A DNA stretch of 64,000 nucleotides from contig CAVYES010000008.1 in the NCBI GenBank assembly GCA_963767735.1, forward strand, positions 64,001 through 128,000, written 5' to 3'. Of the stretch, positions 1 to 64,000 are shown one piece after another. The stretch's first letter is position 1, and each line of letters begins with the position of its first letter. The notes beneath the pieces are model-generated. The model was not told where the DNA came from. It worked only from the letters and a program-made list of their open reading frames with translations, and ran no database searches. The stretch is from Candidatus Bathyarchaeota archaeon (GTDB lineage Archaea; Thermoproteota; Bathyarchaeia; Bathyarchaeales; Bathycorpusculaceae). Position numbers and translations under genes: made by a program.

Positions 1-807
1 TGCGATGGAGTCAGTTGCGCCTGTTATGTCAGTTACAACGTTTGGGTTACCCTCAGCTAATTCGTATGGAGCCATGTATTGACTGCCGGTAACTGCACCT
101 GCTGAGTTTGTAGCTTCAGCACTGTTGCCAAGTTGTTTGCCAAAGAAGTTGTTGAAGCAATCGTAGGTTCCTGAGGTTGGGTCTCTTACAATTCTGTTGA
201 TTGGGTCACTATCGTGTGCTGCTGCACCTGCTGGGAGGGTTCCGCCTGCTGCTGTGTATGCAGTGAAGAATTGTCCCCATGTAGTGTAGATCGGGCTTGC
301 GCCTCCTGCGTCAGTGGATTCGAATAGTTGGCAAACTTGTTTTGCGGTAAGGTCGGTTGGTGCCCATGTCATGTCTGCACTGTAAACTATGGCGACACTG
401 TCAACGCCGACTGCCCAAATCTGAACGGTGCCTGCGTTGGATTGTCCCCACTCTCCTGTGGTTGGTGGTCTTGACATTTCACCTATGTCTGCTGTTGCAG
501 TGCCGGTAGTTGGTAGGATTGCTGGGAACGCTGTTCCACTGCCTAATCCAGCTATGTTCATAGTGCTGATCGTGCATTGGGCTAAGGTATTGCCTGTCCC
601 CAACAAAGATGGGTTTGCGGTAATCAAGTTGTTCCAATAAGTTGGAAACGTCGCTGACGCTTCCTGGGCTATTGGAAGGACGGTGCTTGAACCTGCGATG
701 TTAATCGTGTTCGGAGTAATCAAAGCTTGTATCGGAAGAGCGGCTATAGAAAAAGCGAGCATTGCCATTACTAACACAGAAAATAATATTTTTTGTACTT
801 TATTCAA
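1..807 (-). CDS. pstS: Phosphate-binding protein PstS-like (5' part; runs off the left window edge, not in the ORF track)
   Basis: Manual translation from TTG at 807: MNKVQKILFSVLVMAMLAFSIAALPIQALITPNTINIAGSSTVLP...GLGSG...ADIGEMSRPP...VGVDSVAIV...RDPTSGTYD. These are PstS motifs. Close paralog of 8573..9940 and divergent from pstC. Confidence 0.88.
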   Translation of the reverse strand, partial: MNKVQKILFSVLVMAMLAFSIAALPIQALITPNTINIAGSSTVLPIAQEASATFPTYWNNLITANPSLLGTGNTLAQCTISTMNIAGLGSGTAFPAILPTTGTATADIGEMSRPPTTGEWGQSNAGTVQIWAVGVDSVAIVYSADMTWAPTDLTAKQVCQLFESTDAGGASPIYTTWGQFFTAYTAAGGTLPAGAAAHDSDPINRIVRDPTSGTYDCFNNFFGKQLGNSAEATNSAGAVTGSQYMAPYELAEGNPNVVTDITGATDSIA

Positions 808-986
808 TTTTTATTTCTCCTTTCAATATCTGTGAACGATTTCTCGTTCAAGCATTAATCGAGGTCTAACCCATATCTAGCTTCTCGCTGTAGATTATGA
901 GGAGAAATTTATTCTATAGATATACCAATAGTTTACAATATCCAAATGAGAAATACCAATTCAACAAGTGAACCTAATTATTACTA

Positions 987-1991
987 TTGATAATAAATAG
1001 AAAAGCATTATCTTTACGGTTCTCGCCCATTCACATAGTTGAGAGGGAGCTATCCCGCCTTTTAAGGCAGGCTTTAGGAAGGGAAACTTTGCCAAGAAAC
1101 TGGAATTATAGAGTCTTTAAGGATAACTTGTTCAAAATAATCCTGTTTCTATGCGCAGTTTCATCAATCGGCATTGTTCTTTTTATCTTCGGTTACATGT
1201 TATGGCAAGGAGGGCAACAGTTTTCCGATTGGATCTTGAATGGAATCTGGAACCCTTCCTTACCGTCAGTTGTAGCCCCATTTGGGTACGTATTCAATAC
1301 CTTATACTGTTCAATCGTAGGGGCATTGATAGGATTTGGCATAGGACTCCCATGTGCTATCTACTTAGCGGAATTTTCAAATTTTAGACTGAGAAATTTT
1401 GTCAAACCATCTCTCGAAGTGTTAATGGGATTTCCCTCAGTTGTGATAGGATTGCTAATCCTGGTCCTTTTATGCAAAACTTTAATCCAACCCTATACTC
1501 ATACTTCGGGAACGTGCATTCTTGCTGCGTTTATTGCTCTTGGAATAATGTCTTTGCCAATAATCATAAGCGTTTCAGAAGATTCGTTAAGAGCTGTTCC
1601 TCAAGATCTAAGAGAAGCATCTTTCGGGTTAGGAGCCACAAGATGGCAAACAGCAACCAAAGTTACAATCCCGAGCGCTTTTTCAGGAATTTCTACAGCG
1701 TTTCTCTTGGCGCTTCTAGATGTCATGGGAGAAACCATAGCTGTATTTCTAGTTATCGGTCCGATTATCCCTCCTCCAATCACACTTAACCCCTTGGCAG
1801 GATCCGATGTTGTTACCGCTTTAATCGCTAATTTATCAACCCAAAGCGGTGAAACCGGAGGTGTGGGAAGTTTATATTCCCTTGCCCTTGGTTTAGCAGT
1901 CGTACTTTTCATTTTAACGATGATCACTAATCTTGCTGTAAGAGTAATGAGAGGAAACCGAACTAACGTGGGCGCTCCAGGGAAGAGGTGA
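987..1991 (+). CDS. pstC: Phosphate ABC transporter permease PstC (likely start TTG 1089)
   Basis: AIYLAEF, GFPSVVIG, EAA loop 'LREASFGLGATRWQT', MGETIAV; multiple TM helices; 4-nt overlap with pstA. Confidence 0.9.
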   Translation: MIINRKALSLRFSPIHIVERELSRLLRQALGRETLPRNWNYRVFKDNLFKIILFLCAVSSIGIVLFIFGYMLWQGGQQFSDWILNGIWNPSLPSVVAPFGYVFNTLYCSIVGALIGFGIGLPCAIYLAEFSNFRLRNFVKPSLEVLMGFPSVVIGLLILVLLCKTLIQPYTHTSGTCILAAFIALGIMSLPIIISVSEDSLRAVPQDLREASFGLGATRWQTATKVTIPSAFSGISTAFLLALLDVMGETIAVFLVIGPIIPPPITLNPLAGSDVVTALIANLSTQSGETGGVGSLYSLALGLAVVLFILTMITNLAVRVMRGNRTNVGAPGKR

Positions 1992-3391
1992 GTAGGATGA
2001 AACTGAAACTACCATTAGGGGTAATCTACGCTAAGCTAAAAAAGACAAAAAAAGAAAATTTACTGACGTTCGGGCTTCTTTCTGCCGCAGGCATCCTAGT
2101 GTTGATTCCAGGTTTTACGTTTCTTCTCCATACTTTTTCCACTAAGATTCCAGCCAATCAAAATGATGATTGGTTAGTTGCACGGTCGGTGTTGTCCTTA
2201 TTTATGATGCTACCAAGTTTTGTTTTATTCTGTATAGGATACCTCTTACTGGAATCTCACTCAATTGGCTGGAAACTGTCACTTGGAACATGCGGAGCAT
2301 CAATTTTGCTAGCAGCCTTAAGTCATCCAGAGATTGATCTGGCGCTCGCAATAGGATTTCTTAGCGCCGTAGCAGTCGTATTAGAAATTAGAAATAGAAA
2401 AAGCGGAGAAATCGTACCTAAAGATTTGCCAATTGTAATAGAAAACATTGCAGTATTTGGCATGTCCATCTGTGTAACAATTTGCATAGGCATCATAGTT
2501 TTCCTATTTGGATACGTAATCGTAAGGGGAGCTCCATACATAAACATTGATTTCCTCACAAAAATAAATTTCAACTTTGACCAAGAGTCCCTTAAGTTAG
2601 CGGACATTTCGTCAGCTTCTGGGGGGGGAATACTAGGCTACACTTTTGGATCCTTGATTGTAACTGCAGTTTGTGAGGCTATTGCAATTCCGTTAGGTTT
2701 AGGCGCAGCTCTCTATCTATCAGAGTACGCTAAACGAAACAAAATAACAGATACTATTCGCTTCTTCGTCGAGACACTCGCTGGACTTCCTTCCGTTATT
2801 ATAGGATTACTAGTATTCATCGTTCTTGTCCGCGACCTGAATTGGGGATTTACAATTCAAGCGGCTGCAATAGGATTAGCAATTATGATCCTACCGTTCA
2901 ATATCAGGGTAGTAGAAGAAGCTTTGAGGTCTGTTCCAGACGCCTTCAGAGAAGCGGCATTTGCACTTGGAGCCACCAAATGGGAAACGGCAAAAAGCAT
3001 CGTATTTTACGCAGCGTCTCCTGGAATTATCACTGGAATTCTTTTAGGGGCAGGAGCAGCAATCGGGGAAGCCGCAGTGGTTTTTGTAATTTTTGGGCAG
3101 AATCTTCCTCAGGGGACCTCAACGAACCCCACTTTTCCACCTTTAGGCAACCTGTTTGGACGCCAAGCAAGCGGTTTTCCAACCTTGCCAGTTTTAATCT
3201 TCAAAGCAGCAACTTTAGCGCCATTAGCAATCGGCGACGGCAGATCTACTTTACCGGGAGATGTCATTTACCAAAACATATGGAGCTTTGCTTTCGCAAC
3301 AGCCGCCGTACTTATAACAATTTACCTTGCAATCTGTGTCGTAGCATTAATTGCTAGAAATCGTTTAACCAAAAAAATCACAGGAAAATAA
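1988..3391 (+). CDS. pstA: Phosphate ABC transporter permease PstA with an extra N-terminal membrane region
   Basis: ALYLSEY, LAGLPSVIIG, 'FREAAFALGATKWET', IGEAA; about 140 extra hydrophobic N-terminal residues. Confidence 0.88.
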   Translation: MSRMKLKLPLGVIYAKLKKTKKENLLTFGLLSAAGILVLIPGFTFLLHTFSTKIPANQNDDWLVARSVLSLFMMLPSFVLFCIGYLLLESHSIGWKLSLGTCGASILLAALSHPEIDLALAIGFLSAVAVVLEIRNRKSGEIVPKDLPIVIENIAVFGMSICVTICIGIIVFLFGYVIVRGAPYINIDFLTKINFNFDQESLKLADISSASGGGILGYTFGSLIVTAVCEAIAIPLGLGAALYLSEYAKRNKITDTIRFFVETLAGLPSVIIGLLVFIVLVRDLNWGFTIQAAAIGLAIMILPFNIRVVEEALRSVPDAFREAAFALGATKWETAKSIVFYAASPGIITGILLGAGAAIGEAAVVFVIFGQNLPQGTSTNPTFPPLGNLFGRQASGFPTLPVLIFKAATLAPLAIGDGRSTLPGDVIYQNIWSFAFATAAVLITIYLAICVVALIARNRLTKKITGK

Positions 3392-3552
3392 GGGAAAAGG
3401 GAGAAATAAACAATGAAAAACCAGAAAACGCGAAATATAAACAAGCAACTTGTTCAGCGTTGCCAGCGCATGCAATCTGCATTATGGCATTTTTCGCAAT
3501 ACTATTTAAATAAGAAAGTTACGGGAAGTTAATCAGAGGAAGGGAAGGAGCA

Positions 3553-5145
3553 ATGAAAGACCACGCGTGCATACAAAGAAGAAAAAGAAAGAGCCAACTG
3601 ATTTATGCATCATTGATTCTGCTTCTATCCCTTTTCCTAATTCAATCAATCCAGGCAACCCAAGTAACAAATGCCCAAAGCACGGCTAAAAACGGTCAGT
3701 GGGCGCTAAGTTTTCAGATCCAAAAAGTTGGGCAAAACACTACAAGCAACACCTTTACACCTTTTGATCAGATTCAACTAAGCGCAAGCGTAACCTATGG
3801 AAACGCAACTCAACCCGACATCTTAGTCACATTCAAGGTGCAAGGGCCATCAAATGCCTCTAACCCTGCAAACATTACGGCAGCTGTCGCAACAAACGCC
3901 ACTGGTCAAGCTGAAACTTCATTTAGGGTTCCAGCAGAAGTCCAAAACCAAGATGCAGTGGGGACATGGCAAGCCACAGCAACAATACAAGCAGACAACA
4001 GTACCCTTCAGCAAAGCTTAAGCTTCACAACACAATGGAACCTTGAAATCACATCAATAAGCACCCAAAACACCCAAGGACAAAAGCAAACAATCTTCTA
4101 CCCAGGCAAAACCGTCACAGTCCAACTGACAATCAGCAACAATGCACAGCCCCAAGAGGCAAATGTCACGCTCAACCTGATAGATTCAACCGGCAAAACA
4201 GTCAACCAAACACAAATCCAAAACACCCAAATAAACGCAAGTTCCAATTCAACTCAAGTAGAAGGAAATATCCAAATTCCAGACAACGCAAACACAGGCG
4301 AAGCAACAATCAGCGCAGCCGTATTTTCAGGAACCTACCTGAACATAAACATACCAGCAGCCGAAAACAAAACCGCCTACTTCACAATAGCCACCAACAC
4401 AACACCCATAACTACTCCTACCCCGACGCCCACTTTGATCGAAAGTTCAGTAAGCCTCTTCTCATGGCTCTTAATAGCAGTAGGACTCTTCACATTCACA
4501 TCTCTTCTTGTGTTCGTCAAAAGAAAACCAACTCCAACAATGGGCACTCAAATGCCGAATCTGCCACCTACAATAACCAGTCCAAACGTTGCATCGCCAC
4601 CGCTTTTCCCGCCAAACTCACAAGAAACAACACAAAAGCCATCACTACAATCCACAGCAACGCCTAAAATGGTTCCAGAAAAAACAATAAACGCAACATT
4701 AATGACGCAAGTGCCCAGCATTTATCAAACGTTAGATATTCCCACATTAGATATGCCCATATCAGAATCAACGACTCCTCAAGACCAAAAACAAAAAATG
4801 GTGGATCACTTAACCAAAATCTCAAGCATCAACCAAAGAGTCCAAACTTTAGAAACGCAGCTTAAAACCGAAAAAGAAGAGCTTAACAAAGCGATAACGG
4901 ATTTAAATAAGACACTTGAAGAGCAAGAAAGAGCTGTAAAGAGCTACTTTGACTCAATAAGACAAGCTATAGCAGCGATAAACACCCAACCCTTCGAAGT
5001 TAGCGAAGAACGCGACACAAAACCAACAGAAGTTAACGATAAACAAAACCCTCCTCAAACAGAAATTAGCAACAAACAAAACAACCAACCAATACAACAA
5101 AGCATTGAAAACCAAAAACCAAAGGAACTACAATCCAAAACCTGA
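3553..5145 (+). CDS. Membrane-anchored surface protein (signal peptide, two Ig-like beta domains, PT linker, TM helix, cytoplasmic P/T/Q-rich region and coiled coil)
   Basis: 530 aa ORF; hydrophobic N-terminus; TPTPTPT linker; TM 'LFSWLLIAVGLFTFTSLLVFVKRK'; heptad-like C-terminal segment. Confidence 0.75.
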   Translation: MKDHACIQRRKRKSQLIYASLILLLSLFLIQSIQATQVTNAQSTAKNGQWALSFQIQKVGQNTTSNTFTPFDQIQLSASVTYGNATQPDILVTFKVQGPSNASNPANITAAVATNATGQAETSFRVPAEVQNQDAVGTWQATATIQADNSTLQQSLSFTTQWNLEITSISTQNTQGQKQTIFYPGKTVTVQLTISNNAQPQEANVTLNLIDSTGKTVNQTQIQNTQINASSNSTQVEGNIQIPDNANTGEATISAAVFSGTYLNINIPAAENKTAYFTIATNTTPITTPTPTPTLIESSVSLFSWLLIAVGLFTFTSLLVFVKRKPTPTMGTQMPNLPPTITSPNVASPPLFPPNSQETTQKPSLQSTATPKMVPEKTINATLMTQVPSIYQTLDIPTLDMPISESTTPQDQKQKMVDHLTKISSINQRVQTLETQLKTEKEELNKAITDLNKTLEEQERAVKSYFDSIRQAIAAINTQPFEVSEERDTKPTEVNDKQNPPQTEISNKQNNQPIQQSIENQKPKELQSKT

Positions 5146-5314
5146 AGACAAGACCGCACGCAGCAAGAAGACATAAAAATAGCAGAGCACACCAAAGAAG
5201 ACTAAGAAAGCATGAATTTTTTTAAGACCTCAAAGCATTTGCTATTTCTACATCTACAAGCCTAGCTGCTGTTGCCTGTCAGTTAAACCGAAGTCGCCGT
5301 TCTTACTATGTTGA

Positions 5315-6682
5315 TTACTGATGAATACTGTTGATTTTTTGCTTAGTTTTCAATCGGTTTCGAGACATAACGAAAAATAATGCAATGATAATTACAGCTG
5401 CAATCACTATTCCAACTATAATGAATAGATTGTCAGAAGAGCTAGTCGAAGAGACCGAGGTAGGCGAAGGAGATGACGTAGACGAAAGAGATGACGTAGG
5501 CGAAGGAGACAATTCAGAAAAAGCGCCTAAAGCATAAACTTTGTGGTTGTATGAGCCTATGTAGACTACTCCATTAACAACAGCGGGAGAAGAATACACC
5601 CAGAGGCCTGTATTGTAATTCCAGAGTTTGGCGCCGTTAGCAGCATTCAAAGCATAAACGTTACCATCACCAGAACCTACGTAAACTACACCGTCAACAA
5701 CTGCAGGAGACGAACCAATATTACCGCCAGTAACATATTTCCAGAGCTGATTCCCGTTGGCAGCATTTAAAGCGTAAACGGTACCGTTATAGGTGGTGCT
5801 AAACAAGTTGGAATTTTCTGAACCTATGTAAACTACCCCATTAACAACGGCAGGTGACGAACCAACATTACCGCCAATGGAGTGCTTCCAGACTTTGGTG
5901 CCGTTAGCAGCATTCAAAGCATAAACATCACCATTATTCGAGCCAACATATACTACACTGCCGACAACTGCTGGAGAAGAATTGACTGCGCTTCCAGTGG
6001 TGTAATTCCAGAGTTTGTCACCGTTAGCAGCGTTCAAAGCATAAACATTACCATCACCAGAACCGACATAGACTACACCTCCAACAACAGCAGGAGACGA
6101 AACTACCCCACCGCTAGTATGATAGTTCCAGAGTTCGGAACCGTTAGATGCGCCCAAAGCGTAAACGTTACCAGTATAGGTGCCGAACAAAGAGGTGGAA
6201 ACTTCTGAACCTATGTAGACTACGCCATTGACAACAGCAGGAGAAGAATCAACAGCGCTACCAACCGTGTAATTCCAAAGTTTTACTCCATTAACAGCGT
6301 TTAAAGCATAAACATCACCGTCATCCGAGCCAACATAAACCACCCCGCCAACAACAGCAGGAGACGAATCAACATAGTCATAATAGCCAGCAGTATAATT
6401 CCAAAGTTTTGCGCCGCTAGCAGCGCTCAAAGCATAAACATCACCGTCATCCGAGCCGACATAAACCACCCCGCCAACAACAGCAGGAGACGAATCAACA
6501 TAGTCACCAGTAGTATAATTCCATATTAGAGTGGGAGTAAGCACCGAATTGCCGGCGGCCACACCACTATGAGATAAATCCGAGTGGAACATTGCCCAAT
6601 CAGCGTTCGCAAACGGAATTAAAACTAAGCTCAAAAGAAAAATCAAGCAAGCTACTGCTACTACCGCATGCAACCTCTTCAT
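5315..6682 (-). CDS. PQQ-like (BamB-type) beta-propeller repeat surface protein with C-terminal TM anchor
   Basis: Eight repeats of SSPAVxxGVVYVGSxDGxVYALNAxNGxxLWNY; signal peptide; Ser-rich linker; C-terminal TM followed by basic tail. Confidence 0.9.
   Translation of the reverse strand: MKRLHAVVAVACLIFLLSLVLIPFANADWAMFHSDLSHSGVAAGNSVLTPTLIWNYTTGDYVDSSPAVVGGVVYVGSDDGDVYALSAASGAKLWNYTAGYYDYVDSSPAVVGGVVYVGSDDGDVYALNAVNGVKLWNYTVGSAVDSSPAVVNGVVYIGSEVSTSLFGTYTGNVYALGASNGSELWNYHTSGGVVSSPAVVGGVVYVGSGDGNVYALNAANGDKLWNYTTGSAVNSSPAVVGSVVYVGSNNGDVYALNAANGTKVWKHSIGGNVGSSPAVVNGVVYIGSENSNLFSTTYNGTVYALNAANGNQLWKYVTGGNIGSSPAVVDGVVYVGSGDGNVYALNAANGAKLWNYNTGLWVYSSPAVVNGVVYIGSYNHKVYALGAFSELSPSPTSSLSSTSSPSPTSVSSTSSSDNLFIIVGIVIAAVIIIALFFVMSRNRLKTKQKINSIHQ
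6303..6506. repeat. Near-identical intragenic duplication: 6303-6380 vs 6429-6506 (78 bp, 1 mismatch)
   Basis: Direct comparison of the two blade-coding segments. Confidence 0.85.
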
Positions 6683-7267
6683 TGCAAACCACCTTTTTGT
6701 CCCTTATCGTTAAAGAACTATTAAAGGTCTTTTACTATAGGTTCTATAGCTTAGAAACCAAGAAGAAGCAAAAACAAATGTGAAGTTGCTTGTACGTTGA
6801 ATTAGGAAAAAATATTGTTTTGCTAAAATAATTGTTAAAGCCAGTGCCAACGCTCCCTTCCACTTCACAGCCGATTCCTCAAAGAACTAACTATTTGCAG
6901 ACAATCATTACATGAGGTTTGTTGCTATAAAAGATGGCAGGCAAATAAGTCCAGCCAGAACTATTTAGTGTAACTTGCTCCCGCCGGTTATGTATATGCG
7001 TTCCCTAAATAGCATTAAGCTAAAACTATTTTGTATAACATTTCTATATTGAAAAATATAATATATGTTTGTCCATTTAGAGGGTTCTTTGAGAAGGTTA
7101 AGAATAATGGAGTATGAGTTTGCTTTTGGTAAAGCGTTTTCAGCACTTAATTTCAGGAATTGCTTACCTGAAGCCAAAGGGCAAATTCTTACTGATAACT
7201 CTACTATTGTGAACGACGTGTGTTTTCAGTTAATTGTAGGCGTCGGGACACAAAGAGGTAGAGCCAA

Positions 7268-8482
7268 TTGAAGGAAACGTACAAAGTACTGCTAATAGCT
7301 CTCTCATCTAGATTGTTAGTCGCCCTCTTGCTTGTTCTATTCAACTATCTGTTTGGATATCAGACTGGATATCAGATTGGAACAATTGATCTGCCTTTCG
7401 TAAATTTGTTTTTTCGAATGGATTCTCCCCATTACTTGGATATTGCACTCAACGGATATCCTCACGGTTACCCTGACGTTTCAACATGGACGAATGGTGT
7501 ATCAGAAGCAGTTATCCCTGTTCTTGCCTATCCTCAATGGGCGTTCTTTCCGTTATATTCGGCAGTTATGAGAGCTTTCGGGCTTTTGCTCATGCCTTTT
7601 TATTCAGTTTCAAACGCTTTAATTGTAGCCGGTTTCTTGATAAGCAATTTCTGCTTTTTTGTTAGCACATACTTTCTATTTAAATTAACCAACAAATTGT
7701 TCAATTCGACAAAGATAGCGTTAGTAACAGTAGCTTTCTATTCTTTTTGGATAGGCAGTGTTACCCTTTCTGCAGTATACAGCGAATCGTTATTTATGGC
7801 CTTAACATTAGCTTCTTTCTATTATCTAGAGGAAGGTAGATTTTACAAAGCCACATTTTTCGGCTTCTTAGCCACCTTTACAAGAAGTGATGGCTTTATA
7901 ATATTCATACCATTCTTTGTCTACGCAATACAACAGCTGAAAACTCTAAAGACAGAAAAAATGCAGAGCTTAAAGAAATCTTTAAGACTGGTGGGGTTTT
8001 CTGGAATAGTTGCATCTCCTTATCTATTATGGAATATTGAAGGGTACTTCGTGGCAGGAGGTGTTTTTCCAGTGCAAGTTATATCGCGAAATTTGAATTG
8101 GGGAGTATTCCCGAATCTATATCTTCAATTTACTGACGGCACAGTCCGCCTTCCTGTTCAACAAGCTTATCTAATTTTAGGAATTTTGTTCATTTTGATC
8201 CCAACAGTTTATCCGATAGTTAAAACAAGAAGATTGATCACAACAGAAGCGCAAACACTAAAATATTGGGCATTCTATTTTGCAATGCTTTATGTTCTAA
8301 TCACTCAGTCATCAGTATTCAGTGTAATACGTTACGCGATTCCCTTGCTTCCTATATATTGGGTTTCTGCAAAGATTTATGGAAAAAACCGCTTTGCTGG
8401 CGGAATCATTTTTGTAATAATGACAGGACTCATGATTTTAAGCACGTATTTCTTTGAGACAGGAAACTATGTTTACCAGTGA
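7268..8482 (+). CDS. GT-C fold membrane glycosyltransferase (PIG-V / mannosyltransferase-like)
   Basis: RMDSPHYLDIA..GY, WAFFPLY, YSESLF, TRSDG, RY motifs; polytopic membrane protein. Confidence 0.8.
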   Translation: MKETYKVLLIALSSRLLVALLLVLFNYLFGYQTGYQIGTIDLPFVNLFFRMDSPHYLDIALNGYPHGYPDVSTWTNGVSEAVIPVLAYPQWAFFPLYSAVMRAFGLLLMPFYSVSNALIVAGFLISNFCFFVSTYFLFKLTNKLFNSTKIALVTVAFYSFWIGSVTLSAVYSESLFMALTLASFYYLEEGRFYKATFFGFLATFTRSDGFIIFIPFFVYAIQQLKTLKTEKMQSLKKSLRLVGFSGIVASPYLLWNIEGYFVAGGVFPVQVISRNLNWGVFPNLYLQFTDGTVRLPVQQAYLILGILFILIPTVYPIVKTRRLITTEAQTLKYWAFYFAMLYVLITQSSVFSVIRYAIPLLPIYWVSAKIYGKNRFAGGIIFVIMTGLMILSTYFFETGNYVYQ

Positions 8483-8572
8483 GGAATCGAGTTTGAAACG
8501 CTTTGTAATGCCGCTTTCAAAACTATAAATTGCATCGCAGCGCATATTTTTGAACCCATATTTTTCATTTCT

Positions 8573-9940
8573 TTAGCCACTCATAGGGTGGGTTAGTGCG
8601 TAGGTAGTAAAGTAGTACACGTAGTCGCTCATGAATGCCAGGAAGCTTGCGCCGTTGATTGAGCCTTGAGCTGTAACGTCAGCATACGGATTGTAAACGC
8701 CGTTAGCATAGTACGCGATGTATGCATCCATGAAGTAGAAGAAGTCGTTTGCATCAACAGTCAACCTCGGAACAGTCTGAGTCTGACCGGGTAACGGTAA
8801 GTAGGCTGCAAGAGCTGAGTTCAGAACTTGTCCGCCTGCCATCGCTGCACGTGGCATAGCCATGTAGCCGGTGTCTGTGACGAAGTTCGGGTTGCCGCCA
8901 GCTACGCCTGCGTCAGCTTTAAAGTAAGCGATCCAAACACCTTCCGCCAGGTTAGGACCTGTGCTTGGAATAGTGGACGGTGTCACTTCCCAGAGCCATC
9001 TGTATGGCGTGTATGTGCCGCTAATGATGTTAGCTTGTGTTGGACCATAATAGTTTGAGCCGTTCCAGATGCTAATAGGCAACACGTCGGAGGTTTTCTG
9101 TAGATCTTCCCATGCAATGAAGGTTATTGTGTCTGTGGCACCCGTCATATACTCTTCGACTGTCTGTTCATTCTCAGCCACGGTATATGGAGCCATGTAT
9201 TGACTGCCGGTAACGTAGCCTTGAGCATTCGTGGCTTCAGCGTTATTTCCAAGTTGTTTGCCAAAGAAGTTGTTCCAGCAATCGTAGGTTCCTGATGTCG
9301 GATCCTTCACAATCCTGTTGATCGGGTCATTCATGTGTGCTTGAGCTGCCGCTGGGATGTTGCCTGCGCCGTAGTAAGCGGTTAAGAATTGTCCCCAAGT
9401 AGTGTAGATCGGGTTGTTACCTGCGGCGTCAGTGGACTCGAATAGTTGAGCGACCTGCTTAGCGGTAAGGTCAATTGGAGCCCACGTCATGTCTGTACTG
9501 TAAACTATAGCAACGGTGTCAACTCCGACTGCCCAAATCTGGACGTTGCCTGCATTGGATTGGCCCCACTCCATTGTGCTTGGAGGTCTTGACATTTCAC
9601 CAATGTCTGCCGTCGGGTTGCCTGTAGTAGGCAGGATTGCTGGGAAAACTGTTCCACTGCCTTCCCCTTGAATGTTCATGGAGGTGATATCTAATGCGCT
9701 TGCATCTCCCCAGTAAAATGGACTGGTAGCTGCAAAGGCGGCATTATTTGCAGCAACCAACGAGTTCCAATAAGTTGGAAACGTCACGGATGCTTCTAAT
9801 GCTATTGGCAAGACGGTGCTTGAACCAGCGATGTTCAAAGTGTTGGCAGCGACTAAAGCATGTGCCGGAATTGATGCTGAAGAAAATGCCACAATTACAA
9901 GCACCATTATTGAAATTACTACTTTTGGGGTTCTGTTCAA
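8573..9940 (-). CDS. pstS: Phosphate-binding protein PstS-like with C-terminal dockerin-like domain
   Basis: IAGSSTVLP, GEGSG, ADIGEMSRP, DPTSGTYD, YTPYRWLW; C-terminal twin repeats VDANDFFYFMDAYIAY / ADVTAQGSINGASFLAFMSDYVYY. Confidence 0.85.
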   Translation of the reverse strand: MNRTPKVVISIMVLVIVAFSSASIPAHALVAANTLNIAGSSTVLPIALEASVTFPTYWNSLVAANNAAFAATSPFYWGDASALDITSMNIQGEGSGTVFPAILPTTGNPTADIGEMSRPPSTMEWGQSNAGNVQIWAVGVDTVAIVYSTDMTWAPIDLTAKQVAQLFESTDAAGNNPIYTTWGQFLTAYYGAGNIPAAAQAHMNDPINRIVKDPTSGTYDCWNNFFGKQLGNNAEATNAQGYVTGSQYMAPYTVAENEQTVEEYMTGATDTITFIAWEDLQKTSDVLPISIWNGSNYYGPTQANIISGTYTPYRWLWEVTPSTIPSTGPNLAEGVWIAYFKADAGVAGGNPNFVTDTGYMAMPRAAMAGGQVLNSALAAYLPLPGQTQTVPRLTVDANDFFYFMDAYIAYYANGVYNPYADVTAQGSINGASFLAFMSDYVYYFTTYALTHPMSG

Positions 9941-10003
9941 TTTTATCGTTCTCCTTTTTGGTTTGTGAAACCTATCTTTGATTGCTTAGGAAGCCAATCA
10001 ATG

Positions 10004-11056
10004 CTATCTCGAAATAGTGATTTGCTGAGGCAGCGTTTGCATTCCAAGCGCTTCTCCGACAATGTAGTAACTCCCAGGTGATGCATGAAAAACCGGGCAT
10101 GACAAAGTGGGAACAAGAAGGCAAGGGCTAGCGCTTAAAGAGTTCAAATTGCAAACCTGATCCCACTCGAAACTCTGAGTGAAACTTGCACCTAGCAACA
10201 GGGAAACCTCCATGGCGAACATTGGAAAAGCCTTTCCTAAAGAATCCCGATATATTATTCCTGTGCTATTGTAAACTATGTAATCAAAACAATCGCCTGT
10301 ATAGGTGAAATCAATGGTTTTGTCGCTAACGTTGTTTATGCTTAAGGTAAAATCAACGGGTTCGCCAAGCGTATAATCGGTTTGTGCAGTAGATAGCGTT
10401 AGCGTTAATCCACCATCATGAATAAAAGGCGTTGGACCAGTCCAGTAGGCTATGTAAGCACTCATAAAAGCAAAGAAGTCGGCTGTCGTTATCGCGCCGT
10501 CATGCTCAAAATCAGCGGCTGGATTATACTGATTCTCACTATAATAGCTGATATAATCGTCCATGAACGCAAAAAAGCTTGTTGAATCGACTTCCCCTTG
10601 GCCGGTCAAATCACCGGGGCAAGTCAATAGTAACGTGCTACCCGTGCAAGTTTCACTTGTGATGCTGGTTTCTTCCGCAACAGGCCAAACTGTGGCACTT
10701 AAAACATAGTTGCCTAAGGCGAAACCAGTGGTGTTCCACACTGTTGATGCAACAGTTGAGCTTTCGCTCTGCAAAGTAATAGTTTGAGTACTGATTGTGA
10801 TACCGTTAACGGAAAATGTTACGTCAAAACTAACAGGTGAGGAACCAGAATTCTCGATATTACATGTTAGGGTTGCTGGAAATCCTTGTTCAACGAAAGA
10901 CTGAGAGCAGGTTACTCCTGTAGGCACTATATTATTTACAGTGTTTCCGCTTGACCCATCAAGTTGGGCGTCGGCCCAGAGTTTTGTCTCAGAAAACGGT
11001 AAGAGAACGCTTGCTACAAGAACAATCATAAGAAGCACGCATAGGTATTTTTTCAA
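10004..11056 (-). CDS. Secreted protein: CARDB/Ig-like domain + dockerin-like domain + C-terminal beta domain (BsuPI-like)
   Basis: Signal peptide; WNTTGFALGNYVLSA; GDLTGQGEVDSTSFFAFM...ADFEHDGAITTADFFAFMSAY; YTLGEPVDFTLSINN...FEWDQ. Confidence 0.75.
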   Translation of the reverse strand: MKKYLCVLLMIVLVASVLLPFSETKLWADAQLDGSSGNTVNNIVPTGVTCSQSFVEQGFPATLTCNIENSGSSPVSFDVTFSVNGITISTQTITLQSESSTVASTVWNTTGFALGNYVLSATVWPVAEETSITSETCTGSTLLLTCPGDLTGQGEVDSTSFFAFMDDYISYYSENQYNPAADFEHDGAITTADFFAFMSAYIAYWTGPTPFIHDGGLTLTLSTAQTDYTLGEPVDFTLSINNVSDKTIDFTYTGDCFDYIVYNSTGIIYRDSLGKAFPMFAMEVSLLLGASFTQSFEWDQVCNLNSLSASPCLLVPTLSCPVFHASPGSYYIVGEALGMQTLPQQITISR

Positions 11057-11300
11057 AGCGCTTACGCCCTAGAGAATATTGTTGCAGAAAAAGTATTTGA
11101 TGCTTACCAACATATAACATGAGGGGTCCAATAGTTTGGGTGGAAACTATTTAGAGACTTTTTGTCCTTTGAATCTGGAGCGCACTCCTATAATTGGCCA
11201 GGATATTGTTAAGTTAAGTTACCCAAGATAGAAACGTTTTAGAATATATAGGATAAATTAAAAAGTAAAGTTGTTTGCTTATTATTAAAATAGACTTACG

Positions 11301-11942
11301 ATGATGATTAAATACCCAAAGACAATAATTGTTGCCCTTGTTTTTCTAATTCTTGGTTTAATCATTTTCTTGCCCAGCCTAGTGTCAACACTTGCGGCAA
11401 GTAGCCAGATGAACAATATAACAAGTCAAGTAAATGCCTTAGATAGCCACTACGCTAACCTTCACCCCGACTGGAACCAAACTACTACGGACAATTACGT
11501 TTTTAACCAATATTTTTCTTCTCTTTTTCTTCCCTATATGGTTGCTCAACAGTCATTTTCACAGGGTATTCAAGGTATCGAGTTTAGCGCAGTATTATTT
11601 GGTGTTTCAACTGTTTTATTTGTAACCAGATTTGCCCTGATTAGAATCAAAAGCAAACAGATAGCCAACGTTATTCTTCTCAATGTATGTTTATGCGTTG
11701 TTTACGTTGTTTCTTCTATTTTTGTTTGGTCATATGCGAATGAAGTAGCGAATAACAGCGTTAAACTATATTGGAACCCTATAGAAATAGTGCCACAACA
11801 GACTCCGTTCTTAAACAGTTCAGTATACTTTGCGACTTTTTTGAATCTGCCATTCATAACTTTTTGGTTAATTCCCATCGCCAACCTGTATTATTTTTCC
11901 AGAATAATAAGAGAAAAAAATCGCCAAACTACTGAACCTTAA
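11301..11942 (+). CDS. Hypothetical membrane protein
   Basis: 213 aa ORF with about 4 hydrophobic segments. Confidence 0.6.
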   Translation: MMIKYPKTIIVALVFLILGLIIFLPSLVSTLAASSQMNNITSQVNALDSHYANLHPDWNQTTTDNYVFNQYFSSLFLPYMVAQQSFSQGIQGIEFSAVLFGVSTVLFVTRFALIRIKSKQIANVILLNVCLCVVYVVSSIFVWSYANEVANNSVKLYWNPIEIVPQQTPFLNSSVYFATFLNLPFITFWLIPIANLYYFSRIIREKNRQTTEP

Positions 11943-12145
11943 ACCTTTATTTAACTTTCTTTTCATATTCCTCTTCTGTTATGCGCTTGTTATGCGCTCT
12001 TCCAGAACCAAAAGTACTATTATCCAAATATTCGCATTTTTTAAATTCAGTTTCTTATTCAAAATGATTAAGATTTTTCTGTAAGTTTTAGACATAAAAA
12101 ATGCGTCCAAAAAGTACGGCAAGACAAAAAATGAATCTGTCAAGA

Positions 12146-12241
12146 AACAGTCGCGACATTGCGACATCGAAAATGTGTTTTAAAACTGAAAAATGATTTT
12201 GAAAAATAATTGAGTTTTTCAATTCTCAACTTCGCAACTGA
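12146..12241. repeat. ~95-bp dispersed repeat with imperfect inverted ends, copy 1
   Basis: About 80% identical by manual alignment to 14759-14853; starts CAGTCGCGAC, ends TTCGCAACTG. Confidence 0.8.
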
Positions 12242-12304
12242 TCGCCCGCAATTCTTTCTTTCTTTTTTGGCAATCGAAATTGGGAAAAGAGCAATTAAAA
12301 TAAG

Positions 12305-14437
12305 TTAGTTGGTGTGTCCTGTGAGCGATTCTCCGTATGCTATATAATAACTCATGAATAGGAAGAAGTCCACATTGTCAATTTTTCCGTCATGATTCAA
12401 ATCGCAAGCCGCGGTGTAAACACCGTTAGCGTTGTACTGAATATACGCATCCATCCAAAAGAAGAAGTCACTTGCATCAACCTTACCATTATTGAAAAAG
12501 TCAATGGCCGTCCATTGGAGGCTGCTCCGCGCGACCACATAAACTGATGCATTCACGACTTGGAAGGCAATACTGCTGATTCCCTGATCACCGTCGCCTG
12601 AGGATGGGGCAATTATAGTATTGAGTGGATCAATAGTTATGTTGGCGTTTCCTATGCCTATTGCTTGAAACTCGAGCGTAAAAAGAACCCCTGAGCCGCT
12701 TGCGGCTGCTATTCTGCCAAGAGCATCGCCTACTCCTCCTTCGATTGTGCCGGCTGTATTATTTATAAGCCCGACCAAGAAGAAAGTATTGCCTGCCTGA
12801 TCAAGGTAAGGTCCCTCAGTTACTTTTAGCAATTTAAGAACGCCAGGCGTCCAATCTAAGTACACAACGTAACCCCAAACGGAGTATGCTTCACCTATCC
12901 TAACGTCAACATTGATTAATGTACCATTGAATGCGGCAATGTCCGAATTCAAGGTCCCTGACTGAACAACGCTAATCTGGGTCGGAAGACTTGCATTTAA
13001 CAATTCTAAACTAACAGTCTGGTTGCTAGGCACATTATTCGTATCTCCACTGTAAATCGCTGTAATCAACACTTTCCCTGGGTTAGCGTCAATGTATGTA
13101 GTGGATGATGTTCCAGAGTTCAGAGTAGTAATGTCAGAACTAAAAGTTCCTGAGCCGCTGCTGGTTTTCCAAGTTATAGTACCGGTTGGATTTGCGCCTG
13201 ATACCTTCACTATGCATATGACGGAGCTTCCAGCTGAAGCAGAATTTGAGCTGAGGTTAAGGCTTGTTAAAGATCCATATGAACAAAAAGAGTAAAGGTT
13301 GCCATCCGAGGAGCCTACATAAAGATTTCCATTGGCAAAGGCGGCAGATGTTGGATTGGCAATCTGGTAAACCCTTAACTCATTTCCGCTTGTCGCATTC
13401 AAGACGTAAAGATTTTCAGTTGAACCAATGTAAACTGCACCCGAAACTACTGCCGGAGAATCGAGTATAGCATTACCAGTGGTTTGATAACTCCATATTA
13501 CGCTACCTGATTTAGCGTTCAAAGCATAAACGTTGCCGTCTTCCGAGCCCGCATAAACAATCCCGTTCGCAAATGCGGGAGACGAGAGCACTGGACCTTT
13601 GGCTTGATAATTCCAAAGTTCTATGCCAGTTGTCGCATTTAATGCATAGACATGACTGTCGTCTGAACCGAAATAAACGACTCCGCTGTCAACTGCTGGT
13701 GTGTAAACCCAACCGCCGGACGTGAAATTCCAGAGGCTTTTACCATTTGAAGCATTCAAAGCGTACAAGTTATCATTAAATCCGCCAAAATAAACAAACC
13801 CATTGTCTACAGCGGGAGATGTGGGGCTAGCATAAGTAGTCAGTGGGGTCGTATCATAGCCCCAGATCTTGTTCCCTGTTGTCGAATTCAAAGCATACAT
13901 GATTCCATCATAAGAGCCAACGTAGATTATGCCTGAAGCAACTGTTGGAGAAGAATCTATAGCTTCGCCTGTTTGGTAACTCCAGATTTCGCTGCCAGTA
14001 GAAGCGTTCAAAGCGTATATGTTGCCGTTGCTGCTACCGACATAAACTACAGAATTATCCACGGCTGGACTGGATTCAATTACGTCGCCAGGCGCGCCTG
14101 TTGCGTAATTCCATATTTTATTACCTGTCGACGAATTCACAGCATATACGTTATCATCAAGTGAGCCAACGAACACAGCCCCATAGGCGATTACTGGAGC
14201 CCCCCATATTTGGTTTTGTGTTTTAAATTGCCATTGAGATTGATTGGCGGCTGTAACATCAGACAGTAAGTAGCCTGTATGGCTTGGGTCATGTTGGAAC
14301 ATAGGCCAAGAGTTTTGGTCGCTGTTTGAGTTGCTGCTTTGAGCGTTATCGTCAGCTTTTGCTTTCGGCAAAAGCGCAGTGAATATTGATACACACATAA
14401 TTGCAATTAGCATTATCGCTATCGCTGTTTTCTTCAC
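12305..14437 (-). CDS. Secreted PQQ beta-propeller + Ig-like + cohesin-like + dockerin-like protein (likely start GTG 14437; ORF track starts 14521)
   Basis: Signal peptide MKKTAIAIML..AKA; propeller repeats; ITAIYSGDTN Ig-like strand; cohesin-like 'WGYVVYLDWTPGVLKLLKVTEGPYL...SGSGVLFTLEFQAIG'; dockerin DFFNNGKVDASDFF / DLNHDGKIDNVDFF. Confidence 0.85.
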   Translation of the reverse strand: MKKTAIAIMLIAIMCVSIFTALLPKAKADDNAQSSNSNSDQNSWPMFQHDPSHTGYLLSDVTAANQSQWQFKTQNQIWGAPVIAYGAVFVGSLDDNVYAVNSSTGNKIWNYATGAPGDVIESSPAVDNSVVYVGSSNGNIYALNASTGSEIWSYQTGEAIDSSPTVASGIIYVGSYDGIMYALNSTTGNKIWGYDTTPLTTYASPTSPAVDNGFVYFGGFNDNLYALNASNGKSLWNFTSGGWVYTPAVDSGVVYFGSDDSHVYALNATTGIELWNYQAKGPVLSSPAFANGIVYAGSEDGNVYALNAKSGSVIWSYQTTGNAILDSPAVVSGAVYIGSTENLYVLNATSGNELRVYQIANPTSAAFANGNLYVGSSDGNLYSFCSYGSLTSLNLSSNSASAGSSVICIVKVSGANPTGTITWKTSSGSGTFSSDITTLNSGTSSTTYIDANPGKVLITAIYSGDTNNVPSNQTVSLELLNASLPTQISVVQSGTLNSDIAAFNGTLINVDVRIGEAYSVWGYVVYLDWTPGVLKLLKVTEGPYLDQAGNTFFLVGLINNTAGTIEGGVGDALGRIAAASGSGVLFTLEFQAIGIGNANITIDPLNTIIAPSSGDGDQGISSIAFQVVNASVYVVARSSLQWTAIDFFNNGKVDASDFFFWMDAYIQYNANGVYTAACDLNHDGKIDNVDFFLFMSYYIAYGESLTGHTN

Positions 14438-14758
14438 TGTTTCTTTCTCCAACAAGCAATCGATTATACAAAAAATAGTATTTGACACCTTTCGCTTTAG
14501 AAAACATAGACAAAGCTGCAAAATTATAGGGCTATTTAGCTGATAAAAGAAGAGCGCTGCCTTGTCGAGAGTGTGTGAAAAGTCTCTTATTTTGCTGACT
14601 GGTTACCGTTAGCCTTAAATCTAGACTAGCTTCACAGCAAATGGAAGAGAAGTTGAAAAGCCATGAGCGAACATGTAGAAGGTCTAAGCAGAAACCAGAC
14701 AGCCCTCTTCCGGTTAAAAAATAAAAGGTTTGTTTGAGGAACTGCAAGGAATAATGTT

Positions 14759-14853
14759 AACAGTGCAACATTGCGACATTGAAAAGGGTTTTTAAAAATG
14801 AAAAACGATTTTAAGAAATATTTACGTTTTTCAGTTCGCGAAGTCGCGACTGA
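14759..14853. repeat. ~95-bp dispersed repeat with imperfect inverted ends, copy 2
   Basis: Same orientation as 12146-12241; ends GTCGCGACTG, the reverse complement of the copy 1 start. Confidence 0.8.
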
Positions 14854-15209
14854 AACTATGTCAAACGTTCACTTCATTGCCCCAAGTTGAAAGATTGAAA
14901 ACGCGCGCGCTTGATGAAGGAAAAGTCACCATCACTGTAATCATAAAATGGTGTTTATGTAATGGTACTTTCCCCTCACCGTGCCTTCTCGCTTTCTCCT
15001 GGGTTTAATTAAGAACGCTATCACTATATGATATTTGCCGCTATAGAAAATATTGAGCAAATAGTTTTTTCGAATCTATTTAGTACGCATATCCATTGGA
15101 AAATACCAATGGATTGGTCGCTATTTAGCAATAATGTTAACGCTTAGTTTTTTATTCAGTTTAGAGTAAGATTTGAAACAGCCAAAAAAGCCGGCGCTTT
15201 TAGGTCATT

Positions 15210-15335
15210 TTAGCAATCTATTAGATGCGCTGTTCCGTCGGGACAGTAACATTTGTCTCCAACATTGGCTTTGGCAAAGCGTCGTTTGCATTCGTATAAT
15301 CGTTTCCCGCAGCCATTGCAATCTCGACTAAGCAT
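15210..15335 (-). CDS. 41-aa Cys-rich microprotein (not in ORF track)
   Basis: Manual translation MLSRDCNGCGKRLYECKRRFAKANVGDKCYCPDGTAHLIDC; CxxC, C, CxC..H pattern. Confidence 0.55.
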   Translation of the reverse strand: MLSRDCNGCGKRLYECKRRFAKANVGDKCYCPDGTAHLIDC

Positions 15336-15643
15336 TTTGTTTCTTCATCCTTAAGATTCAATCGACAATAATCATTAATGAAAGAGATAAAACTATTCTA
15401 TGAATACAATATAGGGATACTATATTTCGTTAGGCTTGCAAACTTGCGCACTTCAGATAATATTGATTTTAATGATAAGTAAAGCAAAATCTTGCTCTGT
15501 AACACGCCAGTTTAAACCAGAGTTTTCGCAGAAACATTGCGGTAGAAACGAGCCAACCTCGAAGTCTTGCTATATAGATAATAATCTTGTTGTTAGATTA
15601 TGCAGCAAGACTTTATTTATGCAATTTAAGTAAGCAGATAAAC

Positions 15644-15751
15644 ATGGGCACCTGTACAATGCGTGAATCCCCGTGCAAGTGCGGGGGCAGATGGTTCAAG
15701 TCAGAAGCGGATGGTACGCGCAGATGCATTAAATGCGGCCAACCCAGATAA
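15644..15751 (+). CDS. 35-aa zinc-finger microprotein (not in ORF track)
   Basis: Manual translation MGTCTMRESPCKCGGRWFKSEADGTRRCIKCGQPR; CxCG...CxxCG. Confidence 0.55.
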   Translation: MGTCTMRESPCKCGGRWFKSEADGTRRCIKCGQPR

Positions 15752-15940
15752 AAGCCAGCAGATAATAAACTCCTCTTTAAAGCAAACTTTTCAAGGTCAG
15801 AAATTGTTTTAGCCATGCCATTTATAGCGTTTTTGCTTTGAAGGAGTATAGAACCAAAGCGTTTTCTATATAGTTAATACAATCTACCAAGGTATTTCTT
15901 AAGTTTGAGAAAGTTCAAACATAGTATGGGAAGAGGAACG

Positions 15941-16165
15941 ATGCAAAAAATCAGCAGTTCAATAATCTTTACGTGCCCAGGATGCAAAGAAGCCTTCGAA
16001 TTCGATCCTGTTGATGAATACCAATTAGTCTTCTGCCCAATCTGCGGCAGCAACTTCATGACCATCCGAAAAAACGGCACATTACTGCTTGAATCCTTTG
16101 AGTTTAACCCAAATGAAACTTCCCATCTGGTCGAACTAAGTGAGGTGACAATGGTTGAAAGTTAA
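15941..16165 (+). CDS. Small zinc-ribbon protein (LysW-like fold); likely start ATG 15941
   Basis: CPGC-x16-CPICG; GAGG upstream. Confidence 0.7.
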   Translation: MQKISSSIIFTCPGCKEAFEFDPVDEYQLVFCPICGSNFMTIRKNGTLLLESFEFNPNETSHLVELSEVTMVES

Positions 16166-16310
16166 ATGCGTAGGCTGCGAAAGAAAATTTGATGTTTCTC
16201 CAGAAAACTTTTCAAACTATGAAATAGTCTTCTGCCCAATCTGCGGATTAGACTATCGAGTCATCAAGAAAACAAGCAACGTTATAATAAAATCAATACA
16301 ATACGCATAA
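16155..16310 (+). CDS. 51-aa zinc-ribbon paralog of the preceding gene (not in ORF track)
   Basis: Manual translation MKVKCVGCERKFDVSPENFSNYEIVFCPICGLDYRVIKKTSNVIIKSIQYA; GAGGTGA upstream; overlaps the previous stop. Confidence 0.65.
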   Translation: MKVKCVGCERKFDVSPENFSNYEIVFCPICGLDYRVIKKTSNVIIKSIQYA

Positions 16311-16428
16311 ATCAAAAATAAACAACCATAATTTCTTAATTTTTCGATCCCTACGCTCATGTTCAAGAGCTTTTCTGACCTCAAAAAAATACGCAAGCTT
16401 TTAACTCTCAATAGCTTTCTTTGTTTTT

Positions 16429-16959
16429 ATGAAAGAACTGGAAGTCAAAATTTTAGAGGTTAACAGGTTAAAGATTGAAGAAATCCTCATCAGTTTGGGT
16501 GCCAAAAAAGTTTTCGACGGTGAGATCCAAACTTTGCTTTTTGACTTTAAAGATGGCTCAATAATTAAAGCAAAAAACGTGTTGCGCTTAAGGAAAGAAC
16601 AAGATAAGATCGAATTAACCTTCAAAAAAGTTCACATCACAGAAACAGCCAAACTAGCGGAAGAATATACTGTAGAAGTATCAAATCTGGAAACTATGAA
16701 GAAAATCTTGGAAAACGTAGGCTTATCCATTATCGAAAACATGACAAAACACAGAGTAAGCTACAAAATCGATAATACACGATTTGATATTGATCATTAC
16801 ACGGGTAACTACGGATACATCCCTGAGTTTATGGAAATCGAATCGGAAAACAGTGATTTGATCCATAAATACGCTGCTCTTTTAGGATTCCAAGCCAAAG
16901 ACTGCCTGCCATGGTCAACTGACGAATTAATCCGCCACTATTCCTCAAAAAAAACCTAA
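16429..16959 (+). CDS. cyaB: CYTH-domain protein (class IV adenylate cyclase / triphosphate tunnel metalloenzyme)
   Basis: N-terminal ExExK (ELEVK), LRLR, LTFK, KHR, EIE motifs. Confidence 0.85.
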   Translation: MKELEVKILEVNRLKIEEILISLGAKKVFDGEIQTLLFDFKDGSIIKAKNVLRLRKEQDKIELTFKKVHITETAKLAEEYTVEVSNLETMKKILENVGLSIIENMTKHRVSYKIDNTRFDIDHYTGNYGYIPEFMEIESENSDLIHKYAALLGFQAKDCLPWSTDELIRHYSSKKT

Positions 16960-17341
16960 GCCCACTAATAAAAAATCCATTGTCCTAAATGCAAGATGCG
17001 GTATTTGTTTAGGAGGAGGAAGCTCTCCAAGCGCAATGCATGAGGTTGCTTCTCTTACTATATAGCCTATTTATAACTATATATTCTATTTTCGGAGTCC
17101 TTTAATGATAACTTCTTCAATTGAAACAGAGGTAACGCCAAATGCACCGAAAAGTTCCCCTCTTCGAATATGAGACGTTTGCAGTCCGCAAAACAAAATG
17201 CATCGAAACTCAGGATTTGCCCAGGAAGCGCGACCGCTGAAGGCAAATAACACAGCCCAGCGAAAAATTGTTTTTCACACAGATCGATTGATAAGTTACA
17301 AACTCCATTTTATAGCCCAAAGTAACCCATCTCCAAAATAA

Positions 17342-19486
17342 ATGAAAACCCAAGAGGTAAAACCCTTGACAGCCTCAAATACCCTTGATTCAGAAGCAAA
17401 CAATGCCTTGAGCCAGAAAAAACTCTTAGACAACCCAAACTACTACATTAACAGAGAACTCAGCTGGATAAGATTTAACAAACGAGTCCTTGAAGAAGCA
17501 CAAGACCAGTGGCATCCCCTGCTGGAAAGGGTAAAATTCATTGCCATCTGCGGCAGCAACCTTGATGAATTCTTCATGACACGAGTACCTAGGCTCATGA
17601 AAAAAATCAAGGCGGGTTCCGACGAAAAATCGATGGATGGAATGACAGCCATAGAGCAGATTGAGGCTACAAGAAAAGAGATAATGCCCTTAGTCGAAAA
17701 GCATGCTGCTTGCTGGCGAAACGAACTTCTTCCCGCTTTAGCAAAAGAAAAAATCTACATTTGGAAATTTAACCAATTAGGAGAAAAAGAGAAAAAAAAC
17801 CTGCGTGACTTCTTCCAGCAATCTATTCTTCCACTCGTAAAAACGCATAAGGAAGGCCTAAATGACCCTGCAGCTGAGAATCTTCACGTCACACTCTACG
17901 TATCAGGCTTCACTAACCAAGATTTTTACAGCTTAGTGGATGTCCCAACCGAAGATTTTGGAAGGCTGATTAGAATCCCAAAAAGCGTTTACAGCCAAGA
18001 AGTAGAATATAACTTTGTCTTTGTTGAAGATATAATGGTAAACAATTTAGACCTAATTTTCCCAAATGAAAAAAACTTGACGGCATATCAGTTTAGGCTT
18101 ACACGCAATGGAGAAATAAACATTCTAATGGATGAGTCAGCAGACTTCCTCAGTTCTGTAAAGAAGAGTCTGTCGACCAGAAAAGCTGGGTTCCCAAGCA
18201 GGCTAGAATTTGAAAGGAAAGTGCCAGAAACCATTAAAGAAGACATAGCTGAAGCCTTAGGCTTGCCAGAATACGTAACTTACGAGTTTGATGGACCACT
18301 TGGGTTAGTGGATCTATGGCAAATGCTTAAAATAAATCGCCCCGACCTTAAAGACAAAAGTTTCCTCCCCTGCATTTCGCCCCTTCTGACCCCTGAAAAA
18401 GATATGTTTGCAACCATCGACAAACAAGACTTCGTCCTATATCATCCCTACGACGGCTTTGAAGTAATCATTGACCTTCTAAAAGAGGCCGCCGAGGATA
18501 GTAATGTTTTGGAAATCTGCATAACAATGTACCGTATGGATCATAACTCTCCAATTGTTGGTGCATTAATTGAGGCGGCTGAGAAAGGCAAAAAAGTAAC
18601 TGCAATAGTTGAGCTGAAAGCTAAATTTGATGAAGAAAACAATATTCTTCTAGTTTCAAAACTTAGGCAAGGCGGAATAAATACCGTTTATAATTTTCCG
18701 AACTTTAAGGTTCATGCAAAACTCTGCTTAATTGTCAGGAAGGAAGAAGATAAAATTGTAAGATATTCGCACATCGGGTCAGGGAACTATAATGCGGTTA
18801 CAGCGAAAATTTACGGTGATATAGGTTACTTAACGTCAAACCCCGAAGTGGGGGCGGAACTTGAAGAGCTTTTCAACATTATTATAAATGGGCTTCAAGA
18901 AAAAGAATTCAAACACCTTCTTGTTGCCCCTAAAACGCTGAAGAGTGAAATTCTCGGTCGAATTGACAGGGAAATAAGTTTTCACCAAAAAACAGGCAAA
19001 GGCTACTTAGCTTTTAAACTTAACAACTTAGAGGAAACTGAAGTTATTCAAGCCTTATACAAGGCATCGATAGCTGGAATCAAGATTGACCTCAACGTCC
19101 GAGGTTTATGCTGCTTAAGACCTAGAATAAAAGGAATAAGCGATAACATTTCAGTGATATCTATAGTTGGACGCTTCCTTGAACACGCCCGAATCTATTA
19201 CTTCCATGATGATGCTCAAGAGGAAGTCCTTGTTGGCAGCTCAGACATGATGTTCAGAAATCTCAACGAAAGAGTTGAAGTCCTGATGTCAGTGCCAGAT
19301 CCACAGCTACGTCGCGCTATCCTTGAATATATGCTTAAAATCAGCCTTCACGACAACGTCAAAGCAAGAAGATTACTGCCGGATGGAACGTATGAGAGAG
19401 TAAAACCTAGAGAAGGCGAAAAAGCCCTCAACTCTCAAGCGTGGCTCATTCAGAACAGAGGCATTTGGAATGAACGTTCCAATTAA
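17342..19486 (+). CDS. ppk1: Polyphosphate kinase 1
   Basis: NRELSWIRFN, NLDEFFM, YHPY, ELKAKFDEENN, KVHAK (catalytic His), GSGNYN, GRFLEHARIYYF. Confidence 0.95.
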   Translation: MKTQEVKPLTASNTLDSEANNALSQKKLLDNPNYYINRELSWIRFNKRVLEEAQDQWHPLLERVKFIAICGSNLDEFFMTRVPRLMKKIKAGSDEKSMDGMTAIEQIEATRKEIMPLVEKHAACWRNELLPALAKEKIYIWKFNQLGEKEKKNLRDFFQQSILPLVKTHKEGLNDPAAENLHVTLYVSGFTNQDFYSLVDVPTEDFGRLIRIPKSVYSQEVEYNFVFVEDIMVNNLDLIFPNEKNLTAYQFRLTRNGEINILMDESADFLSSVKKSLSTRKAGFPSRLEFERKVPETIKEDIAEALGLPEYVTYEFDGPLGLVDLWQMLKINRPDLKDKSFLPCISPLLTPEKDMFATIDKQDFVLYHPYDGFEVIIDLLKEAAEDSNVLEICITMYRMDHNSPIVGALIEAAEKGKKVTAIVELKAKFDEENNILLVSKLRQGGINTVYNFPNFKVHAKLCLIVRKEEDKIVRYSHIGSGNYNAVTAKIYGDIGYLTSNPEVGAELEELFNIIINGLQEKEFKHLLVAPKTLKSEILGRIDREISFHQKTGKGYLAFKLNNLEETEVIQALYKASIAGIKIDLNVRGLCCLRPRIKGISDNISVISIVGRFLEHARIYYFHDDAQEEVLVGSSDMMFRNLNERVEVLMSVPDPQLRRAILEYMLKISLHDNVKARRLLPDGTYERVKPREGEKALNSQAWLIQNRGIWNERSN

Positions 19487-21809
19487 GGCTCCAAATTGCC
19501 AAAGTGACACAAGCTACTGCAAATTCGGCTCTGAAACGCTCTTAAGACTTCTTCCAGTTTTTGAAGACCAAATTGAAGGTGTGATGAAAAGCGATGATAT
19601 CGAATACGTTCATAAAATGCGTGTCACCTCCCGCAGACTGAGAGCTGCACTTCCCCTATTCAGATTCTGCTTTCCTGGAAAAGAATTCAAGCAATGGGCA
19701 AGTCAATTGAAGAAAATCACACGTCTACTTGCCAACGCAAGAGACCTCGATGTTCAAATAGCGTTTATAGAGCAGTACACGAAAAAACTAAAGACCGCTG
19801 CGGAAAAAGCGTGTTTAGAAACATTGCTGAAAGATCAAAAAAACTGCAGAGAAAGCATTCAATTATCTGTTGTCAGCGGATTGCAGAAGCTAGAGGCATC
19901 AGGCGTTTTACAGAGGACTCGCGAGTTTTGTGAAGAAATCGTTGCTGAACAATCAAGCGCCCCTTTTGATTCCGATCAGGTGCTGGAAAAAGCTCATTGG
20001 CACATATCCTTTAGACTGGATGATTTCCTGTCGATGGAAAAATACGTTTACTTGGAAAACAAAAAACTAAAGCATCATCAAATGAGGATATACGCTAAGA
20101 AACTTCGCTATACCATGGAAGCGTTCGCGCCGCTATACAAAAACAAACTTGCAAAAGAGATTAAAACAATAACAGCTTTTCAAGATGTACTTGGAGAAAT
20201 GCACGACTGCGATGTCTGGGAAGAGTATATACCTAAATTCATCGACAAAACAAAAACCGAAATAAAATCCAAAGAAAACAAAAAAGAAGCCGCCTCAAAA
20301 TTTGAGAAGACACTTTTCAACCTCTTAGCTTACATAAAAGATCAAAGGAGAGACCATTATAATCAATTCGTTTGTCTTTGGAGTAAAAGTGAAAACGACG
20401 ACTTTTTTGTTAAACTTAGGAAGACAACCGACGGTGGATTAACTGTGACCAAAGCAAAAACAAAACAATCACTTGCAAATCCCGACGTTAAAATTGCTGT
20501 TTTGTCAGATGTTCATGCTAACCTGCATGCTTTGGAAAAAGTATTCGAAGATGCTGAAAGACGAGGTGTAGAAGTTTTTCTTAATGCAGGTGACTCGATA
20601 GGGTTCGGTCCGTACCCAAATGAAGTAATAGAGATGTTATGCGAAAAAAATGTGCTAGGCGTCGTGGGCAACTATGATTTAGAAGTAATTGAGGGCAAAG
20701 CTAAAGCTAAAGGCGAAAAAAAAATTGCCTGGGAATTTGCTAAGAAAGAGCTGGCCAAGTCATGCGAAAGTTATCTCTATTCTTTACCACACGAACTAAG
20801 ATTTGAAGTCGCAGGCAAAAAACTGTTTGTAACACATGGGAGTCCCAAATCAATTGAAGAGCACATTTACCATGACACGCCAGTTGAGCAGTTAACAGCT
20901 CTTGCTGACGCTGCCAAAGCTGATGTAATAATCGTTGGGCATTCACATGATCAATTTTTGAGGCAGGCAGGCAAATTTTGTTTCGTCAACCCTGGAAGTG
21001 TAGGGAGACCCGGAGATGGAAATCCTCAGACAGCTTATGCAATCTTGAGCTTCAACCCCTTCAATGTTAAGTTGATCCGATTAGATTACGAGGTCACGGT
21101 TGCTGCAGACGCCCTTAGAAAAAAGGCGTTGCCTGAAAGTTTCGCTCAAATGCTGCTTCGCGGCGTATCTCTCGAAGCCATAACCGAAGAGGATCACACC
21201 ATAGAAGACGCCATGGTTCAACACTGCAAAGAAACTTCGGAAGCCTCTCAAGAGATTTCGAAAACTTACTGGCAAGATACTGAACATTACATGCAGGTTA
21301 CCCGACTGGCTTTAGAGATCTTTGACGGATTAACCGATGCGCATCATTTGGGCAAGCGGGAACGATGCTGGCTTGAATGCGCCGCAATTTTGCATGACGC
21401 AGGCTTGTCAAAAAATAGAAAAAGTCACCATAAAGAATCAGCCAAGCTCATCCTAAACGATACACGGCTACCATTCACGTCTCAAGAAAGAAGGATAGTG
21501 GCAAGCATAGCCAGGTACCACCGCAAAGGTTTTCCCAAACCAAAACATTACAATCTCGCGACGTTGGACCCCTTAACCGTCAACAAAGTCAAAATTCTTG
21601 CAGGTATTCTCCGGGTGGCAGACGGTTTAGACTATACTCACCAATCAACCGTGAAAAGCTTAAACATCAGGTGGACCACCAAAAGAGTTATTGCTGAATA
21701 CATATCCGACTCGGAGTTGACTCTGGAAGAGCAGGCTTTTAATAAGAAGAAGGATTTGTTTGAAAAGGTCTTCGCTAGAAAAATGGTGTTAATATGGAAG
21801 CAACAGTGA
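19470..21809 (+). CDS. CHAD + YfcE-type metallophosphoesterase + Ppx-type HD fusion protein
   Basis: CHAD: VHKMRVTSRRLRA, HQMRIYAKKLRY, QDVLGEMHDCDV. MPE: SDVHAN, GD, GNYD, THG, GHSH, NPGSVG. HD: AAILHD, ARYHRK, RVADGLD. Confidence 0.88.
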   Translation: MNVPIKAPNCQSDTSYCKFGSETLLRLLPVFEDQIEGVMKSDDIEYVHKMRVTSRRLRAALPLFRFCFPGKEFKQWASQLKKITRLLANARDLDVQIAFIEQYTKKLKTAAEKACLETLLKDQKNCRESIQLSVVSGLQKLEASGVLQRTREFCEEIVAEQSSAPFDSDQVLEKAHWHISFRLDDFLSMEKYVYLENKKLKHHQMRIYAKKLRYTMEAFAPLYKNKLAKEIKTITAFQDVLGEMHDCDVWEEYIPKFIDKTKTEIKSKENKKEAASKFEKTLFNLLAYIKDQRRDHYNQFVCLWSKSENDDFFVKLRKTTDGGLTVTKAKTKQSLANPDVKIAVLSDVHANLHALEKVFEDAERRGVEVFLNAGDSIGFGPYPNEVIEMLCEKNVLGVVGNYDLEVIEGKAKAKGEKKIAWEFAKKELAKSCESYLYSLPHELRFEVAGKKLFVTHGSPKSIEEHIYHDTPVEQLTALADAAKADVIIVGHSHDQFLRQAGKFCFVNPGSVGRPGDGNPQTAYAILSFNPFNVKLIRLDYEVTVAADALRKKALPESFAQMLLRGVSLEAITEEDHTIEDAMVQHCKETSEASQEISKTYWQDTEHYMQVTRLALEIFDGLTDAHHLGKRERCWLECAAILHDAGLSKNRKSHHKESAKLILNDTRLPFTSQERRIVASIARYHRKGFPKPKHYNLATLDPLTVNKVKILAGILRVADGLDYTHQSTVKSLNIRWTTKRVIAEYISDSELTLEEQAFNKKKDLFEKVFARKMVLIWKQQ

Positions 21810-23377
21810 AAACCGTTGGACACGTAGTTGGATTTGTGGACATCGGGACGAATGCTGTGCGTCTTTTAGTGGTGAGGATAAACCCCAATTTCTCCTACAC
21901 CATAGTCAGCCAAGAAAAAGAAGTTATCAGACTTGGCGAAGAAGAATTCAAAGACAGCATATTAAGGCCAGAAGCCATGGAACGCGCCATTTTTGTCTGC
22001 GGAAAATTCGCTGATCTCGCCAAAACTTACGGTGCCAATGAAATAATAGCTGTTGGAACCTCTGCTATTCGGGAAGCGCTAAACCAATCCGAGTTCCTTC
22101 ATAAACTTTTCAAAGAAACAGGACTCAAGGTACAGGTGATTTCGGGGCAAGACGAAGCCCGCTTGATTTGGCTGGGCGTTTCAAGCGGCATAGATATTGG
22201 CGAAGAAAAGGCTATTTTCCTAGATTTAGGCGGCGGCAGCACCGAAATTGCCATCGGAAACCAGCACGAATGCTTTTACGTGAACAGTCTTAAGTTAGGC
22301 GCGATTAGGCTAACAACTCAATTCGTCGGGGAAGGCTGGACTGGACCCATAACAAGCAATGACTATAGAGAGATGAAAAATTATGCTTCTAGCAAGGTTC
22401 ACGCCACTAAAACCAGAGTCCTCGAGTACGGAGTCAGACGGGCATGGGGTTCATCAGGCACAATCATAAACTTGGCTGAAATCGCGAACAAACTTTTCAA
22501 GAAAAACGGCAATGGAGGTGTTCTTACCATATCACGGAAGAACCTCAAAAAACTAGCACCAATTCTTTGCTCTCTCTCCCTCGAAGAAAGAAAAAAATTG
22601 CCCGCCATTAACCCCGACCGAGCCGATATCATAATTGCGGGAGCAGCAATAATTGAGGCAATCATGGAAGAGTTCGGTTTAGAAGAAATCTGTATCAGCC
22701 ATAGAGAACTGCGGGACGGCTTGCTAGTCGAATACTTGTCGAATTTTGAAGGCTTTCGAGAACTACAAAAGGAACCGATGAGAAACAGGAGCGTTTTGCA
22801 TTTAGGCAGGTCTTGCAACTTCGATGAGATACATTCGGAAACTGTAGCATCTTTAGCGTTGCAGCTGTTTGACAGCGCAAAACAAATTGGGCTGCACAAT
22901 TTGGGTATGACCGAGAGAGAACTCTTGAAACATGCTGCAACGCTACATGATGTCGGAGATTTTCTTTCGTTTAATAACCATCAACTTCATTCCCACTATA
23001 TTATTAGCAATGCTGAGCTTCTTGGTTTTGACCCGGCAGAAACGCAGATAATGGCTAACATTGCGCGTTTCCACAGGAAAAAGTTACCTTCCAAAAAAGC
23101 ATTGAAAATCACGGGATTAGACGAAAAAACCAATGACGCTATCGCTATTCTTTCAACGTTTCTTCGATTTGCAGAAAAGCTTGACCGCAGCCACTGTGGA
23201 CTTGTAAAGAAAGCAGAATTTGTCAAAGGCAATAAAGACCAAGTTCTGCTCTCGTTTTATTCAGACTCAGACTGCAGTCTTGAAGAATGGAGCATTATCC
23301 AAAATCGGCAAGCGTTCTATGAAGCCTTCGAAAAAGAGCTCGACGCTAAATGCACGATTACACAAGCTACGCAATAG
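21794..23377 (+). CDS. ppx: Exopolyphosphatase Ppx/GppA with HD domain
   Basis: DIGTNAVRL, TSAIREA, EARL, DLGGGSTE, RADII, LRDG, LHDVG. Confidence 0.92.
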   Translation: MEATVKTVGHVVGFVDIGTNAVRLLVVRINPNFSYTIVSQEKEVIRLGEEEFKDSILRPEAMERAIFVCGKFADLAKTYGANEIIAVGTSAIREALNQSEFLHKLFKETGLKVQVISGQDEARLIWLGVSSGIDIGEEKAIFLDLGGGSTEIAIGNQHECFYVNSLKLGAIRLTTQFVGEGWTGPITSNDYREMKNYASSKVHATKTRVLEYGVRRAWGSSGTIINLAEIANKLFKKNGNGGVLTISRKNLKKLAPILCSLSLEERKKLPAINPDRADIIIAGAAIIEAIMEEFGLEEICISHRELRDGLLVEYLSNFEGFRELQKEPMRNRSVLHLGRSCNFDEIHSETVASLALQLFDSAKQIGLHNLGMTERELLKHAATLHDVGDFLSFNNHQLHSHYIISNAELLGFDPAETQIMANIARFHRKKLPSKKALKITGLDEKTNDAIAILSTFLRFAEKLDRSHCGLVKKAEFVKGNKDQVLLSFYSDSDCSLEEWSIIQNRQAFYEAFEKELDAKCTITQATQ

Positions 23378-23407
23378 GCGCAGGCTCAAAACTTTCGGTT
23401 TTATAGT

Positions 23408-24310
23408 TTATTCTTTTTCAAGCTCAGCTTTTGCCTTTTCCAAAGCGTCCTTTTGCTCTTTGCTTAAGGCGGGATATTTTAAATTCAGTTTTTTGATTTC
23501 TGACACTATAATCTCAGATATTGATGCATGGGTAACCCATTTTTTATTTGCAGGGATAATATACCATGGTGCCCACTTAGTGCTTGTTTCATTAACCATA
23601 TCTTCATATGCATCCATGTAATCAGCCCATTTTGAACGTTCTGAGAGGTCGGTAGCTGAAAATTTCCAATTTTTTTTAGGATCTTCTAGCCGTTTGAGGA
23701 AACGCTGTTTTTGTTCCTCCTTCGAAACGTGGAGGAAGAATTTCAGCACCACCGTTCCGCTACGAACCAAGTGCTGCTCAAACATGTTTATGTCTTCATA
23801 CCGTTGATCCCAGAATAGTTTTCCTTCCGCGTCAGAAGGTAACCGTTCTTTTTCCAAATCCTCGGGGCGCACCTTAACAATCAGCACATCTTCGTAATAT
23901 GAACGGTTGAAAATTCCAATGCTTCCCTTTTCCGGAAGAGCTTTAACGTTGCGCCATAAGAAATCATGGTTCAGTTCCTCTTCAGAAGGCGTTTTGAAAG
24001 CAGTAACTTGGCAACCTTGAGGATTCACCCCAGACAGCACATGTTTGATAGCGCTGTCTTTTCCAGCTGCATCCATCCCTTGGAGAATAATCAGTATAGA
24101 ATAAGTGTGGCTTGCCCAAAATAACTCCTGCATCTCAACCAGTTTCAGCGTGTTCGCCTCAAGAATAGCTAAGGTCTGCTCTTTTCCCTCTTTTTTCCCT
24201 TCTTCATCGTCCTTTTTCTTGGCCCATTTTGGAACCCAACCTGGATCAAAATCCTTCAAACTAGTCTTTTTACCAGGCGGCACCTTGAAATCTTCTGAGT
24301 TCACCGACAC
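23408..24310 (-). CDS. ppk2: Polyphosphate kinase 2 (class III-like)
   Basis: QGMDAAGKDS Walker A, FNRSYYEDVL, KFFLHVSKEEQKQRF, WKFS, APWYIIPA. Confidence 0.92.
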   Translation of the reverse strand: MSVNSEDFKVPPGKKTSLKDFDPGWVPKWAKKKDDEEGKKEGKEQTLAILEANTLKLVEMQELFWASHTYSILIILQGMDAAGKDSAIKHVLSGVNPQGCQVTAFKTPSEEELNHDFLWRNVKALPEKGSIGIFNRSYYEDVLIVKVRPEDLEKERLPSDAEGKLFWDQRYEDINMFEQHLVRSGTVVLKFFLHVSKEEQKQRFLKRLEDPKKNWKFSATDLSERSKWADYMDAYEDMVNETSTKWAPWYIIPANKKWVTHASISEIIVSEIKKLNLKYPALSKEQKDALEKAKAELEKE

Positions 24311-24522
24311 CTAAAACAGCCTCATTAAGAATAAAGATTAAGCCACTTAATAATAGCTACCCATTCAACGAAGAGCACGCAATGAGATAACTGATCAAAA
24401 AAATTGCCAAGAGTGCTATGTGATTGCAAACATCAAAATAAGGAGATATTAAAAAACTCTTTTTGAACGATAGGTTCAGTAATAAAAGAAAAAAGGAGAA
24501 AAGAAGATATCTGTGTTCTTTT

Positions 24523-25149
24523 CTAAGTTTTCATTTCGGTATCTGGAGTCTTGGCCATTCCAGACGCTTCTGCCGCATGTTCCTCTTTGCTCGGCATCTC
24601 CGTTTTTGCTGATGCTTCCGCCTTTGCGGGTTTCTTTGTGGAAGCGGTTTTTGGCTTTGGACCGGGCTTTGTTACTTGACTGAGCATAGCTTTTGTAGGA
24701 GCGACCTTGGTCTTTAGAGCTGGAGCTTTCTTGGTTTTAAAAGCGGGAGCTTCTTTTGGTTTAATGTTAATTTTCTTTTTGGCGTTCCAGGCTGGGAACT
24801 CACCGTGTTCTTCTTTGAATTTGGCGAGCAATTCTTCCTGCATAATTCTTGGTTTGTCTGTTAAAATCCAGCTTATAGCAGCCTTTTCTATGTAGCCTTC
24901 GTCGAAAAGCATCTGGTTGATCTTCCTAACGCTTTTTCCTCCATATCCTGCTAAATATCCACCCAAGATCCTCTTGACGGGTTTTTTTGTTCGCCCAATG
25001 TATAAAATGTCAGATTCTGGTTTTCCTGAGAGTTCCTTATCCACTATTATGATGACGCTGCCCTTGTCTCCAGGCAAAATTGAGTGCGTTAGCGTTTTCA
25101 ATGGAAACCATTCGGCGAATCCTGTTTCGATTAAAGTTTTAGAATTCAT
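24523..25149 (-). CDS. GIY-YIG-like domain with Lys/Ala/Pro-rich C-terminal tail
   Basis: ILYIGRT..PVKRI, 'EELLAKFKEEHGEFPAWN'; low-complexity basic tail. Confidence 0.65.
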   Translation of the reverse strand: MNSKTLIETGFAEWFPLKTLTHSILPGDKGSVIIIVDKELSGKPESDILYIGRTKKPVKRILGGYLAGYGGKSVRKINQMLFDEGYIEKAAISWILTDKPRIMQEELLAKFKEEHGEFPAWNAKKKINIKPKEAPAFKTKKAPALKTKVAPTKAMLSQVTKPGPKPKTASTKKPAKAEASAKTEMPSKEEHAAEASGMAKTPDTEMKT

Positions 25150-25340
25150 AATTCACTAAGAACTATTGAAGGATTTAACTATTTCTATCTCTTGAAATGA
25201 GCCAACTGTATAGGCACGGCGCCTTGACTTTACATTGTGATTTTTCAGCATGGTGGCAGCATTTTACCAAAGATTTAAGGGGACAAAAGAGAAAAAGAAT
25301 AAACTCGGAAACGTTGTTTATTCCATTCGAGGTCTATATT

Positions 25341-27755
25341 ATGAGCACCCGGTTTGACCCTAACAGCTCCACGACGAATTCTAGCTACTGCCGTTTTGGA
25401 GCCGAAGCTCTGCTGAAACTTCTTCAAACAATTGAAGCACAAATAGGTGGAGTTGAAAAAAGCGAAGACATAGAATATGTCCATAAAATGCGAGTCACCT
25501 CCCGTAGAATAAGAGCCACCGTACCACTTTTCCAGGATTGTTTTCCAAACAAACGCTACAAAAAATGGTTAAACGAAATCAAGAAGGTAACTCAATTCCT
25601 CGGCGCTGCCAGAGATCTGGACGTCCAGATTTCAGTTATAAAAGACTACATTAATCAGCTTCAACATTCCGAGCCCAAAACGGGAATAGAAGCTCTGCTT
25701 GAGCGGCATATTGAGCAAAGAACACAGCTTCAATCGAATGTAATCAATGGACTTCAGGAGCTTGAAGAGTCAAGAGTTTTGCAGCAAACAGCCTGTTACT
25801 GCGAACAAATCATCAAGGAAACAGCGGGCGCCTCCTTCGATTTGCTGGCTGTTCGCGAAAAAGCTTTCTGGCAAATATCCCCCAAACTGGACGAGTTTCT
25901 ATCCATGGAGGACTACGTCCATAAAGAAAACGAAATCCTCAAACACCATCAAATGCGGATTCGAGCCAAATGGCTCCGGTATACTATGGAGGCGTTTGCT
26001 CCGCTCTATCCAGATGAACTTTCGGAAGAAATAGAAATGATGAAGGATTTTCAGGATACGCTTGGCGAAATGCACGACTGCGATGTATGGATCGAGCGTA
26101 TCCCAAAATTCATTACGGAAATCGAAAACGAAAATGCAATGTTCCCAGAAAACGAAAAAGCGAGTACTGAGAGCCACCAAGATCTCCTCATCTTTCTAGA
26201 TCACATTAAAGAAAAAAGGAAAAACCACTATGAAAATTTCGTGAAGTTTTGGGATGAAAAGAAAGGCAAAAACGCTTTTGAGGAATTAAGGAAAAAGGCA
26301 AGTGCAGGATTCGTATCTGCAGCATATAGAGCAAAGGCAGAATTGGCAAATCCTTACGTGAAAATTGCGGTAATGGCAGATATTCACGGCAACCTGAATG
26401 CTCTTGAAGCAGTAATTCATGACGCGGAACGCCGAGGAATAACTGTTTTTCTAAACGCGGGTGACATAATAGGGTTCGGAGCTTTCCCCATCGAAGTTAT
26501 CCAAACGCTATACATGAAAAATACTCTGAGCATAATAGGAAACTTCGATCTTGAAGTCTTGAACACAGACAGCAAAGTGAAAGGTCCTAAAAAATTCGCG
26601 GTTGAGTACGCAAGAAAAACACTGACAAAGTCTTACGAAACCTATCTTCGCTTCTTGCCTGCCAAACTCGAACTTGAAATCGCTCACAAAAAACTGCTCA
26701 TGACTCACGGAACCCCCAACTCAGTCAACGAACACCTTTATCATGATACTCCAGAGGAGAAATTTCAAGAATTGGCCAAAAACGCTGCTGCAGACATAAT
26801 TGTTTTTGGTCATTCGCATGAACCATTCACAAAAAAAGCTGGCGGAGCCTTATTCATTAATCCGGGTAGCGTGGGGAGACCTGGAGACGGAAACTCTCAA
26901 GCCGCCTACGCAGTTATCTCGGCTAGCCCCTTTTCTGTTGAGTTGGTTAGGGTTAGTTATGACGTGGAGGCAGCGGCTGATGCTCTGAGAAGGGCGGGGG
27001 CTCCTGAAAGTTACTCTCAGATGCTACTTCGCGGGCTACCCCTTGAGGACTTAATCGCGGAAGATAAGGCTCGAGAGAACGATATGGAAAGAAAATGCGC
27101 TTTGGTGGCGAGAAGCACCCGAAGAGTCGCAAGAAAATATTGGCCAGACATGAAACATTCCGAGCAGGTTAGAAAACTGTCTCTGGAACTCTTTGACGCC
27201 TTGCAAGACCTGCATAAGCTCGGCAAGAGGGAACGCTGCTGGCTCGAATGCGCGGCGATTCTTCACGACATAGGCTTATCGCGAGGAACGAAAGCGCACC
27301 ATAAGGAAACGCTGAACCTGATCCTAAACGAGACGCAACTACCTTTCACTTCAGTTGAGCGGCGGGTCGTAGGGAACATAGCTCGGTATCACCGCAGAGG
27401 TTGCCCACAATATAAGCACTATAACTTCAAGTCATTGAACCCTGAATTAAGACGGAAAGTTACGATTTTAGTCGGCATTTTACGCTTAGCAGACGGTTTG
27501 GACTTCTCTCATCAATCTATAGTTCAAAGTGTGGAAGCCCACGTGGATCGCGAGAACGTGACCGTTCAAGGGTCGGTTCTTCTAAACCCAATCCTAGAAG
27601 AGTACGCGGTAAACAAGAAAAAAGATGTGTTCGAAAAATCTTTCAAAAAGAAAGTAGTGGTGACATGGAAACAGATCCAACCCATCCAGCAACAACCAAG
27701 TCAGCAACCACGTAACGGGACTCAACAGCCGACTGCACAGTCAACAGAAACGTAA
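25341..27755 (+). CDS. Second CHAD + metallophosphoesterase + HD fusion (likely start ATG 25341)
   Basis: Colinear paralog of 19470..21809 with the same motifs (GNFD in place of GNYD); Q-rich tail. Confidence 0.88.
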   Translation: MSTRFDPNSSTTNSSYCRFGAEALLKLLQTIEAQIGGVEKSEDIEYVHKMRVTSRRIRATVPLFQDCFPNKRYKKWLNEIKKVTQFLGAARDLDVQISVIKDYINQLQHSEPKTGIEALLERHIEQRTQLQSNVINGLQELEESRVLQQTACYCEQIIKETAGASFDLLAVREKAFWQISPKLDEFLSMEDYVHKENEILKHHQMRIRAKWLRYTMEAFAPLYPDELSEEIEMMKDFQDTLGEMHDCDVWIERIPKFITEIENENAMFPENEKASTESHQDLLIFLDHIKEKRKNHYENFVKFWDEKKGKNAFEELRKKASAGFVSAAYRAKAELANPYVKIAVMADIHGNLNALEAVIHDAERRGITVFLNAGDIIGFGAFPIEVIQTLYMKNTLSIIGNFDLEVLNTDSKVKGPKKFAVEYARKTLTKSYETYLRFLPAKLELEIAHKKLLMTHGTPNSVNEHLYHDTPEEKFQELAKNAAADIIVFGHSHEPFTKKAGGALFINPGSVGRPGDGNSQAAYAVISASPFSVELVRVSYDVEAAADALRRAGAPESYSQMLLRGLPLEDLIAEDKARENDMERKCALVARSTRRVARKYWPDMKHSEQVRKLSLELFDALQDLHKLGKRERCWLECAAILHDIGLSRGTKAHHKETLNLILNETQLPFTSVERRVVGNIARYHRRGCPQYKHYNFKSLNPELRRKVTILVGILRLADGLDFSHQSIVQSVEAHVDRENVTVQGSVLLNPILEEYAVNKKKDVFEKSFKKKVVVTWKQIQPIQQQPSQQPRNGTQQPTAQSTET

Positions 27756-27921
27756 CCATAAAACCAAACCCCAAACAAGACACTGAAAAACAATACGCAA
27801 GGTATGCAACCTATCTCGAGCACAAAGTGTACGTTAAGTCTGCAATGAGTCAAGGAATCAGTGCCTTACAAACAAGTTTTTAGCTAAGAAAACAATTCTT
27901 ACTTATGAGGTTTTTTAAATT

Positions 27922-28416
27922 ATGACTAATGCAAACCAAATTGTTTGGCCCAGTCAATATGAACCTGCGAATTGTCCAGTTCATGCCCGAAATGAGCTTG
28001 CAATGGCTTCAGCCCCAGAAACGGTGTGGGCTTGGCTTATACGCGCGCAACTTTGGCCAACATGGTATTCTAACTCGGCAAACATTGTATTTTTGAGTGG
28101 TCAACCTCCAGAGCTCGCTTTTGGCACAAAGTTTCGCTGGAAAACCTTCGGCGTCACCATCGAATCAACAGTTCTTGAGTTTGTACCCCACGAAAGACTA
28201 GCTTGGGATGCGCACGGCACTGGTCTTAACGCTTACCACGCATGGCTCATCCAAAAAACAGACCAAGGTTGCAACGTCGTCACGGAGGAAACGGAAGGAG
28301 GCGGAATTGCAAGGCTGGGAAAAGCCCTCAGACCAAACCATATGGAGCAGCAACATCAAATCTGGCTTGAAGGGCTACGAGAAAAAGCTAGCCACGGTTT
28401 GCCACCTTCTCCATAG
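27922..28416 (+). CDS. SRPBCC / polyketide cyclase-dehydrase family protein
   Basis: APETVW..L, WPTW, GTKFRW, ERLAW, C-terminal helix WLEGL. Confidence 0.8.
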   Translation: MTNANQIVWPSQYEPANCPVHARNELAMASAPETVWAWLIRAQLWPTWYSNSANIVFLSGQPPELAFGTKFRWKTFGVTIESTVLEFVPHERLAWDAHGTGLNAYHAWLIQKTDQGCNVVTEETEGGGIARLGKALRPNHMEQQHQIWLEGLREKASHGLPPSP

Positions 28417-28666
28417 GTGCAGCATTTTGTGATTGGATTTTGACTTCTTGTTTTTTTCCGCATTCAGGGCAAAATTTTGCCGTTACTGGAATTCTGGTGT
28501 TGCATCTGGGGCAGATTTTTAGCAAAATTGGTTGACGCAGATGGTAACCGCAGAAGTTGCAGTAGTTAGAGAAAGATGCAACTTGTGATCTGCAATTTGG
28601 GCAAATTATGTACTGGGAATAAGATGGAACAGGAACCATAATAAAAGCTGAAAGCATGCTTGACAC
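28388..28666 (-). CDS. Double zinc-ribbon protein (likely start ATG 28639)
   Basis: CPNC..YCNFCG..CPRC..FCPECG. Confidence 0.75.
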   Translation of the reverse strand: MSSMLSAFIMVPVPSYSQYIICPNCRSQVASFSNYCNFCGYHLRQPILLKICPRCNTRIPVTAKFCPECGKKQEVKIQSQNAAPMEKVANRG

Positions 28667-28812
28667 TAAAATTAATATGAAAGAACTTGCTCTTTTCTCT
28701 TTTGTGCCGAACCATTAGCTGTTTTTTAGCTCGCTTAAAACGAGGTTAAAACAAAACCCTTATGCGTTTGAACACAGTAATGAATATTAAATTAATTGTG
28801 AAAGCGAGGAAG

Positions 28813-29065
28813 ATGAACTTTTAGCCCCAAAAAAAGAGCTCCGAGAAATGCAAAAAACAAGCGCGGTAGAGGCATTGATTACCCATTTGAAATTGGAGAC
28901 GAATACGAAGTAGAAGTTGAAGATATGACTCCAAGAGGGGATGGAATCGCCAAAATCAAAGGATTCCCAGTTTTCATCTGCAACGCAAAACCTAAAGAAC
29001 ACTTAAAAATTAAAATAACAGAAATTGGCAGCGGCTGCGCAGACGCCGAAATAGTGCCATCCTAA
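28813..29065 (+). pseudogene. Single TRAM-domain RNA-binding protein with an apparent frameshift near its start
   Basis: The frame ending at TAA 29065 reads ..PKKRAPRNAKNKRGRG..FEIGDEYEVEVEDMTPRGDGIAKIKGFPVFI..LKIKITEIG..ADAEIV. It has no in-frame start upstream of the domain; ATG 28813 reads ATG AAC TTT TAG, one base out of frame. Confidence 0.7.
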
Positions 29066-29126
29066 AACAATGACGACGGTTGGCAAACTTTACTTTTTTG
29101 AAGCCCAAAATGATTTTTGATTAAAA

Positions 29127-29169
29127 TGGTGCGGTCACCAGGTTGTAGACCTGAAAAGGGTTCAAATCC
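29127..29169. repeat. Degenerate copy of the tRNA-Gly 3' end (att-like), partly inverted
   Basis: ggtgcggtcacc (29128-29139) equals 30782-30793; gggttcaaatcc (29158-29169) is the reverse complement of 30795-30806. Confidence 0.7.
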
Positions 29170-29435
29170 AAATCAATTGACACGCTATTTCAGAAAAAAG
29201 TCGACCGTTTTTTGCAATGGCTGGCCTGCTTGGATGCGATTAAAAGTTTAAGCGAATCCTTATTAATTCTGGCGCGCTGGCTTGTCCCTAATTTACGTGT
29301 TTACGTAGGTTGGTGATTACGCACACGCTGAGAAATGACATCTGCTTTCGATGTTGCTGACAAATCACAATCACATTTGATTATAAGCTTGACTTGATTG
29401 AAAAATAAATAATAATCAAAAAAAAGCGCGCGTAA

Positions 29436-29789
29436 ATGGAGGTGATTTTGATGAGTGAAGATAAAAATGGAAAAGCGAAGATAACAATTGAAGTAGAGCT
29501 AAACGAAGCTTTAATGACTGCGACAAAAGAGTGGAGACCCAAGATGGGTTGGATGGGTCCCTGGAGGGGCCACGGTATGATGGGAGGACAAATGCCTTTG
29601 GGCTTGCCTTGGAGCTCTGGACCTGGAATGCAGTGCCCAGCGTGTGGCGAACCCATGGTTAAACCAAGCAAGGAGGAAGTTCTGGAGATGCTGCAGCACA
29701 GAAAAGAAAAGCTTGAGGCTGTTCTGGAACACATAAACATGGAAATCGACAAACTCAAAGAAACTAAGGAAGAAGCGAAAAAAGAATAA
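29436..29789 (+). CDS. Small Gly/Met-rich protein with CxxC and C-terminal coiled coil (DUF5320-like); likely start 29451
   Basis: GWMGPWRGHGMMGG, CPAC, 'SKEEVLEMLQHRKEKLEAVLEHINMEIDKL'; GGAGGTGA before ATG 29451. Confidence 0.65.
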   Translation: MEVILMSEDKNGKAKITIEVELNEALMTATKEWRPKMGWMGPWRGHGMMGGQMPLGLPWSSGPGMQCPACGEPMVKPSKEEVLEMLQHRKEKLEAVLEHINMEIDKLKETKEEAKKE

Positions 29790-29823
29790 ACTTCGCCAAA
29801 TGAAGCCTTAAGGGTTTAATTGC

Positions 29824-30216
29824 TTAGCGTTCGTTGTTGGCTTTGTGTTTTAACTTTGGGATCGTTATTTCAAGGACATTCTTGTTGCACTGAGATACGA
29901 TGAACAGCATGTTTTCCAGTTGCAGATCCTTTAGGTTTAAAGGAATATTTCTGCTGCACACGTCACCGCAAACGACTATTTCTGATTCTTTCTTGATATG
30001 GCACTGTTCCTTGCAAACTGTTATTCCATCATGGTTCTTGTTCACGTGAATACTAACTTGTTCTTCTTGACATCTGCATTGAACCAAAAGCCTAACATTG
30101 TCTTCTTCGTCGATAACATCTATCAAAGGCTCTTCATATTGTTCAAAACTAGCACTATCTGATGTGGGTTTCTTAACAAGCACTTTACATAAATTAACAT
30201 CGAAACTATCTTCCAT
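29824..30216 (-). CDS. Divergent Hsp20/alpha-crystallin-like protein
   Basis: EPLIDVIDEEDNVRLLV...NKNVLEITIPK. Confidence 0.6.
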   Translation of the reverse strand: MEDSFDVNLCKVLVKKPTSDSASFEQYEEPLIDVIDEEDNVRLLVQCRCQEEQVSIHVNKNHDGITVCKEQCHIKKESEIVVCGDVCSRNIPLNLKDLQLENMLFIVSQCNKNVLEITIPKLKHKANNER

Positions 30217-30520
30217 GTTTTTCGCCTTCTAACAAAGAAGTATCGCCAAAGCATGCTTTAAATGTGCAAACATTGCTGCTCGTTGGCTATTCTCCTCATA
30301 ACTAACATGATAATTGGCTGGGTTAGAAACCTTTCGCAAAACGCGCGCTGCCTTGTCCCGAAATTATGTGTTGAAGAAAGTAGGTGAGGCTTTTTGTCGT
30401 GTCTGCCGATGTTTTCTGCGGCCTCTGTTCAGAACCAAACACAATATGCTGTACAAGGCGTAGCATGCAACGCTTTCTAAGCTTCTGACTTTGTTCGTGG
30501 TATTTTAGGGACAAACCAGC

Positions 30521-30592
30521 GTGCTTTTGACTTTTATTGACGTTTTTTGGCTTTTCTTGACGTCTATTGACTTTCTTTGACTTTTGTTGACG
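30521..30592. repeat. Tandem array of seven degenerate 10-bp units (TTGAC at a 10-bp period)
   Basis: TTGAC at 30527, 30537, 30557, 30567, 30577 and 30587; TTGGC at 30547. Confidence 0.85.
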
Positions 30593-30783
30593 CAACCTGC
30601 AAACAATTTAAGCTCTGCTTCAAAAAAGCAACCTAAAGCAGCCTGAACAAAAATTTGCGACATAACAACTGTTTTCTGCACAAACGATAACCACACCAAA
30701 AATTAGAGACAGAGCAGCTCACGACCTACCCAAGAACAGGTTTCATTTAATATTGGTTTAGAACCACTTTGGTGCGGTTAAGG

Positions 30784-30856
30784 TGCGGTCACCGGGATTT
30801 GAACCCGGGTTGTCAGCTTGGGAAGCTGATGTCCTACCAGGCTGGACTACGACCGC
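30784..30856 (-). tRNA. tRNA-Gly (anticodon CCC), intronless
   Basis: Reverse complement GCGGTCGTAGTCCAGCCTGGTAGGACATCAGCTTCCCAAGCTGACAACCCGGGTTCAAATCCCGGTGACCGCA folds as a cloverleaf. Confidence 0.96.
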
Positions 30857-31123
30857 AAACGCTTTTTTGCATTGAGACCAGTTTGTTTTAGGTTTGCGTA
30901 AATATATTGATTCTCATACCTTTAATTGAGTAATAACTCCGTCAGGTTTAGTGACCTGTACCTTGTAAAACCTTAAAAAACCTGAAGGCTTCTTTTGATA
31001 ATTGGATGAAAACTCAATAAAAAAATTTTTACAAAAATAAGTTATTTCTTACTTCGGGCATCCGAGCAAGCATAATCGTTATCTCTGACTAAGTTGAAAG
31101 AATATCGAGGAGAAAAAAAAGCT

Positions 31124-32200
31124 TTGCCTAAAAGTTACACTTACACCGACGCAGGCGTAAACCGTAAACAACGTGCAGAGTCCAAAAAAGCGCTAAAAAA
31201 CCTCAAGGAAACTTACAAGTACAACCGCCTCGGCGTCATGCATCTACCATATGGCAACATTTTTCCAATTGGAGAAAACACTTTCCTTGACATGGTCATC
31301 GAAGGGGTAGGCACCAAAGTTCTCATAGCACAATTGGCACAGAAATATGACACCATAGGAATCGACGCCGTAGCCATGGCGGTCAACGACGTTATTCGTT
31401 CCGGAGCTAAACCACTCGCCATAGCAGATAACATACATGCACAAGAAAGCAACCCCGCGCTTGTAAACGCGTGGCTAAAAGGAATCATTCAGGGCGCAGC
31501 TCAAGCCGAATGCCCAGTTACTGGAGGAGAAACAGGCGATGTCGCTGAAATAATAAAGGGCTTAGCAGAAAACGCTGGGTTCGACATGGTGGTCGCTTCT
31601 GTCGGTGAAGTTGAGCGGCAAGAAATCATAACTGGAGAAAACATCAAACCCGGCGATCCGATAATAGGCTTAGCAAGCAGCGGATTGCATAGCAACGGCA
31701 TAACAATGGCAAGAAAAATTCTCTTTAAGCAATGGGGAGGAAAATACGAGCCAAACGACATCCCAGAAGGTTTAGACAGAGCAATTGTGCTCGAAGCTCT
31801 TGAACCAACAAAAATTTATGTTAAACCACTACTCAAACTAGCCAGCGAAGTTAGGGTCAAAGCAGCCGTGCATATCACAGGCGATGCCTACATGAAATTT
31901 AATAATTTGACCAGTTCTTCGTCCGGCATAGGCTTTGGATTCAACAACTTCAAACCCCAACCGATATTCGGGTTGATTCAAAAAACAGCCGCTGAACTAG
32001 GCTACATCATTACAGACGAGGAAATGTTCAAAACCTTTAACATGGGCTGGGGGTTCGGCATAATCGTTGACAAAACAGAAATCGATAATGCCATGAATAC
32101 GCTAGAGCAGGACAATGTAAAACCTGAAATAATAGGAAAAGTGACAGACAAACAAACCGTAGAAATAAAGCACAAAAACAAAATAATGACATTGACGTAA
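31124..32200 (+). CDS. purM: Phosphoribosylformylglycinamidine cyclo-ligase (likely start TTG 31124; ORF track starts 31094)
   Basis: YTDAGV, EGVGTK, AMAVND, GGET, SSGLHSNG, HITG, TFNMG. Confidence 0.95.
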   Translation: MPKSYTYTDAGVNRKQRAESKKALKNLKETYKYNRLGVMHLPYGNIFPIGENTFLDMVIEGVGTKVLIAQLAQKYDTIGIDAVAMAVNDVIRSGAKPLAIADNIHAQESNPALVNAWLKGIIQGAAQAECPVTGGETGDVAEIIKGLAENAGFDMVVASVGEVERQEIITGENIKPGDPIIGLASSGLHSNGITMARKILFKQWGGKYEPNDIPEGLDRAIVLEALEPTKIYVKPLLKLASEVRVKAAVHITGDAYMKFNNLTSSSSGIGFGFNNFKPQPIFGLIQKTAAELGYIITDEEMFKTFNMGWGFGIIVDKTEIDNAMNTLEQDNVKPEIIGKVTDKQTVEIKHKNKIMTLT

Positions 32201-32258
32201 AATTTTGCTTTTTTTAGTACAAAAGCGTTTAAATCTTCTAGCTTAATTTAAAGGCTTT

Positions 32259-32510
32259 ATGAAATACCGCGCTAAAATAGAAGTTAGCCTAAAACCAGGC
32301 CATAGCAATCCTGAAGGGGAAACAATAGCTCGTTTACTCAAAGAACTCAGCTACAAGATACAAGCCGTAGATGTGAGTAAAGTTTACACCCTCACCTTTG
32401 AAGCGCCAACATTGCAAGAAGCCAGCGCAAAAGCCGAAGAAATGAGCAAGCGCCTTTTGGCAAACCCAACCAAAGACAATTACACGATAAATGTTGAGGA
32501 GCAGAAATGA
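32259..32510 (+). CDS. purS: FGAM synthase subunit PurS
   Basis: LKPGHSNPEG, LLANP. Confidence 0.93.
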   Translation: MKYRAKIEVSLKPGHSNPEGETIARLLKELSYKIQAVDVSKVYTLTFEAPTLQEASAKAEEMSKRLLANPTKDNYTINVEEQK

Positions 32511-34888
32511 ACGCTAACCTCTACATCCCCCGCAAAGCCGGGTACGCGCTCTATGAAGTTGCAGTAGCAAAAGCCAGCGACCAACAACTCATCGAAATCA
32601 GCAACGAACTCGCCTTAGGCTTAAACCTGCAAGAAATGAAGAGCATACAAGCCTACTTCAAAGCGGAAGGCAGAAACCCAACAGATGTGGAACTGCAAAC
32701 CATCAGCCAAACATGGTCAGAACATTGCTACCATAAAACCTTCAAAGGAAAAATCCAAATCGGCGGCAAAGAAATCGAGAGCCTATTCAAAACCTTCATT
32801 GCAAAAGTCACAAAAGAAATCAGGGCGCCGTGGTGCTTCAGCGTCTTCGAGGACAACGCGGGCATTGTCCGCTTCGATAAAGGTTATGGAATAGCAGCAA
32901 AAGTTGAAACACACAACCACCCTTCGGCTGTTGAACCCTTCGGCGGCGCAGCAACCGGCGTTGGCGGCGTAATTCGAGACATCTTAGGTGTCTGGGCTGA
33001 CCCCATCGCATGCACAGATGTTTTAGGTTTCGGACCATTAGACTACGATTACAACAAGCTTCCTGCAGGAGTAAAACACCCAAAATACGTTTACATGGGC
33101 GTCACCGCAGGCATCAGCGCGTATGGCAATAACATGGGTATCCCAACAGTCAACGGAGCAATATACTTCGACGAAAGCTACACAGGCAACGTCACCGTCT
33201 ACTGCGGATGCATAGGTCTACTGCCACTAAACAAATTCACTAAAAATGCCAAACCAGAACACATAATCGTTTTAGCAGGCGGAAAAACAGGACGCGACGG
33301 CATCCACGGCGTCACTTTCGCCTCCGCCGAACTAACTGAAAAATCAGAAGAAATCTCCCGTCCAGCAGTGCAAATCGCCGACCCGATAGAAGAAGAAAAG
33401 GTCAAACGTGCGATAATTGAAATCCGCGACCTACAATTGGCATCGGCAACAACCGACCTTGGCGGCGGAGGCTTGTCCTCAGCAGTCGGCGAAACCGCTG
33501 AAAAATTCGATTGTGGAACAACCATCGAGCTTGACAAGGTACCGTTGAAATATCAGGGTTTGGCGCCATGGGAAATTTACATTTCAGAATCCCAAGAAAG
33601 AATGCTCATAACAGTACCACCTGAAAACCTCGAGCGGGTTATGGCGGTTTTTGAAAAAGAGGACGTTCAAGCCACAGCAATTGGCAAACTTACAACCGAC
33701 CGCCGCTTACAGCTTAATTTTAATGGTGAGAAAGTTGCCGACATGGACATGACTTTCCTGTTTAACCCCTGCGAAAGCACGAAAACGGCAACCATCGAAA
33801 CCCCAAACTTCACGGAACCAGAGTTTCCCCAGCCAGAAAACCTAACAGAAACCCTTCTGCAGCTTCTTTCGGCTCCAAACATTGCCAGCAAAGAAAGCGT
33901 CATACGCACTTACGACCATGAGGTAAAAGGAAACACCACTCTCAAACCCCTACAAGGAGAGTACGCTGGACCAAACGATGCAGCTGTGTTGAAACCCCTT
34001 GATGATTCATGGAAAGGCTTAGTTATTTCGTGCGGAATGAACCCGAATTACGGAAAAATTGATGCTTACTGGATGGCTGCTTCAGCTATTGATGAGGCAG
34101 TTAGAAACAACGTTGCCGTCGGAGGAAGAAGAATTGCGCTGCTGGATAATTTCACGTGGGGAAACCCTGAGAAGCCAGAGCGTTTGGGCTCGCTGGTAAG
34201 AGCCTGCGAAGCATGCTATGACTATGCCAGGGCGTATAAGACCCCGTTTATCTCGGGAAAAGATAGCCTCTACAACGAGTCCCCTCTTGGACCAGTTACG
34301 CCGACACTTCTAATTACCGCCATAGGCATAATCCCCAACATTCAATTCACCACCTCGATGGATTTGAAAGCAACAGACAACCTGCTCTATATCATCGGGG
34401 ACACATTCAATGAGCTGGGCGGTTCGGAATACTATAAGCTCAAAGGCCACTTAGGCGCAAACGTGCCCAAAGTGAAAGGAGCCAAAGCTAAACGCACATT
34501 CAGAACCGTCACTAAAGCCATCGATTCAGGCTTAATCAAATCCTGCCATGACCTTTCCGAAGGCGGGTTAGCGGTGGCGACGGCGGAGATGGCGTTTGCA
34601 GGCGGATACGGCTTAGAGTTAGATTTAGATAAAGTGCCATGCAAAGAGTTAGCGCGAAATGATTTTGTATTGTTTTCAGAGTCAAACAGCCGCTTCCTTA
34701 TGGAAGTCTCAGAAACTGACAGGCAGGAATTCGAATCTTTGATGAAGGGCAAAGGCTGTTGCCAAATTGGCAAAGTAACCAAAGACCAGAAACTGCTCAT
34801 CCACGGATTAAACCAAAAAATAGTTGTGGACGCCTCACTTTCAGAGTTGCGGCGTAGTTGGAAAAAAACATTAAGCGGGGAATCCTGA
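32507..34888 (+). CDS. purL: FGAM synthase subunit PurL
   Basis: WSEHCYHK, ETHNHPS, GRDGIHG, SESQERM, ISGKDS, HDLSEGG. Confidence 0.96.
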   Translation: MNANLYIPRKAGYALYEVAVAKASDQQLIEISNELALGLNLQEMKSIQAYFKAEGRNPTDVELQTISQTWSEHCYHKTFKGKIQIGGKEIESLFKTFIAKVTKEIRAPWCFSVFEDNAGIVRFDKGYGIAAKVETHNHPSAVEPFGGAATGVGGVIRDILGVWADPIACTDVLGFGPLDYDYNKLPAGVKHPKYVYMGVTAGISAYGNNMGIPTVNGAIYFDESYTGNVTVYCGCIGLLPLNKFTKNAKPEHIIVLAGGKTGRDGIHGVTFASAELTEKSEEISRPAVQIADPIEEEKVKRAIIEIRDLQLASATTDLGGGGLSSAVGETAEKFDCGTTIELDKVPLKYQGLAPWEIYISESQERMLITVPPENLERVMAVFEKEDVQATAIGKLTTDRRLQLNFNGEKVADMDMTFLFNPCESTKTATIETPNFTEPEFPQPENLTETLLQLLSAPNIASKESVIRTYDHEVKGNTTLKPLQGEYAGPNDAAVLKPLDDSWKGLVISCGMNPNYGKIDAYWMAASAIDEAVRNNVAVGGRRIALLDNFTWGNPEKPERLGSLVRACEACYDYARAYKTPFISGKDSLYNESPLGPVTPTLLITAIGIIPNIQFTTSMDLKATDNLLYIIGDTFNELGGSEYYKLKGHLGANVPKVKGAKAKRTFRTVTKAIDSGLIKSCHDLSEGGLAVATAEMAFAGGYGLELDLDKVPCKELARNDFVLFSESNSRFLMEVSETDRQEFESLMKGKGCCQIGKVTKDQKLLIHGLNQKIVVDASLSELRRSWKKTLSGES

Positions 34889-35703
34889 TGAACCAAGAAG
34901 AAATCAGAGTCTGCGTTTTGCGTGTCGGAGGAACCAACTGCGATGCAGAAACTGAGAGGACTTTTTTGGAGTTAGGTGTCCATGCGGAGACTTTGCACGT
35001 TAACGAGCTGATAAAACGCAAAAACCTGCTTGATTATCAGATGCTGGTTTTTCCAGGCGGCTTCTCATTTGGCGATTACGTGCGTTCAGGCGTCATTTTT
35101 GCACGGTGGCTCAGCGCCAAATTGGGCAGGGAGATTGAAACTTTTATTGATGAAGGCAGACCGATTCTGGGCATATGCAACGGCTTTCAAATACTGGTTG
35201 AATATGGTTTGCTTCCGGGCTTCGAAGGAATGAGCGCTTATCCAGAGGCGACATTGACAACTAATGAGCCAGCGGGCTTCAAGTGCCAGTGGGTTTACCT
35301 CAAAAACGAGAATAGAGGAAAATGCATGTTCTCAAGCAAAATCCCAGCTGGAAAGGTGGTGAGGATGCCGATTGCCCATGGAGAAGGCAGGTTGCTTTTC
35401 CCCAAAGAGAAGGAAAAGGAAATACTTGCAAAATTAATCGATAATGACATGGTGGTTTTCCGTTACTGCGACAAAGGCGGCAACGTTGCCGACGGCAAGT
35501 ATCCAGCAAATCCGAACGGCGCCTTTCATGACATCGCAGGCATATGTAACAAGGAAGGAAACATTTTCGGTTTGATGCCTCACCCAGAAAGAGCACTTTA
35601 TTGGTGGCAGCAACCTGACTGGACACGCCAACAGCAAATGCTACAATATGGCGACGGAAAACTAATCTTCCAAAGCATAATCGACAAACTAACCCAGAAA
35701 TGA
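34888..35703 (+). CDS. purQ: FGAM synthase glutaminase subunit PurQ (start ATG 34888 overlaps the purL stop)
   Basis: GTNCD, PGGFSFGDY, GICNGFQ, AHGEG, MPHPER. Confidence 0.95.
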   Translation: MNQEEIRVCVLRVGGTNCDAETERTFLELGVHAETLHVNELIKRKNLLDYQMLVFPGGFSFGDYVRSGVIFARWLSAKLGREIETFIDEGRPILGICNGFQILVEYGLLPGFEGMSAYPEATLTTNEPAGFKCQWVYLKNENRGKCMFSSKIPAGKVVRMPIAHGEGRLLFPKEKEKEILAKLIDNDMVVFRYCDKGGNVADGKYPANPNGAFHDIAGICNKEGNIFGLMPHPERALYWWQQPDWTRQQQMLQYGDGKLIFQSIIDKLTQK

Positions 35704-36020
35704 TAAACCTGCAATGAATAATCTGAGTTATCTCGAGCACTTTTACAGGCTAATTAGCAAAAGCTAGGTCAACAAAACGATAGTTCAGCTGAAACTTAGA
35801 AGGGAAAAGTCTGGTTTTTTTTGGGCGACTCAGAATGCGCGGGCAACTCTTGCTCTTGCAGACTGAAGGATTGAATAAGACGCAACTTGTAATTTAATGA
35901 AGTGCACGTATTTAAGAGAGGCAAAAAGAGAAACAATAAAGATTTCTAGGCTTTTTTCCCTTAATCTGCGTCAACTATTTATAGTACTTTAGGCTAGATT
36001 TATGATTAGGGTGGACATGT

Positions 36021-36500
36021 TTGTCAACCAAAATTAAAGTGGGAGACAAGGCGCAGGATTTCACTCTACCGGATATCGACATGAACCCCAGAGAACTAAA
36101 AGATTTTCTAGGACAAAAAATCGTATTGGCTTTCTCCGTTGACGCGTTCACATCAAGATGCACAAAAGAGATTTGTGAGTTCCGCGATTTCATATCTCGA
36201 CTTGTTGATTTGAATGTCCAAATTATCGGAATAAGCGCAAATGATCCCTTCACAAACACCGATTTCGCAGAAAAAAATAGGGTGGTCTTTCCAGTACTAT
36301 GGGACTACAGACGGCAGGTTTCCAAAACCTATGGTTTAGAATCGGAGAATTTTGCCGTGAACGAAGGCTACTCGGTTCCTAAACGCTCAATTTTTATCTT
36401 AGACTCGAAAGGTTTAGTGCAGTATGTTTGGGCTTCAGGTAATCCAGCAGCTGAACCAAACTATCAGGAAATACAGATGAAAATAAAAGAAATCATTTAG
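36021..36500 (+). CDS. Peroxiredoxin (AhpC/TSA, BCP-like)
   Basis: AFTSRCTKEIC, GISAND, KRSIFILD. Confidence 0.85.
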   Translation: MSTKIKVGDKAQDFTLPDIDMNPRELKDFLGQKIVLAFSVDAFTSRCTKEICEFRDFISRLVDLNVQIIGISANDPFTNTDFAEKNRVVFPVLWDYRRQVSKTYGLESENFAVNEGYSVPKRSIFILDSKGLVQYVWASGNPAAEPNYQEIQMKIKEII

Positions 36501-36734
36501 ATGCCCGTCGGCTATTTCCAAAAAAATGAAACATAATAAGCGATTTTCTATTGGGTTAAAGGATTTCGATCCCTGACAATTCGTAAGGTCAAATCGGGCA
36601 AGGAGTGGTAACACTCTCTCTTTTTATAGTTTAAACCGCTTCTCAGACTATTGTTGTTTTAAAGAATCCTTAAAGTGTCGGATTCTTGGACAGTCATCTG
36701 AAAAAGTTTGTTTTTTTAGAGCATTATCGAGAGA

Positions 36735-37649
36735 CTAGTAGAGAACTGTTAAATCCTTAGCGTAGGGCAAGCCTGCACGGGCACCCATCGCCGTAACGCT
36801 TCTTGAAGCTACAAAATTCCCCAGTCGTCCGCATTCGTAGAGGCTTTTTTTGGTAATTAAGCCGTAGAGGAAGCCTGCGCAGAAAGCGTCCCCAGCGCCA
36901 GTCGTGTCGACTGCTTTAACTGTGAAGGGTTCAATTCTTAGTTTCTGCTCGCCGTCTGTAACGTAGCAGCCTAGGCTGCCAAGTTTAACCGCGACAATTT
37001 TAACTCCCAGTCCAATCATTAAATCTGCGCCCTCACGGTAATCAGCTTCTCCTGATAAAAGCTCAAGTTCAACAGTGTTAGGTATCAAAACGTAAGAACT
37101 CCTAATTAATGGCTCAATAACCGCAAAACCCTTCTGTGCATACACCGAGCCAGGGTCAAAGCTGATTTTCACGGAGTTAGGTAGAGCAGCTAAGAGCTTT
37201 TTTTGTGCACGGAAAGATTTTTCGCCGACAAAAGAGGATTGATGAAGAAATTTTGTCTCAGAAAGATAACTGTAATTTATTTCTCGAGGTTCGATTGTAT
37301 CGTTGACGCCTGAGTTAACGTATAGCGCTCTTGCGCCTTTCTTATCCACGAAGCCCATTACTGAACCGCTTTTTCCATTTTTTGCCTGAATAATGCCGCT
37401 GGTGTCGACGCCTTCATTGCTAAAACAGTCAATTTGCAGTTTGCCTTCACGGTCATTGGCTACTTTGCCTATGAAACCAACTTTGCAACCGAGCCTTGCC
37501 AACCCCACAACAGTGTTTGCGGCGGAACCGCCACATGCTTCCGTATAGTCTTCTATGAAGCTTTCTTCTTCAGCGCCCGCAAGCCTTTCGGTCTTGAAGA
37601 GCATATCAACGTTAAGTGCGCCAAAACCTACAACATCAAACTTAGTCAT
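36735..37649 (-). CDS. PfkB/ribokinase-family kinase (EhaT-like)
   Basis: GGSAAN, SFDPG, PN..E, VKLG..G, VDTTGAGDAF. Confidence 0.9.
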   Translation of the reverse strand: MTKFDVVGFGALNVDMLFKTERLAGAEEESFIEDYTEACGGSAANTVVGLARLGCKVGFIGKVANDREGKLQIDCFSNEGVDTSGIIQAKNGKSGSVMGFVDKKGARALYVNSGVNDTIEPREINYSYLSETKFLHQSSFVGEKSFRAQKKLLAALPNSVKISFDPGSVYAQKGFAVIEPLIRSSYVLIPNTVELELLSGEADYREGADLMIGLGVKIVAVKLGSLGCYVTDGEQKLRIEPFTVKAVDTTGAGDAFCAGFLYGLITKKSLYECGRLGNFVASRSVTAMGARAGLPYAKDLTVLY

Positions 37650-38554
37650 GGAAACAACTCCTTTAACAATATTTTGTGTTCACCTAGTTTGCCTCCGTAG
37701 TTGCCAGCGGAAACTTTTACAACTCCGTCAATTCCGAGTATTGCTTCTATCCCGACTTTGGTGGCTTCTTTTACAGCTGCTAAGGACACGCCGTTATAAA
37801 CTATTTCGGCTATGTAGCCGACGTCTTCAGGCACACGAGATTCTTTGCCTATCTTTTTCTTTAGAGAAGGACAATAAAGATGATTTGTTGTTGGACCAAT
37901 TTTTGGAAAATGTGTTTCAGGCTTTGAGCCGGCAGAGCAGACGTCAAAGGGCGTAACTACACCAGTCACATTGTGTATGGCAACTAATGCTTTTTCTCCT
38001 GCTTGCTTTAGGGCTTGTTTTGTTTTGCACAGAACCCAAAAGTTTCCGCCCATGACACCGCGTGCATAGCCCAAGTACCGTTCAATAACGAAGTCAGGAA
38101 CCATCAAGGGAACAACGATAACCTCTCTGCCGTCGCGTTTTTCAACCCACTCGTACCCATCACCGCAGTGCCCAACAGTCTCCATCATGTCCATTTTACC
38201 TTCAGCTTTGGGCAAAGTGTCGTATACGGCGGTGAATGGCTTGACTAGGATGTCTTGGCGGATGCGGTAGGAAAGCTCAGTCTCAAATTTTCGCAGTGAT
38301 TGTTCAAAGGTTTTTTTGGGGTTTATTTCTCCCCAGAATTGCAGTATTGCACCTGATCGTTTGTCTGGGGTTTCTTTTTGGCTGAGGTATTTTTCGACGC
38401 CTCCTTCTGTTCTTCCGATCACAACAGATGGCGTTGCCGTTGAATCCTCAGCAGCCTTATGCAAAGTTTCTTCATCGTCTGCTGTGACGATTACTCGACA
38501 ATAAATTCCAGTGAAAGCTTCTGCGTACGTGTCCTCTATCTGCGCTTTTGGCAT
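37646..38554 (-). CDS. ftr: Formylmethanofuran:H4MPT formyltransferase homolog (Ftr-2 / EhaS-like)
   Basis: IEDTYAEAF, ETPDKRSG, GHCGDGYE, VPLM, GVMGGNF, SAGSK, PTTNH, VSAGNYGGKLG. Confidence 0.88.
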   Translation of the reverse strand: MPKAQIEDTYAEAFTGIYCRVIVTADDEETLHKAAEDSTATPSVVIGRTEGGVEKYLSQKETPDKRSGAILQFWGEINPKKTFEQSLRKFETELSYRIRQDILVKPFTAVYDTLPKAEGKMDMMETVGHCGDGYEWVEKRDGREVIVVPLMVPDFVIERYLGYARGVMGGNFWVLCKTKQALKQAGEKALVAIHNVTGVVTPFDVCSAGSKPETHFPKIGPTTNHLYCPSLKKKIGKESRVPEDVGYIAEIVYNGVSLAAVKEATKVGIEAILGIDGVVKVSAGNYGGKLGEHKILLKELFP

Positions 38555-39637
38555 TTATCCAAGCCCCCCAATGGCTACTCCTCGCACCTTTTTTCTGAAT
38601 TCGCTACTTTCTTTTACTATTGATTCCATATTTTGCGCTGTTAATATTTGAGCGTTAGGCAACGCGTTGGGATACAAATCTGTGAGCTTTTTTACCAAAA
38701 CATCGTCGACTCCGTATTTTTTGAGCGTACCATAACTCCAAGAGCAAATGGCGCTTATTGTTTTTTCTCTTCCAAACCTGCTGAACAAGTCAGCAATCAC
38801 TGCAGTAACAAGATTGCTATCGGACAAAACGGCTACTGCAGCATTTTTTACTGCGTAACTGTTTCCGTTGAAAGATATTGTTAAGCCTTCGTTGGCTCGA
38901 ACCAGTTTGAAGGCTTCCACGTCCGTTATGCTGTCGCCCACATACATCACATCCGCTAAATCTGCGCCCAAACGCTTCACGATATCCCGGATTGCCTCCG
39001 CTTTCTGTTCCCCGCCAACCGTTACCACGTCGATAAGGAATTTGCCGATGAACATCTTGGGGATTTCAATCCAGAAAACCTCGTCAAAACGCCGAATAAC
39101 CGTTTGGTCACTGGCTGAAAAATCTTCGATGTTTTTTGCGGATGGCGGGATATCAATTAAATGCATTTGCGCAATTTCTTGTGCTATTTCTTTTAGGCGA
39201 TCTTTTTCTTTCGGAGTGATGGCGCATTTGTCGAGGCTCACTTTGGTGCAGTAAGTGTTTTTGTATGGGAAGTCGAGGGCTTTGCATAGGGCTTTGATAT
39301 AGTGTTGGTAGCTTGTGCTGACGATAAAGGCATCAGTTATGGCTTGTACATGGTGAAGGGTAGCCTGGCTGTTAGCAATTAACATGATGTTTTTGGATGA
39401 GAAATCTTCCATTTGCCGGTCGGTTATGCCGTATGCTTTGAAGAAAGGCAAAATGAGCTTTAAGGTGCTACCGGCAGAGTAACCTGGTTTGTGCAGAATA
39501 TCCGCCAATACATCATCATATTTGCTGATGTTAGCGAAAAGTTGGTCTCCATTTGGAATAAAATTTGCTGCTAACTCATAGGCATTGTCGTTTTTTGAGA
39601 TTGGCCCTTCGCAGTCGGATATGAAGATGCGCTTCAC
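38555..39637 (-). CDS. HAD-superfamily protein (EhaR-like)
   Basis: Motif I DCEGP, VSTSY, K, motif IV YVGDSITD, SFNGNSYA. Confidence 0.82.
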   Translation of the reverse strand: MKRIFISDCEGPISKNDNAYELAANFIPNGDQLFANISKYDDVLADILHKPGYSAGSTLKLILPFFKAYGITDRQMEDFSSKNIMLIANSQATLHHVQAITDAFIVSTSYQHYIKALCKALDFPYKNTYCTKVSLDKCAITPKEKDRLKEIAQEIAQMHLIDIPPSAKNIEDFSASDQTVIRRFDEVFWIEIPKMFIGKFLIDVVTVGGEQKAEAIRDIVKRLGADLADVMYVGDSITDVEAFKLVRANEGLTISFNGNSYAVKNAAVAVLSDSNLVTAVIADLFSRFGREKTISAICSWSYGTLKKYGVDDVLVKKLTDLYPNALPNAQILTAQNMESIVKESSEFRKKVRGVAIGGLG

Positions 39638-41049
39638 GCCTTGCGCCTCAAACTGTCCATGTGGCGGATGCTTTTGGCTATATGCTGCTTTGAAGCAATG
39701 TCGTTTCGGTTCCAGAGTGCTCCGCCCGTGATTGCTTTGGCGCCTTCAAGGCTGATTTGCCGTGCTTCCTCAATGCTGCCTCCGATGCCTAAGATGCCGA
39801 CGGCGCGTGATTTGAGAGCGTAATTTTTGCCGTCTCGGATTTCCATTGAGCCGGGGTAAATGCGAATATTGTTACCGTATTTTGCTATTAGCGCTTGAGC
39901 CTTTGAAAGATCAATGGGACTGTTAATTGCTAGCTTATCAATTTTGTTTGGGAAAATGTCTGCGTAGCCTCCATAGTCCGAGGGAACTTTGTAAGTTAAA
40001 ACCGAGGCAGCGTTCTTCAATTTGACATTCGCTAGGCTGCCCTCTACCATTTCAAAGCATAACTCAACAAAATCATCCTGAATTAGCGGTAACAAATTTA
40101 TTATTTCTGGGTCGCCTGGACGACTGTTTATCTCAAGAACCTTAATGCCCTTGGCCGTATGCATAAAAGCAAGATATAATGGCACGCCTTTGAGCGCGGT
40201 GTCATCTTTGAATTTGGAGCTCCAGCCCCTGAAAATCTTATTAGCCAACGCCAACTCCTGCTCACGATCAGACACTCTTAAGAAGGGCAGTTTGTCGTCG
40301 GCGCCTTTGTATGAACCCATGCCCCCAGTGTTTGGACCCTTATCATCGTCGAATGCGCGCTTGTAATCCCGTGTGTCAGGGAGCGGCAGGAAATGTTTGC
40401 CGTCGCAGAAAGCCATGAAGCTGGATTCTTCCCCGTCGACCTTCTCCTCGATTATGACGCTACCATATTTGAAATTGGACATGAAATGCTCAAACAACTC
40501 TTCACGGTTGGCAAAATGGTCACCCCATACACCGACGCCCTTTCCTAAGGCTGGCTTATCAGGCTTCACCACTGCCTCGTTATCCAGCTCGTCTAGATAA
40601 CGGTACACATCGGCTTTAACGTCTCCATGATCCTTGTAGTCGGCTGGATTAAAAACCTTAAAGCGCGGGTTTGCCTCTGGCGCGATCTGAGCGAAAAGTT
40701 CTCGCTGTTCAACCTTGCTTACTTCTATTGCGTACCGTTGCTTGGGGCAAATGACTGGTATTCCTGTCCGTTTCTCAAGTTGGTCGCGGACGCCTTCTAT
40801 TATGGGTTTTTCTGAGCCAACAAGCGCGAAGTCGATTTTGTCCTTGTTTGCTTCTGCGAACTTGCAGATTTCCTCCACATCAAGGTTTGGTATGACGGCG
40901 TGTTTTGTCGCTTTCTCTGCGTTGAAAGGGTTGCACTGCTTGTCGGCGATGTAGAGTTCTACGTGGTATTTTGTGCTTTGTAGAAGGGCATCGACCATGG
41001 CGACTTCTCTTGCGCCGTAAGAAATGACCAGTACACCGATTTTTTCCAT
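39634..41049 (-). CDS. purD: Phosphoribosylamine--glycine ligase
   Basis: GARE, GKGV, EE..GEE, DYKRAFDDDKGPNTGGMG, EINSRPGDPE. Confidence 0.93.
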   Translation of the reverse strand: MEKIGVLVISYGAREVAMVDALLQSTKYHVELYIADKQCNPFNAEKATKHAVIPNLDVEEICKFAEANKDKIDFALVGSEKPIIEGVRDQLEKRTGIPVICPKQRYAIEVSKVEQRELFAQIAPEANPRFKVFNPADYKDHGDVKADVYRYLDELDNEAVVKPDKPALGKGVGVWGDHFANREELFEHFMSNFKYGSVIIEEKVDGEESSFMAFCDGKHFLPLPDTRDYKRAFDDDKGPNTGGMGSYKGADDKLPFLRVSDREQELALANKIFRGWSSKFKDDTALKGVPLYLAFMHTAKGIKVLEINSRPGDPEIINLLPLIQDDFVELCFEMVEGSLANVKLKNAASVLTYKVPSDYGGYADIFPNKIDKLAINSPIDLSKAQALIAKYGNNIRIYPGSMEIRDGKNYALKSRAVGILGIGGSIEEARQISLEGAKAITGGALWNRNDIASKQHIAKSIRHMDSLRRKA

Positions 41050-41109
41050 CGAGATACACCGTTATGCATAGAGAGTTGAGGAATCGCTTAATTTGCTTTG
41101 CTCAAACGG

Positions 41110-42591
41110 TTATGGCTGAACTTCGGTTGACTCGTAAATTCTTGTTTTTTCCTCGTAGCCTTCAAGGAATTTCTTTTTCATTGCGTCAGCCATTTTTTGT
41201 GCACATGGGGTTGGATACTTTCCTGTGATGCAGGCTAAACATAGCTGGTCTTCTGTTTGACCTGTAGCTTTTATTAATGCCTCAATGGATTGGTAGCATA
41301 CGTCGTCTGCGCCTATGATTTTAGCTATTTCCTGGGCGTTGTGTCTTGAGCCGACAAGTTGCCCGTAGGTTGACATGTCAATTCCGTAGAAGCAGGGTCC
41401 AATAATTCGTGGAAAAGTAACGAAGACGTAAACTTTTTTGGCACCTGATTTTCGCAGTTTATCGATAATTATTTTGGTTGTGTCGCCTCTGACTATAGAG
41501 TCTTCGGTTATTATAACTCGTTTTCCAGTAACTTTTGATCCTAAAATGTTGATTTTTTTATCGATAGTTGAGAAACGCTCAGCGTTCAGAAGTATGAAGG
41601 CTCGTTCGGTAACGTAACGGTGCCGCCTTGACGCCCGTTCCCAACGTAAACCTGATGCCTCATGGACGCCCATGGCTGGGTCATCGCCTGTTTCAGGCAC
41701 CGACAAAATTATGTCACTGTCCTTCACTATTTCGGGATATTCCTTAACGATGTTTCTCCCGAAGTCTTCACGAATCTCATAAACATATTTGCCGTTAAAC
41801 CTTGAATCAGGTCTGGAAAAATAAGCGTATTCAAAAGCGCAGAAAGCCTGATGGGGATTTGGAATAACTTGTATGCGTTTGAAGCCGTCCTTTGAAACCG
41901 TGACTAATTCGCCTGGTTTCAGTTCGAAATCTCTTACAAAACTGTTCATGTCTAAACTTACGGTTTCGGAGGAGAAAGCGTAGGTTGCTCCAGCGGGGTC
42001 GTGTCCAGCGCAGAGCGGTTTTATTCCAAGCGGGTCTTTGAAGGCGAAAAAGTCGCCGTCTCCAGTTATGCCTGTTACGGAGAATGCGCCATCTAAGCTT
42101 TCCATGACGGAGCGAACCGCGGAGGTTAAGTCTTTGCTTTGTTTAAGTCCGAGAAGCAGCTTATGACACACTAAGTCAGAGTCACAGCCGTACTGAAAGT
42201 CTTGGAAGTTTTCAGCCATTTCTTTTTTCAGTGGAGATGTGTTGACTATGTTGCCGTTAAATGAGAGGGCAAGTTTTATTCCGTTTTCGCTGGCGGTAAC
42301 TGGTTGAGTGCCTTGAATAAGTGAGGCGTCATCACATTTACCTGATGTGGTGTATCGAACGTTGCCGATGCCTATCGAACCCGGAAGCTGCCTGAACCAT
42401 TCCCGTATAGCCTCAGTTTTTAGTTTCGGAACCAAATCCAAGTTTTTGTATTCAAAAAATTGCTTGTCGCTGTACGTTAAAAAGCCGTGTGATTGGTGAC
42501 CTCGATGGTTTTGGGCTCGGAGACCCCAGTAAACATACGGAAAAACAGGTTGGTTTTCATAATTTATTACGCCAAAGATACCGCAGCCCAT
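41110..42591 (-). CDS. purF: Amidophosphoribosyltransferase
   Basis: CGIFG, HRGH, VRYTTSG, NGNI, FEYAYFSRPDS, EDSIVRG, PCFYGID, CLACITGKYP. Confidence 0.94.
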   Translation of the reverse strand: MGCGIFGVINYENQPVFPYVYWGLRAQNHRGHQSHGFLTYSDKQFFEYKNLDLVPKLKTEAIREWFRQLPGSIGIGNVRYTTSGKCDDASLIQGTQPVTASENGIKLALSFNGNIVNTSPLKKEMAENFQDFQYGCDSDLVCHKLLLGLKQSKDLTSAVRSVMESLDGAFSVTGITGDGDFFAFKDPLGIKPLCAGHDPAGATYAFSSETVSLDMNSFVRDFELKPGELVTVSKDGFKRIQVIPNPHQAFCAFEYAYFSRPDSRFNGKYVYEIREDFGRNIVKEYPEIVKDSDIILSVPETGDDPAMGVHEASGLRWERASRRHRYVTERAFILLNAERFSTIDKKINILGSKVTGKRVIITEDSIVRGDTTKIIIDKLRKSGAKKVYVFVTFPRIIGPCFYGIDMSTYGQLVGSRHNAQEIAKIIGADDVCYQSIEALIKATGQTEDQLCLACITGKYPTPCAQKMADAMKKKFLEGYEEKTRIYESTEVQP

Positions 42592-42969
42592 TTTCGGTTC
42601 CCCAATCGCAGTAAATGGGGATGAAGTGAAATACTGCTTTATCAGCTTTTAGTACAAATTTAAGTAAAAAGCATGGAGATTTTAACATTTTTAAGCTTTA
42701 ATGAAATGAAGAATAAGATTGGGAAAAACACCAAAAAAGGTGTGGAAAAGCTCTTTTTTTGTGGCTGAATTTTGGAGCAAAAATTAAGCAGGTCTATAGG
42801 TTAAAGCCAAACGTGTGCGTACGAGCCTACCCCATAGTCTGCTGGATAAGGCCTAATAGTCTCCAAACATGCTTTAACATACTTCAACATAGATGCAGCG
42901 CCGCGCACTTTCAACATGAAACAAGTGTTTTTGAATGTTGCAGCCGTTGATTTTATTGTAAAATAAATG

Positions 42970-43366
42970 CTATTTCTGCATGTATTCCAATAAGCCGAAG
43001 TGGTTGCCTTCAGGATCCAACGCCAGAGCCCACCAGCCCAATCCCGGAATCTCCATCTTAGGCACAACAATTTTGCCGCCCAACGCTTCAACCTTCTTGC
43101 TATACTCGTCCACTGATTCTACCCAAATATAGTTCGTTGGCTTAGCTTGACCCGGCATTGTAGCATCCTTTTTCAGAAAAAGCCCACCGTTTACGCCCGG
43201 TCGAATAGGCATCATCTTTATCATCGACTGGCACAGTTTGAAGCATATAATATTCTGTTGGTCCAGGATATTTTTCTATTTTCCAGCCGAAGAGGTCAAC
43301 ATAAAATTTTTTGAGTTTTTGGGCATCTTCAGCCGGGATTTCAAAATGCACAATTGTATGATCCAA
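42970..43366 (-). pseudogene. VOC/glyoxalase family protein, frameshifted near 43218
   Basis: N-terminal half (HFEIPAED..FYVDLFGW) and C-terminal half (VNGGL..DPEGNHFGL) are in different frames; one extra A in GATAAAGATG. Confidence 0.8.
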
Positions 43367-43554
43367 AAAAATCACCAGTAAACCCAATTCTTAAGGTAAA
43401 ATAAAAACTTGATTGAGCTGTCTGGCTTACCTAAACTTGCGCACTATAAGTTACTTATGTCCCGTAAGTAAAAAGTTTATGCCAATAAAATAGGGTTAAA
43501 TAATCTAAAAAATTTTTTACAAAAAATAAAAAATAAAGAAAGGAAAAGATTGTT

Positions 43555-44979
43555 TTATGGTTGCCATTTCTCTATGAGATACTTGGGTATCTCGCTGCTG
43601 TCGCGTGGTCCAACTTGGACTTTCCAGCCGCTAAGTTCTTCAATTTCGCCGCTTATGCGTGAGGCTTTGCCGGGGATGATGATTTTGCGATGCTTTACTT
43701 TACTTTCTATGCCTGAGACTTTGATTGCGTCTGCAACGCGTTCAGCTGTTAGTTTGCGTCCTGCGACTCCGCTGTCTATGGCTGAGCCTTCTGTTTCGAC
43801 GACGATTAGATATGCGTTGATTTTGTTGCTGTCTAAGTCTGAAGCTACAGTGTAATATGTTAGGGCGAAGTTTGTTGTGAACATGACAGGCGAGTTTTCG
43901 TCTGGGGTTCCGAACACTTTGAGTCCTGGAGCGACTGCAACGGGTTTGCGTGGGTCAGTGTAAATGTTTTGTCTTAGCACAGTTATTGGTAGCAGTGACC
44001 AGCCGTCGTTGCCGTGCATTACAAGTATGTCAGCGTACCGCACAATGAGCATTGCTGCTAAGTACGCTTCACGCCATTTGATGAGATCCTCAGCTGTTTC
44101 ACCTTTTCCTACCCAAGTAACCATCGGAACACCCATCAATGGGAATCCAGCAAGTTCTTCTCCTTCTTTTGTTGCGGCTCTTCGCAGCATCGTAAAGTTG
44201 TTAATTGTGTCGGGTAATCCTTCGTTTGCGAATGTGCCCGGGTCTAAGACCAAGTCTGTTACACCATAAGCCATCAATGTTTTGACAAGTGAAACCAGAG
44301 TGCTCATGTCGTTTGGTGCAGAAACCACCAGTGGGCAACTGTACATTAATGCGAGTTCCGCCATGTCTTTCCAGTTTTCTTTAGTAGCCGCGTAAAGTAG
44401 AGGTCTTGCTTTTGGAGCAGCCATCAACCCAGCTTCCAGAACAGTAGAGTTTAATGAACATAATACCAGGGGCAACTTGGTTGAGTCAGCAACTTTCTTC
44501 ACTGTTGCCTTGAATTTTTCGGCGTCGCCTGATGTTGAGCGGATAGCAATCATATCCAATTTCAGCGTGTTGCCGATGTATTCGAAAGTGTAGTTTTCTG
44601 TGCGCTTTACTCGGCTTTCAACTTCCTCCGCCGCCATTTCGTCAGTTACGTCAATTGCTATGGCTGTAGGGTTTACATAGGTGAATTCATGGCGGTACAT
44701 TACCAGTTTTCCGCCGAGTTTGCGTGCTTTGTCTCCGACGCCAACAATTACTTCTTTAACTGCGGGTTTCATCAGCTCTTTTAGTTTGCTGTAGGCTTTC
44801 TCGTTTTCTTTCTTTAGCAGCGGTGGACATTGGTCAATGGTCATTTCGCGGTTGACAATTTTTGTGGCGAAAGCCATGCAGTTATCGACGCCGCATTCTT
44901 TACAGTTAATTTTTGGAAGAAGCTTGTAAACGTCTATGGGGCTTAATTCTTTTAGTCCAGCTTTCTTTTTCTCAGTCAT
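43555..44979 (-). CDS. cdhE: ACDS complex gamma subunit (corrinoid Fe-S protein large subunit)
   Basis: LPKINCKECGVDNCMAFA..CP, LRQNIYTDPRKP, TTNFALTY, VGPRDS. Confidence 0.95.
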   Translation of the reverse strand: MTEKKKAGLKELSPIDVYKLLPKINCKECGVDNCMAFATKIVNREMTIDQCPPLLKKENEKAYSKLKELMKPAVKEVIVGVGDKARKLGGKLVMYRHEFTYVNPTAIAIDVTDEMAAEEVESRVKRTENYTFEYIGNTLKLDMIAIRSTSGDAEKFKATVKKVADSTKLPLVLCSLNSTVLEAGLMAAPKARPLLYAATKENWKDMAELALMYSCPLVVSAPNDMSTLVSLVKTLMAYGVTDLVLDPGTFANEGLPDTINNFTMLRRAATKEGEELAGFPLMGVPMVTWVGKGETAEDLIKWREAYLAAMLIVRYADILVMHGNDGWSLLPITVLRQNIYTDPRKPVAVAPGLKVFGTPDENSPVMFTTNFALTYYTVASDLDSNKINAYLIVVETEGSAIDSGVAGRKLTAERVADAIKVSGIESKVKHRKIIIPGKASRISGEIEELSGWKVQVGPRDSSEIPKYLIEKWQP

Positions 44980-44992
44980 GCCAATCGACTCC

Positions 44993-46228
44993 TTAAGCTT
45001 TCACCGTTACCCAATCAGCAAATTTGGAAGCATCTGCTTTTTTGCCGCTGGTCAAGTAGTTTGTTACGTCTTTGAGTGTTTTTACGGCTGCAGGATGCAT
45101 CATCATGAATAAGTCAACGCCGGCAAGCAGAAGTGTCAGTGCAGTGGTTACTTCCCAGAGTGGACCTCGAAGCTCTCGTGGTTCCCATTCAGCAGACATC
45201 TTGAGCCAAGCTTCGCGTGCTGCCCAAGCGTTGGTTGTACCTGAAGACATCGGGTGAGCCAATTCTGCGTCGCCCATTAATCCGCTGAGCCTTGCTCGCT
45301 CCATGTTAGTGAATGCATAATCTAAACCGTAGCCTAACGCGGCAGTGGTTAAGTCCATAACGATGTCTTCTCTGCCTAAGAAGTCGTAGAGTCGCCGGTT
45401 AAGTTCCCTTGCCAAATTCAAGTCCATAGGAGTGAATGACAGTGCTGCATGCCCGTTCTTTTTAACGTATTTTGCGCAGCGTTCAACATCCATATCTCGC
45501 GTTATTGAGCTGATGAGGAAACGTTCACCTGGGAAAGCTTCACAGATTGCCTCGAAAACATCAGCGTCTTTAACCGGGTCTCCGCAGCCGCCGATAACTA
45601 GCGGAACATCAACGGCTTGCAGAACCTTTTCAACCGTTTTCACCGCGTCTTTTGGTGTAGCATCTTTGAGTAGGGGGTCAATACTGATTAAGTGAATTGT
45701 AACCATGTCTGCCTTGAACTGGTCTACTGCAAGTTTTGCCCATGCTGCTGGGTCGCCGACTACTTCTTTTACGTGCATTTTGACTGCTTTGCTAAGTGGA
45801 ACTTCCATGTCGAAGACGTCAAGAGTGATTACTGGTTTGTGAGTGGTCGGTCGCTCAAAATTGTAGAATGCGGGGGAAACTTCTCCGCCTATTGTGAATG
45901 ATCTTCCGCGTGTTCCGCCTTCCCTTTTGGTTGCCCCAAGCTTTACTTCAGTTATCTTGTTTGGATAGGTTTCGACTGGAGGTAGGAAAGCTGCCTGCAG
46001 CATGGCGGTTGGTTTTCCGCCTGCAACTGCCGCTGGAAGCTTTAATTTGGGCATTATTTTTCCAGCCATACCGGGCTCAAAAATGATTTCTAAGTCTTTG
46101 ACGTCCATTTGGAAGTCTTGTAGCTCGATTTCTTGAAATTTCGCAAGCGCTTCAAGCAGATCGTTGCTTAGTTTTAATCCTTCATTTTCTTTCTTTTTGT
46201 CTGTGTCGTTTTGGGGCGTAGAAATCAC
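44993..46228 (-). CDS. cdhD: ACDS complex delta subunit (corrinoid Fe-S protein small subunit)
   Basis: DVFD, ALGYGLDY, MERARL, NAWAAREAW, MMMHP. Confidence 0.94.
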   Translation of the reverse strand: MISTPQNDTDKKKENEGLKLSNDLLEALAKFQEIELQDFQMDVKDLEIIFEPGMAGKIMPKLKLPAAVAGGKPTAMLQAAFLPPVETYPNKITEVKLGATKREGGTRGRSFTIGGEVSPAFYNFERPTTHKPVITLDVFDMEVPLSKAVKMHVKEVVGDPAAWAKLAVDQFKADMVTIHLISIDPLLKDATPKDAVKTVEKVLQAVDVPLVIGGCGDPVKDADVFEAICEAFPGERFLISSITRDMDVERCAKYVKKNGHAALSFTPMDLNLARELNRRLYDFLGREDIVMDLTTAALGYGLDYAFTNMERARLSGLMGDAELAHPMSSGTTNAWAAREAWLKMSAEWEPRELRGPLWEVTTALTLLLAGVDLFMMMHPAAVKTLKDVTNYLTSGKKADASKFADWVTVKA

Positions 46229-47640
46229 CGTTTGTCTTTGTCATCTTTGACTGTTGTTATGATTACTTTGTTAGCGTAGATTTTTGCGTCTTTAAGTATG
46301 ATTTTGAATCCGCCGGCCATTATTGGCAGTGATGCAGCTGTGGCAACGGGCATCATTGTGCCTGCTGCTTCTTCGTTAACTTGTATTGCTTGTGCTTCAG
46401 GTGTTGCTGGTGCTTCTTCAGCTGCCCATCTTGCTACTATTGGGTGATTCTTAGCTTTCAGGAATGCTTTGAGTTCATCTACGTTCTTTGCGTCTTCTTC
46501 AGTTGCAATTTTGTCAACGAGTTCTTTCGGAATAAAATCTTTGACTTTTTCTTTAACTTCTTTAGGTACCCAAACTATGCGGTTCCATCCGCCGTCTGCT
46601 GCGAAGAATTTCTTGCTTCTCATGTATTCGATGGACATTCCGTGGAAACCGTCGATTTGTCTTCCGCCTGCTGCTGAATCTGCGATTGTGCTGAATGGTA
46701 AGCCGTTTACGGTTGCGCCTTTGAAGCTTCTGTTGACCACTGCTAATCCGTCAACTTCTGGTATGTAGAAGGTTACTGCTTCGAAGCATCCGCACGAAGT
46801 GTGTGGGTGATCAAACGCTGTGTAGAGCCAGACTTGGTTGACTTCGCCCATGCTGCGTTTCTTAGCAGCTTCGTTGACGCCTGAGAATTCGCCTTTCTCC
46901 GCGTTGAGCATTTCACCTCTTGGTATTGCGAAGACTGGACCTTTGGGGTCTATGCTTGCTGAGGCTTTGCCGTCAAACCAGCTGATGGCACCGCAGTTGC
47001 TGTATCTTTGTGGTGTAATTACGCAGACGTGGCTTGGTGCAAATGATTGGCATAGAGCACAGCCGTAGAATGTGTCAACATCTTCGTCTTTGAGACCTCT
47101 GGCTTTTGCGTCGCGTGATTCGTATGCTTGGATTGCTTCGGGGGTCATTTCGTCTAGTTTTGCTGGGTCTGTTATGAAGGTAATTTGGACTTTTTCGATA
47201 ATTGGCAGTTCGCTCTTGAATAGTCTGTAGAGAACTTTGCCTATTGGTTCAAAGCTGTTTAAGCCTTTTTGGAATGATTTTTTGCCGATGCGAATCCAGA
47301 TGTCATAACGTTGGTTTAGATGCATGAAGCCTTCGATGTAGTTTAGGTAGCCGTGAATGCGTCTTTCAATGACACCTTCGAGGCCTGCATCAAGTTTTGC
47401 GCCTGCAGCTTCAACAAGAATGCCGAATGGGTATGCGCCGCCTTCCTTCAGGTCTTTTAAATCTGGGCCGATGATGGTGATTTTTCCATCTTCGATCTCG
47501 TCCATGGGTTTTACTTTTGCTAGTTCAAACTTTTGTTTGACTGTTGGGCCGCCGAGTTCTACTTGCATGTCGTTTCTTCGGATGCGTTCTCCTTCGTAGA
47601 TTACGCCTACATCAACGGGTATATCTTTAAACATTGACAT
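46225..47640 (-). CDS. cdhC: ACDS complex beta subunit (acetyl-CoA synthase)
   Basis: YEGERIR, FYGCALCQSFAPSHVC, HTSCGCFE. Confidence 0.96.
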   Translation of the reverse strand: MSMFKDIPVDVGVIYEGERIRRNDMQVELGGPTVKQKFELAKVKPMDEIEDGKITIIGPDLKDLKEGGAYPFGILVEAAGAKLDAGLEGVIERRIHGYLNYIEGFMHLNQRYDIWIRIGKKSFQKGLNSFEPIGKVLYRLFKSELPIIEKVQITFITDPAKLDEMTPEAIQAYESRDAKARGLKDEDVDTFYGCALCQSFAPSHVCVITPQRYSNCGAISWFDGKASASIDPKGPVFAIPRGEMLNAEKGEFSGVNEAAKKRSMGEVNQVWLYTAFDHPHTSCGCFEAVTFYIPEVDGLAVVNRSFKGATVNGLPFSTIADSAAGGRQIDGFHGMSIEYMRSKKFFAADGGWNRIVWVPKEVKEKVKDFIPKELVDKIATEEDAKNVDELKAFLKAKNHPIVARWAAEEAPATPEAQAIQVNEEAAGTMMPVATAASLPIMAGGFKIILKDAKIYANKVIITTVKDDKDKR

Positions 47641-47643
47641 TTT

Positions 47644-48186
47644 TTAGTTTCCTCCATTAAATTTTGAAGTCATTACTTTGAGGTTTGCAGCCCATTCTTC
47701 AAGGGTTGCGTTTGGGAAAGACCAGCTTGCATGTGGATGAAACAAGTTGTCTAAAGTCATGGTTTTGAGGTCTGGAGCAAAATTTTTGAGTCCACAGAGC
47801 ATTAATGATTCCATGGGGTAAGGCAGCCCTACCACCAAAACCAAGTCGGGATGACCCTTGCCATCGAGACCCTGCCATTCAGGATCAACAAGTCGGTTGC
47901 CTATGTCCATCGCAGACATGAATCCTGCTGGTTGGTAGCCGCGTTTTAGGAATTCGCCGACCATATGGGCTGTGGCCACTACCGGCACTTTTGAAGCGTT
48001 AGCGAAATCAATGAGGTATTCGATTAGCAGTTTGCCTTCCATGTACCTTTCTGTTGCATAGCTGCCTACGATAAGGATTGGGCGGGATGCTTTTTTTATC
48101 ATTGCTACTGCTACTTCGGGTTTCGTTATTTGGTTTGCTTTTTTAGTTGCGGATATTTCTGCACATTGCCAAGGTTCACATGACAT
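47644..48186 (-). CDS. cdhB: ACDS complex epsilon subunit
   Basis: EPWQ, ASRPILIVG, WQGLDGKG, HASWSFPN; lies between cdhA and cdhC. Confidence 0.92.
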   Translation of the reverse strand: MSCEPWQCAEISATKKANQITKPEVAVAMIKKASRPILIVGSYATERYMEGKLLIEYLIDFANASKVPVVATAHMVGEFLKRGYQPAGFMSAMDIGNRLVDPEWQGLDGKGHPDLVLVVGLPYPMESLMLCGLKNFAPDLKTMTLDNLFHPHASWSFPNATLEEWAANLKVMTSKFNGGN

Positions 48187-48192
48187 ATCTTA

Positions 48193-50540
48193 TCACTCCT
48201 TCATTTTACGGATCATTCTTGGAAGCAACGTAGGGTCAGGAATTACTGTTTCTTTCCAGTCGTGCGCTTCAAGTATCTTTGTAAATTCGTCTTTAAGGGT
48301 CATTGGAACATCAGCCATTGTTCTCACGAAGAGATGCAGATCCTGCGGCATGCATCCGTAATGGCGTTTGTGTAAGTCGACATAGTGGCTTAGTTTTATG
48401 CTTCGTCCTTTCCAGGTGTCGTTTGGTCTTATGCATAGTTTTGCGATTGAGACCATTGCTTCTTGTGGGGTTTCAACTGTCTGGAACAGGTGCTCGGGTG
48501 CTGGACCAACGTTGACTTTGTCGCCTGTGCGGGCATCGTAAACTTCCCAATTTTCAGGCTTATCTTCTCTGCCAAGTAGCATTCGACGGTATTTTACGCC
48601 GTGTGGACCAACCAACACTGGCACGCCTAAGCGCCAGAATCCCGCTGCGATTGCCGCTGCTTTCTGTGAGTATGCACCCCAGGCTAAGCCGACTGCGCCA
48701 AGACGGTTATAGATGTAATCAGCGATTTCCTCATAGTTGCCTCTTAATGGACGCTTAGCGAAGATGTTTGCAACTTTTATGGCTGCGCCCGCAATGTGGC
48801 TGTTTGCCACGCATGAGCCTACGTTTAGAACTCCTCCAGCTTCGAATCCGCCTGGGAATTCTTCGTAGAGTGTTTTGCCTTCGCTGTTGCGGTAGCTGCC
48901 CGCTGACATGGCTGCGCATCCTGAGACTACAACTATGTATCTTCTGCTGGCGAATTCTCTGCATATATCGTAGACGTCTTTGCCGCCCTTTGGATAGTTA
49001 CTGCAACCCACTACTGCAAGGATGCCGGGGATTTCTCCAAGGACAATGGGGCTACCTACGTTTCGGATTTCAACATCTTGAACTGCGCCTCTTCCGCATC
49101 GGCACAGGTTATTTTCAGCAAGCATGAATTTCTCGCCGGCTTTCACTATCATGCTGTGCACCATTAGTTTCTGCGGGCAAGCTTCTTCACATCTTCCGCA
49201 TCCGACACAGTACTCGTACAAGTCAGTTAGTGGAGCCATGTCGCCTTCTCCGGCTGCTTTTATTGCTTGAGGAAGCTTGAGGTCTTGTGGACAGCTTCTT
49301 CGGCATAAGTTGCATTGTCTGCAGGTCTTAGCGAGTTGTTTGATCTCGTCGAAACTTGGGAGATTCTTCATCTTCTTGCGGATTGGAGCAACTTGCTGTG
49401 CCACTCTGACTGCGACTTCGCCGACCAATTCTGGGTCAAGGATTAAAACGCCGGGGATTTGCCGCTTACAAGGTCAGCAACGATTTCGTCCGCCGGGTCG
49501 TCTGTGCGATTCTTGAAGCCCATGCAATTCTTTTCTGATGCGGCAATGACTGGAGCGTGAACTTTCTGTGCTTCGTCAAAAACGTCTGTACGGACACATT
49601 GCTCGTCGAGAACGACGACATCCGCGAATCCTCCTCTTACGAAACGTAGTTGCCAGCTGATTGGACCGATGATTCTTCCACGGTTATAATATCTGGTTAT
49701 GTCATGTGCTGTGCAGCATAAGCCGACTACTTCGATTTTATCGTCAACTTTGTGGTCTTTTGCATAGTCGATGATTCCGACTGATGGAATTACGTTGTGT
49801 CCAATAGCCATGATGACTGGCTTAGACAAATCCACGCTGCCTATACCTAACGAGACGAGTGGTGCTTCAGGTTCAGCTTTGGGCATACCTAAAGTAGAAA
49901 CTTGAGCAATGTCACCAACTTCCATGCCCACGTGATCAATCATGCCAACGTGGAATGCCTTTGATTCAAAATCAAGATTGTTGCCTTCTTGGCCTGTGTG
50001 GGCTACTGCAAGGCATTGAGTAATTTCTTTTTCAGCGTATTCTAAAACGTCGTCAAGGTCGCCGAGTGTTTCAGGCTTTATTCCTGTGACTAAACGGGTG
50101 ATGGGTGCTTCAACTTTTATGTTTAAGCCGCCGATGTCTAAGGGGAATCTGCGACCGTACTTTTCAATTAGGTGATGGATCATATGGCGTGAGTGAGCGG
50201 TGTGGGTGGCAGATCCGATGCAGCAGGCTAAAAGCACGATACGAGAGGATTGAGCAGCCATGTCTATACCGCAAGCTCCGCGTTTTCCAGCTGTTAAATC
50301 GCATTTTCCAAAAGTGCAAAGACAACAAAGGTCACAATCGGGCATGTAGAAAGGCTTGTACCTGGCGAGAAGCTTCATGTCCCAATCTCGCAGGGTACTC
50401 ATGGAAGGCATTGGGGTTGGACCCATCGGTTCAGTATAGTTATCGTTTATAACCTTGCCAATGGACAATTCAAAATTTTTAATGAGACCGCTATTAGTCT
50501 GCATTTCGTCAATTTTTACATTAACGTTTTTAGTCGTCAA
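48193..50540 (-). pseudogene. cdhA: ACDS alpha subunit (CO dehydrogenase), split by a 1-nt frameshift near 49459 (real lesion or sequencing error)
   Basis: ORFs 49443-50540 (CDLCCLCTFGKC, GHN, CCT, DEQC) and 48193-49428 (two CxxCxxCxxxCP, GCSN, GSCV, SQKA) join as ..SGKIPGVLILDPELVGE.. if one A is added to GGCAAATCCCC. Confidence 0.92.
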
Positions 50541-50677
50541 ATTTGAAACCTCTGTAAAGGTTTAAGTCATATCGAACATTACACAGTTTTAAACCTTTCC
50601 AGATTTCTTTGCAAAAAGATAGGGAGCAGCTACAAAAACGCAAGGTTTCTAAGAAATTGTGTAAAGGTGTCTTGTGG

Positions 50678-51442
50678 CTAAAGGTAGCCTAAGGTTTTCA
50701 GAATATTCTTTACTGAAACATATGCTTTGTTATCAGTTGGCAAGTCAAGCAGCGACTTTCCATCGAGAACATACTCGTCTAATTGTTGGTCTTCAGCGAT
50801 TTTTCCCAGAAATTTAAACTTCAAGTCAGCTTCAGCCTGTTTGCTTAGTTCTGCCGGAAAACGGTATCCGCCAACCAAGTAGAAATTGTCAAATTTAATG
50901 TCGACTTCTTTAGCTATTTTGAATGCGCGTCTCACATGGTCCTGAGACTTTTTGGAGTGGTCAAGTATGTCGAAAATATCGTTGACATTTGAGGTGATTC
51001 GCCTGTTAAGATTTTCAAGTCCTGCTGGAGAGTCAACAAGTATGTACTTGTAGTTTTTAGTTAACGATTCTAAAGCACCTTTTAATGCTGCATTAGGCAT
51101 ACAATAGCAGCCCTCAACCCACTTGGTTCCAACTGCAAGGAAATCAAAATTCTTGCTTTCATACAACCCATTTTCCCAAATCCGGCTCTCAATTCTCTCC
51201 GTCGGGGAAACTCCCACGGTTGTCCCCCCTTGCTCGATGAATGTGCTTACAAGCAGGTCAGCTATGGTTGATTTTCCAGCCTCTTTAAGGTCTATCCCAA
51301 GCATTTCGCCAAGATTCTGGTCTGGGTCAGCATCAACAAGCAACAAAGGGAATTGCCCAGCTTCAATAAAGGACTTAGCCATAAGAGCCGTGAAACTGGA
51401 TTTTCCTGTTCCGCCACGACCGACCGTTACCAGAGTTTTCAT
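50678..51442 (-). CDS. cooC: CooC/AcsF-type nickel-insertion ATPase
   Basis: GRGGTGKS, DADP, GCYC, DSPAGLE. Confidence 0.88.
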   Translation of the reverse strand: MKTLVTVGRGGTGKSSFTALMAKSFIEAGQFPLLLVDADPDQNLGEMLGIDLKEAGKSTIADLLVSTFIEQGGTTVGVSPTERIESRIWENGLYESKNFDFLAVGTKWVEGCYCMPNAALKGALESLTKNYKYILVDSPAGLENLNRRITSNVNDIFDILDHSKKSQDHVRRAFKIAKEVDIKFDNFYLVGGYRFPAELSKQAEADLKFKFLGKIAEDQQLDEYVLDGKSLLDLPTDNKAYVSVKNILKTLGYL

Positions 51443-51460
51443 TTGATAAACCTCAATATA

Positions 51461-52240
51461 TTATGCTTTTTTCTTTAGCAAAAGGTCGCATATATTATCT
51501 ATGGTTTTAACTGCTGGGATTTCCTTGTTTTTAAGCGGCGTTTCACCAAGCATATCGGCTTCAATAATTTTCTGATCAAAGGGCACAAAGGTGAGAAGGG
51601 ACAAGCCGTTCTTTTCTGCAAAACTGCTGATAGCTTCCTTCTGAGCCTCGTTCATAACCCTGTTTCCTACAAGATAGAGCTGCTGCATCCCGGCGGCTTT
51701 AGCCATATCATGTATGTGCTTCGCAATTTCCAAAGATTTCAGATTCGAATCTGCAACAATAAGTAATGCATCAACTTGTCTGGCAGTACCTCTGCCAATA
51801 TGTTCAACGCCAGCCTCCAAATCCAAAACAACCGCCTCGTCACGTTCCACAACCAGGTGCCTAAGTAAAGCGCGTATGACAGCGTTTGGCGCACACATGC
51901 ATCCTGCCCCCATTGATTGCACAGTACCCATAACAATCAAATTTGGGCCAAGCGGAGTGCATACGGAGTAATCGCGAACTACGTCGTCAACGGTGAACTG
52001 CAAGCGGTACACGCCCGAGTAACCCGTGCTTGTTTTAGACTCAACAAGCGCTTTGTTCTCCGAAATAGGAACGATTTTGCGAGTTTCCTCAGTTGATAAG
52101 CCTAAAGTCAAACCGAGATTTGGAGAAGAATCGGCATCAATCGCCATTGTTTTTAAACCGCGTTCAGCAAAACCGCATGCTAAACCGCCAGCTATCAAAG
52201 TTTTGCCCACGCCGCCTTTACCAGAAACAGCAACCTTCAT
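51461..52240 (-). CDS. cooC: CooC-type nickel-insertion ATPase (likely start ATG 52240)
   Basis: GKGGVGKT, DADS, GCMC, DLEAGVEH. Confidence 0.9.
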   Translation of the reverse strand: MKVAVSGKGGVGKTLIAGGLACGFAERGLKTMAIDADSSPNLGLTLGLSTEETRKIVPISENKALVESKTSTGYSGVYRLQFTVDDVVRDYSVCTPLGPNLIVMGTVQSMGAGCMCAPNAVIRALLRHLVVERDEAVVLDLEAGVEHIGRGTARQVDALLIVADSNLKSLEIAKHIHDMAKAAGMQQLYLVGNRVMNEAQKEAISSFAEKNGLSLLTFVPFDQKIIEADMLGETPLKNKEIPAVKTIDNICDLLLKKKA

Positions 52241-52445
52241 AATTCTCACAGTTAACAAGACTCTCGTTTCAACATTAATTTACGTTTCCTTGAGCGCGAA
52301 AGAAAACCCATGACAAAAACAGTTGGTTTCGTTGGCACTGCAGAGCAACGATGAAAAACAGGCTCCGCTTTTAGTGTTTACATACACGCTATCCCTGTCT
52401 CCTACTTTGTTAGCCGCTTTTCCGTATTTTGCACTACGTCATCTT

Positions 52446-53129
52446 TCACAAATTCTCAGACAGTTTTGAGTGTGAACCTTCTTCACCCGCACGATTTCCC
52501 GCGTTGAACTGACCCAAAACCTGTCGGCACCCAGCATTGCTTTCTGTTTTGAGCAACCTACGCAAGTCATCGACAGAATCAATATCCATAGCTACCCTCC
52601 CTGAGTAATAAAGTCTTACGCAGACACCTTTGTCTTGTGCCTCCTTGATGTGCTTTAAGAAGCTTCTCGGTCCAAAAGACGGCCGAATCAGGTTTGGCGG
52701 ACTCTGGAAAAGAGCATTTGTACCATCATCATATGAGGAAGACAACACTACGGTTTGATTTTCGCGATTGCCCAACTTAACCATCCTATCTACGTCCGCC
52801 GAAGACAACAGCGGGATATCAGCGGGCAGTACAAGAACGGCTTCTGCCCCTTGCTGTATGCACCATTCGGTTGCCTTTTCAACCGCGCAATTTAAACCGA
52901 CGATTTTCTGGGCGAGGTAATTGGCGCCGAATTTGCCTGCAATATCATGCACGTCTAAATCGTCACTCACCACAACGGTATCATTAACAATTGATGTCTG
53001 AAGTGCGCTTAAAACGTCTTCTAACATTGCTAAAGTCAGTTGCCCACGCTCCTGCGGACTTAGAACTGGAGAAAGACGCTTCTTTGAGGCGCCCAAGCTT
53101 TTGACAGGTACCACAGCATAAACATACAT
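52446..53129 (-). CDS. cofC: 2-phospho-L-lactate guanylyltransferase
   Basis: VVPVK...KKRLS, AMLEDV, PADIPL, GTNAL, DIDS. Confidence 0.92.
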   Translation of the reverse strand: MYVYAVVPVKSLGASKKRLSPVLSPQERGQLTLAMLEDVLSALQTSIVNDTVVVSDDLDVHDIAGKFGANYLAQKIVGLNCAVEKATEWCIQQGAEAVLVLPADIPLLSSADVDRMVKLGNRENQTVVLSSSYDDGTNALFQSPPNLIRPSFGPRSFLKHIKEAQDKGVCVRLYYSGRVAMDIDSVDDLRRLLKTESNAGCRQVLGQFNAGNRAGEEGSHSKLSENL

Positions 53130-53313
53130 GCCCTAGCCGCCAGAACGCTGTGTCAAATATGGACAACTGCGTTGGTACTTCTGATTGTTCTTTGTTGCCT
53201 AAAAATATTTAGATGAAACAGAAAAGAAACGCAACTTTTTACAACTTAACTAATGCTATGCAAAAGACTTTTTAACCCAAACCCGTTTCCCCTTTAGCCG
53301 AGATGAAATCATC

Positions 53314-54039
53314 ATGAAAATACTAAACGAGTTTGTGCCAACACGCAAATTTCTAAAGCTTGCCGACGAAATTAAGGATCTAGTTGATGGATGGAACGTT
53401 ACTGACAGCGCAGCCGGTTTTCCAGCCCCCAGCGGTGTAGTTGTAAGCTGCATCCTCAAATACAAATACCCTGAAAAATACATCGTGCCAATATTCATCC
53501 TGCACTATAAAGGCCCAGTTGAAGTAGGAGGCTTAGCTTTAGCATCAGACGTCATAGGTCTAGACGGCTTAGCAGTCACCATGGGTGACAAGCCCAAGTA
53601 TGGTGAACCTATAAAAATGCTGCCGTCCTCCGAGGAAGCTCGAGACTTCATACGCAACACAGTAAAAACCAAGAACCTAAAGCTCGGCTGCTTACTAACA
53701 GCAAGACGCTCCGTAGAAGAAACTCTTGCCCGAGTAAGAGAACCATGGGACTTTATTTACTTCATGAGGCTAGAAGACAAATCCTTCCCAATCCTAGAGC
53801 AAGTAGCCGCAGAATGCAAGAAACTAAACAAGCCAATCTACGCATACTTCCTAGTTGGAACAGCCAAAAACGTAGAAACAGTTAAAATGATTGGATGGCC
53901 AACCGCCGCAACCATGGAAACAGTTGAAGAAAAAGCAGCTAAACTCAACGGACTCGTCGACGGCATCATCGCAACATGTGCAGGCGATGCTGAAGGCGAC
54001 AAACTGATGCTGCAGAAACTGCAAAAGTTCAGAAGCTAA
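53314..54039 (+). CDS. Methylenetetrahydrofolate reductase (MetF)-like TIM-barrel protein, short and divergent
   Basis: EFVP, WNVTDS, LAVTMGDKP resemble MTHFR N-terminal motifs. Confidence 0.6.
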   Translation: MKILNEFVPTRKFLKLADEIKDLVDGWNVTDSAAGFPAPSGVVVSCILKYKYPEKYIVPIFILHYKGPVEVGGLALASDVIGLDGLAVTMGDKPKYGEPIKMLPSSEEARDFIRNTVKTKNLKLGCLLTARRSVEETLARVREPWDFIYFMRLEDKSFPILEQVAAECKKLNKPIYAYFLVGTAKNVETVKMIGWPTAATMETVEEKAAKLNGLVDGIIATCAGDAEGDKLMLQKLQKFRS

Positions 54040-54209
54040 AAACATCACACAAAACGAAAGATTTCACCATCTTTCCTAAGGTTTTTTACAAACCTTTTTC
54101 CGTTTTTCTTTTTTGAAACAGTCCATTTTACGTTAAAATTTTACTATCGAGAGATAACTTAATTTTTATCGTTTAATAAGCCATTACCAACACAATAGAG
54201 GTATGTTGC

Positions 54210-54968
54210 GTGAGCACTGTTAAAGTAATAGCTGTCGAGAATCTACCGTTAATAAAAAAAGGAGACAACATCGGGCAGCTTATCGTTGAAGCAGCAAAAA
54301 AACAAAAAACGCCCCTACAACAAAAAGATATAATTGTAGTCACCCACGTTGCCGTTTCTAAGGCTGAAGGAAACGTCATCAACCTTGACGAAATTACTCC
54401 TTCTAAAAAGGCAAAAGAAATAGCGCAACAAACAAACAAAGACCCAGCTCTAGTTGAGGTTATTCTCAGAGAAACCAAAGACATAGTTCGGATTAGTCAA
54501 AACAGCATCATAACGGAGACCAAAAGCGGGGTAATTTGTGCTAATGCTGGAGTGGACAAATCTAATGTTTCAGGCGACAGAAATGTTGTCCCACTGCCAA
54601 AAAACCCCAATGTGTCCGCGCAAAACATAAGACAAGAAATAAAACGGTTAACAGGAGCTGACGTGGCAGTAATCGTTTCTGACACTCATGGGAGACCCTT
54701 GCGCATGGGGGAAATTAATGTGGCAGTTGGCGTGGCAGGAATCAAGCCTATTAGAGACAGACGAGGCGAGAAAGACCTCTTTGGCTATGTTCTTAGAATA
54801 AAACAAACCGCTATCGCCGACGAATTGTCCTCTGCAGCGGAACTTGTGATCGGCCAAGCGAACGAAGGGATACCAGCCGCCATTATTCGAGGGTACAATT
54901 ACCGAACAACTGAGGATGTATCAGCTACTGAACTCACTAGACCCAAAGAAAAAGACCTCTTCAGATGA
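54210..54968 (+). CDS. cofE: Coenzyme F420-0:L-glutamate ligase
   Basis: PLIKKGD, VSKAEG, ANAGVDKSN, SDTHGRPLR, DELSSAA, DLFR. Confidence 0.94.
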   Translation: MSTVKVIAVENLPLIKKGDNIGQLIVEAAKKQKTPLQQKDIIVVTHVAVSKAEGNVINLDEITPSKKAKEIAQQTNKDPALVEVILRETKDIVRISQNSIITETKSGVICANAGVDKSNVSGDRNVVPLPKNPNVSAQNIRQEIKRLTGADVAVIVSDTHGRPLRMGEINVAVGVAGIKPIRDRRGEKDLFGYVLRIKQTAIADELSSAAELVIGQANEGIPAAIIRGYNYRTTEDVSATELTRPKEKDLFR

Positions 54969-55023
54969 GTCATTCAACAAGGTTCAATAACTTAACCTCT
55001 TGTAAAATACGAGATATTATGAG

Positions 55024-55362
55024 TTGAAAAAGATGGATGCTAAAACGCCTCAGGAATTCTTCGAAAAAACGTTGCCGCACAGATTCAAGCCTGAAAAGGC
55101 ATCGGGTGTCGATGTTGTGGCTCAATTAAACTTAACTGGCGCAAATGGAGGCGACTGGGTGGTAACTATAAAAGATCAAAAATTGCAGGTTAGAGAAGGA
55201 AAGACTTCTTCGCCCACGTTGACGTTGAAGATGGCAGATAACGATTTTATGAACGTTGTAAACGACAAATTAAGCACTGAAAAAGCTTTTTTCACGGGCA
55301 AACTGCATTTTGAAGGAAACCTGAGTTTGGCTTTAAAATTAAAGGATGCAGGCTTTCTTTAA
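55024..55362 (+). CDS. SCP2 sterol-binding domain protein
   Basis: GGDW, AFFTGKLHFEGNLSLALKL. Confidence 0.85.
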   Translation: MKKMDAKTPQEFFEKTLPHRFKPEKASGVDVVAQLNLTGANGGDWVVTIKDQKLQVREGKTSSPTLTLKMADNDFMNVVNDKLSTEKAFFTGKLHFEGNLSLALKLKDAGFL

Positions 55363-55364
55363 GA

Positions 55365-55907
55365 TCATGTCAACCCAAGCTTTCTCACAACTGCTAAGGG
55401 CAAGTCGTCTTCACCGATTTTGAACGTGTGTGGCTCTTCAATCTTTACGATGACCCGGAGCTCCTCAGGATCTAATTCCTGGATAAGACTAGTTAATTCT
55501 TTTTTAGCTATCTCAAAGTGGTCCTTGAAGGCAGCTTTGTTACTATATAATACCCCGGCGAAACCGCAGATTTCAGCTTTTTTTAGGAACCATTCAACCT
55601 TTTTGGTGGAAAAATTAATGCCAAATGTTACGGGTCCAGCCCTGCACGTTTCAGGCTTGACGAGGTGTACCGAGCATTTTCCTGTTTCCTTGCTGAAAAA
55701 ACCGCATAAAACAAGTTCGTCAACTGTTGGATAAGAATAGTCTTCTTTAGTGAAGTGTCTTTCAACATTAATCTTCTGCTTTTCGAGGTATTCTTTTATT
55801 ATTTTTTTTCTTTTCTCGCTCAGTGGCGGTTTGGCGTCTTTGCAGCAGATAATTTTGCATTGGCTACAAACATCAAACGAGTAGGTTGCTCCATTGTTGT
55901 CAGTCAT
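55365..55907 (-). CDS. YkgJ-family cysteine-cluster (Zn/Fe-chelating) protein
   Basis: CxxCxxxCC...CGF...CSVH.VKPETCRAGP. Confidence 0.82.
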   Translation of the reverse strand: MTDNNGATYSFDVCSQCKIICCKDAKPPLSEKRKKIIKEYLEKQKINVERHFTKEDYSYPTVDELVLCGFFSKETGKCSVHLVKPETCRAGPVTFGINFSTKKVEWFLKKAEICGFAGVLYSNKAAFKDHFEIAKKELTSLIQELDPEELRVIVKIEEPHTFKIGEDDLPLAVVRKLGLT

Positions 55908-55922
55908 TAAGTGGCACCTTTT

Positions 55923-57092
55923 TTAGAAGTATGGTTGATTATCAGAGAGGCACTTAATAAGCGTTGAATAAACGTTTATGATTGCTTGATGGAAATCGGT
56001 TTTTTCCGCGCGCCTCAAGACCCTGTCCCTTATGAGTTCAGAGAGGCTGCCATTTTCTAGCCGTTTCTTAATAATCCACAGATACCTTTTCTCGTCTTCA
56101 TACGCGTATTCATGAGCCAAATTAAAGTAGCGTTGGCACACTTGCCGCGCTGTTTTACCGTTAGGGTTCGAGACTTGGGCGTTTAACCCTTTCTTGATTA
56201 CTGCGTTGAAGTCTTTGACTAGCAGGTCATGCGGTAAAAGTTCAGCCGGTAAGGTAATTAAGCCTCTGAGAGTTGCACGTATGAAACAGCTCAATGCCAC
56301 ATCGGATTTAATGCATTCCTGCTCATCCATCACGCGGACTTCGAGGGCTGAGCGGTCAAAACGGAAAATTACTCCTCTTGAATTAACCCATTCACGCGAC
56401 AGCAAAGTTTTGCCCGCGCCGGCTTTAGCTAAATCCTCTGAGTACTGACCAATAACACCAAGCTTATACTGGCTAAACGAGTTGACATATTCTGGGATAA
56501 CCTCTCCCGATAGGGAATGGATTTCTCTCTGGTTTATCTTGTAGAAGTGCAGTCGGTTGTCGACATCTGGACCAGCTTTGCCTTCATAGATTGGCGAGGA
56601 AGCAGTAATTGCTGGAAGATAAGCGCACAAGTTAACAAGCAAATTATGCGTTCGCACACCATCAGCTTCTTTTTGATATGGGAGGTTTAAGTGGAAACTT
56701 TGGATATTTAGCCAGCCATGCTGGTTTAAGTTGAAGATTTTGGCGTATTCCCGATAGATTTTTCTGTGAAAGTGAGGCCAGATGGCAGTGTCTTCTAGTT
56801 TAAGTAGAGGATGCATTCCTGTTCCAAGAAGCATCGCGCCTTGCTTGTTCACGATTTGGCTCAGCGTTGAGACCCCGTTTTGCATTGTTTCTTCGAATTG
56901 TAGGGGCGATTTGAAGGGAGAATTTGCTTTTAATTCCATTACGTGAAGCTGCATTTCTTTTCCAAAGGTAAAAGATGGAAGCTCGATGAAGTTGATGATT
57001 TTTCCACAATATGCTTTTATGATTTTGTCGGAGATGGGCAAAACTTTCAGTTCCTGGTTTACGAGCGAAAATTCGTGTTCTGGTCCAAGCAC
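55923..57092 (-). CDS. Glutamate--cysteine ligase family 2 (GCS2) carboxylate-amine ligase
   Basis: GPEHEF, GMHP, SFHLN, ASSP..EG, RFDRSALEVRVMDEQE. Confidence 0.85.
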   Translation of the reverse strand: MLGPEHEFSLVNQELKVLPISDKIIKAYCGKIINFIELPSFTFGKEMQLHVMELKANSPFKSPLQFEETMQNGVSTLSQIVNKQGAMLLGTGMHPLLKLEDTAIWPHFHRKIYREYAKIFNLNQHGWLNIQSFHLNLPYQKEADGVRTHNLLVNLCAYLPAITASSPIYEGKAGPDVDNRLHFYKINQREIHSLSGEVIPEYVNSFSQYKLGVIGQYSEDLAKAGAGKTLLSREWVNSRGVIFRFDRSALEVRVMDEQECIKSDVALSCFIRATLRGLITLPAELLPHDLLVKDFNAVIKKGLNAQVSNPNGKTARQVCQRYFNLAHEYAYEDEKRYLWIIKKRLENGSLSELIRDRVLRRAEKTDFHQAIINVYSTLIKCLSDNQPYF

Positions 57093-57214
57093 TTCAAGCG
57101 GTTTATACGTTGGCTATGCCTCTTTTTGTTTAGCGTTAATTTGGATGCGAATATAATGATAGTTAATCTTAAATATAACTGCACGAATAACGCCTTTTAA
57201 TTACCTGGTGTCTC

Positions 57215-57916
57215 ATGACCGTGTTGGTCGTCTCAAATATCGACCTAACCACTAATTCGCAAGTAATGAAGCCTGCAACGTTTTTAGATTCCACAATCAA
57301 AGAAGCCACACTCAACATCAATAACGAATACCGATACCTCAAAACAGGGTATTATGTTTCTATGCACGCTGAAATTTTAGGCAACCGTGTTATTCCATCA
57401 TGTGAAAACATTATTGACTCAAGCCGAACCCCGATTCTTCTTCTTAGAGCGGCCAAAGCTGGGGTGCCCACCTTACCCTTCCTTGTTACAGATTCGGTTA
57501 AAAAAATAACCAGCGAACTAGGCTTCCCAGTAATCGTTTTTGCCGTCAATCCTTTTATTTACGACGGCTACAAAGTCGCAAACAACAAAAGCGCGCTCTA
57601 CCGCGCCATGAAAAGCTTAGGTATGAACTACAAATTTGCCGTCTGCGCCCAACCCCTCAAAGGCGAACTCTTCGCTGTCAAATCTTTCTTCGGCAAAACA
57701 GTCAACACGGATTTGCGGATGCAGAAAATTGCAGAAAAAGTTTATGAAACCTTCAAAATACCGCTTTGCAAACTACACATACAAAAAACAGTTGACAAAG
57801 CTTATCTTTGTGGATTGCAACCCGTAAATAGAGAGGAGCTTTCCGAACAAGATTTGCAAATAATTTCAAAAGAGGTCTCGCTCATTTCTGAGCAGGGTGA
57901 ACCCTTCGGTGTCTAA
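57215..57916 (+). CDS. RimK-like ATP-grasp N-terminal (RLAN) domain protein
   Basis: YRYLKTGYYVSMHAEILGNRVIPS; overlaps the downstream ATP-grasp gene. Confidence 0.75.
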   Translation: MTVLVVSNIDLTTNSQVMKPATFLDSTIKEATLNINNEYRYLKTGYYVSMHAEILGNRVIPSCENIIDSSRTPILLLRAAKAGVPTLPFLVTDSVKKITSELGFPVIVFAVNPFIYDGYKVANNKSALYRAMKSLGMNYKFAVCAQPLKGELFAVKSFFGKTVNTDLRMQKIAEKVYETFKIPLCKLHIQKTVDKAYLCGLQPVNREELSEQDLQIISKEVSLISEQGEPFGV

Positions 57917-58787
57917 AATCGCCTGCTTTGTTGAGAAATATAATTTTACTGATCCGCGAGAGGAAGGCGCACTTCAAAACTTCAAGTTAGCCGCCGAAAA
58001 ACAAGGGCAAGAATTTCATTTCCTTTTCCGTGAAGACATATCGGACGTCGCAAAATACGACTCTGTTTTCATTAGAGCAACAACCGACCCATTAAACACG
58101 GCGTACGTTGTGTCTAAAACAGCATGGGAACTTGGCTTGAAAGTTATTGATGATCCTGAATCGATAACGATTTGCGGCAACAAAATCCATCAATATGCTT
58201 TGTTTGAGAAATATAATGTTCCATACATACCGACGATATTTCTTAGCAAAGATGAACTGCATCATAAAAAAATCAGCGACATATTCGATGCATTCGGCAA
58301 GCCAGTCGTCATAAAGGCGCCTTACACGAGTTTCTCGCGTTATGTGGAGAAGGCTGCTTGCGAAACAAGCTTCAGAGACGTCGCTAAACGGTTCTTTAAA
58401 AAATCCGACGTTTTAGCAATCCAAAAGTTTACGCCTACATCTTTCGACTGGAGAGTCGGCGTGCTAAACAATGACGTCCTCTACGTGTGTAAGTACATGA
58501 TTCCTAAGGGCAAATGGAAGCATGGCGCCAAACTGCGGGGCAAACCAACCGTGATTTGGGGCAGAACTGTAAGCCTCAAGAAACAAGAAATGCCGGCAAG
58601 GCTAAGGGAAGTAGCTTTGAAGGCGTGCAGTGTGGTTGGTAAAGGGCTCTATGGCGTTGACATCAAAGAGGTTAACGGCGACTATGTTGTGGTGGAAGTT
58701 AACGATAACCCGAGCATCTACGCTGGCTACGAAGACTCAATGGACCACGACATTTACCAGCGAATTATCAGCTACCTATCAGAATAA
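57897..58787 (+). CDS. RimK-family ATP-grasp ligase
   Basis: FIRATT, VIDDPESI..CGNK, PVVIK, FDWRVGVL, GLYGVDIK, EVNDNP. Confidence 0.88.
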   Translation: MNPSVSKIACFVEKYNFTDPREEGALQNFKLAAEKQGQEFHFLFREDISDVAKYDSVFIRATTDPLNTAYVVSKTAWELGLKVIDDPESITICGNKIHQYALFEKYNVPYIPTIFLSKDELHHKKISDIFDAFGKPVVIKAPYTSFSRYVEKAACETSFRDVAKRFFKKSDVLAIQKFTPTSFDWRVGVLNNDVLYVCKYMIPKGKWKHGAKLRGKPTVIWGRTVSLKKQEMPARLREVALKACSVVGKGLYGVDIKEVNGDYVVVEVNDNPSIYAGYEDSMDHDIYQRIISYLSE

Positions 58788-58856
58788 CCTCAACGCCGCT
58801 TTCGACACCTATTTATTATAACACACATTTTATCCAGTGCACAGGAGATTGCCATT

Positions 58857-59819
58857 ATGCCTAAAGTAGCACATAAAGAAGCAGTGAAAGATTACAAGTT
58901 TACCGAGCAGATGTCTGTAGATGAGCTTGTTAACCAGATGGATGAAGCGTGGGGTTTCACCGCGGGCAAGCTTGCGGTAGGTGTCAAGATAATGGAGTCC
59001 ATGATTAACACGAAGGGCTGCGTAAAGTTCCTATCGTTCACCGCCGACATAGTGGCCACTGGCACGCGAGGCGTAATCAAAGAACTGGTTAAACGCAAGC
59101 TAGTTGACGTTTTAATTACGACCTGTGGAACGCTTGACCATGATGTGGCACGCTGTTGGAAAGACTACTATAAAGGCAGCTTCATAATGAACGATTCTAA
59201 ACTGCACCAAGAAGGCCTAAACCGTCTGGGGAACGTGCTTGTTCCAAACGACAGCTACGGCATAATTATCGAGCAGAAAATCCAAGCCATGCTACAAGAC
59301 TTATACAAGGAAGGCCAACATGAGCTTTCCACGAGCGAACTGTGCCGTGAAATCGGTTTGCGCTGTTGCGATGAAAGCTCAATTCTTTATTGGGCAGCAA
59401 AAAACAACATCCCAGTTTTCGTACCAGGCATAACCGACGGCGCAGTAGGCTACCAACTATGGTTCTTCAGCCAAGACCACCACGATTTCCGCATTAACCT
59501 GCTTAAAGACGAAGGTGACCTCAACAACATCGTTTTCGACGCCAAGAAAAGCGGCGCCCTCATAGTCGGCGGCGGCATTTCTAAGCATCATACGATTTGG
59601 TGGAACCAGTTCAAAGACGGCTTAGACTACGTCGTCTACATAACGACAGCAGACGAGTGGGACGGAAGCCTCAGCGGCGCAAGACCACGCGAAGCGGTAT
59701 CCTGGGGAAAAATCAACGAAAAAGCCAAACGCATCATGATCGAAGGCGACGCCACAGTAATAATGCCAATAATGACTGCCTCACTTATCGATAGGCTTTG
59801 CAAAAAGAAAACCGCTTAG
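58857..59819 (+). CDS. dys: Deoxyhypusine synthase (archaeal type)
   Basis: NRLGN, TDG, GGGISKHH, DGSLSGA..EAVSWGK, GDAT. Confidence 0.92.
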   Translation: MPKVAHKEAVKDYKFTEQMSVDELVNQMDEAWGFTAGKLAVGVKIMESMINTKGCVKFLSFTADIVATGTRGVIKELVKRKLVDVLITTCGTLDHDVARCWKDYYKGSFIMNDSKLHQEGLNRLGNVLVPNDSYGIIIEQKIQAMLQDLYKEGQHELSTSELCREIGLRCCDESSILYWAAKNNIPVFVPGITDGAVGYQLWFFSQDHHDFRINLLKDEGDLNNIVFDAKKSGALIVGGGISKHHTIWWNQFKDGLDYVVYITTADEWDGSLSGARPREAVSWGKINEKAKRIMIEGDATVIMPIMTASLIDRLCKKKTA

Positions 59820-59879
59820 CAGCTTTATCGAATTAGCTTCGGCAACAAAGGCATTATTTTTGTTTTTCTTCAAGATTTT

Positions 59880-60293
59880 TTATGGTTCTTCTTTACCGAG
59901 TATCTGAGTAAATTCGTTTACGGATAATACCCGGATGTTACTGCAGCAAGCTATTTTAAGAAGGTGCTTGTCGCTGCTAATAATATAATCTGCTTCGCCA
60001 CAGAGTGCGGTGTTCAAAACTATATTGTCGTCAGGGTCCTCTAACACAATTTTGAGATTGGAATTCAGAGGCACAACAGTTGCTGCCTGACTAGAACGGA
60101 AATAAGCCTATCAATCTGAGCGCTTTTTAACATTAAATTTGTCTCTTGAGAGAACGTCAGCTAATTCAGCCAGCATCGGAATAGATAAAATCACGGCATG
60201 CTTATCTATTATTTTAACGACGAGATTTCTTGATTTTCCCTTTTTAAGAAATGAGGATACTAAAACATTTGTGTCAATGACCACACGAGCCAT
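59880..60293 (-). pseudogene. PIN-domain toxin, interrupted (in-frame TGA-TAG or two compensating indels near 60085-60130)
   Basis: VVIDTNVLVS at the N-terminus and DPDDNIVL..A..GEADYIISSDKHLL at the C-terminus lie in the same frame, separated by stops. Confidence 0.8.
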
Positions 60294-60294
60294 T

Positions 60295-60591
60295 TTACAC
60301 GCCTTTTTTGGCTCGCTTCTTAAGTCGATAATCCTGAATCTCATTCAAAATTTCTTTCTCAGAAACTTTTTTGCCCTTATTTTGTTCATCGATTTCGCTG
60401 AAAAGAGTTTTCAACTCTTCCCTCAAAGGTGGAACTTCAAGTTTAGTTACTACAAGTTTATCTCCTTGCCTGTAAACGATGAGCTTTGTTTTGGATGTTA
60501 TTTTCAGTTCTTTTCTGAGTCTTTGTGGAATAACGATTTGACCCTTCGTTCCAACGATTGCGATTTCAGGTTGAGTCTCTGCTTGGCCCAT
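60295..60591 (-). CDS. AbrB/MazE-family antitoxin (likely start ATG 60591)
   Basis: VGTKGQIVIPQRLRKELKI; directly upstream of the PIN gene. Confidence 0.85.
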   Translation of the reverse strand: MGQAETQPEIAIVGTKGQIVIPQRLRKELKITSKTKLIVYRQGDKLVVTKLEVPPLREELKTLFSEIDEQNKGKKVSEKEILNEIQDYRLKKRAKKGV

Positions 60592-60761
60592 TTTTATCAT
60601 AAGTATAATTTTCATACTTGCAGATAAGCCTTTTTAAAATACGGTAATTCTGCCAACTAGCTTTGCATATGCAGTTCCAAATTGAAGTTTTTCGCCCGAA
60701 ACTACTGTTTACTTTTTGTTAACAATTATGTTTATATTTTATGTTTACTAAATGTTGACTC

Positions 60762-60995
60762 ATGAGCGACGTAATTGCAGTCAGAGTACCAAAAAAACTG
60801 AAAAAAGAACTTCAAGAGTTGAATATGGATTACGCAGACGCCGTCAGAGAATGCCTTGAAAGAAAGGTTAAGGCTGAGAAGCTAAAGCGGGTCATGAAAG
60901 AAATTGACACATTTAGAATTGAGCTAAGCAAAAAGACTGGAACTACAGCATCATCCGCCGACATTATCAGGGAAGACCGAGAACATGGCCACTGA
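60762..60995 (+). CDS. Ribbon-helix-helix antitoxin (VapB-like)
   Basis: VIAVRVPKKLK, IIREDRE; overlaps the PIN gene. Confidence 0.85.
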   Translation: MSDVIAVRVPKKLKKELQELNMDYADAVRECLERKVKAEKLKRVMKEIDTFRIELSKKTGTTASSADIIREDREHGH

Positions 60996-61410
60996 AGCCA
61001 TCATAGATTCATCTGTTATTGTAGCGCTTGTTACGCCCGAAAAATACTCTGAATGGGCATCAAAAAAGTTACAAAGCTACGAATATTTTCATGTTTTAGA
61101 CCTAAGCTTTTACGAAGTAGCCAACGCTATAGAGCACAAAGTCACCGGTGGACTGGATGCAAAAGATGCGACAGTCGCTTTCAAACGGGCTGAGAAAATG
61201 ATGAATCTAAATGCAGTCCACAGCTTCTCTGAAGTTGTAAGTGACTCCTTAAAAACAGCGCTAGAGCTGAAAATTGCCGTTTATGATGCCGCGTTTCTAT
61301 CGCTCGCGGACAAATTGAAAATGCCATTTTTAACTCTTGACATAAAACTGGTGAAAAGACTTGAAGGCACGAAATATAACGAACTAACTGAATATCCAAA
61401 CAAAACATAA
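60985..61410 (+). CDS. VapC-type PIN toxin
   Basis: IIDSSVIV, YEVANA, YDAAFL.LA, LTLD. Confidence 0.88.
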   Translation: MATEAIIDSSVIVALVTPEKYSEWASKKLQSYEYFHVLDLSFYEVANAIEHKVTGGLDAKDATVAFKRAEKMMNLNAVHSFSEVVSDSLKTALELKIAVYDAAFLSLADKLKMPFLTLDIKLVKRLEGTKYNELTEYPNKT

Positions 61411-61498
61411 CCAGGGCATAAAGTTTGTTGCCAAAGAAGGACACGAGTTAAGAATGAGAAACCCAATTAATTGCGTGAAAGAAAAAGAGGAATGAAAA

Positions 61499-61702
61499 AT
61501 GACTTCTGAAGTTGCAACTGTTGGAGTTCCCTTTGAAGCGTTGGTCAAGGAACTTGGCGCCAAGAGAGCTATAGAATTTATAAGTGAAATCAGAGAATGC
61601 TACGGCGATTCAGTCGTCGAATTAAGGAAAGCTACTGAAAAATTAACCATCGACCAAATTGAAGCTGAAATCAAAAAATTAAAGAAAAAAACAAAAGGTT
61701 AG
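61499..61702 (+). CDS. Small hypothetical protein resembling orphan TA-associated partners
   Basis: ALVKELGAKRAIEFI...GDSV; GAGGA upstream. Confidence 0.55.
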   Translation: MTSEVATVGVPFEALVKELGAKRAIEFISEIRECYGDSVVELRKATEKLTIDQIEAEIKKLKKKTKG

Positions 61703-61707
61703 AGCGT

Positions 61708-62772
61708 TTATTGGACGCCTTTGAATAGCCAGCTCATGTCTGGCGCTTTACGTTTTTCGGGTACTCTTTCGCATAGTGCGTGGGCTATTAGTGGCAGGGC
61801 GATGGTGGCGTCGCAGTAGCATACTGCTCGTGTTCCTTCTTGGCTGTTGATTTTGCCCCAGCTTATGGCTTCTTCCAGCGTGCAGCCGCTTAAGCCGCCC
61901 CACTGCTGTGAGTCTGTGGTTATTTGTATGGCGTATTTGTGGGGGTAGTAGTATTCTTGTAGTCCTTTGCGTAAGCCTCCTTTTCTGCCTTTGACTCCTT
62001 CATCACAGGTGAATGGTGAAACCGAAATCGCGATGAGCTGTGTTAAGTCTTTGGGGACGCCACCGCCGATGTAGACTACGCCGACTTCTTTGGTTTTTGT
62101 TCCTATACTGACGAATTGGTCGAATTCTTTGACGCTGTCGATGTGAACGTTGTGGCCCTGGTTTTTGGCTAAGAGGAAGGTTTCTCCGTAGGCGCTGTCA
62201 ACCATGGCGGGACTGAAGATGGGCACGCCATTGGCTGCTGCGACTGCGGATATAGCGGGGATTTTTTTCTTCCCCAGATATTTACCGAGCAGGTAGAGGA
62301 ATTCTGCTGAAGTGTAATTGTAATCCTCTTTGCAGGTCATAACAAAGTCGGTAACGACTTCCTCCATTTTACGATAATCGGTTTCTTTCCCGTAGACGTC
62401 GTAGTATCTGTTGACGTCGTCGTGAAGCAGTTGCTCATCGTTAACTGTGTGGCTGCCCTGATAGTAACCTAAGCCCATAGCGTCAACGATGTCTTCTGAA
62501 ACGTTGGCACCTGTAGAGACCAGGACATCGATAAAGCGGTTTTCCATAAGCCAATTAATAATTGTCCACTGCCCCGCCGTGCTCATGGAGCCTGCAAAAC
62601 CCATAGCAATCGTTAAGTCTTTTTCTTTAAGCATCTTTTCCCAAACATCAACTGCTTCACCAAGCTTACGCCCTTGATAAGCTGTTTTACTCATTTCCGA
62701 CAAAAGTTGTGAAATACTTTTTTGTTTAACCTTGATTGGTTCAAGTTTCTTTTTGAAGTATGAATCGCTCAT
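61708..62772 (-). CDS. Second deoxyhypusine synthase-like protein (homospermidine synthase-like)
   Basis: YQGRKLG, STGAN, DS, GGGVPKD, WGGLSGCTLEEAISWGK, CDAT. Confidence 0.88.
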   Translation of the reverse strand: MSDSYFKKKLEPIKVKQKSISQLLSEMSKTAYQGRKLGEAVDVWEKMLKEKDLTIAMGFAGSMSTAGQWTIINWLMENRFIDVLVSTGANVSEDIVDAMGLGYYQGSHTVNDEQLLHDDVNRYYDVYGKETDYRKMEEVVTDFVMTCKEDYNYTSAEFLYLLGKYLGKKKIPAISAVAAANGVPIFSPAMVDSAYGETFLLAKNQGHNVHIDSVKEFDQFVSIGTKTKEVGVVYIGGGVPKDLTQLIAISVSPFTCDEGVKGRKGGLRKGLQEYYYPHKYAIQITTDSQQWGGLSGCTLEEAISWGKINSQEGTRAVCYCDATIALPLIAHALCERVPEKRKAPDMSWLFKGVQ

Positions 62773-63127
62773 TAGTATGCACCCCGTTGTAGATTAATTG
62801 GCTTGTATATGAAATTTGCCATATAGAAAACCAGCAACCAAGCGCACTGACCGTTTATTGGCTTTAAATCACGTTTTCTGCCGCTTCCAAAGACATGGGC
62901 TTCCGCTTTAAACAGTTCAAAAATCCAGTTATCGAATAATTATTGCTGGAGCCGTTTATGCAGTAGTTTAAAGAAAAAATGCCTAAGCTTAATTCAAGCC
63001 TCTAATCAAAAAATCAACCCAAAATGAACCCTACACTGAAACGCTCACCTATAGACCTACTCTAATTTTTGTGACAAAAACAACCACAAAAATGTGGTGC
63101 GCACAAAAAAAATTCGCAAAACTCTCG

Positions 63128-64000
63128 CTACATTTTCTCTGGTGCTTCCACACCAATCAATGTTAAAGCGTTATGCATGACGATTTGTATGGCTTGCGTT
63201 AATGCAATGCGTGCGTCGCTGAGCTCCTGCGACTCTGCTTTTATGACGGGAAGTGCGTTGTAGAAGGTGTTGAATTTATCTGCTAACGCGTTCGTGTAGT
63301 CGGCAATCAAATTCGGCTTTAAGTATTCTGTAGCTTCGACGAAGGTGTCTGGGAAGCTTGCAAGGTTCAAGATGAGCTCACGTTCAAGCTTTTCGGAGAG
63401 CAGCTCAAAGGCCGGTTTTTCTGGTTCTCTTGCGGCCTTGCGCAAAATACTGCATGCCCTTGCATGAGTATATTGAACGTATGGTGCACTGTTGGTTTCG
63501 AAGTTTAGCACGCGCTCCCAAGTAAAGATGACTGGCTTTGAGGTGTCAACATCGACAAGCGCGTAACGCACGGCGCCTAAACCGACAAAGCTGGCGATTT
63601 TACGTTTTTCTTCCTCGGAAAGTTGTGGGGAACGCTTCGAAACTTCTTCGTAAGCACGTTGAACCGCTTCGTCGAGAACTTGGTCCAAAGTAATGTAGTG
63701 TCCTCTGCGGCTGCTCATCTTGTATCCGGGCAAAGTAACCAAGTTGTAAGCGAAATGCACTAGGTTATCGGCGTATTCGCTGTAGCCTAGTGCGTATAGT
63801 GCAAGTTTTAACTGAAGCTGTGCCAGCGACTGCTCCATGCCAATAACGTTGATGACTTTTTGGGCATGCTTGAACTTCCACAGCGTATAAGCTATGTCGC
63901 GAGTAGTGTACAGCGTGGTGCCGTCTGCACGTCCAAGCGTTAAAGGTGGAACCTCATTATTCTCGCTCAAACCTAACTTGTCCTTCAAATTCAGGACTTC
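63128..64000 (-). CDS. argS: Arginyl-tRNA synthetase, C-terminal part (runs off the right edge)
   Basis: DGTTLYTTRD, KMSSRRG, YVQYTHAR, FNTFY, DALR-type C-terminus APEKM. Confidence 0.95.
   Translation of the reverse strand, partial: EVLNLKDKLGLSENNEVPPLTLGRADGTTLYTTRDIAYTLWKFKHAQKVINVIGMEQSLAQLQLKLALYALGYSEYADNLVHFAYNLVTLPGYKMSSRRGHYITLDQVLDEAVQRAYEEVSKRSPQLSEEEKRKIASFVGLGAVRYALVDVDTSKPVIFTWERVLNFETNSAPYVQYTHARACSILRKAAREPEKPAFELLSEKLERELILNLASFPDTFVEATEYLKPNLIADYTNALADKFNTFYNALPVIKAESQELSDARIALTQAIQIVMHNALTLIGVEAPEKM

Follow-up and report, generated by a model that had tools for sequence, protein, structure and literature searches.

Which enzyme converts GAR to FGAR, the third step of purine synthesis, is the question raised by a purine gene cluster in a 64,000 nucleotides long stretch of Candidatus Bathyarchaeota DNA (the window). 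Genes for steps 1, 2, 4 and 5 are present here, together with a trio of genes encoding a HAD-superfamily hydrolase (HAD), a paralog of the formyltransferase Ftr (Ftr2) and a PfkB-family protein (PfkB):

41110..42591, minus strand: purF-like (amidophosphoribosyltransferase, purine step 1), 493 aa; TIGR01134 and GATase_7
39634..41049, minus strand: purD-like (GAR synthetase, step 2), 471 aa; TIGR00877, GARS_N and GARS_A
38555..39637, minus strand: AF1437 / EhaR-like hydrolase of the HAD superfamily, 360 aa, GTG start; proposed module phosphatase
37646..38554, minus strand: Ftr2, proposed GAR or GAR-riboside N-formyltransferase, 302 aa; FTR and FTR_C
36735..37649, minus strand: PfkB-family (ribokinase-like), proposed module kinase, 304 aa; PF00294
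31094-32200, plus strand: purM (step 5), over NCBIfam equivalog cut-off
32259-32510, plus strand: purS (step 4), over NCBIfam equivalog cut-off
32507-34888, plus strand: purL (step 4), over NCBIfam equivalog cut-off
34858-35703, plus strand: purQ (step 4), over NCBIfam equivalog cut-off
36021-36500: peroxiredoxin ORF, between purQ and pfkB
from 43555, minus strand: cdh genes, upstream of purF

The original prediction described purD, HAD, ftr and pfkB as a tightly coupled unit downstream of purF, with purMSLQ about 1 kb away and cdh genes adjacent, and the coordinates bear this out. purD and HAD overlap by 4 nt (39634-39637), HAD directly abuts Ftr2 (38555/38554), and Ftr2 and PfkB overlap by 4 nt (37646-37649). 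The purMSLQ genes (31094..35703) are divergent from the purF-pfkB unit and lie 1 kb from pfkB. Both purF (full-length TIGR01134 match of 310.7 bits, cut-off 350) and purD (TIGR00877 240.9 bits, cut-off 288) are present in one copy each in the genome, as judged by tblastn.

The missing third step

The step 3 enzyme, reported earlier as missing from the cluster, was also not found elsewhere in the genome. A genome-wide profile search gave no match to PurN (TIGR00639), and PurT (TIGR01142) was not found in the genome either; its top match (47.2 bits), which lies inside a 1091-aa frame, is carbamoyl-phosphate-synthase-like and was rejected as PurT. Because the assembly is 94.9% complete, absence of PurN and PurT is probable but not proven. 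The AICARFT domain of PurH was not found in the genome and two tandem PurP paralogs are encoded, so the second formylation is covered. The genome also encodes FwdA and the second, canonical Ftr (C5:329058) for which a search had been proposed, and therefore both formyl-MFR and formyl-H4MPT are made. Step 3 is the sole purine step that is unaccounted for in this genome.

Similar gaps have been described in other archaea. In Brown et al. (2011, PMC3261824), GAR formyltransferase was not found in Archaeoglobi, M. kandleri and four Methanobacteriales, the Methanobacteriales being without PurN and PurT, and duplications of PurP are remarked upon without explanation. Chadwick et al. (2022, PMC9012536) describe ANME-1 without PurN/PurT. 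They list M. kandleri, Methanothermobacter, Archaeoglobales and ANME-1 as carriers of Ftr2, the ANME-1 and Archaeoglobales copies grouping with that of Methanothermobacter. Both papers state that an unidentified enzyme must exist. The earlier statement that some H4MPT-using archaea are without purN/purT agrees with the lineages named in the former paper and with ANME-1 in the latter.

Protein families of the trio

Ftr2 contains both Ftr lobes in full length, each scoring above its cut-off (FTR, residues 4-150, 150.4 bits; FTR_C, residues 153-300, 180.4 bits). It has the two-lobe fold family (PF01913 and PF02741) in common with Ftr (PDB 1FTR, 2FHJ, 1M5H, 1M5S) and with the bacterial Fhc-complex protein FhcD (6S6Y), and it matches A. 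fulgidus Ftr (1M5H) with 179 bits over its full length. The catalytic Glu position is occupied by E250, an invariant residue (42/42) among Ftr2 sequences that 93% of 42 canonical sequences (Ftr1) also have; Glu245 of M. kandleri Ftr is presumably the equivalent catalytic glutamate. All shared Ftr core residues are kept in Ftr2, including the oxyanion-stabilising Glu, which is Glu252 in FhcD (PMC6926001). Since the whole Ftr core is kept, Ftr2 might still be an Ftr isoenzyme.

However, Ftr2 is distinct from canonical Ftr in several respects. It falls under the cut-off of the canonical equivalog TIGR03119 (235.1 bits vs 292.6), and is 36-44% identical to Ftr1 (36% to the canonical Ftr of the same genome). 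A quick IQ-TREE run places the window copy in a separate 11-row clade (SH-aLRT 88), whose sister is a 37-row Ftr1 clade (support 100) holding the other copy of the genome; it is thus neither the sole Ftr nor a member of the canonical group, as the original prediction had anticipated. Profile scores fall into two groups, Ftr2 reaching at least 382 bits and Ftr1 no more than 284 bits. At eleven positions Ftr2 has an invariant residue that differs from Ftr1. Among these, three aromatic residues of Ftr1 are replaced (F to C130, W to I146 and Y to P249), and W74 and the invariant R99 (Gly in 60% of Ftr1) are new. Ftr2 is always accompanied by Ftr1 in the same genome, and its genomic links are to pur genes, HAD and PfkB, not to fwd/mch.

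Pfam matches of HAD are confined to residues 156-279. Over its full length the protein resembles Archaeoglobus fulgidus AF1437 (PDB 1Y8A), a structural-genomics entry without function, both by sequence (E 5.9e-31, residues 4-294) and by fold. Foldseek comparison of the AlphaFold model (pLDDT 94.8) also points to 1Y8A (E 4.4e-21, TM 0.81/0.93), followed by phosphoserine phosphatases of the SerB/PSP type and MtnX. Invariant motifs are D8-x-E10-G-P, S107-T-S, K212 and G234-D-S-I-T-D239. In 8/8 sequences motif I reads D8-C-E10, and motifs II-IV are present and invariant. In contrast to phosphoserine-phosphatase-type enzymes, motif I is D-x-E and not D-x-D, as it is also in enolase-phosphatase, and the protein is 360 aa rather than about 210 aa in length, with large extra helical parts.

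PfkB matches PF00294 over its full length (175.2 bits, over cut-off) but scores below the ribokinase equivalog TIGR02152 (168.4 bits vs cut-off 299.65) and below every other NCBIfam equivalog cut-off. It has the N-x-D, GG and DTTGAGD motifs in common with ribokinase and PfkB nucleoside kinases; G40-G41 and D248-T-T-G-A-G-D254, in the motifs GGSAANT and DTTGAGDAF, are invariant in 8/8 sequences. Lys43 of E. coli ribokinase (GGKGANQ) presumably aligns with the Ser of GGSAANT. The best solved relatives are a fructokinase and ribokinases (85-105 bits). PfkB orthologs of the module form a distinct group (244-404 bits, paralogs at most 205 bits). Judged from these residues, the active sites of Ftr2 (E250), HAD (motifs II-IV and the D-x-E variant of motif I) and PfkB (GG, DTTGAGD) look intact.

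The same trio was named earlier as the end of the Methanothermobacter eha operon (ehaR/S/T). Kaster et al. (2011, PMC3087415) upholds this for EhaS (Ftr-like) and EhaT (ribokinase-like), genes without a function since the 1990s, whose Methanothermobacter homologs end the eha operon and are co-transcribed with the Eha hydrogenase. EhaR is a lead only, namely an automatically named Atlas cluster among the nearest neighbours of HAD (score 0.98). Orthology of the trio with EhaRST, based on the literature and that one cluster name, is putative. The window trio is located in a pur cluster instead, with purD, purQ/peroxiredoxin and, upstream, cdh as neighbours and eha genes absent around it; nor were eha genes seen beside the trio in the loci examined, which include no Methanobacteriales genome. 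Our literature search found no paper linking the missing GAR formyltransferase with EhaS/EhaT.

Conservation and distribution of the trio

Among 41 public loci with an Ftr2 at least 59% identical to that of the window (close loci), HAD and PfkB lie beside Ftr2 in 38 and purD as well in 34, so the gene arrangement is not due to chance; a contig end accounts for three of the misses. The divergent layout of purMSLQ and purF-pfkB is found in 26/41. In a sample of 201 Halobacteriota genomes (83 with Ftr2, 118 without), those with Ftr2 carry a PfkB ortholog in 83/83 cases and HAD in 77/83, all three being present in 77/83, and none of the trio occurs in 107/201. Five diverse genomes with Ftr2 contain PfkB in 5/5 and HAD in 4/5. 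HAD, Ftr2 and PfkB are a real module.

Synteny with pur genes, which had been proposed as a check, is evident in both Bathyarchaeia and Asgard archaea, where the trio is embedded in single-strand pur operons. The order is purF-purD-HAD-Ftr2-PfkB-purL-purQ-purM in Ca. Borrarchaeum (Asgard, L085), and purS-purQ-purL-purF-purD-HAD-Ftr2-PfkB (L120), purF-purD-HAD-Ftr2-PfkB-purE-purM (L119) and purL-purQ-purM-purD-HAD-Ftr2-PfkB (L059) at three further loci. This embedding recurs in two phyla whose pur proteins are just 29-41% identical. In a Promethearchaeia genome the trio is scattered, yet HAD follows purD and PfkB follows purM. L059 and L085 are the only ones of 26 lower-identity loci (25 at 44-58%, and L085 with 44%) in which the full trio is adjacent, and outside Bathyarchaeia it is mostly away from pur genes. 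Two ANME-1-like loci (L073, L064) read HAD-TPR-FBPase-PFK-aldolase-like-Ftr2. The gene before the PfkB ortholog in one genome (L102) encodes a FwdC-like GXGXG protein.

The anti-correlation with PurN/PurT implied by the original prediction holds in Bathyarchaeia and Halobacteriota and is only partial in Asgard archaea, where 9/22 genomes with Ftr2 also have PurN. The Bathyarchaeia sample comprises 151 genomes. The 60 with Ftr2 contain no PurN over cut-off, one PurN-like gene (sub-cut-off) and no PurT-like gene; the 91 without Ftr2 divide into 22 with PurN, 32 with PurN-like genes, 10 with PurT-like genes and 27 with none of these, 16 of the latter being also without PurD and 11 having it. One Bathyarchaeon with Ftr2 has a 175-bit PurT/PurK-like match. 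In Halobacteriota, PurN is found in 4 and PurT in none of the 83 genomes with Ftr2, and PurN or PurT in 111/118 without it. Ftr2, PurN and PurT are all missing from 7 Halobacteriota genomes (counted irrespective of PurD) and from 1 of the 5 Asgard genomes tested; these and the 11 Bathyarchaeia must reflect other solutions or gaps in the assemblies. Because related genomes do not count as independent cases, the raw numbers overstate the support. From gene content, the trio appears to replace PurN/PurT, Asgard archaea excepted.

One Bathyarchaeia family of 10 genomes (f11) includes six with PurT-like genes, one with PurN, two with Ftr2 and one with none. Its two Ftr2 genomes carry a trio-type PurD (222 bits vs 342-376 bits), which suggests that purD and the trio may have been transferred as a cassette. 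Across Bathyarchaeia, PurD beside Ftr2 scores 222-272 bits and that of PurN/PurT genomes 303-505 bits. However, families f8 and f15 combine low-type PurD with PurN-like genes in the absence of Ftr2, and in one genome (G025) Ftr2 has a high-type PurD as its neighbour.

Proposed reaction, alternatives and known systems

The trio is probably an MFR/H4MPT-dependent GAR formylation module for purine step 3, in which the three proteins would act as one unit in MFR and H4MPT archaea without PurN and PurT. What has been observed is which genes are present, how they are arranged, with what they co-occur, a distribution complementary to PurN/PurT and the conservation of catalytic motifs; we infer the substrate, the formyl donor, the sequence of reactions and what HAD and PfkB do. 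With its Ftr catalytic core kept, Ftr2 would move a formyl group to the glycinamide amine, the donor being N5-formyl-H4MPT or formyl-methanofuran from the Wood-Ljungdahl/methanogenesis C1 pool. HAD would strip the 5'-phosphate off GAR, Ftr2 would formylate the glycinamide riboside, and PfkB would convert the formylated riboside to FGAR with ATP, making a near-isoenergetic amide-to-amide transfer irreversible. This riboside route is plausible and the likeliest of the routes considered, and we put it forward tentatively. The original reading of the trio as a GAR formylation module was supported on each point where sequence data could have contradicted it, the anti-correlation being only partial in Asgard archaea.

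Ftr2 might instead formylate GAR itself, in its 5'-phosphate form, which would require neither phosphatase nor kinase. HAD and PfkB would then be accessory and off the main route, and could recycle dephosphorylated intermediates, supply ribose phosphate or regulate flux. The invariant R99 gained in Ftr2 could bind the phosphate. Nine Halobacteriota genomes, 4 of them with PurN, have the HAD and PfkB pair but no Ftr2, so the pair can have its own role, and the two genes are neighbours in at least 17 genomes of Halobacteriota even if Ftr2 is elsewhere. However, the co-occurrence of Ftr2 with PfkB and HAD in Halobacteriota is tighter than accessory proteins would be expected to show, the order purD-HAD-Ftr2-PfkB-purL mirrors that of the riboside route, and an operon that contains both a phosphatase and a kinase is sensible only if they act on different compounds. 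Direct formylation of GAR therefore seems rather unlikely.

A trio unrelated to step 3, with its pur linkage in Bathyarchaeia being secondary, is improbable. Ftr2 would then be an Ftr isoenzyme, or an MFR/methanopterin or sugar-phosphate enzyme, with a sugar or cofactor precursor as the substrate of HAD and PfkB. Such a role would fit the gene order of the two ANME-1-like loci, the FwdC-like protein at L102, the kept Ftr core and the co-transcription with Eha hydrogenase in Methanothermobacter (PMC3087415). However, 84 Halobacteriota genomes have Ftr1 without Ftr2, and these together with the 107 trio-less genomes indicate that the trio is not needed to make or use MFR/H4MPT. Embedding in distant pur operons, the pairing of HAD and PfkB each with a pur gene in a third lineage (Promethearchaeia) and a distribution complementary to PurN/PurT also speak against it. 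Involvement in another purine reaction is very improbable. The module could serve AICAR (step 9) or glycine formylation, in which a divergent PurD would ligate N-formylglycine to phosphoribosylamine; GAR formylation might then fall to one member of the tandem pair of PurP-like ATP-grasp proteins. PurN and PurH are mostly found together, so anti-correlation with PurN alone fits either step and cannot separate them. PurT acts solely at step 3, and it is present in 10 PurN-less Halobacteriota and 10 Bathyarchaeia genomes, none with Ftr2. Step 9 is covered by PurP, although the duplication of PurP, without explanation in PMC3261824, would suit this alternative. The distinct low-scoring PurD beside the trio would suit it too, but the exceptions in f8, f15 and G025 do not, and the formylglycine idea gives HAD and PfkB no role.

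If the proposed step 3 function is true, the trio would fill the GAR formyltransferase gap of Methanobacteriales, Methanopyrus, Archaeoglobi and ANME-1, and most Bathyarchaeia with the Wood-Ljungdahl pathway and some Asgard archaea, to which the candidate is extended here, would use it as well. It would possibly be a third, non-homologous path to FGAR, an MFR/methanopterin-dependent 'dephospho shunt'. One candidate would join two puzzles, the hole in GAR formylation and the Ftr-like and ribokinase-like genes at the eha end; EhaR/S/T would gain a function, drawing formyl units from the Eha-replenished pool, and the anaplerotic role of Eha would get a reason. Neither folate nor free formate would stand between purine C8 and the Wood-Ljungdahl/methanogenic C1 pool, the direct link being an energy-metabolism enzyme recruited for nucleotide synthesis. 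The annotation of genes now labelled 'formylmethanofuran--tetrahydromethanopterin N-formyltransferase' or 'ribokinase' would be corrected in thousands of cases, and methanogen metabolic models, now gap-filled at GAR formylation, would change.

Among known systems, EhaRST of Methanothermobacter matches the trio in annotation (EhaS as Ftr, EhaT as ribokinase, and the EhaR-named cluster as a lead) and differs in its place at the end of the eha operon. PurN and PurT have the same proposed product, FGAR, and the same place in pathway and operon, and show the complementary phyletic pattern of analogous enzymes; the riboside route would also equal PurT in its cost of one ATP. However, both are unrelated to the trio in sequence and fold, do with one protein what would take three, and use a folate-bound formyl group (10-formyl-THF, PurN) or free formate (with ATP, PurT), whereas the donor proposed for the trio is bound to MFR or H4MPT.

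Gene content around the trio and the purine pathway of the genome

An ORF listing and two family scans reproduce, exact to the base, the gene layout on which the original prediction was built, from purF to pfkB with its overlaps and with purMSLQ nearby. The genes, with family scan scores for purF and purD, which fall below their NCBIfam equivalog cut-offs, are as follows.

42591..41110, minus strand: purF-like gene (310.7 bits, cut-off 350)
41049..39634, minus strand: purD-like gene (240.9 bits, cut-off 288)
39637..38555, minus strand: HAD hydrolase of 360 aa
38554..37646, minus strand: Ftr-like protein (Ftr2)
37649..36735, minus strand: PfkB kinase
31094-35703, plus strand: purM-purS-purL-purQ, 1 kb from the trio unit, with a peroxiredoxin ORF in between

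The purD and HAD frames overlap by 4 nt, as do those of Ftr2 and PfkB, while HAD and Ftr2 abut. Despite their sub-cut-off scores, purF and purD are the sole copies in the genome according to tblastn. The cdh (CODH/ACS) genes start 960 nt upstream of purF. The 960-nt spacer (window 42592-43554) holds short ORFs only, one of which (43387..43142) gives a partial match to a glyoxalase/bleomycin-resistance N-terminal domain and is possibly a gene remnant. The gene for the CODH alpha subunit, cdhA (window 48193-50540, minus strand), is represented by two ORFs that lie in different frames, 50540..49443 covering Prismane positions 129-315 and 49428..48193 covering the Fe-S domains and Prismane positions 348-485, which could reflect a frameshift, a fault in the assembly or a genuine split of the gene. 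Contigs from two peat metatranscriptome runs of one study match short pieces of purF, purD, HAD and PfkB at 90-99% identity, and one of 169 nt spans the purD/HAD junction, a coverage too thin to speak for expression or co-transcription, and from which the uncovered parts permit no conclusion either.

The names borne by near-identical proteins assign the organism to the Bathyarchaeia. In the genome carrying the window (3.04 Mb, 10 contigs, 94.9% complete), neither of the usual step 3 enzymes was found: PurN gave no match and the best PurT match reaches only 47 bits, within a frame of carbamoyl-phosphate-synthase size. The second, canonical ftr that a paralogous role of Ftr2 would call for is present: it lies on contig C5, matches the FTR N-lobe with 190 bits and is 36% identical to Ftr2. 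Formyl-methanofuran is made as well, because FwdA is encoded (793 bits). The AICARFT domain of PurH was not found in this genome, and the second purine formylation has a formate-dependent enzyme, since two tandem PurP (DUF1297) paralogs of 250 and 219 bits lie outside the window (G000:C7:109925-111564). Judged from the sequence, the conversion of GAR to FGAR is thus the only step without a candidate. PurP duplications are noted as unexplained in the relevant part of Brown et al. 2011 (PMC3261824), and one of the tandem copies could act on a different substrate.

Ftr2, HAD and PfkB as a conserved module

A search with Ftr2 against 1.84 billion representatives returned 571 relatives. A quick IQ-TREE of 55 full-length rows places the window Ftr2 within an 11-row clade (SH-aLRT 88), whose sister clade of 37 rows (support 100) contains the other Ftr of the genome, so that the two copies belong to separate clades. 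The same division is seen in Bathyarchaeia, where Ftr2 orthologs are at least 48% identical and Ftr1 at most 44%, in the cleanly bimodal profile scores of Halobacteriota (Ftr2 at least 382 bits, Ftr1 at most 284 bits) and in those of Asgard archaea (Ftr2 357 bits or more, Ftr1 no more than 268 bits, with one additional fragment). The Ftr core is kept in Ftr2, including E250; the aligned glutamate is described in the part of Hemmann et al. 2019 on this residue (PMC6926001) as stabilising the oxyanion. Comparison of 42 Ftr2 with 42 Ftr1 sequences reveals 11 invariant Ftr2 positions that differ from Ftr1, among them three replaced aromatics (F to C130, W to I146 and Y to P249), and W74 and R99 are new in Ftr2. 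A three-cysteine site (C130/C206/C228), seemingly invariant among 11 sequences, was dropped at this larger sampling, as C206 and C228 are frequent in Ftr1 too (48% and 81%) and C130 alone is specific to Ftr2. No fusion with HAD or PfkB occurs among the long Ftr-containing representatives, which are joined to FwdA-like amidohydrolase or FwdC-like GXGXG domains or carry extra stretches without a Pfam match; a 558-aa frame around the PfkB match of genome G269 is likewise no fusion but a long open frame amid crowded overlapping ORFs.

The HAD protein belongs to the family of PDB 1Y8A (AF1437; E 5.9e-31). Its structure model (pLDDT 94.8) gives TM scores of 0.81/0.93 to 1Y8A, followed by phosphoserine phosphatases, and the four HAD motifs show no variation, motif I reading D-x-E. 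The GG and DTTGAGD motifs are retained in PfkB. Bacterial members (Thermodesulfobacteriota) make up most of several among the Atlas clusters nearest to the HAD family, which may therefore extend beyond archaea.

HAD and PfkB lie beside Ftr2 in 38 of the 41 close loci, defined by an Ftr2 at least 59% identical to that of the window. The trio is accompanied there by purD in 34, purF in 30 and purL in 26; purD is missing from seven, three of which are truncated by a contig end. In other lineages the three genes are mostly dispersed yet co-occur. Five diverse genomes with Ftr2 (Alkanophaga, a Methanocellales MAG, Pyrohabitans, a Promethearchaeon and a Hydrothermarchaeon) all encode the PfkB ortholog (244-367 bits, paralogs at most 149 bits) and four encode HAD. 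Among 201 evenly sampled Halobacteriota, each at least 85% complete, Ftr2 is present in 83, all of which have the PfkB ortholog and 77 HAD, whereas 107 genomes have none of the trio and nine have HAD and PfkB without Ftr2. HAD and PfkB adjoin in at least 17 genomes of this sample, and the full trio is adjacent in two (G226 and G183). Four related Halobacteriota (G193, G202, G172 and G210; loci L108-L111) carry an Alba-HAD-PfkB cluster together with PurN and without Ftr2. HAD and PfkB may serve a purpose there that does not involve Ftr2, or these genomes may have been caught in the middle of a replacement.

Purine operons and distribution relative to PurN and PurT

Synteny of the trio with pur genes is borne out by single-strand operons in both Bathyarchaeia and Asgard archaea. 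That of Ca. Borrarchaeum (Asgard; L085) reads purF-purD-HAD-Ftr2-PfkB-purL-purQ-purM; the pur proteins encoded there share only 29-41% identity with those of the window. Others read purL-purQ-purM-purD-HAD-Ftr2-PfkB (locus L059), purS-purQ-purL-purF-purD-HAD-Ftr2-PfkB (genome G033) and purF-purD-HAD-Ftr2-PfkB-purE-purM (genome G011). A Promethearchaeon with a dispersed trio has purD followed by HAD and purM followed by PfkB. Each of the three genes thus has a link of its own to pur genes.

Other neighbourhoods were also observed. ANME-1-like MAGs (L073:4489-10873 and L064:1553-6528) carry, in this order, HAD, a TPR protein, an FBPase of class V (PF01950), PFK (PF00365), a protein resembling class II aldolases and Ftr2, so that the trio genes are tied to sugar-phosphate enzymes and not to pur genes. 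In a Ca. Pyrohabitans genome (G153; L102:535-1383) an FwdC/FhcC-like GXGXG protein lies immediately upstream of the PfkB ortholog; in the bacterial Fhc complex, FhcC is the platform on which FhcD, a homolog of Ftr, docks (PMC6926001). A conserved protein of 303-307 aa, without any Pfam match, stands head-to-head with Ftr2 in four Promethearchaeota loci (within L079-L083), where transglutaminase-like genes adjoin.

Occurrence of PurN and PurT in genomes with and without Ftr2 (raw counts without a probability, related genomes not being independent)
Bathyarchaeia (151 genomes), 60 with Ftr2: PurN over the cut-off 0, sub-cut-off PurN-like 1, PurT-like (at least 225 bits) 0
Bathyarchaeia, 91 without Ftr2: PurN 22, PurN-like 32, PurT-like 10, none 27
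Halobacteriota (201 genomes), 83 with Ftr2: PurN 4, PurT 0
Halobacteriota, 118 without Ftr2: PurN or PurT 111, none 7
Asgard (111 genomes), 22 with Ftr2 plus one fragment: PurN 9, PurT 0
Asgard, 89 without Ftr2: PurN 44, PurT-like 3, none 42

The anticipated anti-correlation with PurN and PurT holds in Bathyarchaeia (PurN in 0 of 60) and Halobacteriota (4 of 83) but only partly in Asgard archaea, where 9 of the 22 genomes with Ftr2 have PurN. All nine belong to a lower-scoring Ftr2 subgroup, and the remaining 13 are without PurN. One Bathyarchaeia genome with Ftr2 has a 175-bit PurT hit, below the PurT-like threshold. PurD is also absent from 16 of the 27 Bathyarchaeia with neither Ftr2, PurN nor PurT, which probably do not synthesize purines, and from four of five checked Asgard genomes with none; five of the seven such Halobacteriota have HAD and PfkB. 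These counts show the pattern of analogous gene displacement, in which the systems coexist in some lineages, as E. coli likewise keeps PurN and PurT together.

Family f11 of Bathyarchaeia (10 genomes: PurT-like in six, PurN in one, Ftr2 in two, none in one) points to replacement by a purD-HAD-Ftr2-PfkB cassette, because its two Ftr2 genomes have the trio-linked PurD type (222 bits, against 342-376 bits for the high type of their eight relatives); this suggests that the cassette moved by transfer. PurD scores are bimodal across Bathyarchaeia (222-281 and 303-505 bits), the low type going with the trio, and both types are present in one genome (G073). The PurD type was rejected as a sign of a changed substrate, since it follows lineage more than Ftr2, and for the same reason it gives the formylglycine idea no support. 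Divergent PurN-like formyltransferases (52-106 bits, cut-off 150; frames of 270-340 aa) in families f8, f15 and f18 and in genome G027 are probably GAR transformylases missed by the NCBIfam cut-off; those of f8 and G027 directly adjoin purD.

Possible reaction and relation to known systems

The data tie the module to step 3 and show Ftr2 as its only formyltransferase. The acceptor would be the amine of glycinamide, which could sit in the methanofuran (MFR) pocket much as the aminomethylfuran of MFR does, with N5-formyl-H4MPT as donor, or in the pterin pocket, in which case formyl-MFR would be the donor. The constant company of a phosphatase and a kinase would be best explained if HAD acted before and PfkB after the transferase, taking GAR through glycinamide riboside and formylglycinamide riboside to FGAR. 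Such a riboside route fits the gene order purD-HAD-Ftr2-PfkB-purL, would cost one ATP, equal to PurT, and would pull a near-isoenergetic formyl transfer (4.4 kJ/mol for the Ftr reaction as given in PMC6926001). However, HAD and PfkB occur without Ftr2 in the four PurN-bearing Halobacteriota, and the new invariant arginine of Ftr2 could bind phosphate, both of which argue against the riboside route as an obligatory one. We regard this route as plausible, at somewhat less than even odds. The wider proposal, that the trio is the missing GAR formylation system, stood up to all sequence-based tests run and is probably correct.

Such a system would bear on a labelling problem. M. stadtmanae must fill its H4MPT/MFR pool from serine, and therefore C8 drawn from this pool would be expected to come from acetate C2 there. 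This would resolve the conflict recorded in the labelling section of Brown et al. (PMC3261824), namely that acetate C2 supplies C8 in M. stadtmanae and not in M. smithii. Linkage to eha would fit the withdrawal of formyl groups from a pool refilled by Eha, for which an anaplerotic role has been described (PMC3585446).

A full-text search, outside which lie most subscription journals and supplements, found no paper linking glycinamide ribonucleotide formylation to methanofuran or Ftr; it gave only Kaster et al. (PMC3087415) for ehaR, ehaS and ehaT, and only Chadwick et al. 2022 (PMC9012536) as relevant to missing PurT/PurN and Ftr in methanogens. In the passages of Brown et al. 2011 (PMC3261824) on this step, GAR formyltransferase is reported as not found in two Archaeoglobi, four Methanobacteriales (printed there as Methanomicrobiales) and M. 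kandleri, and no candidate enzyme is named. The corresponding passages of Chadwick et al. report that the Ftr2 copy of ANME-1 clusters with those of Archaeoglobales, M. kandleri and Methanothermobacter, and that ANME-1 are without PurN and PurT and another enzyme must exist, and do not join these two points. If the trio does carry out step 3, it would give a known family of enzymes a new function and would be a new solution, non-homologous to PurN and PurT, for a reaction that these carry out elsewhere.
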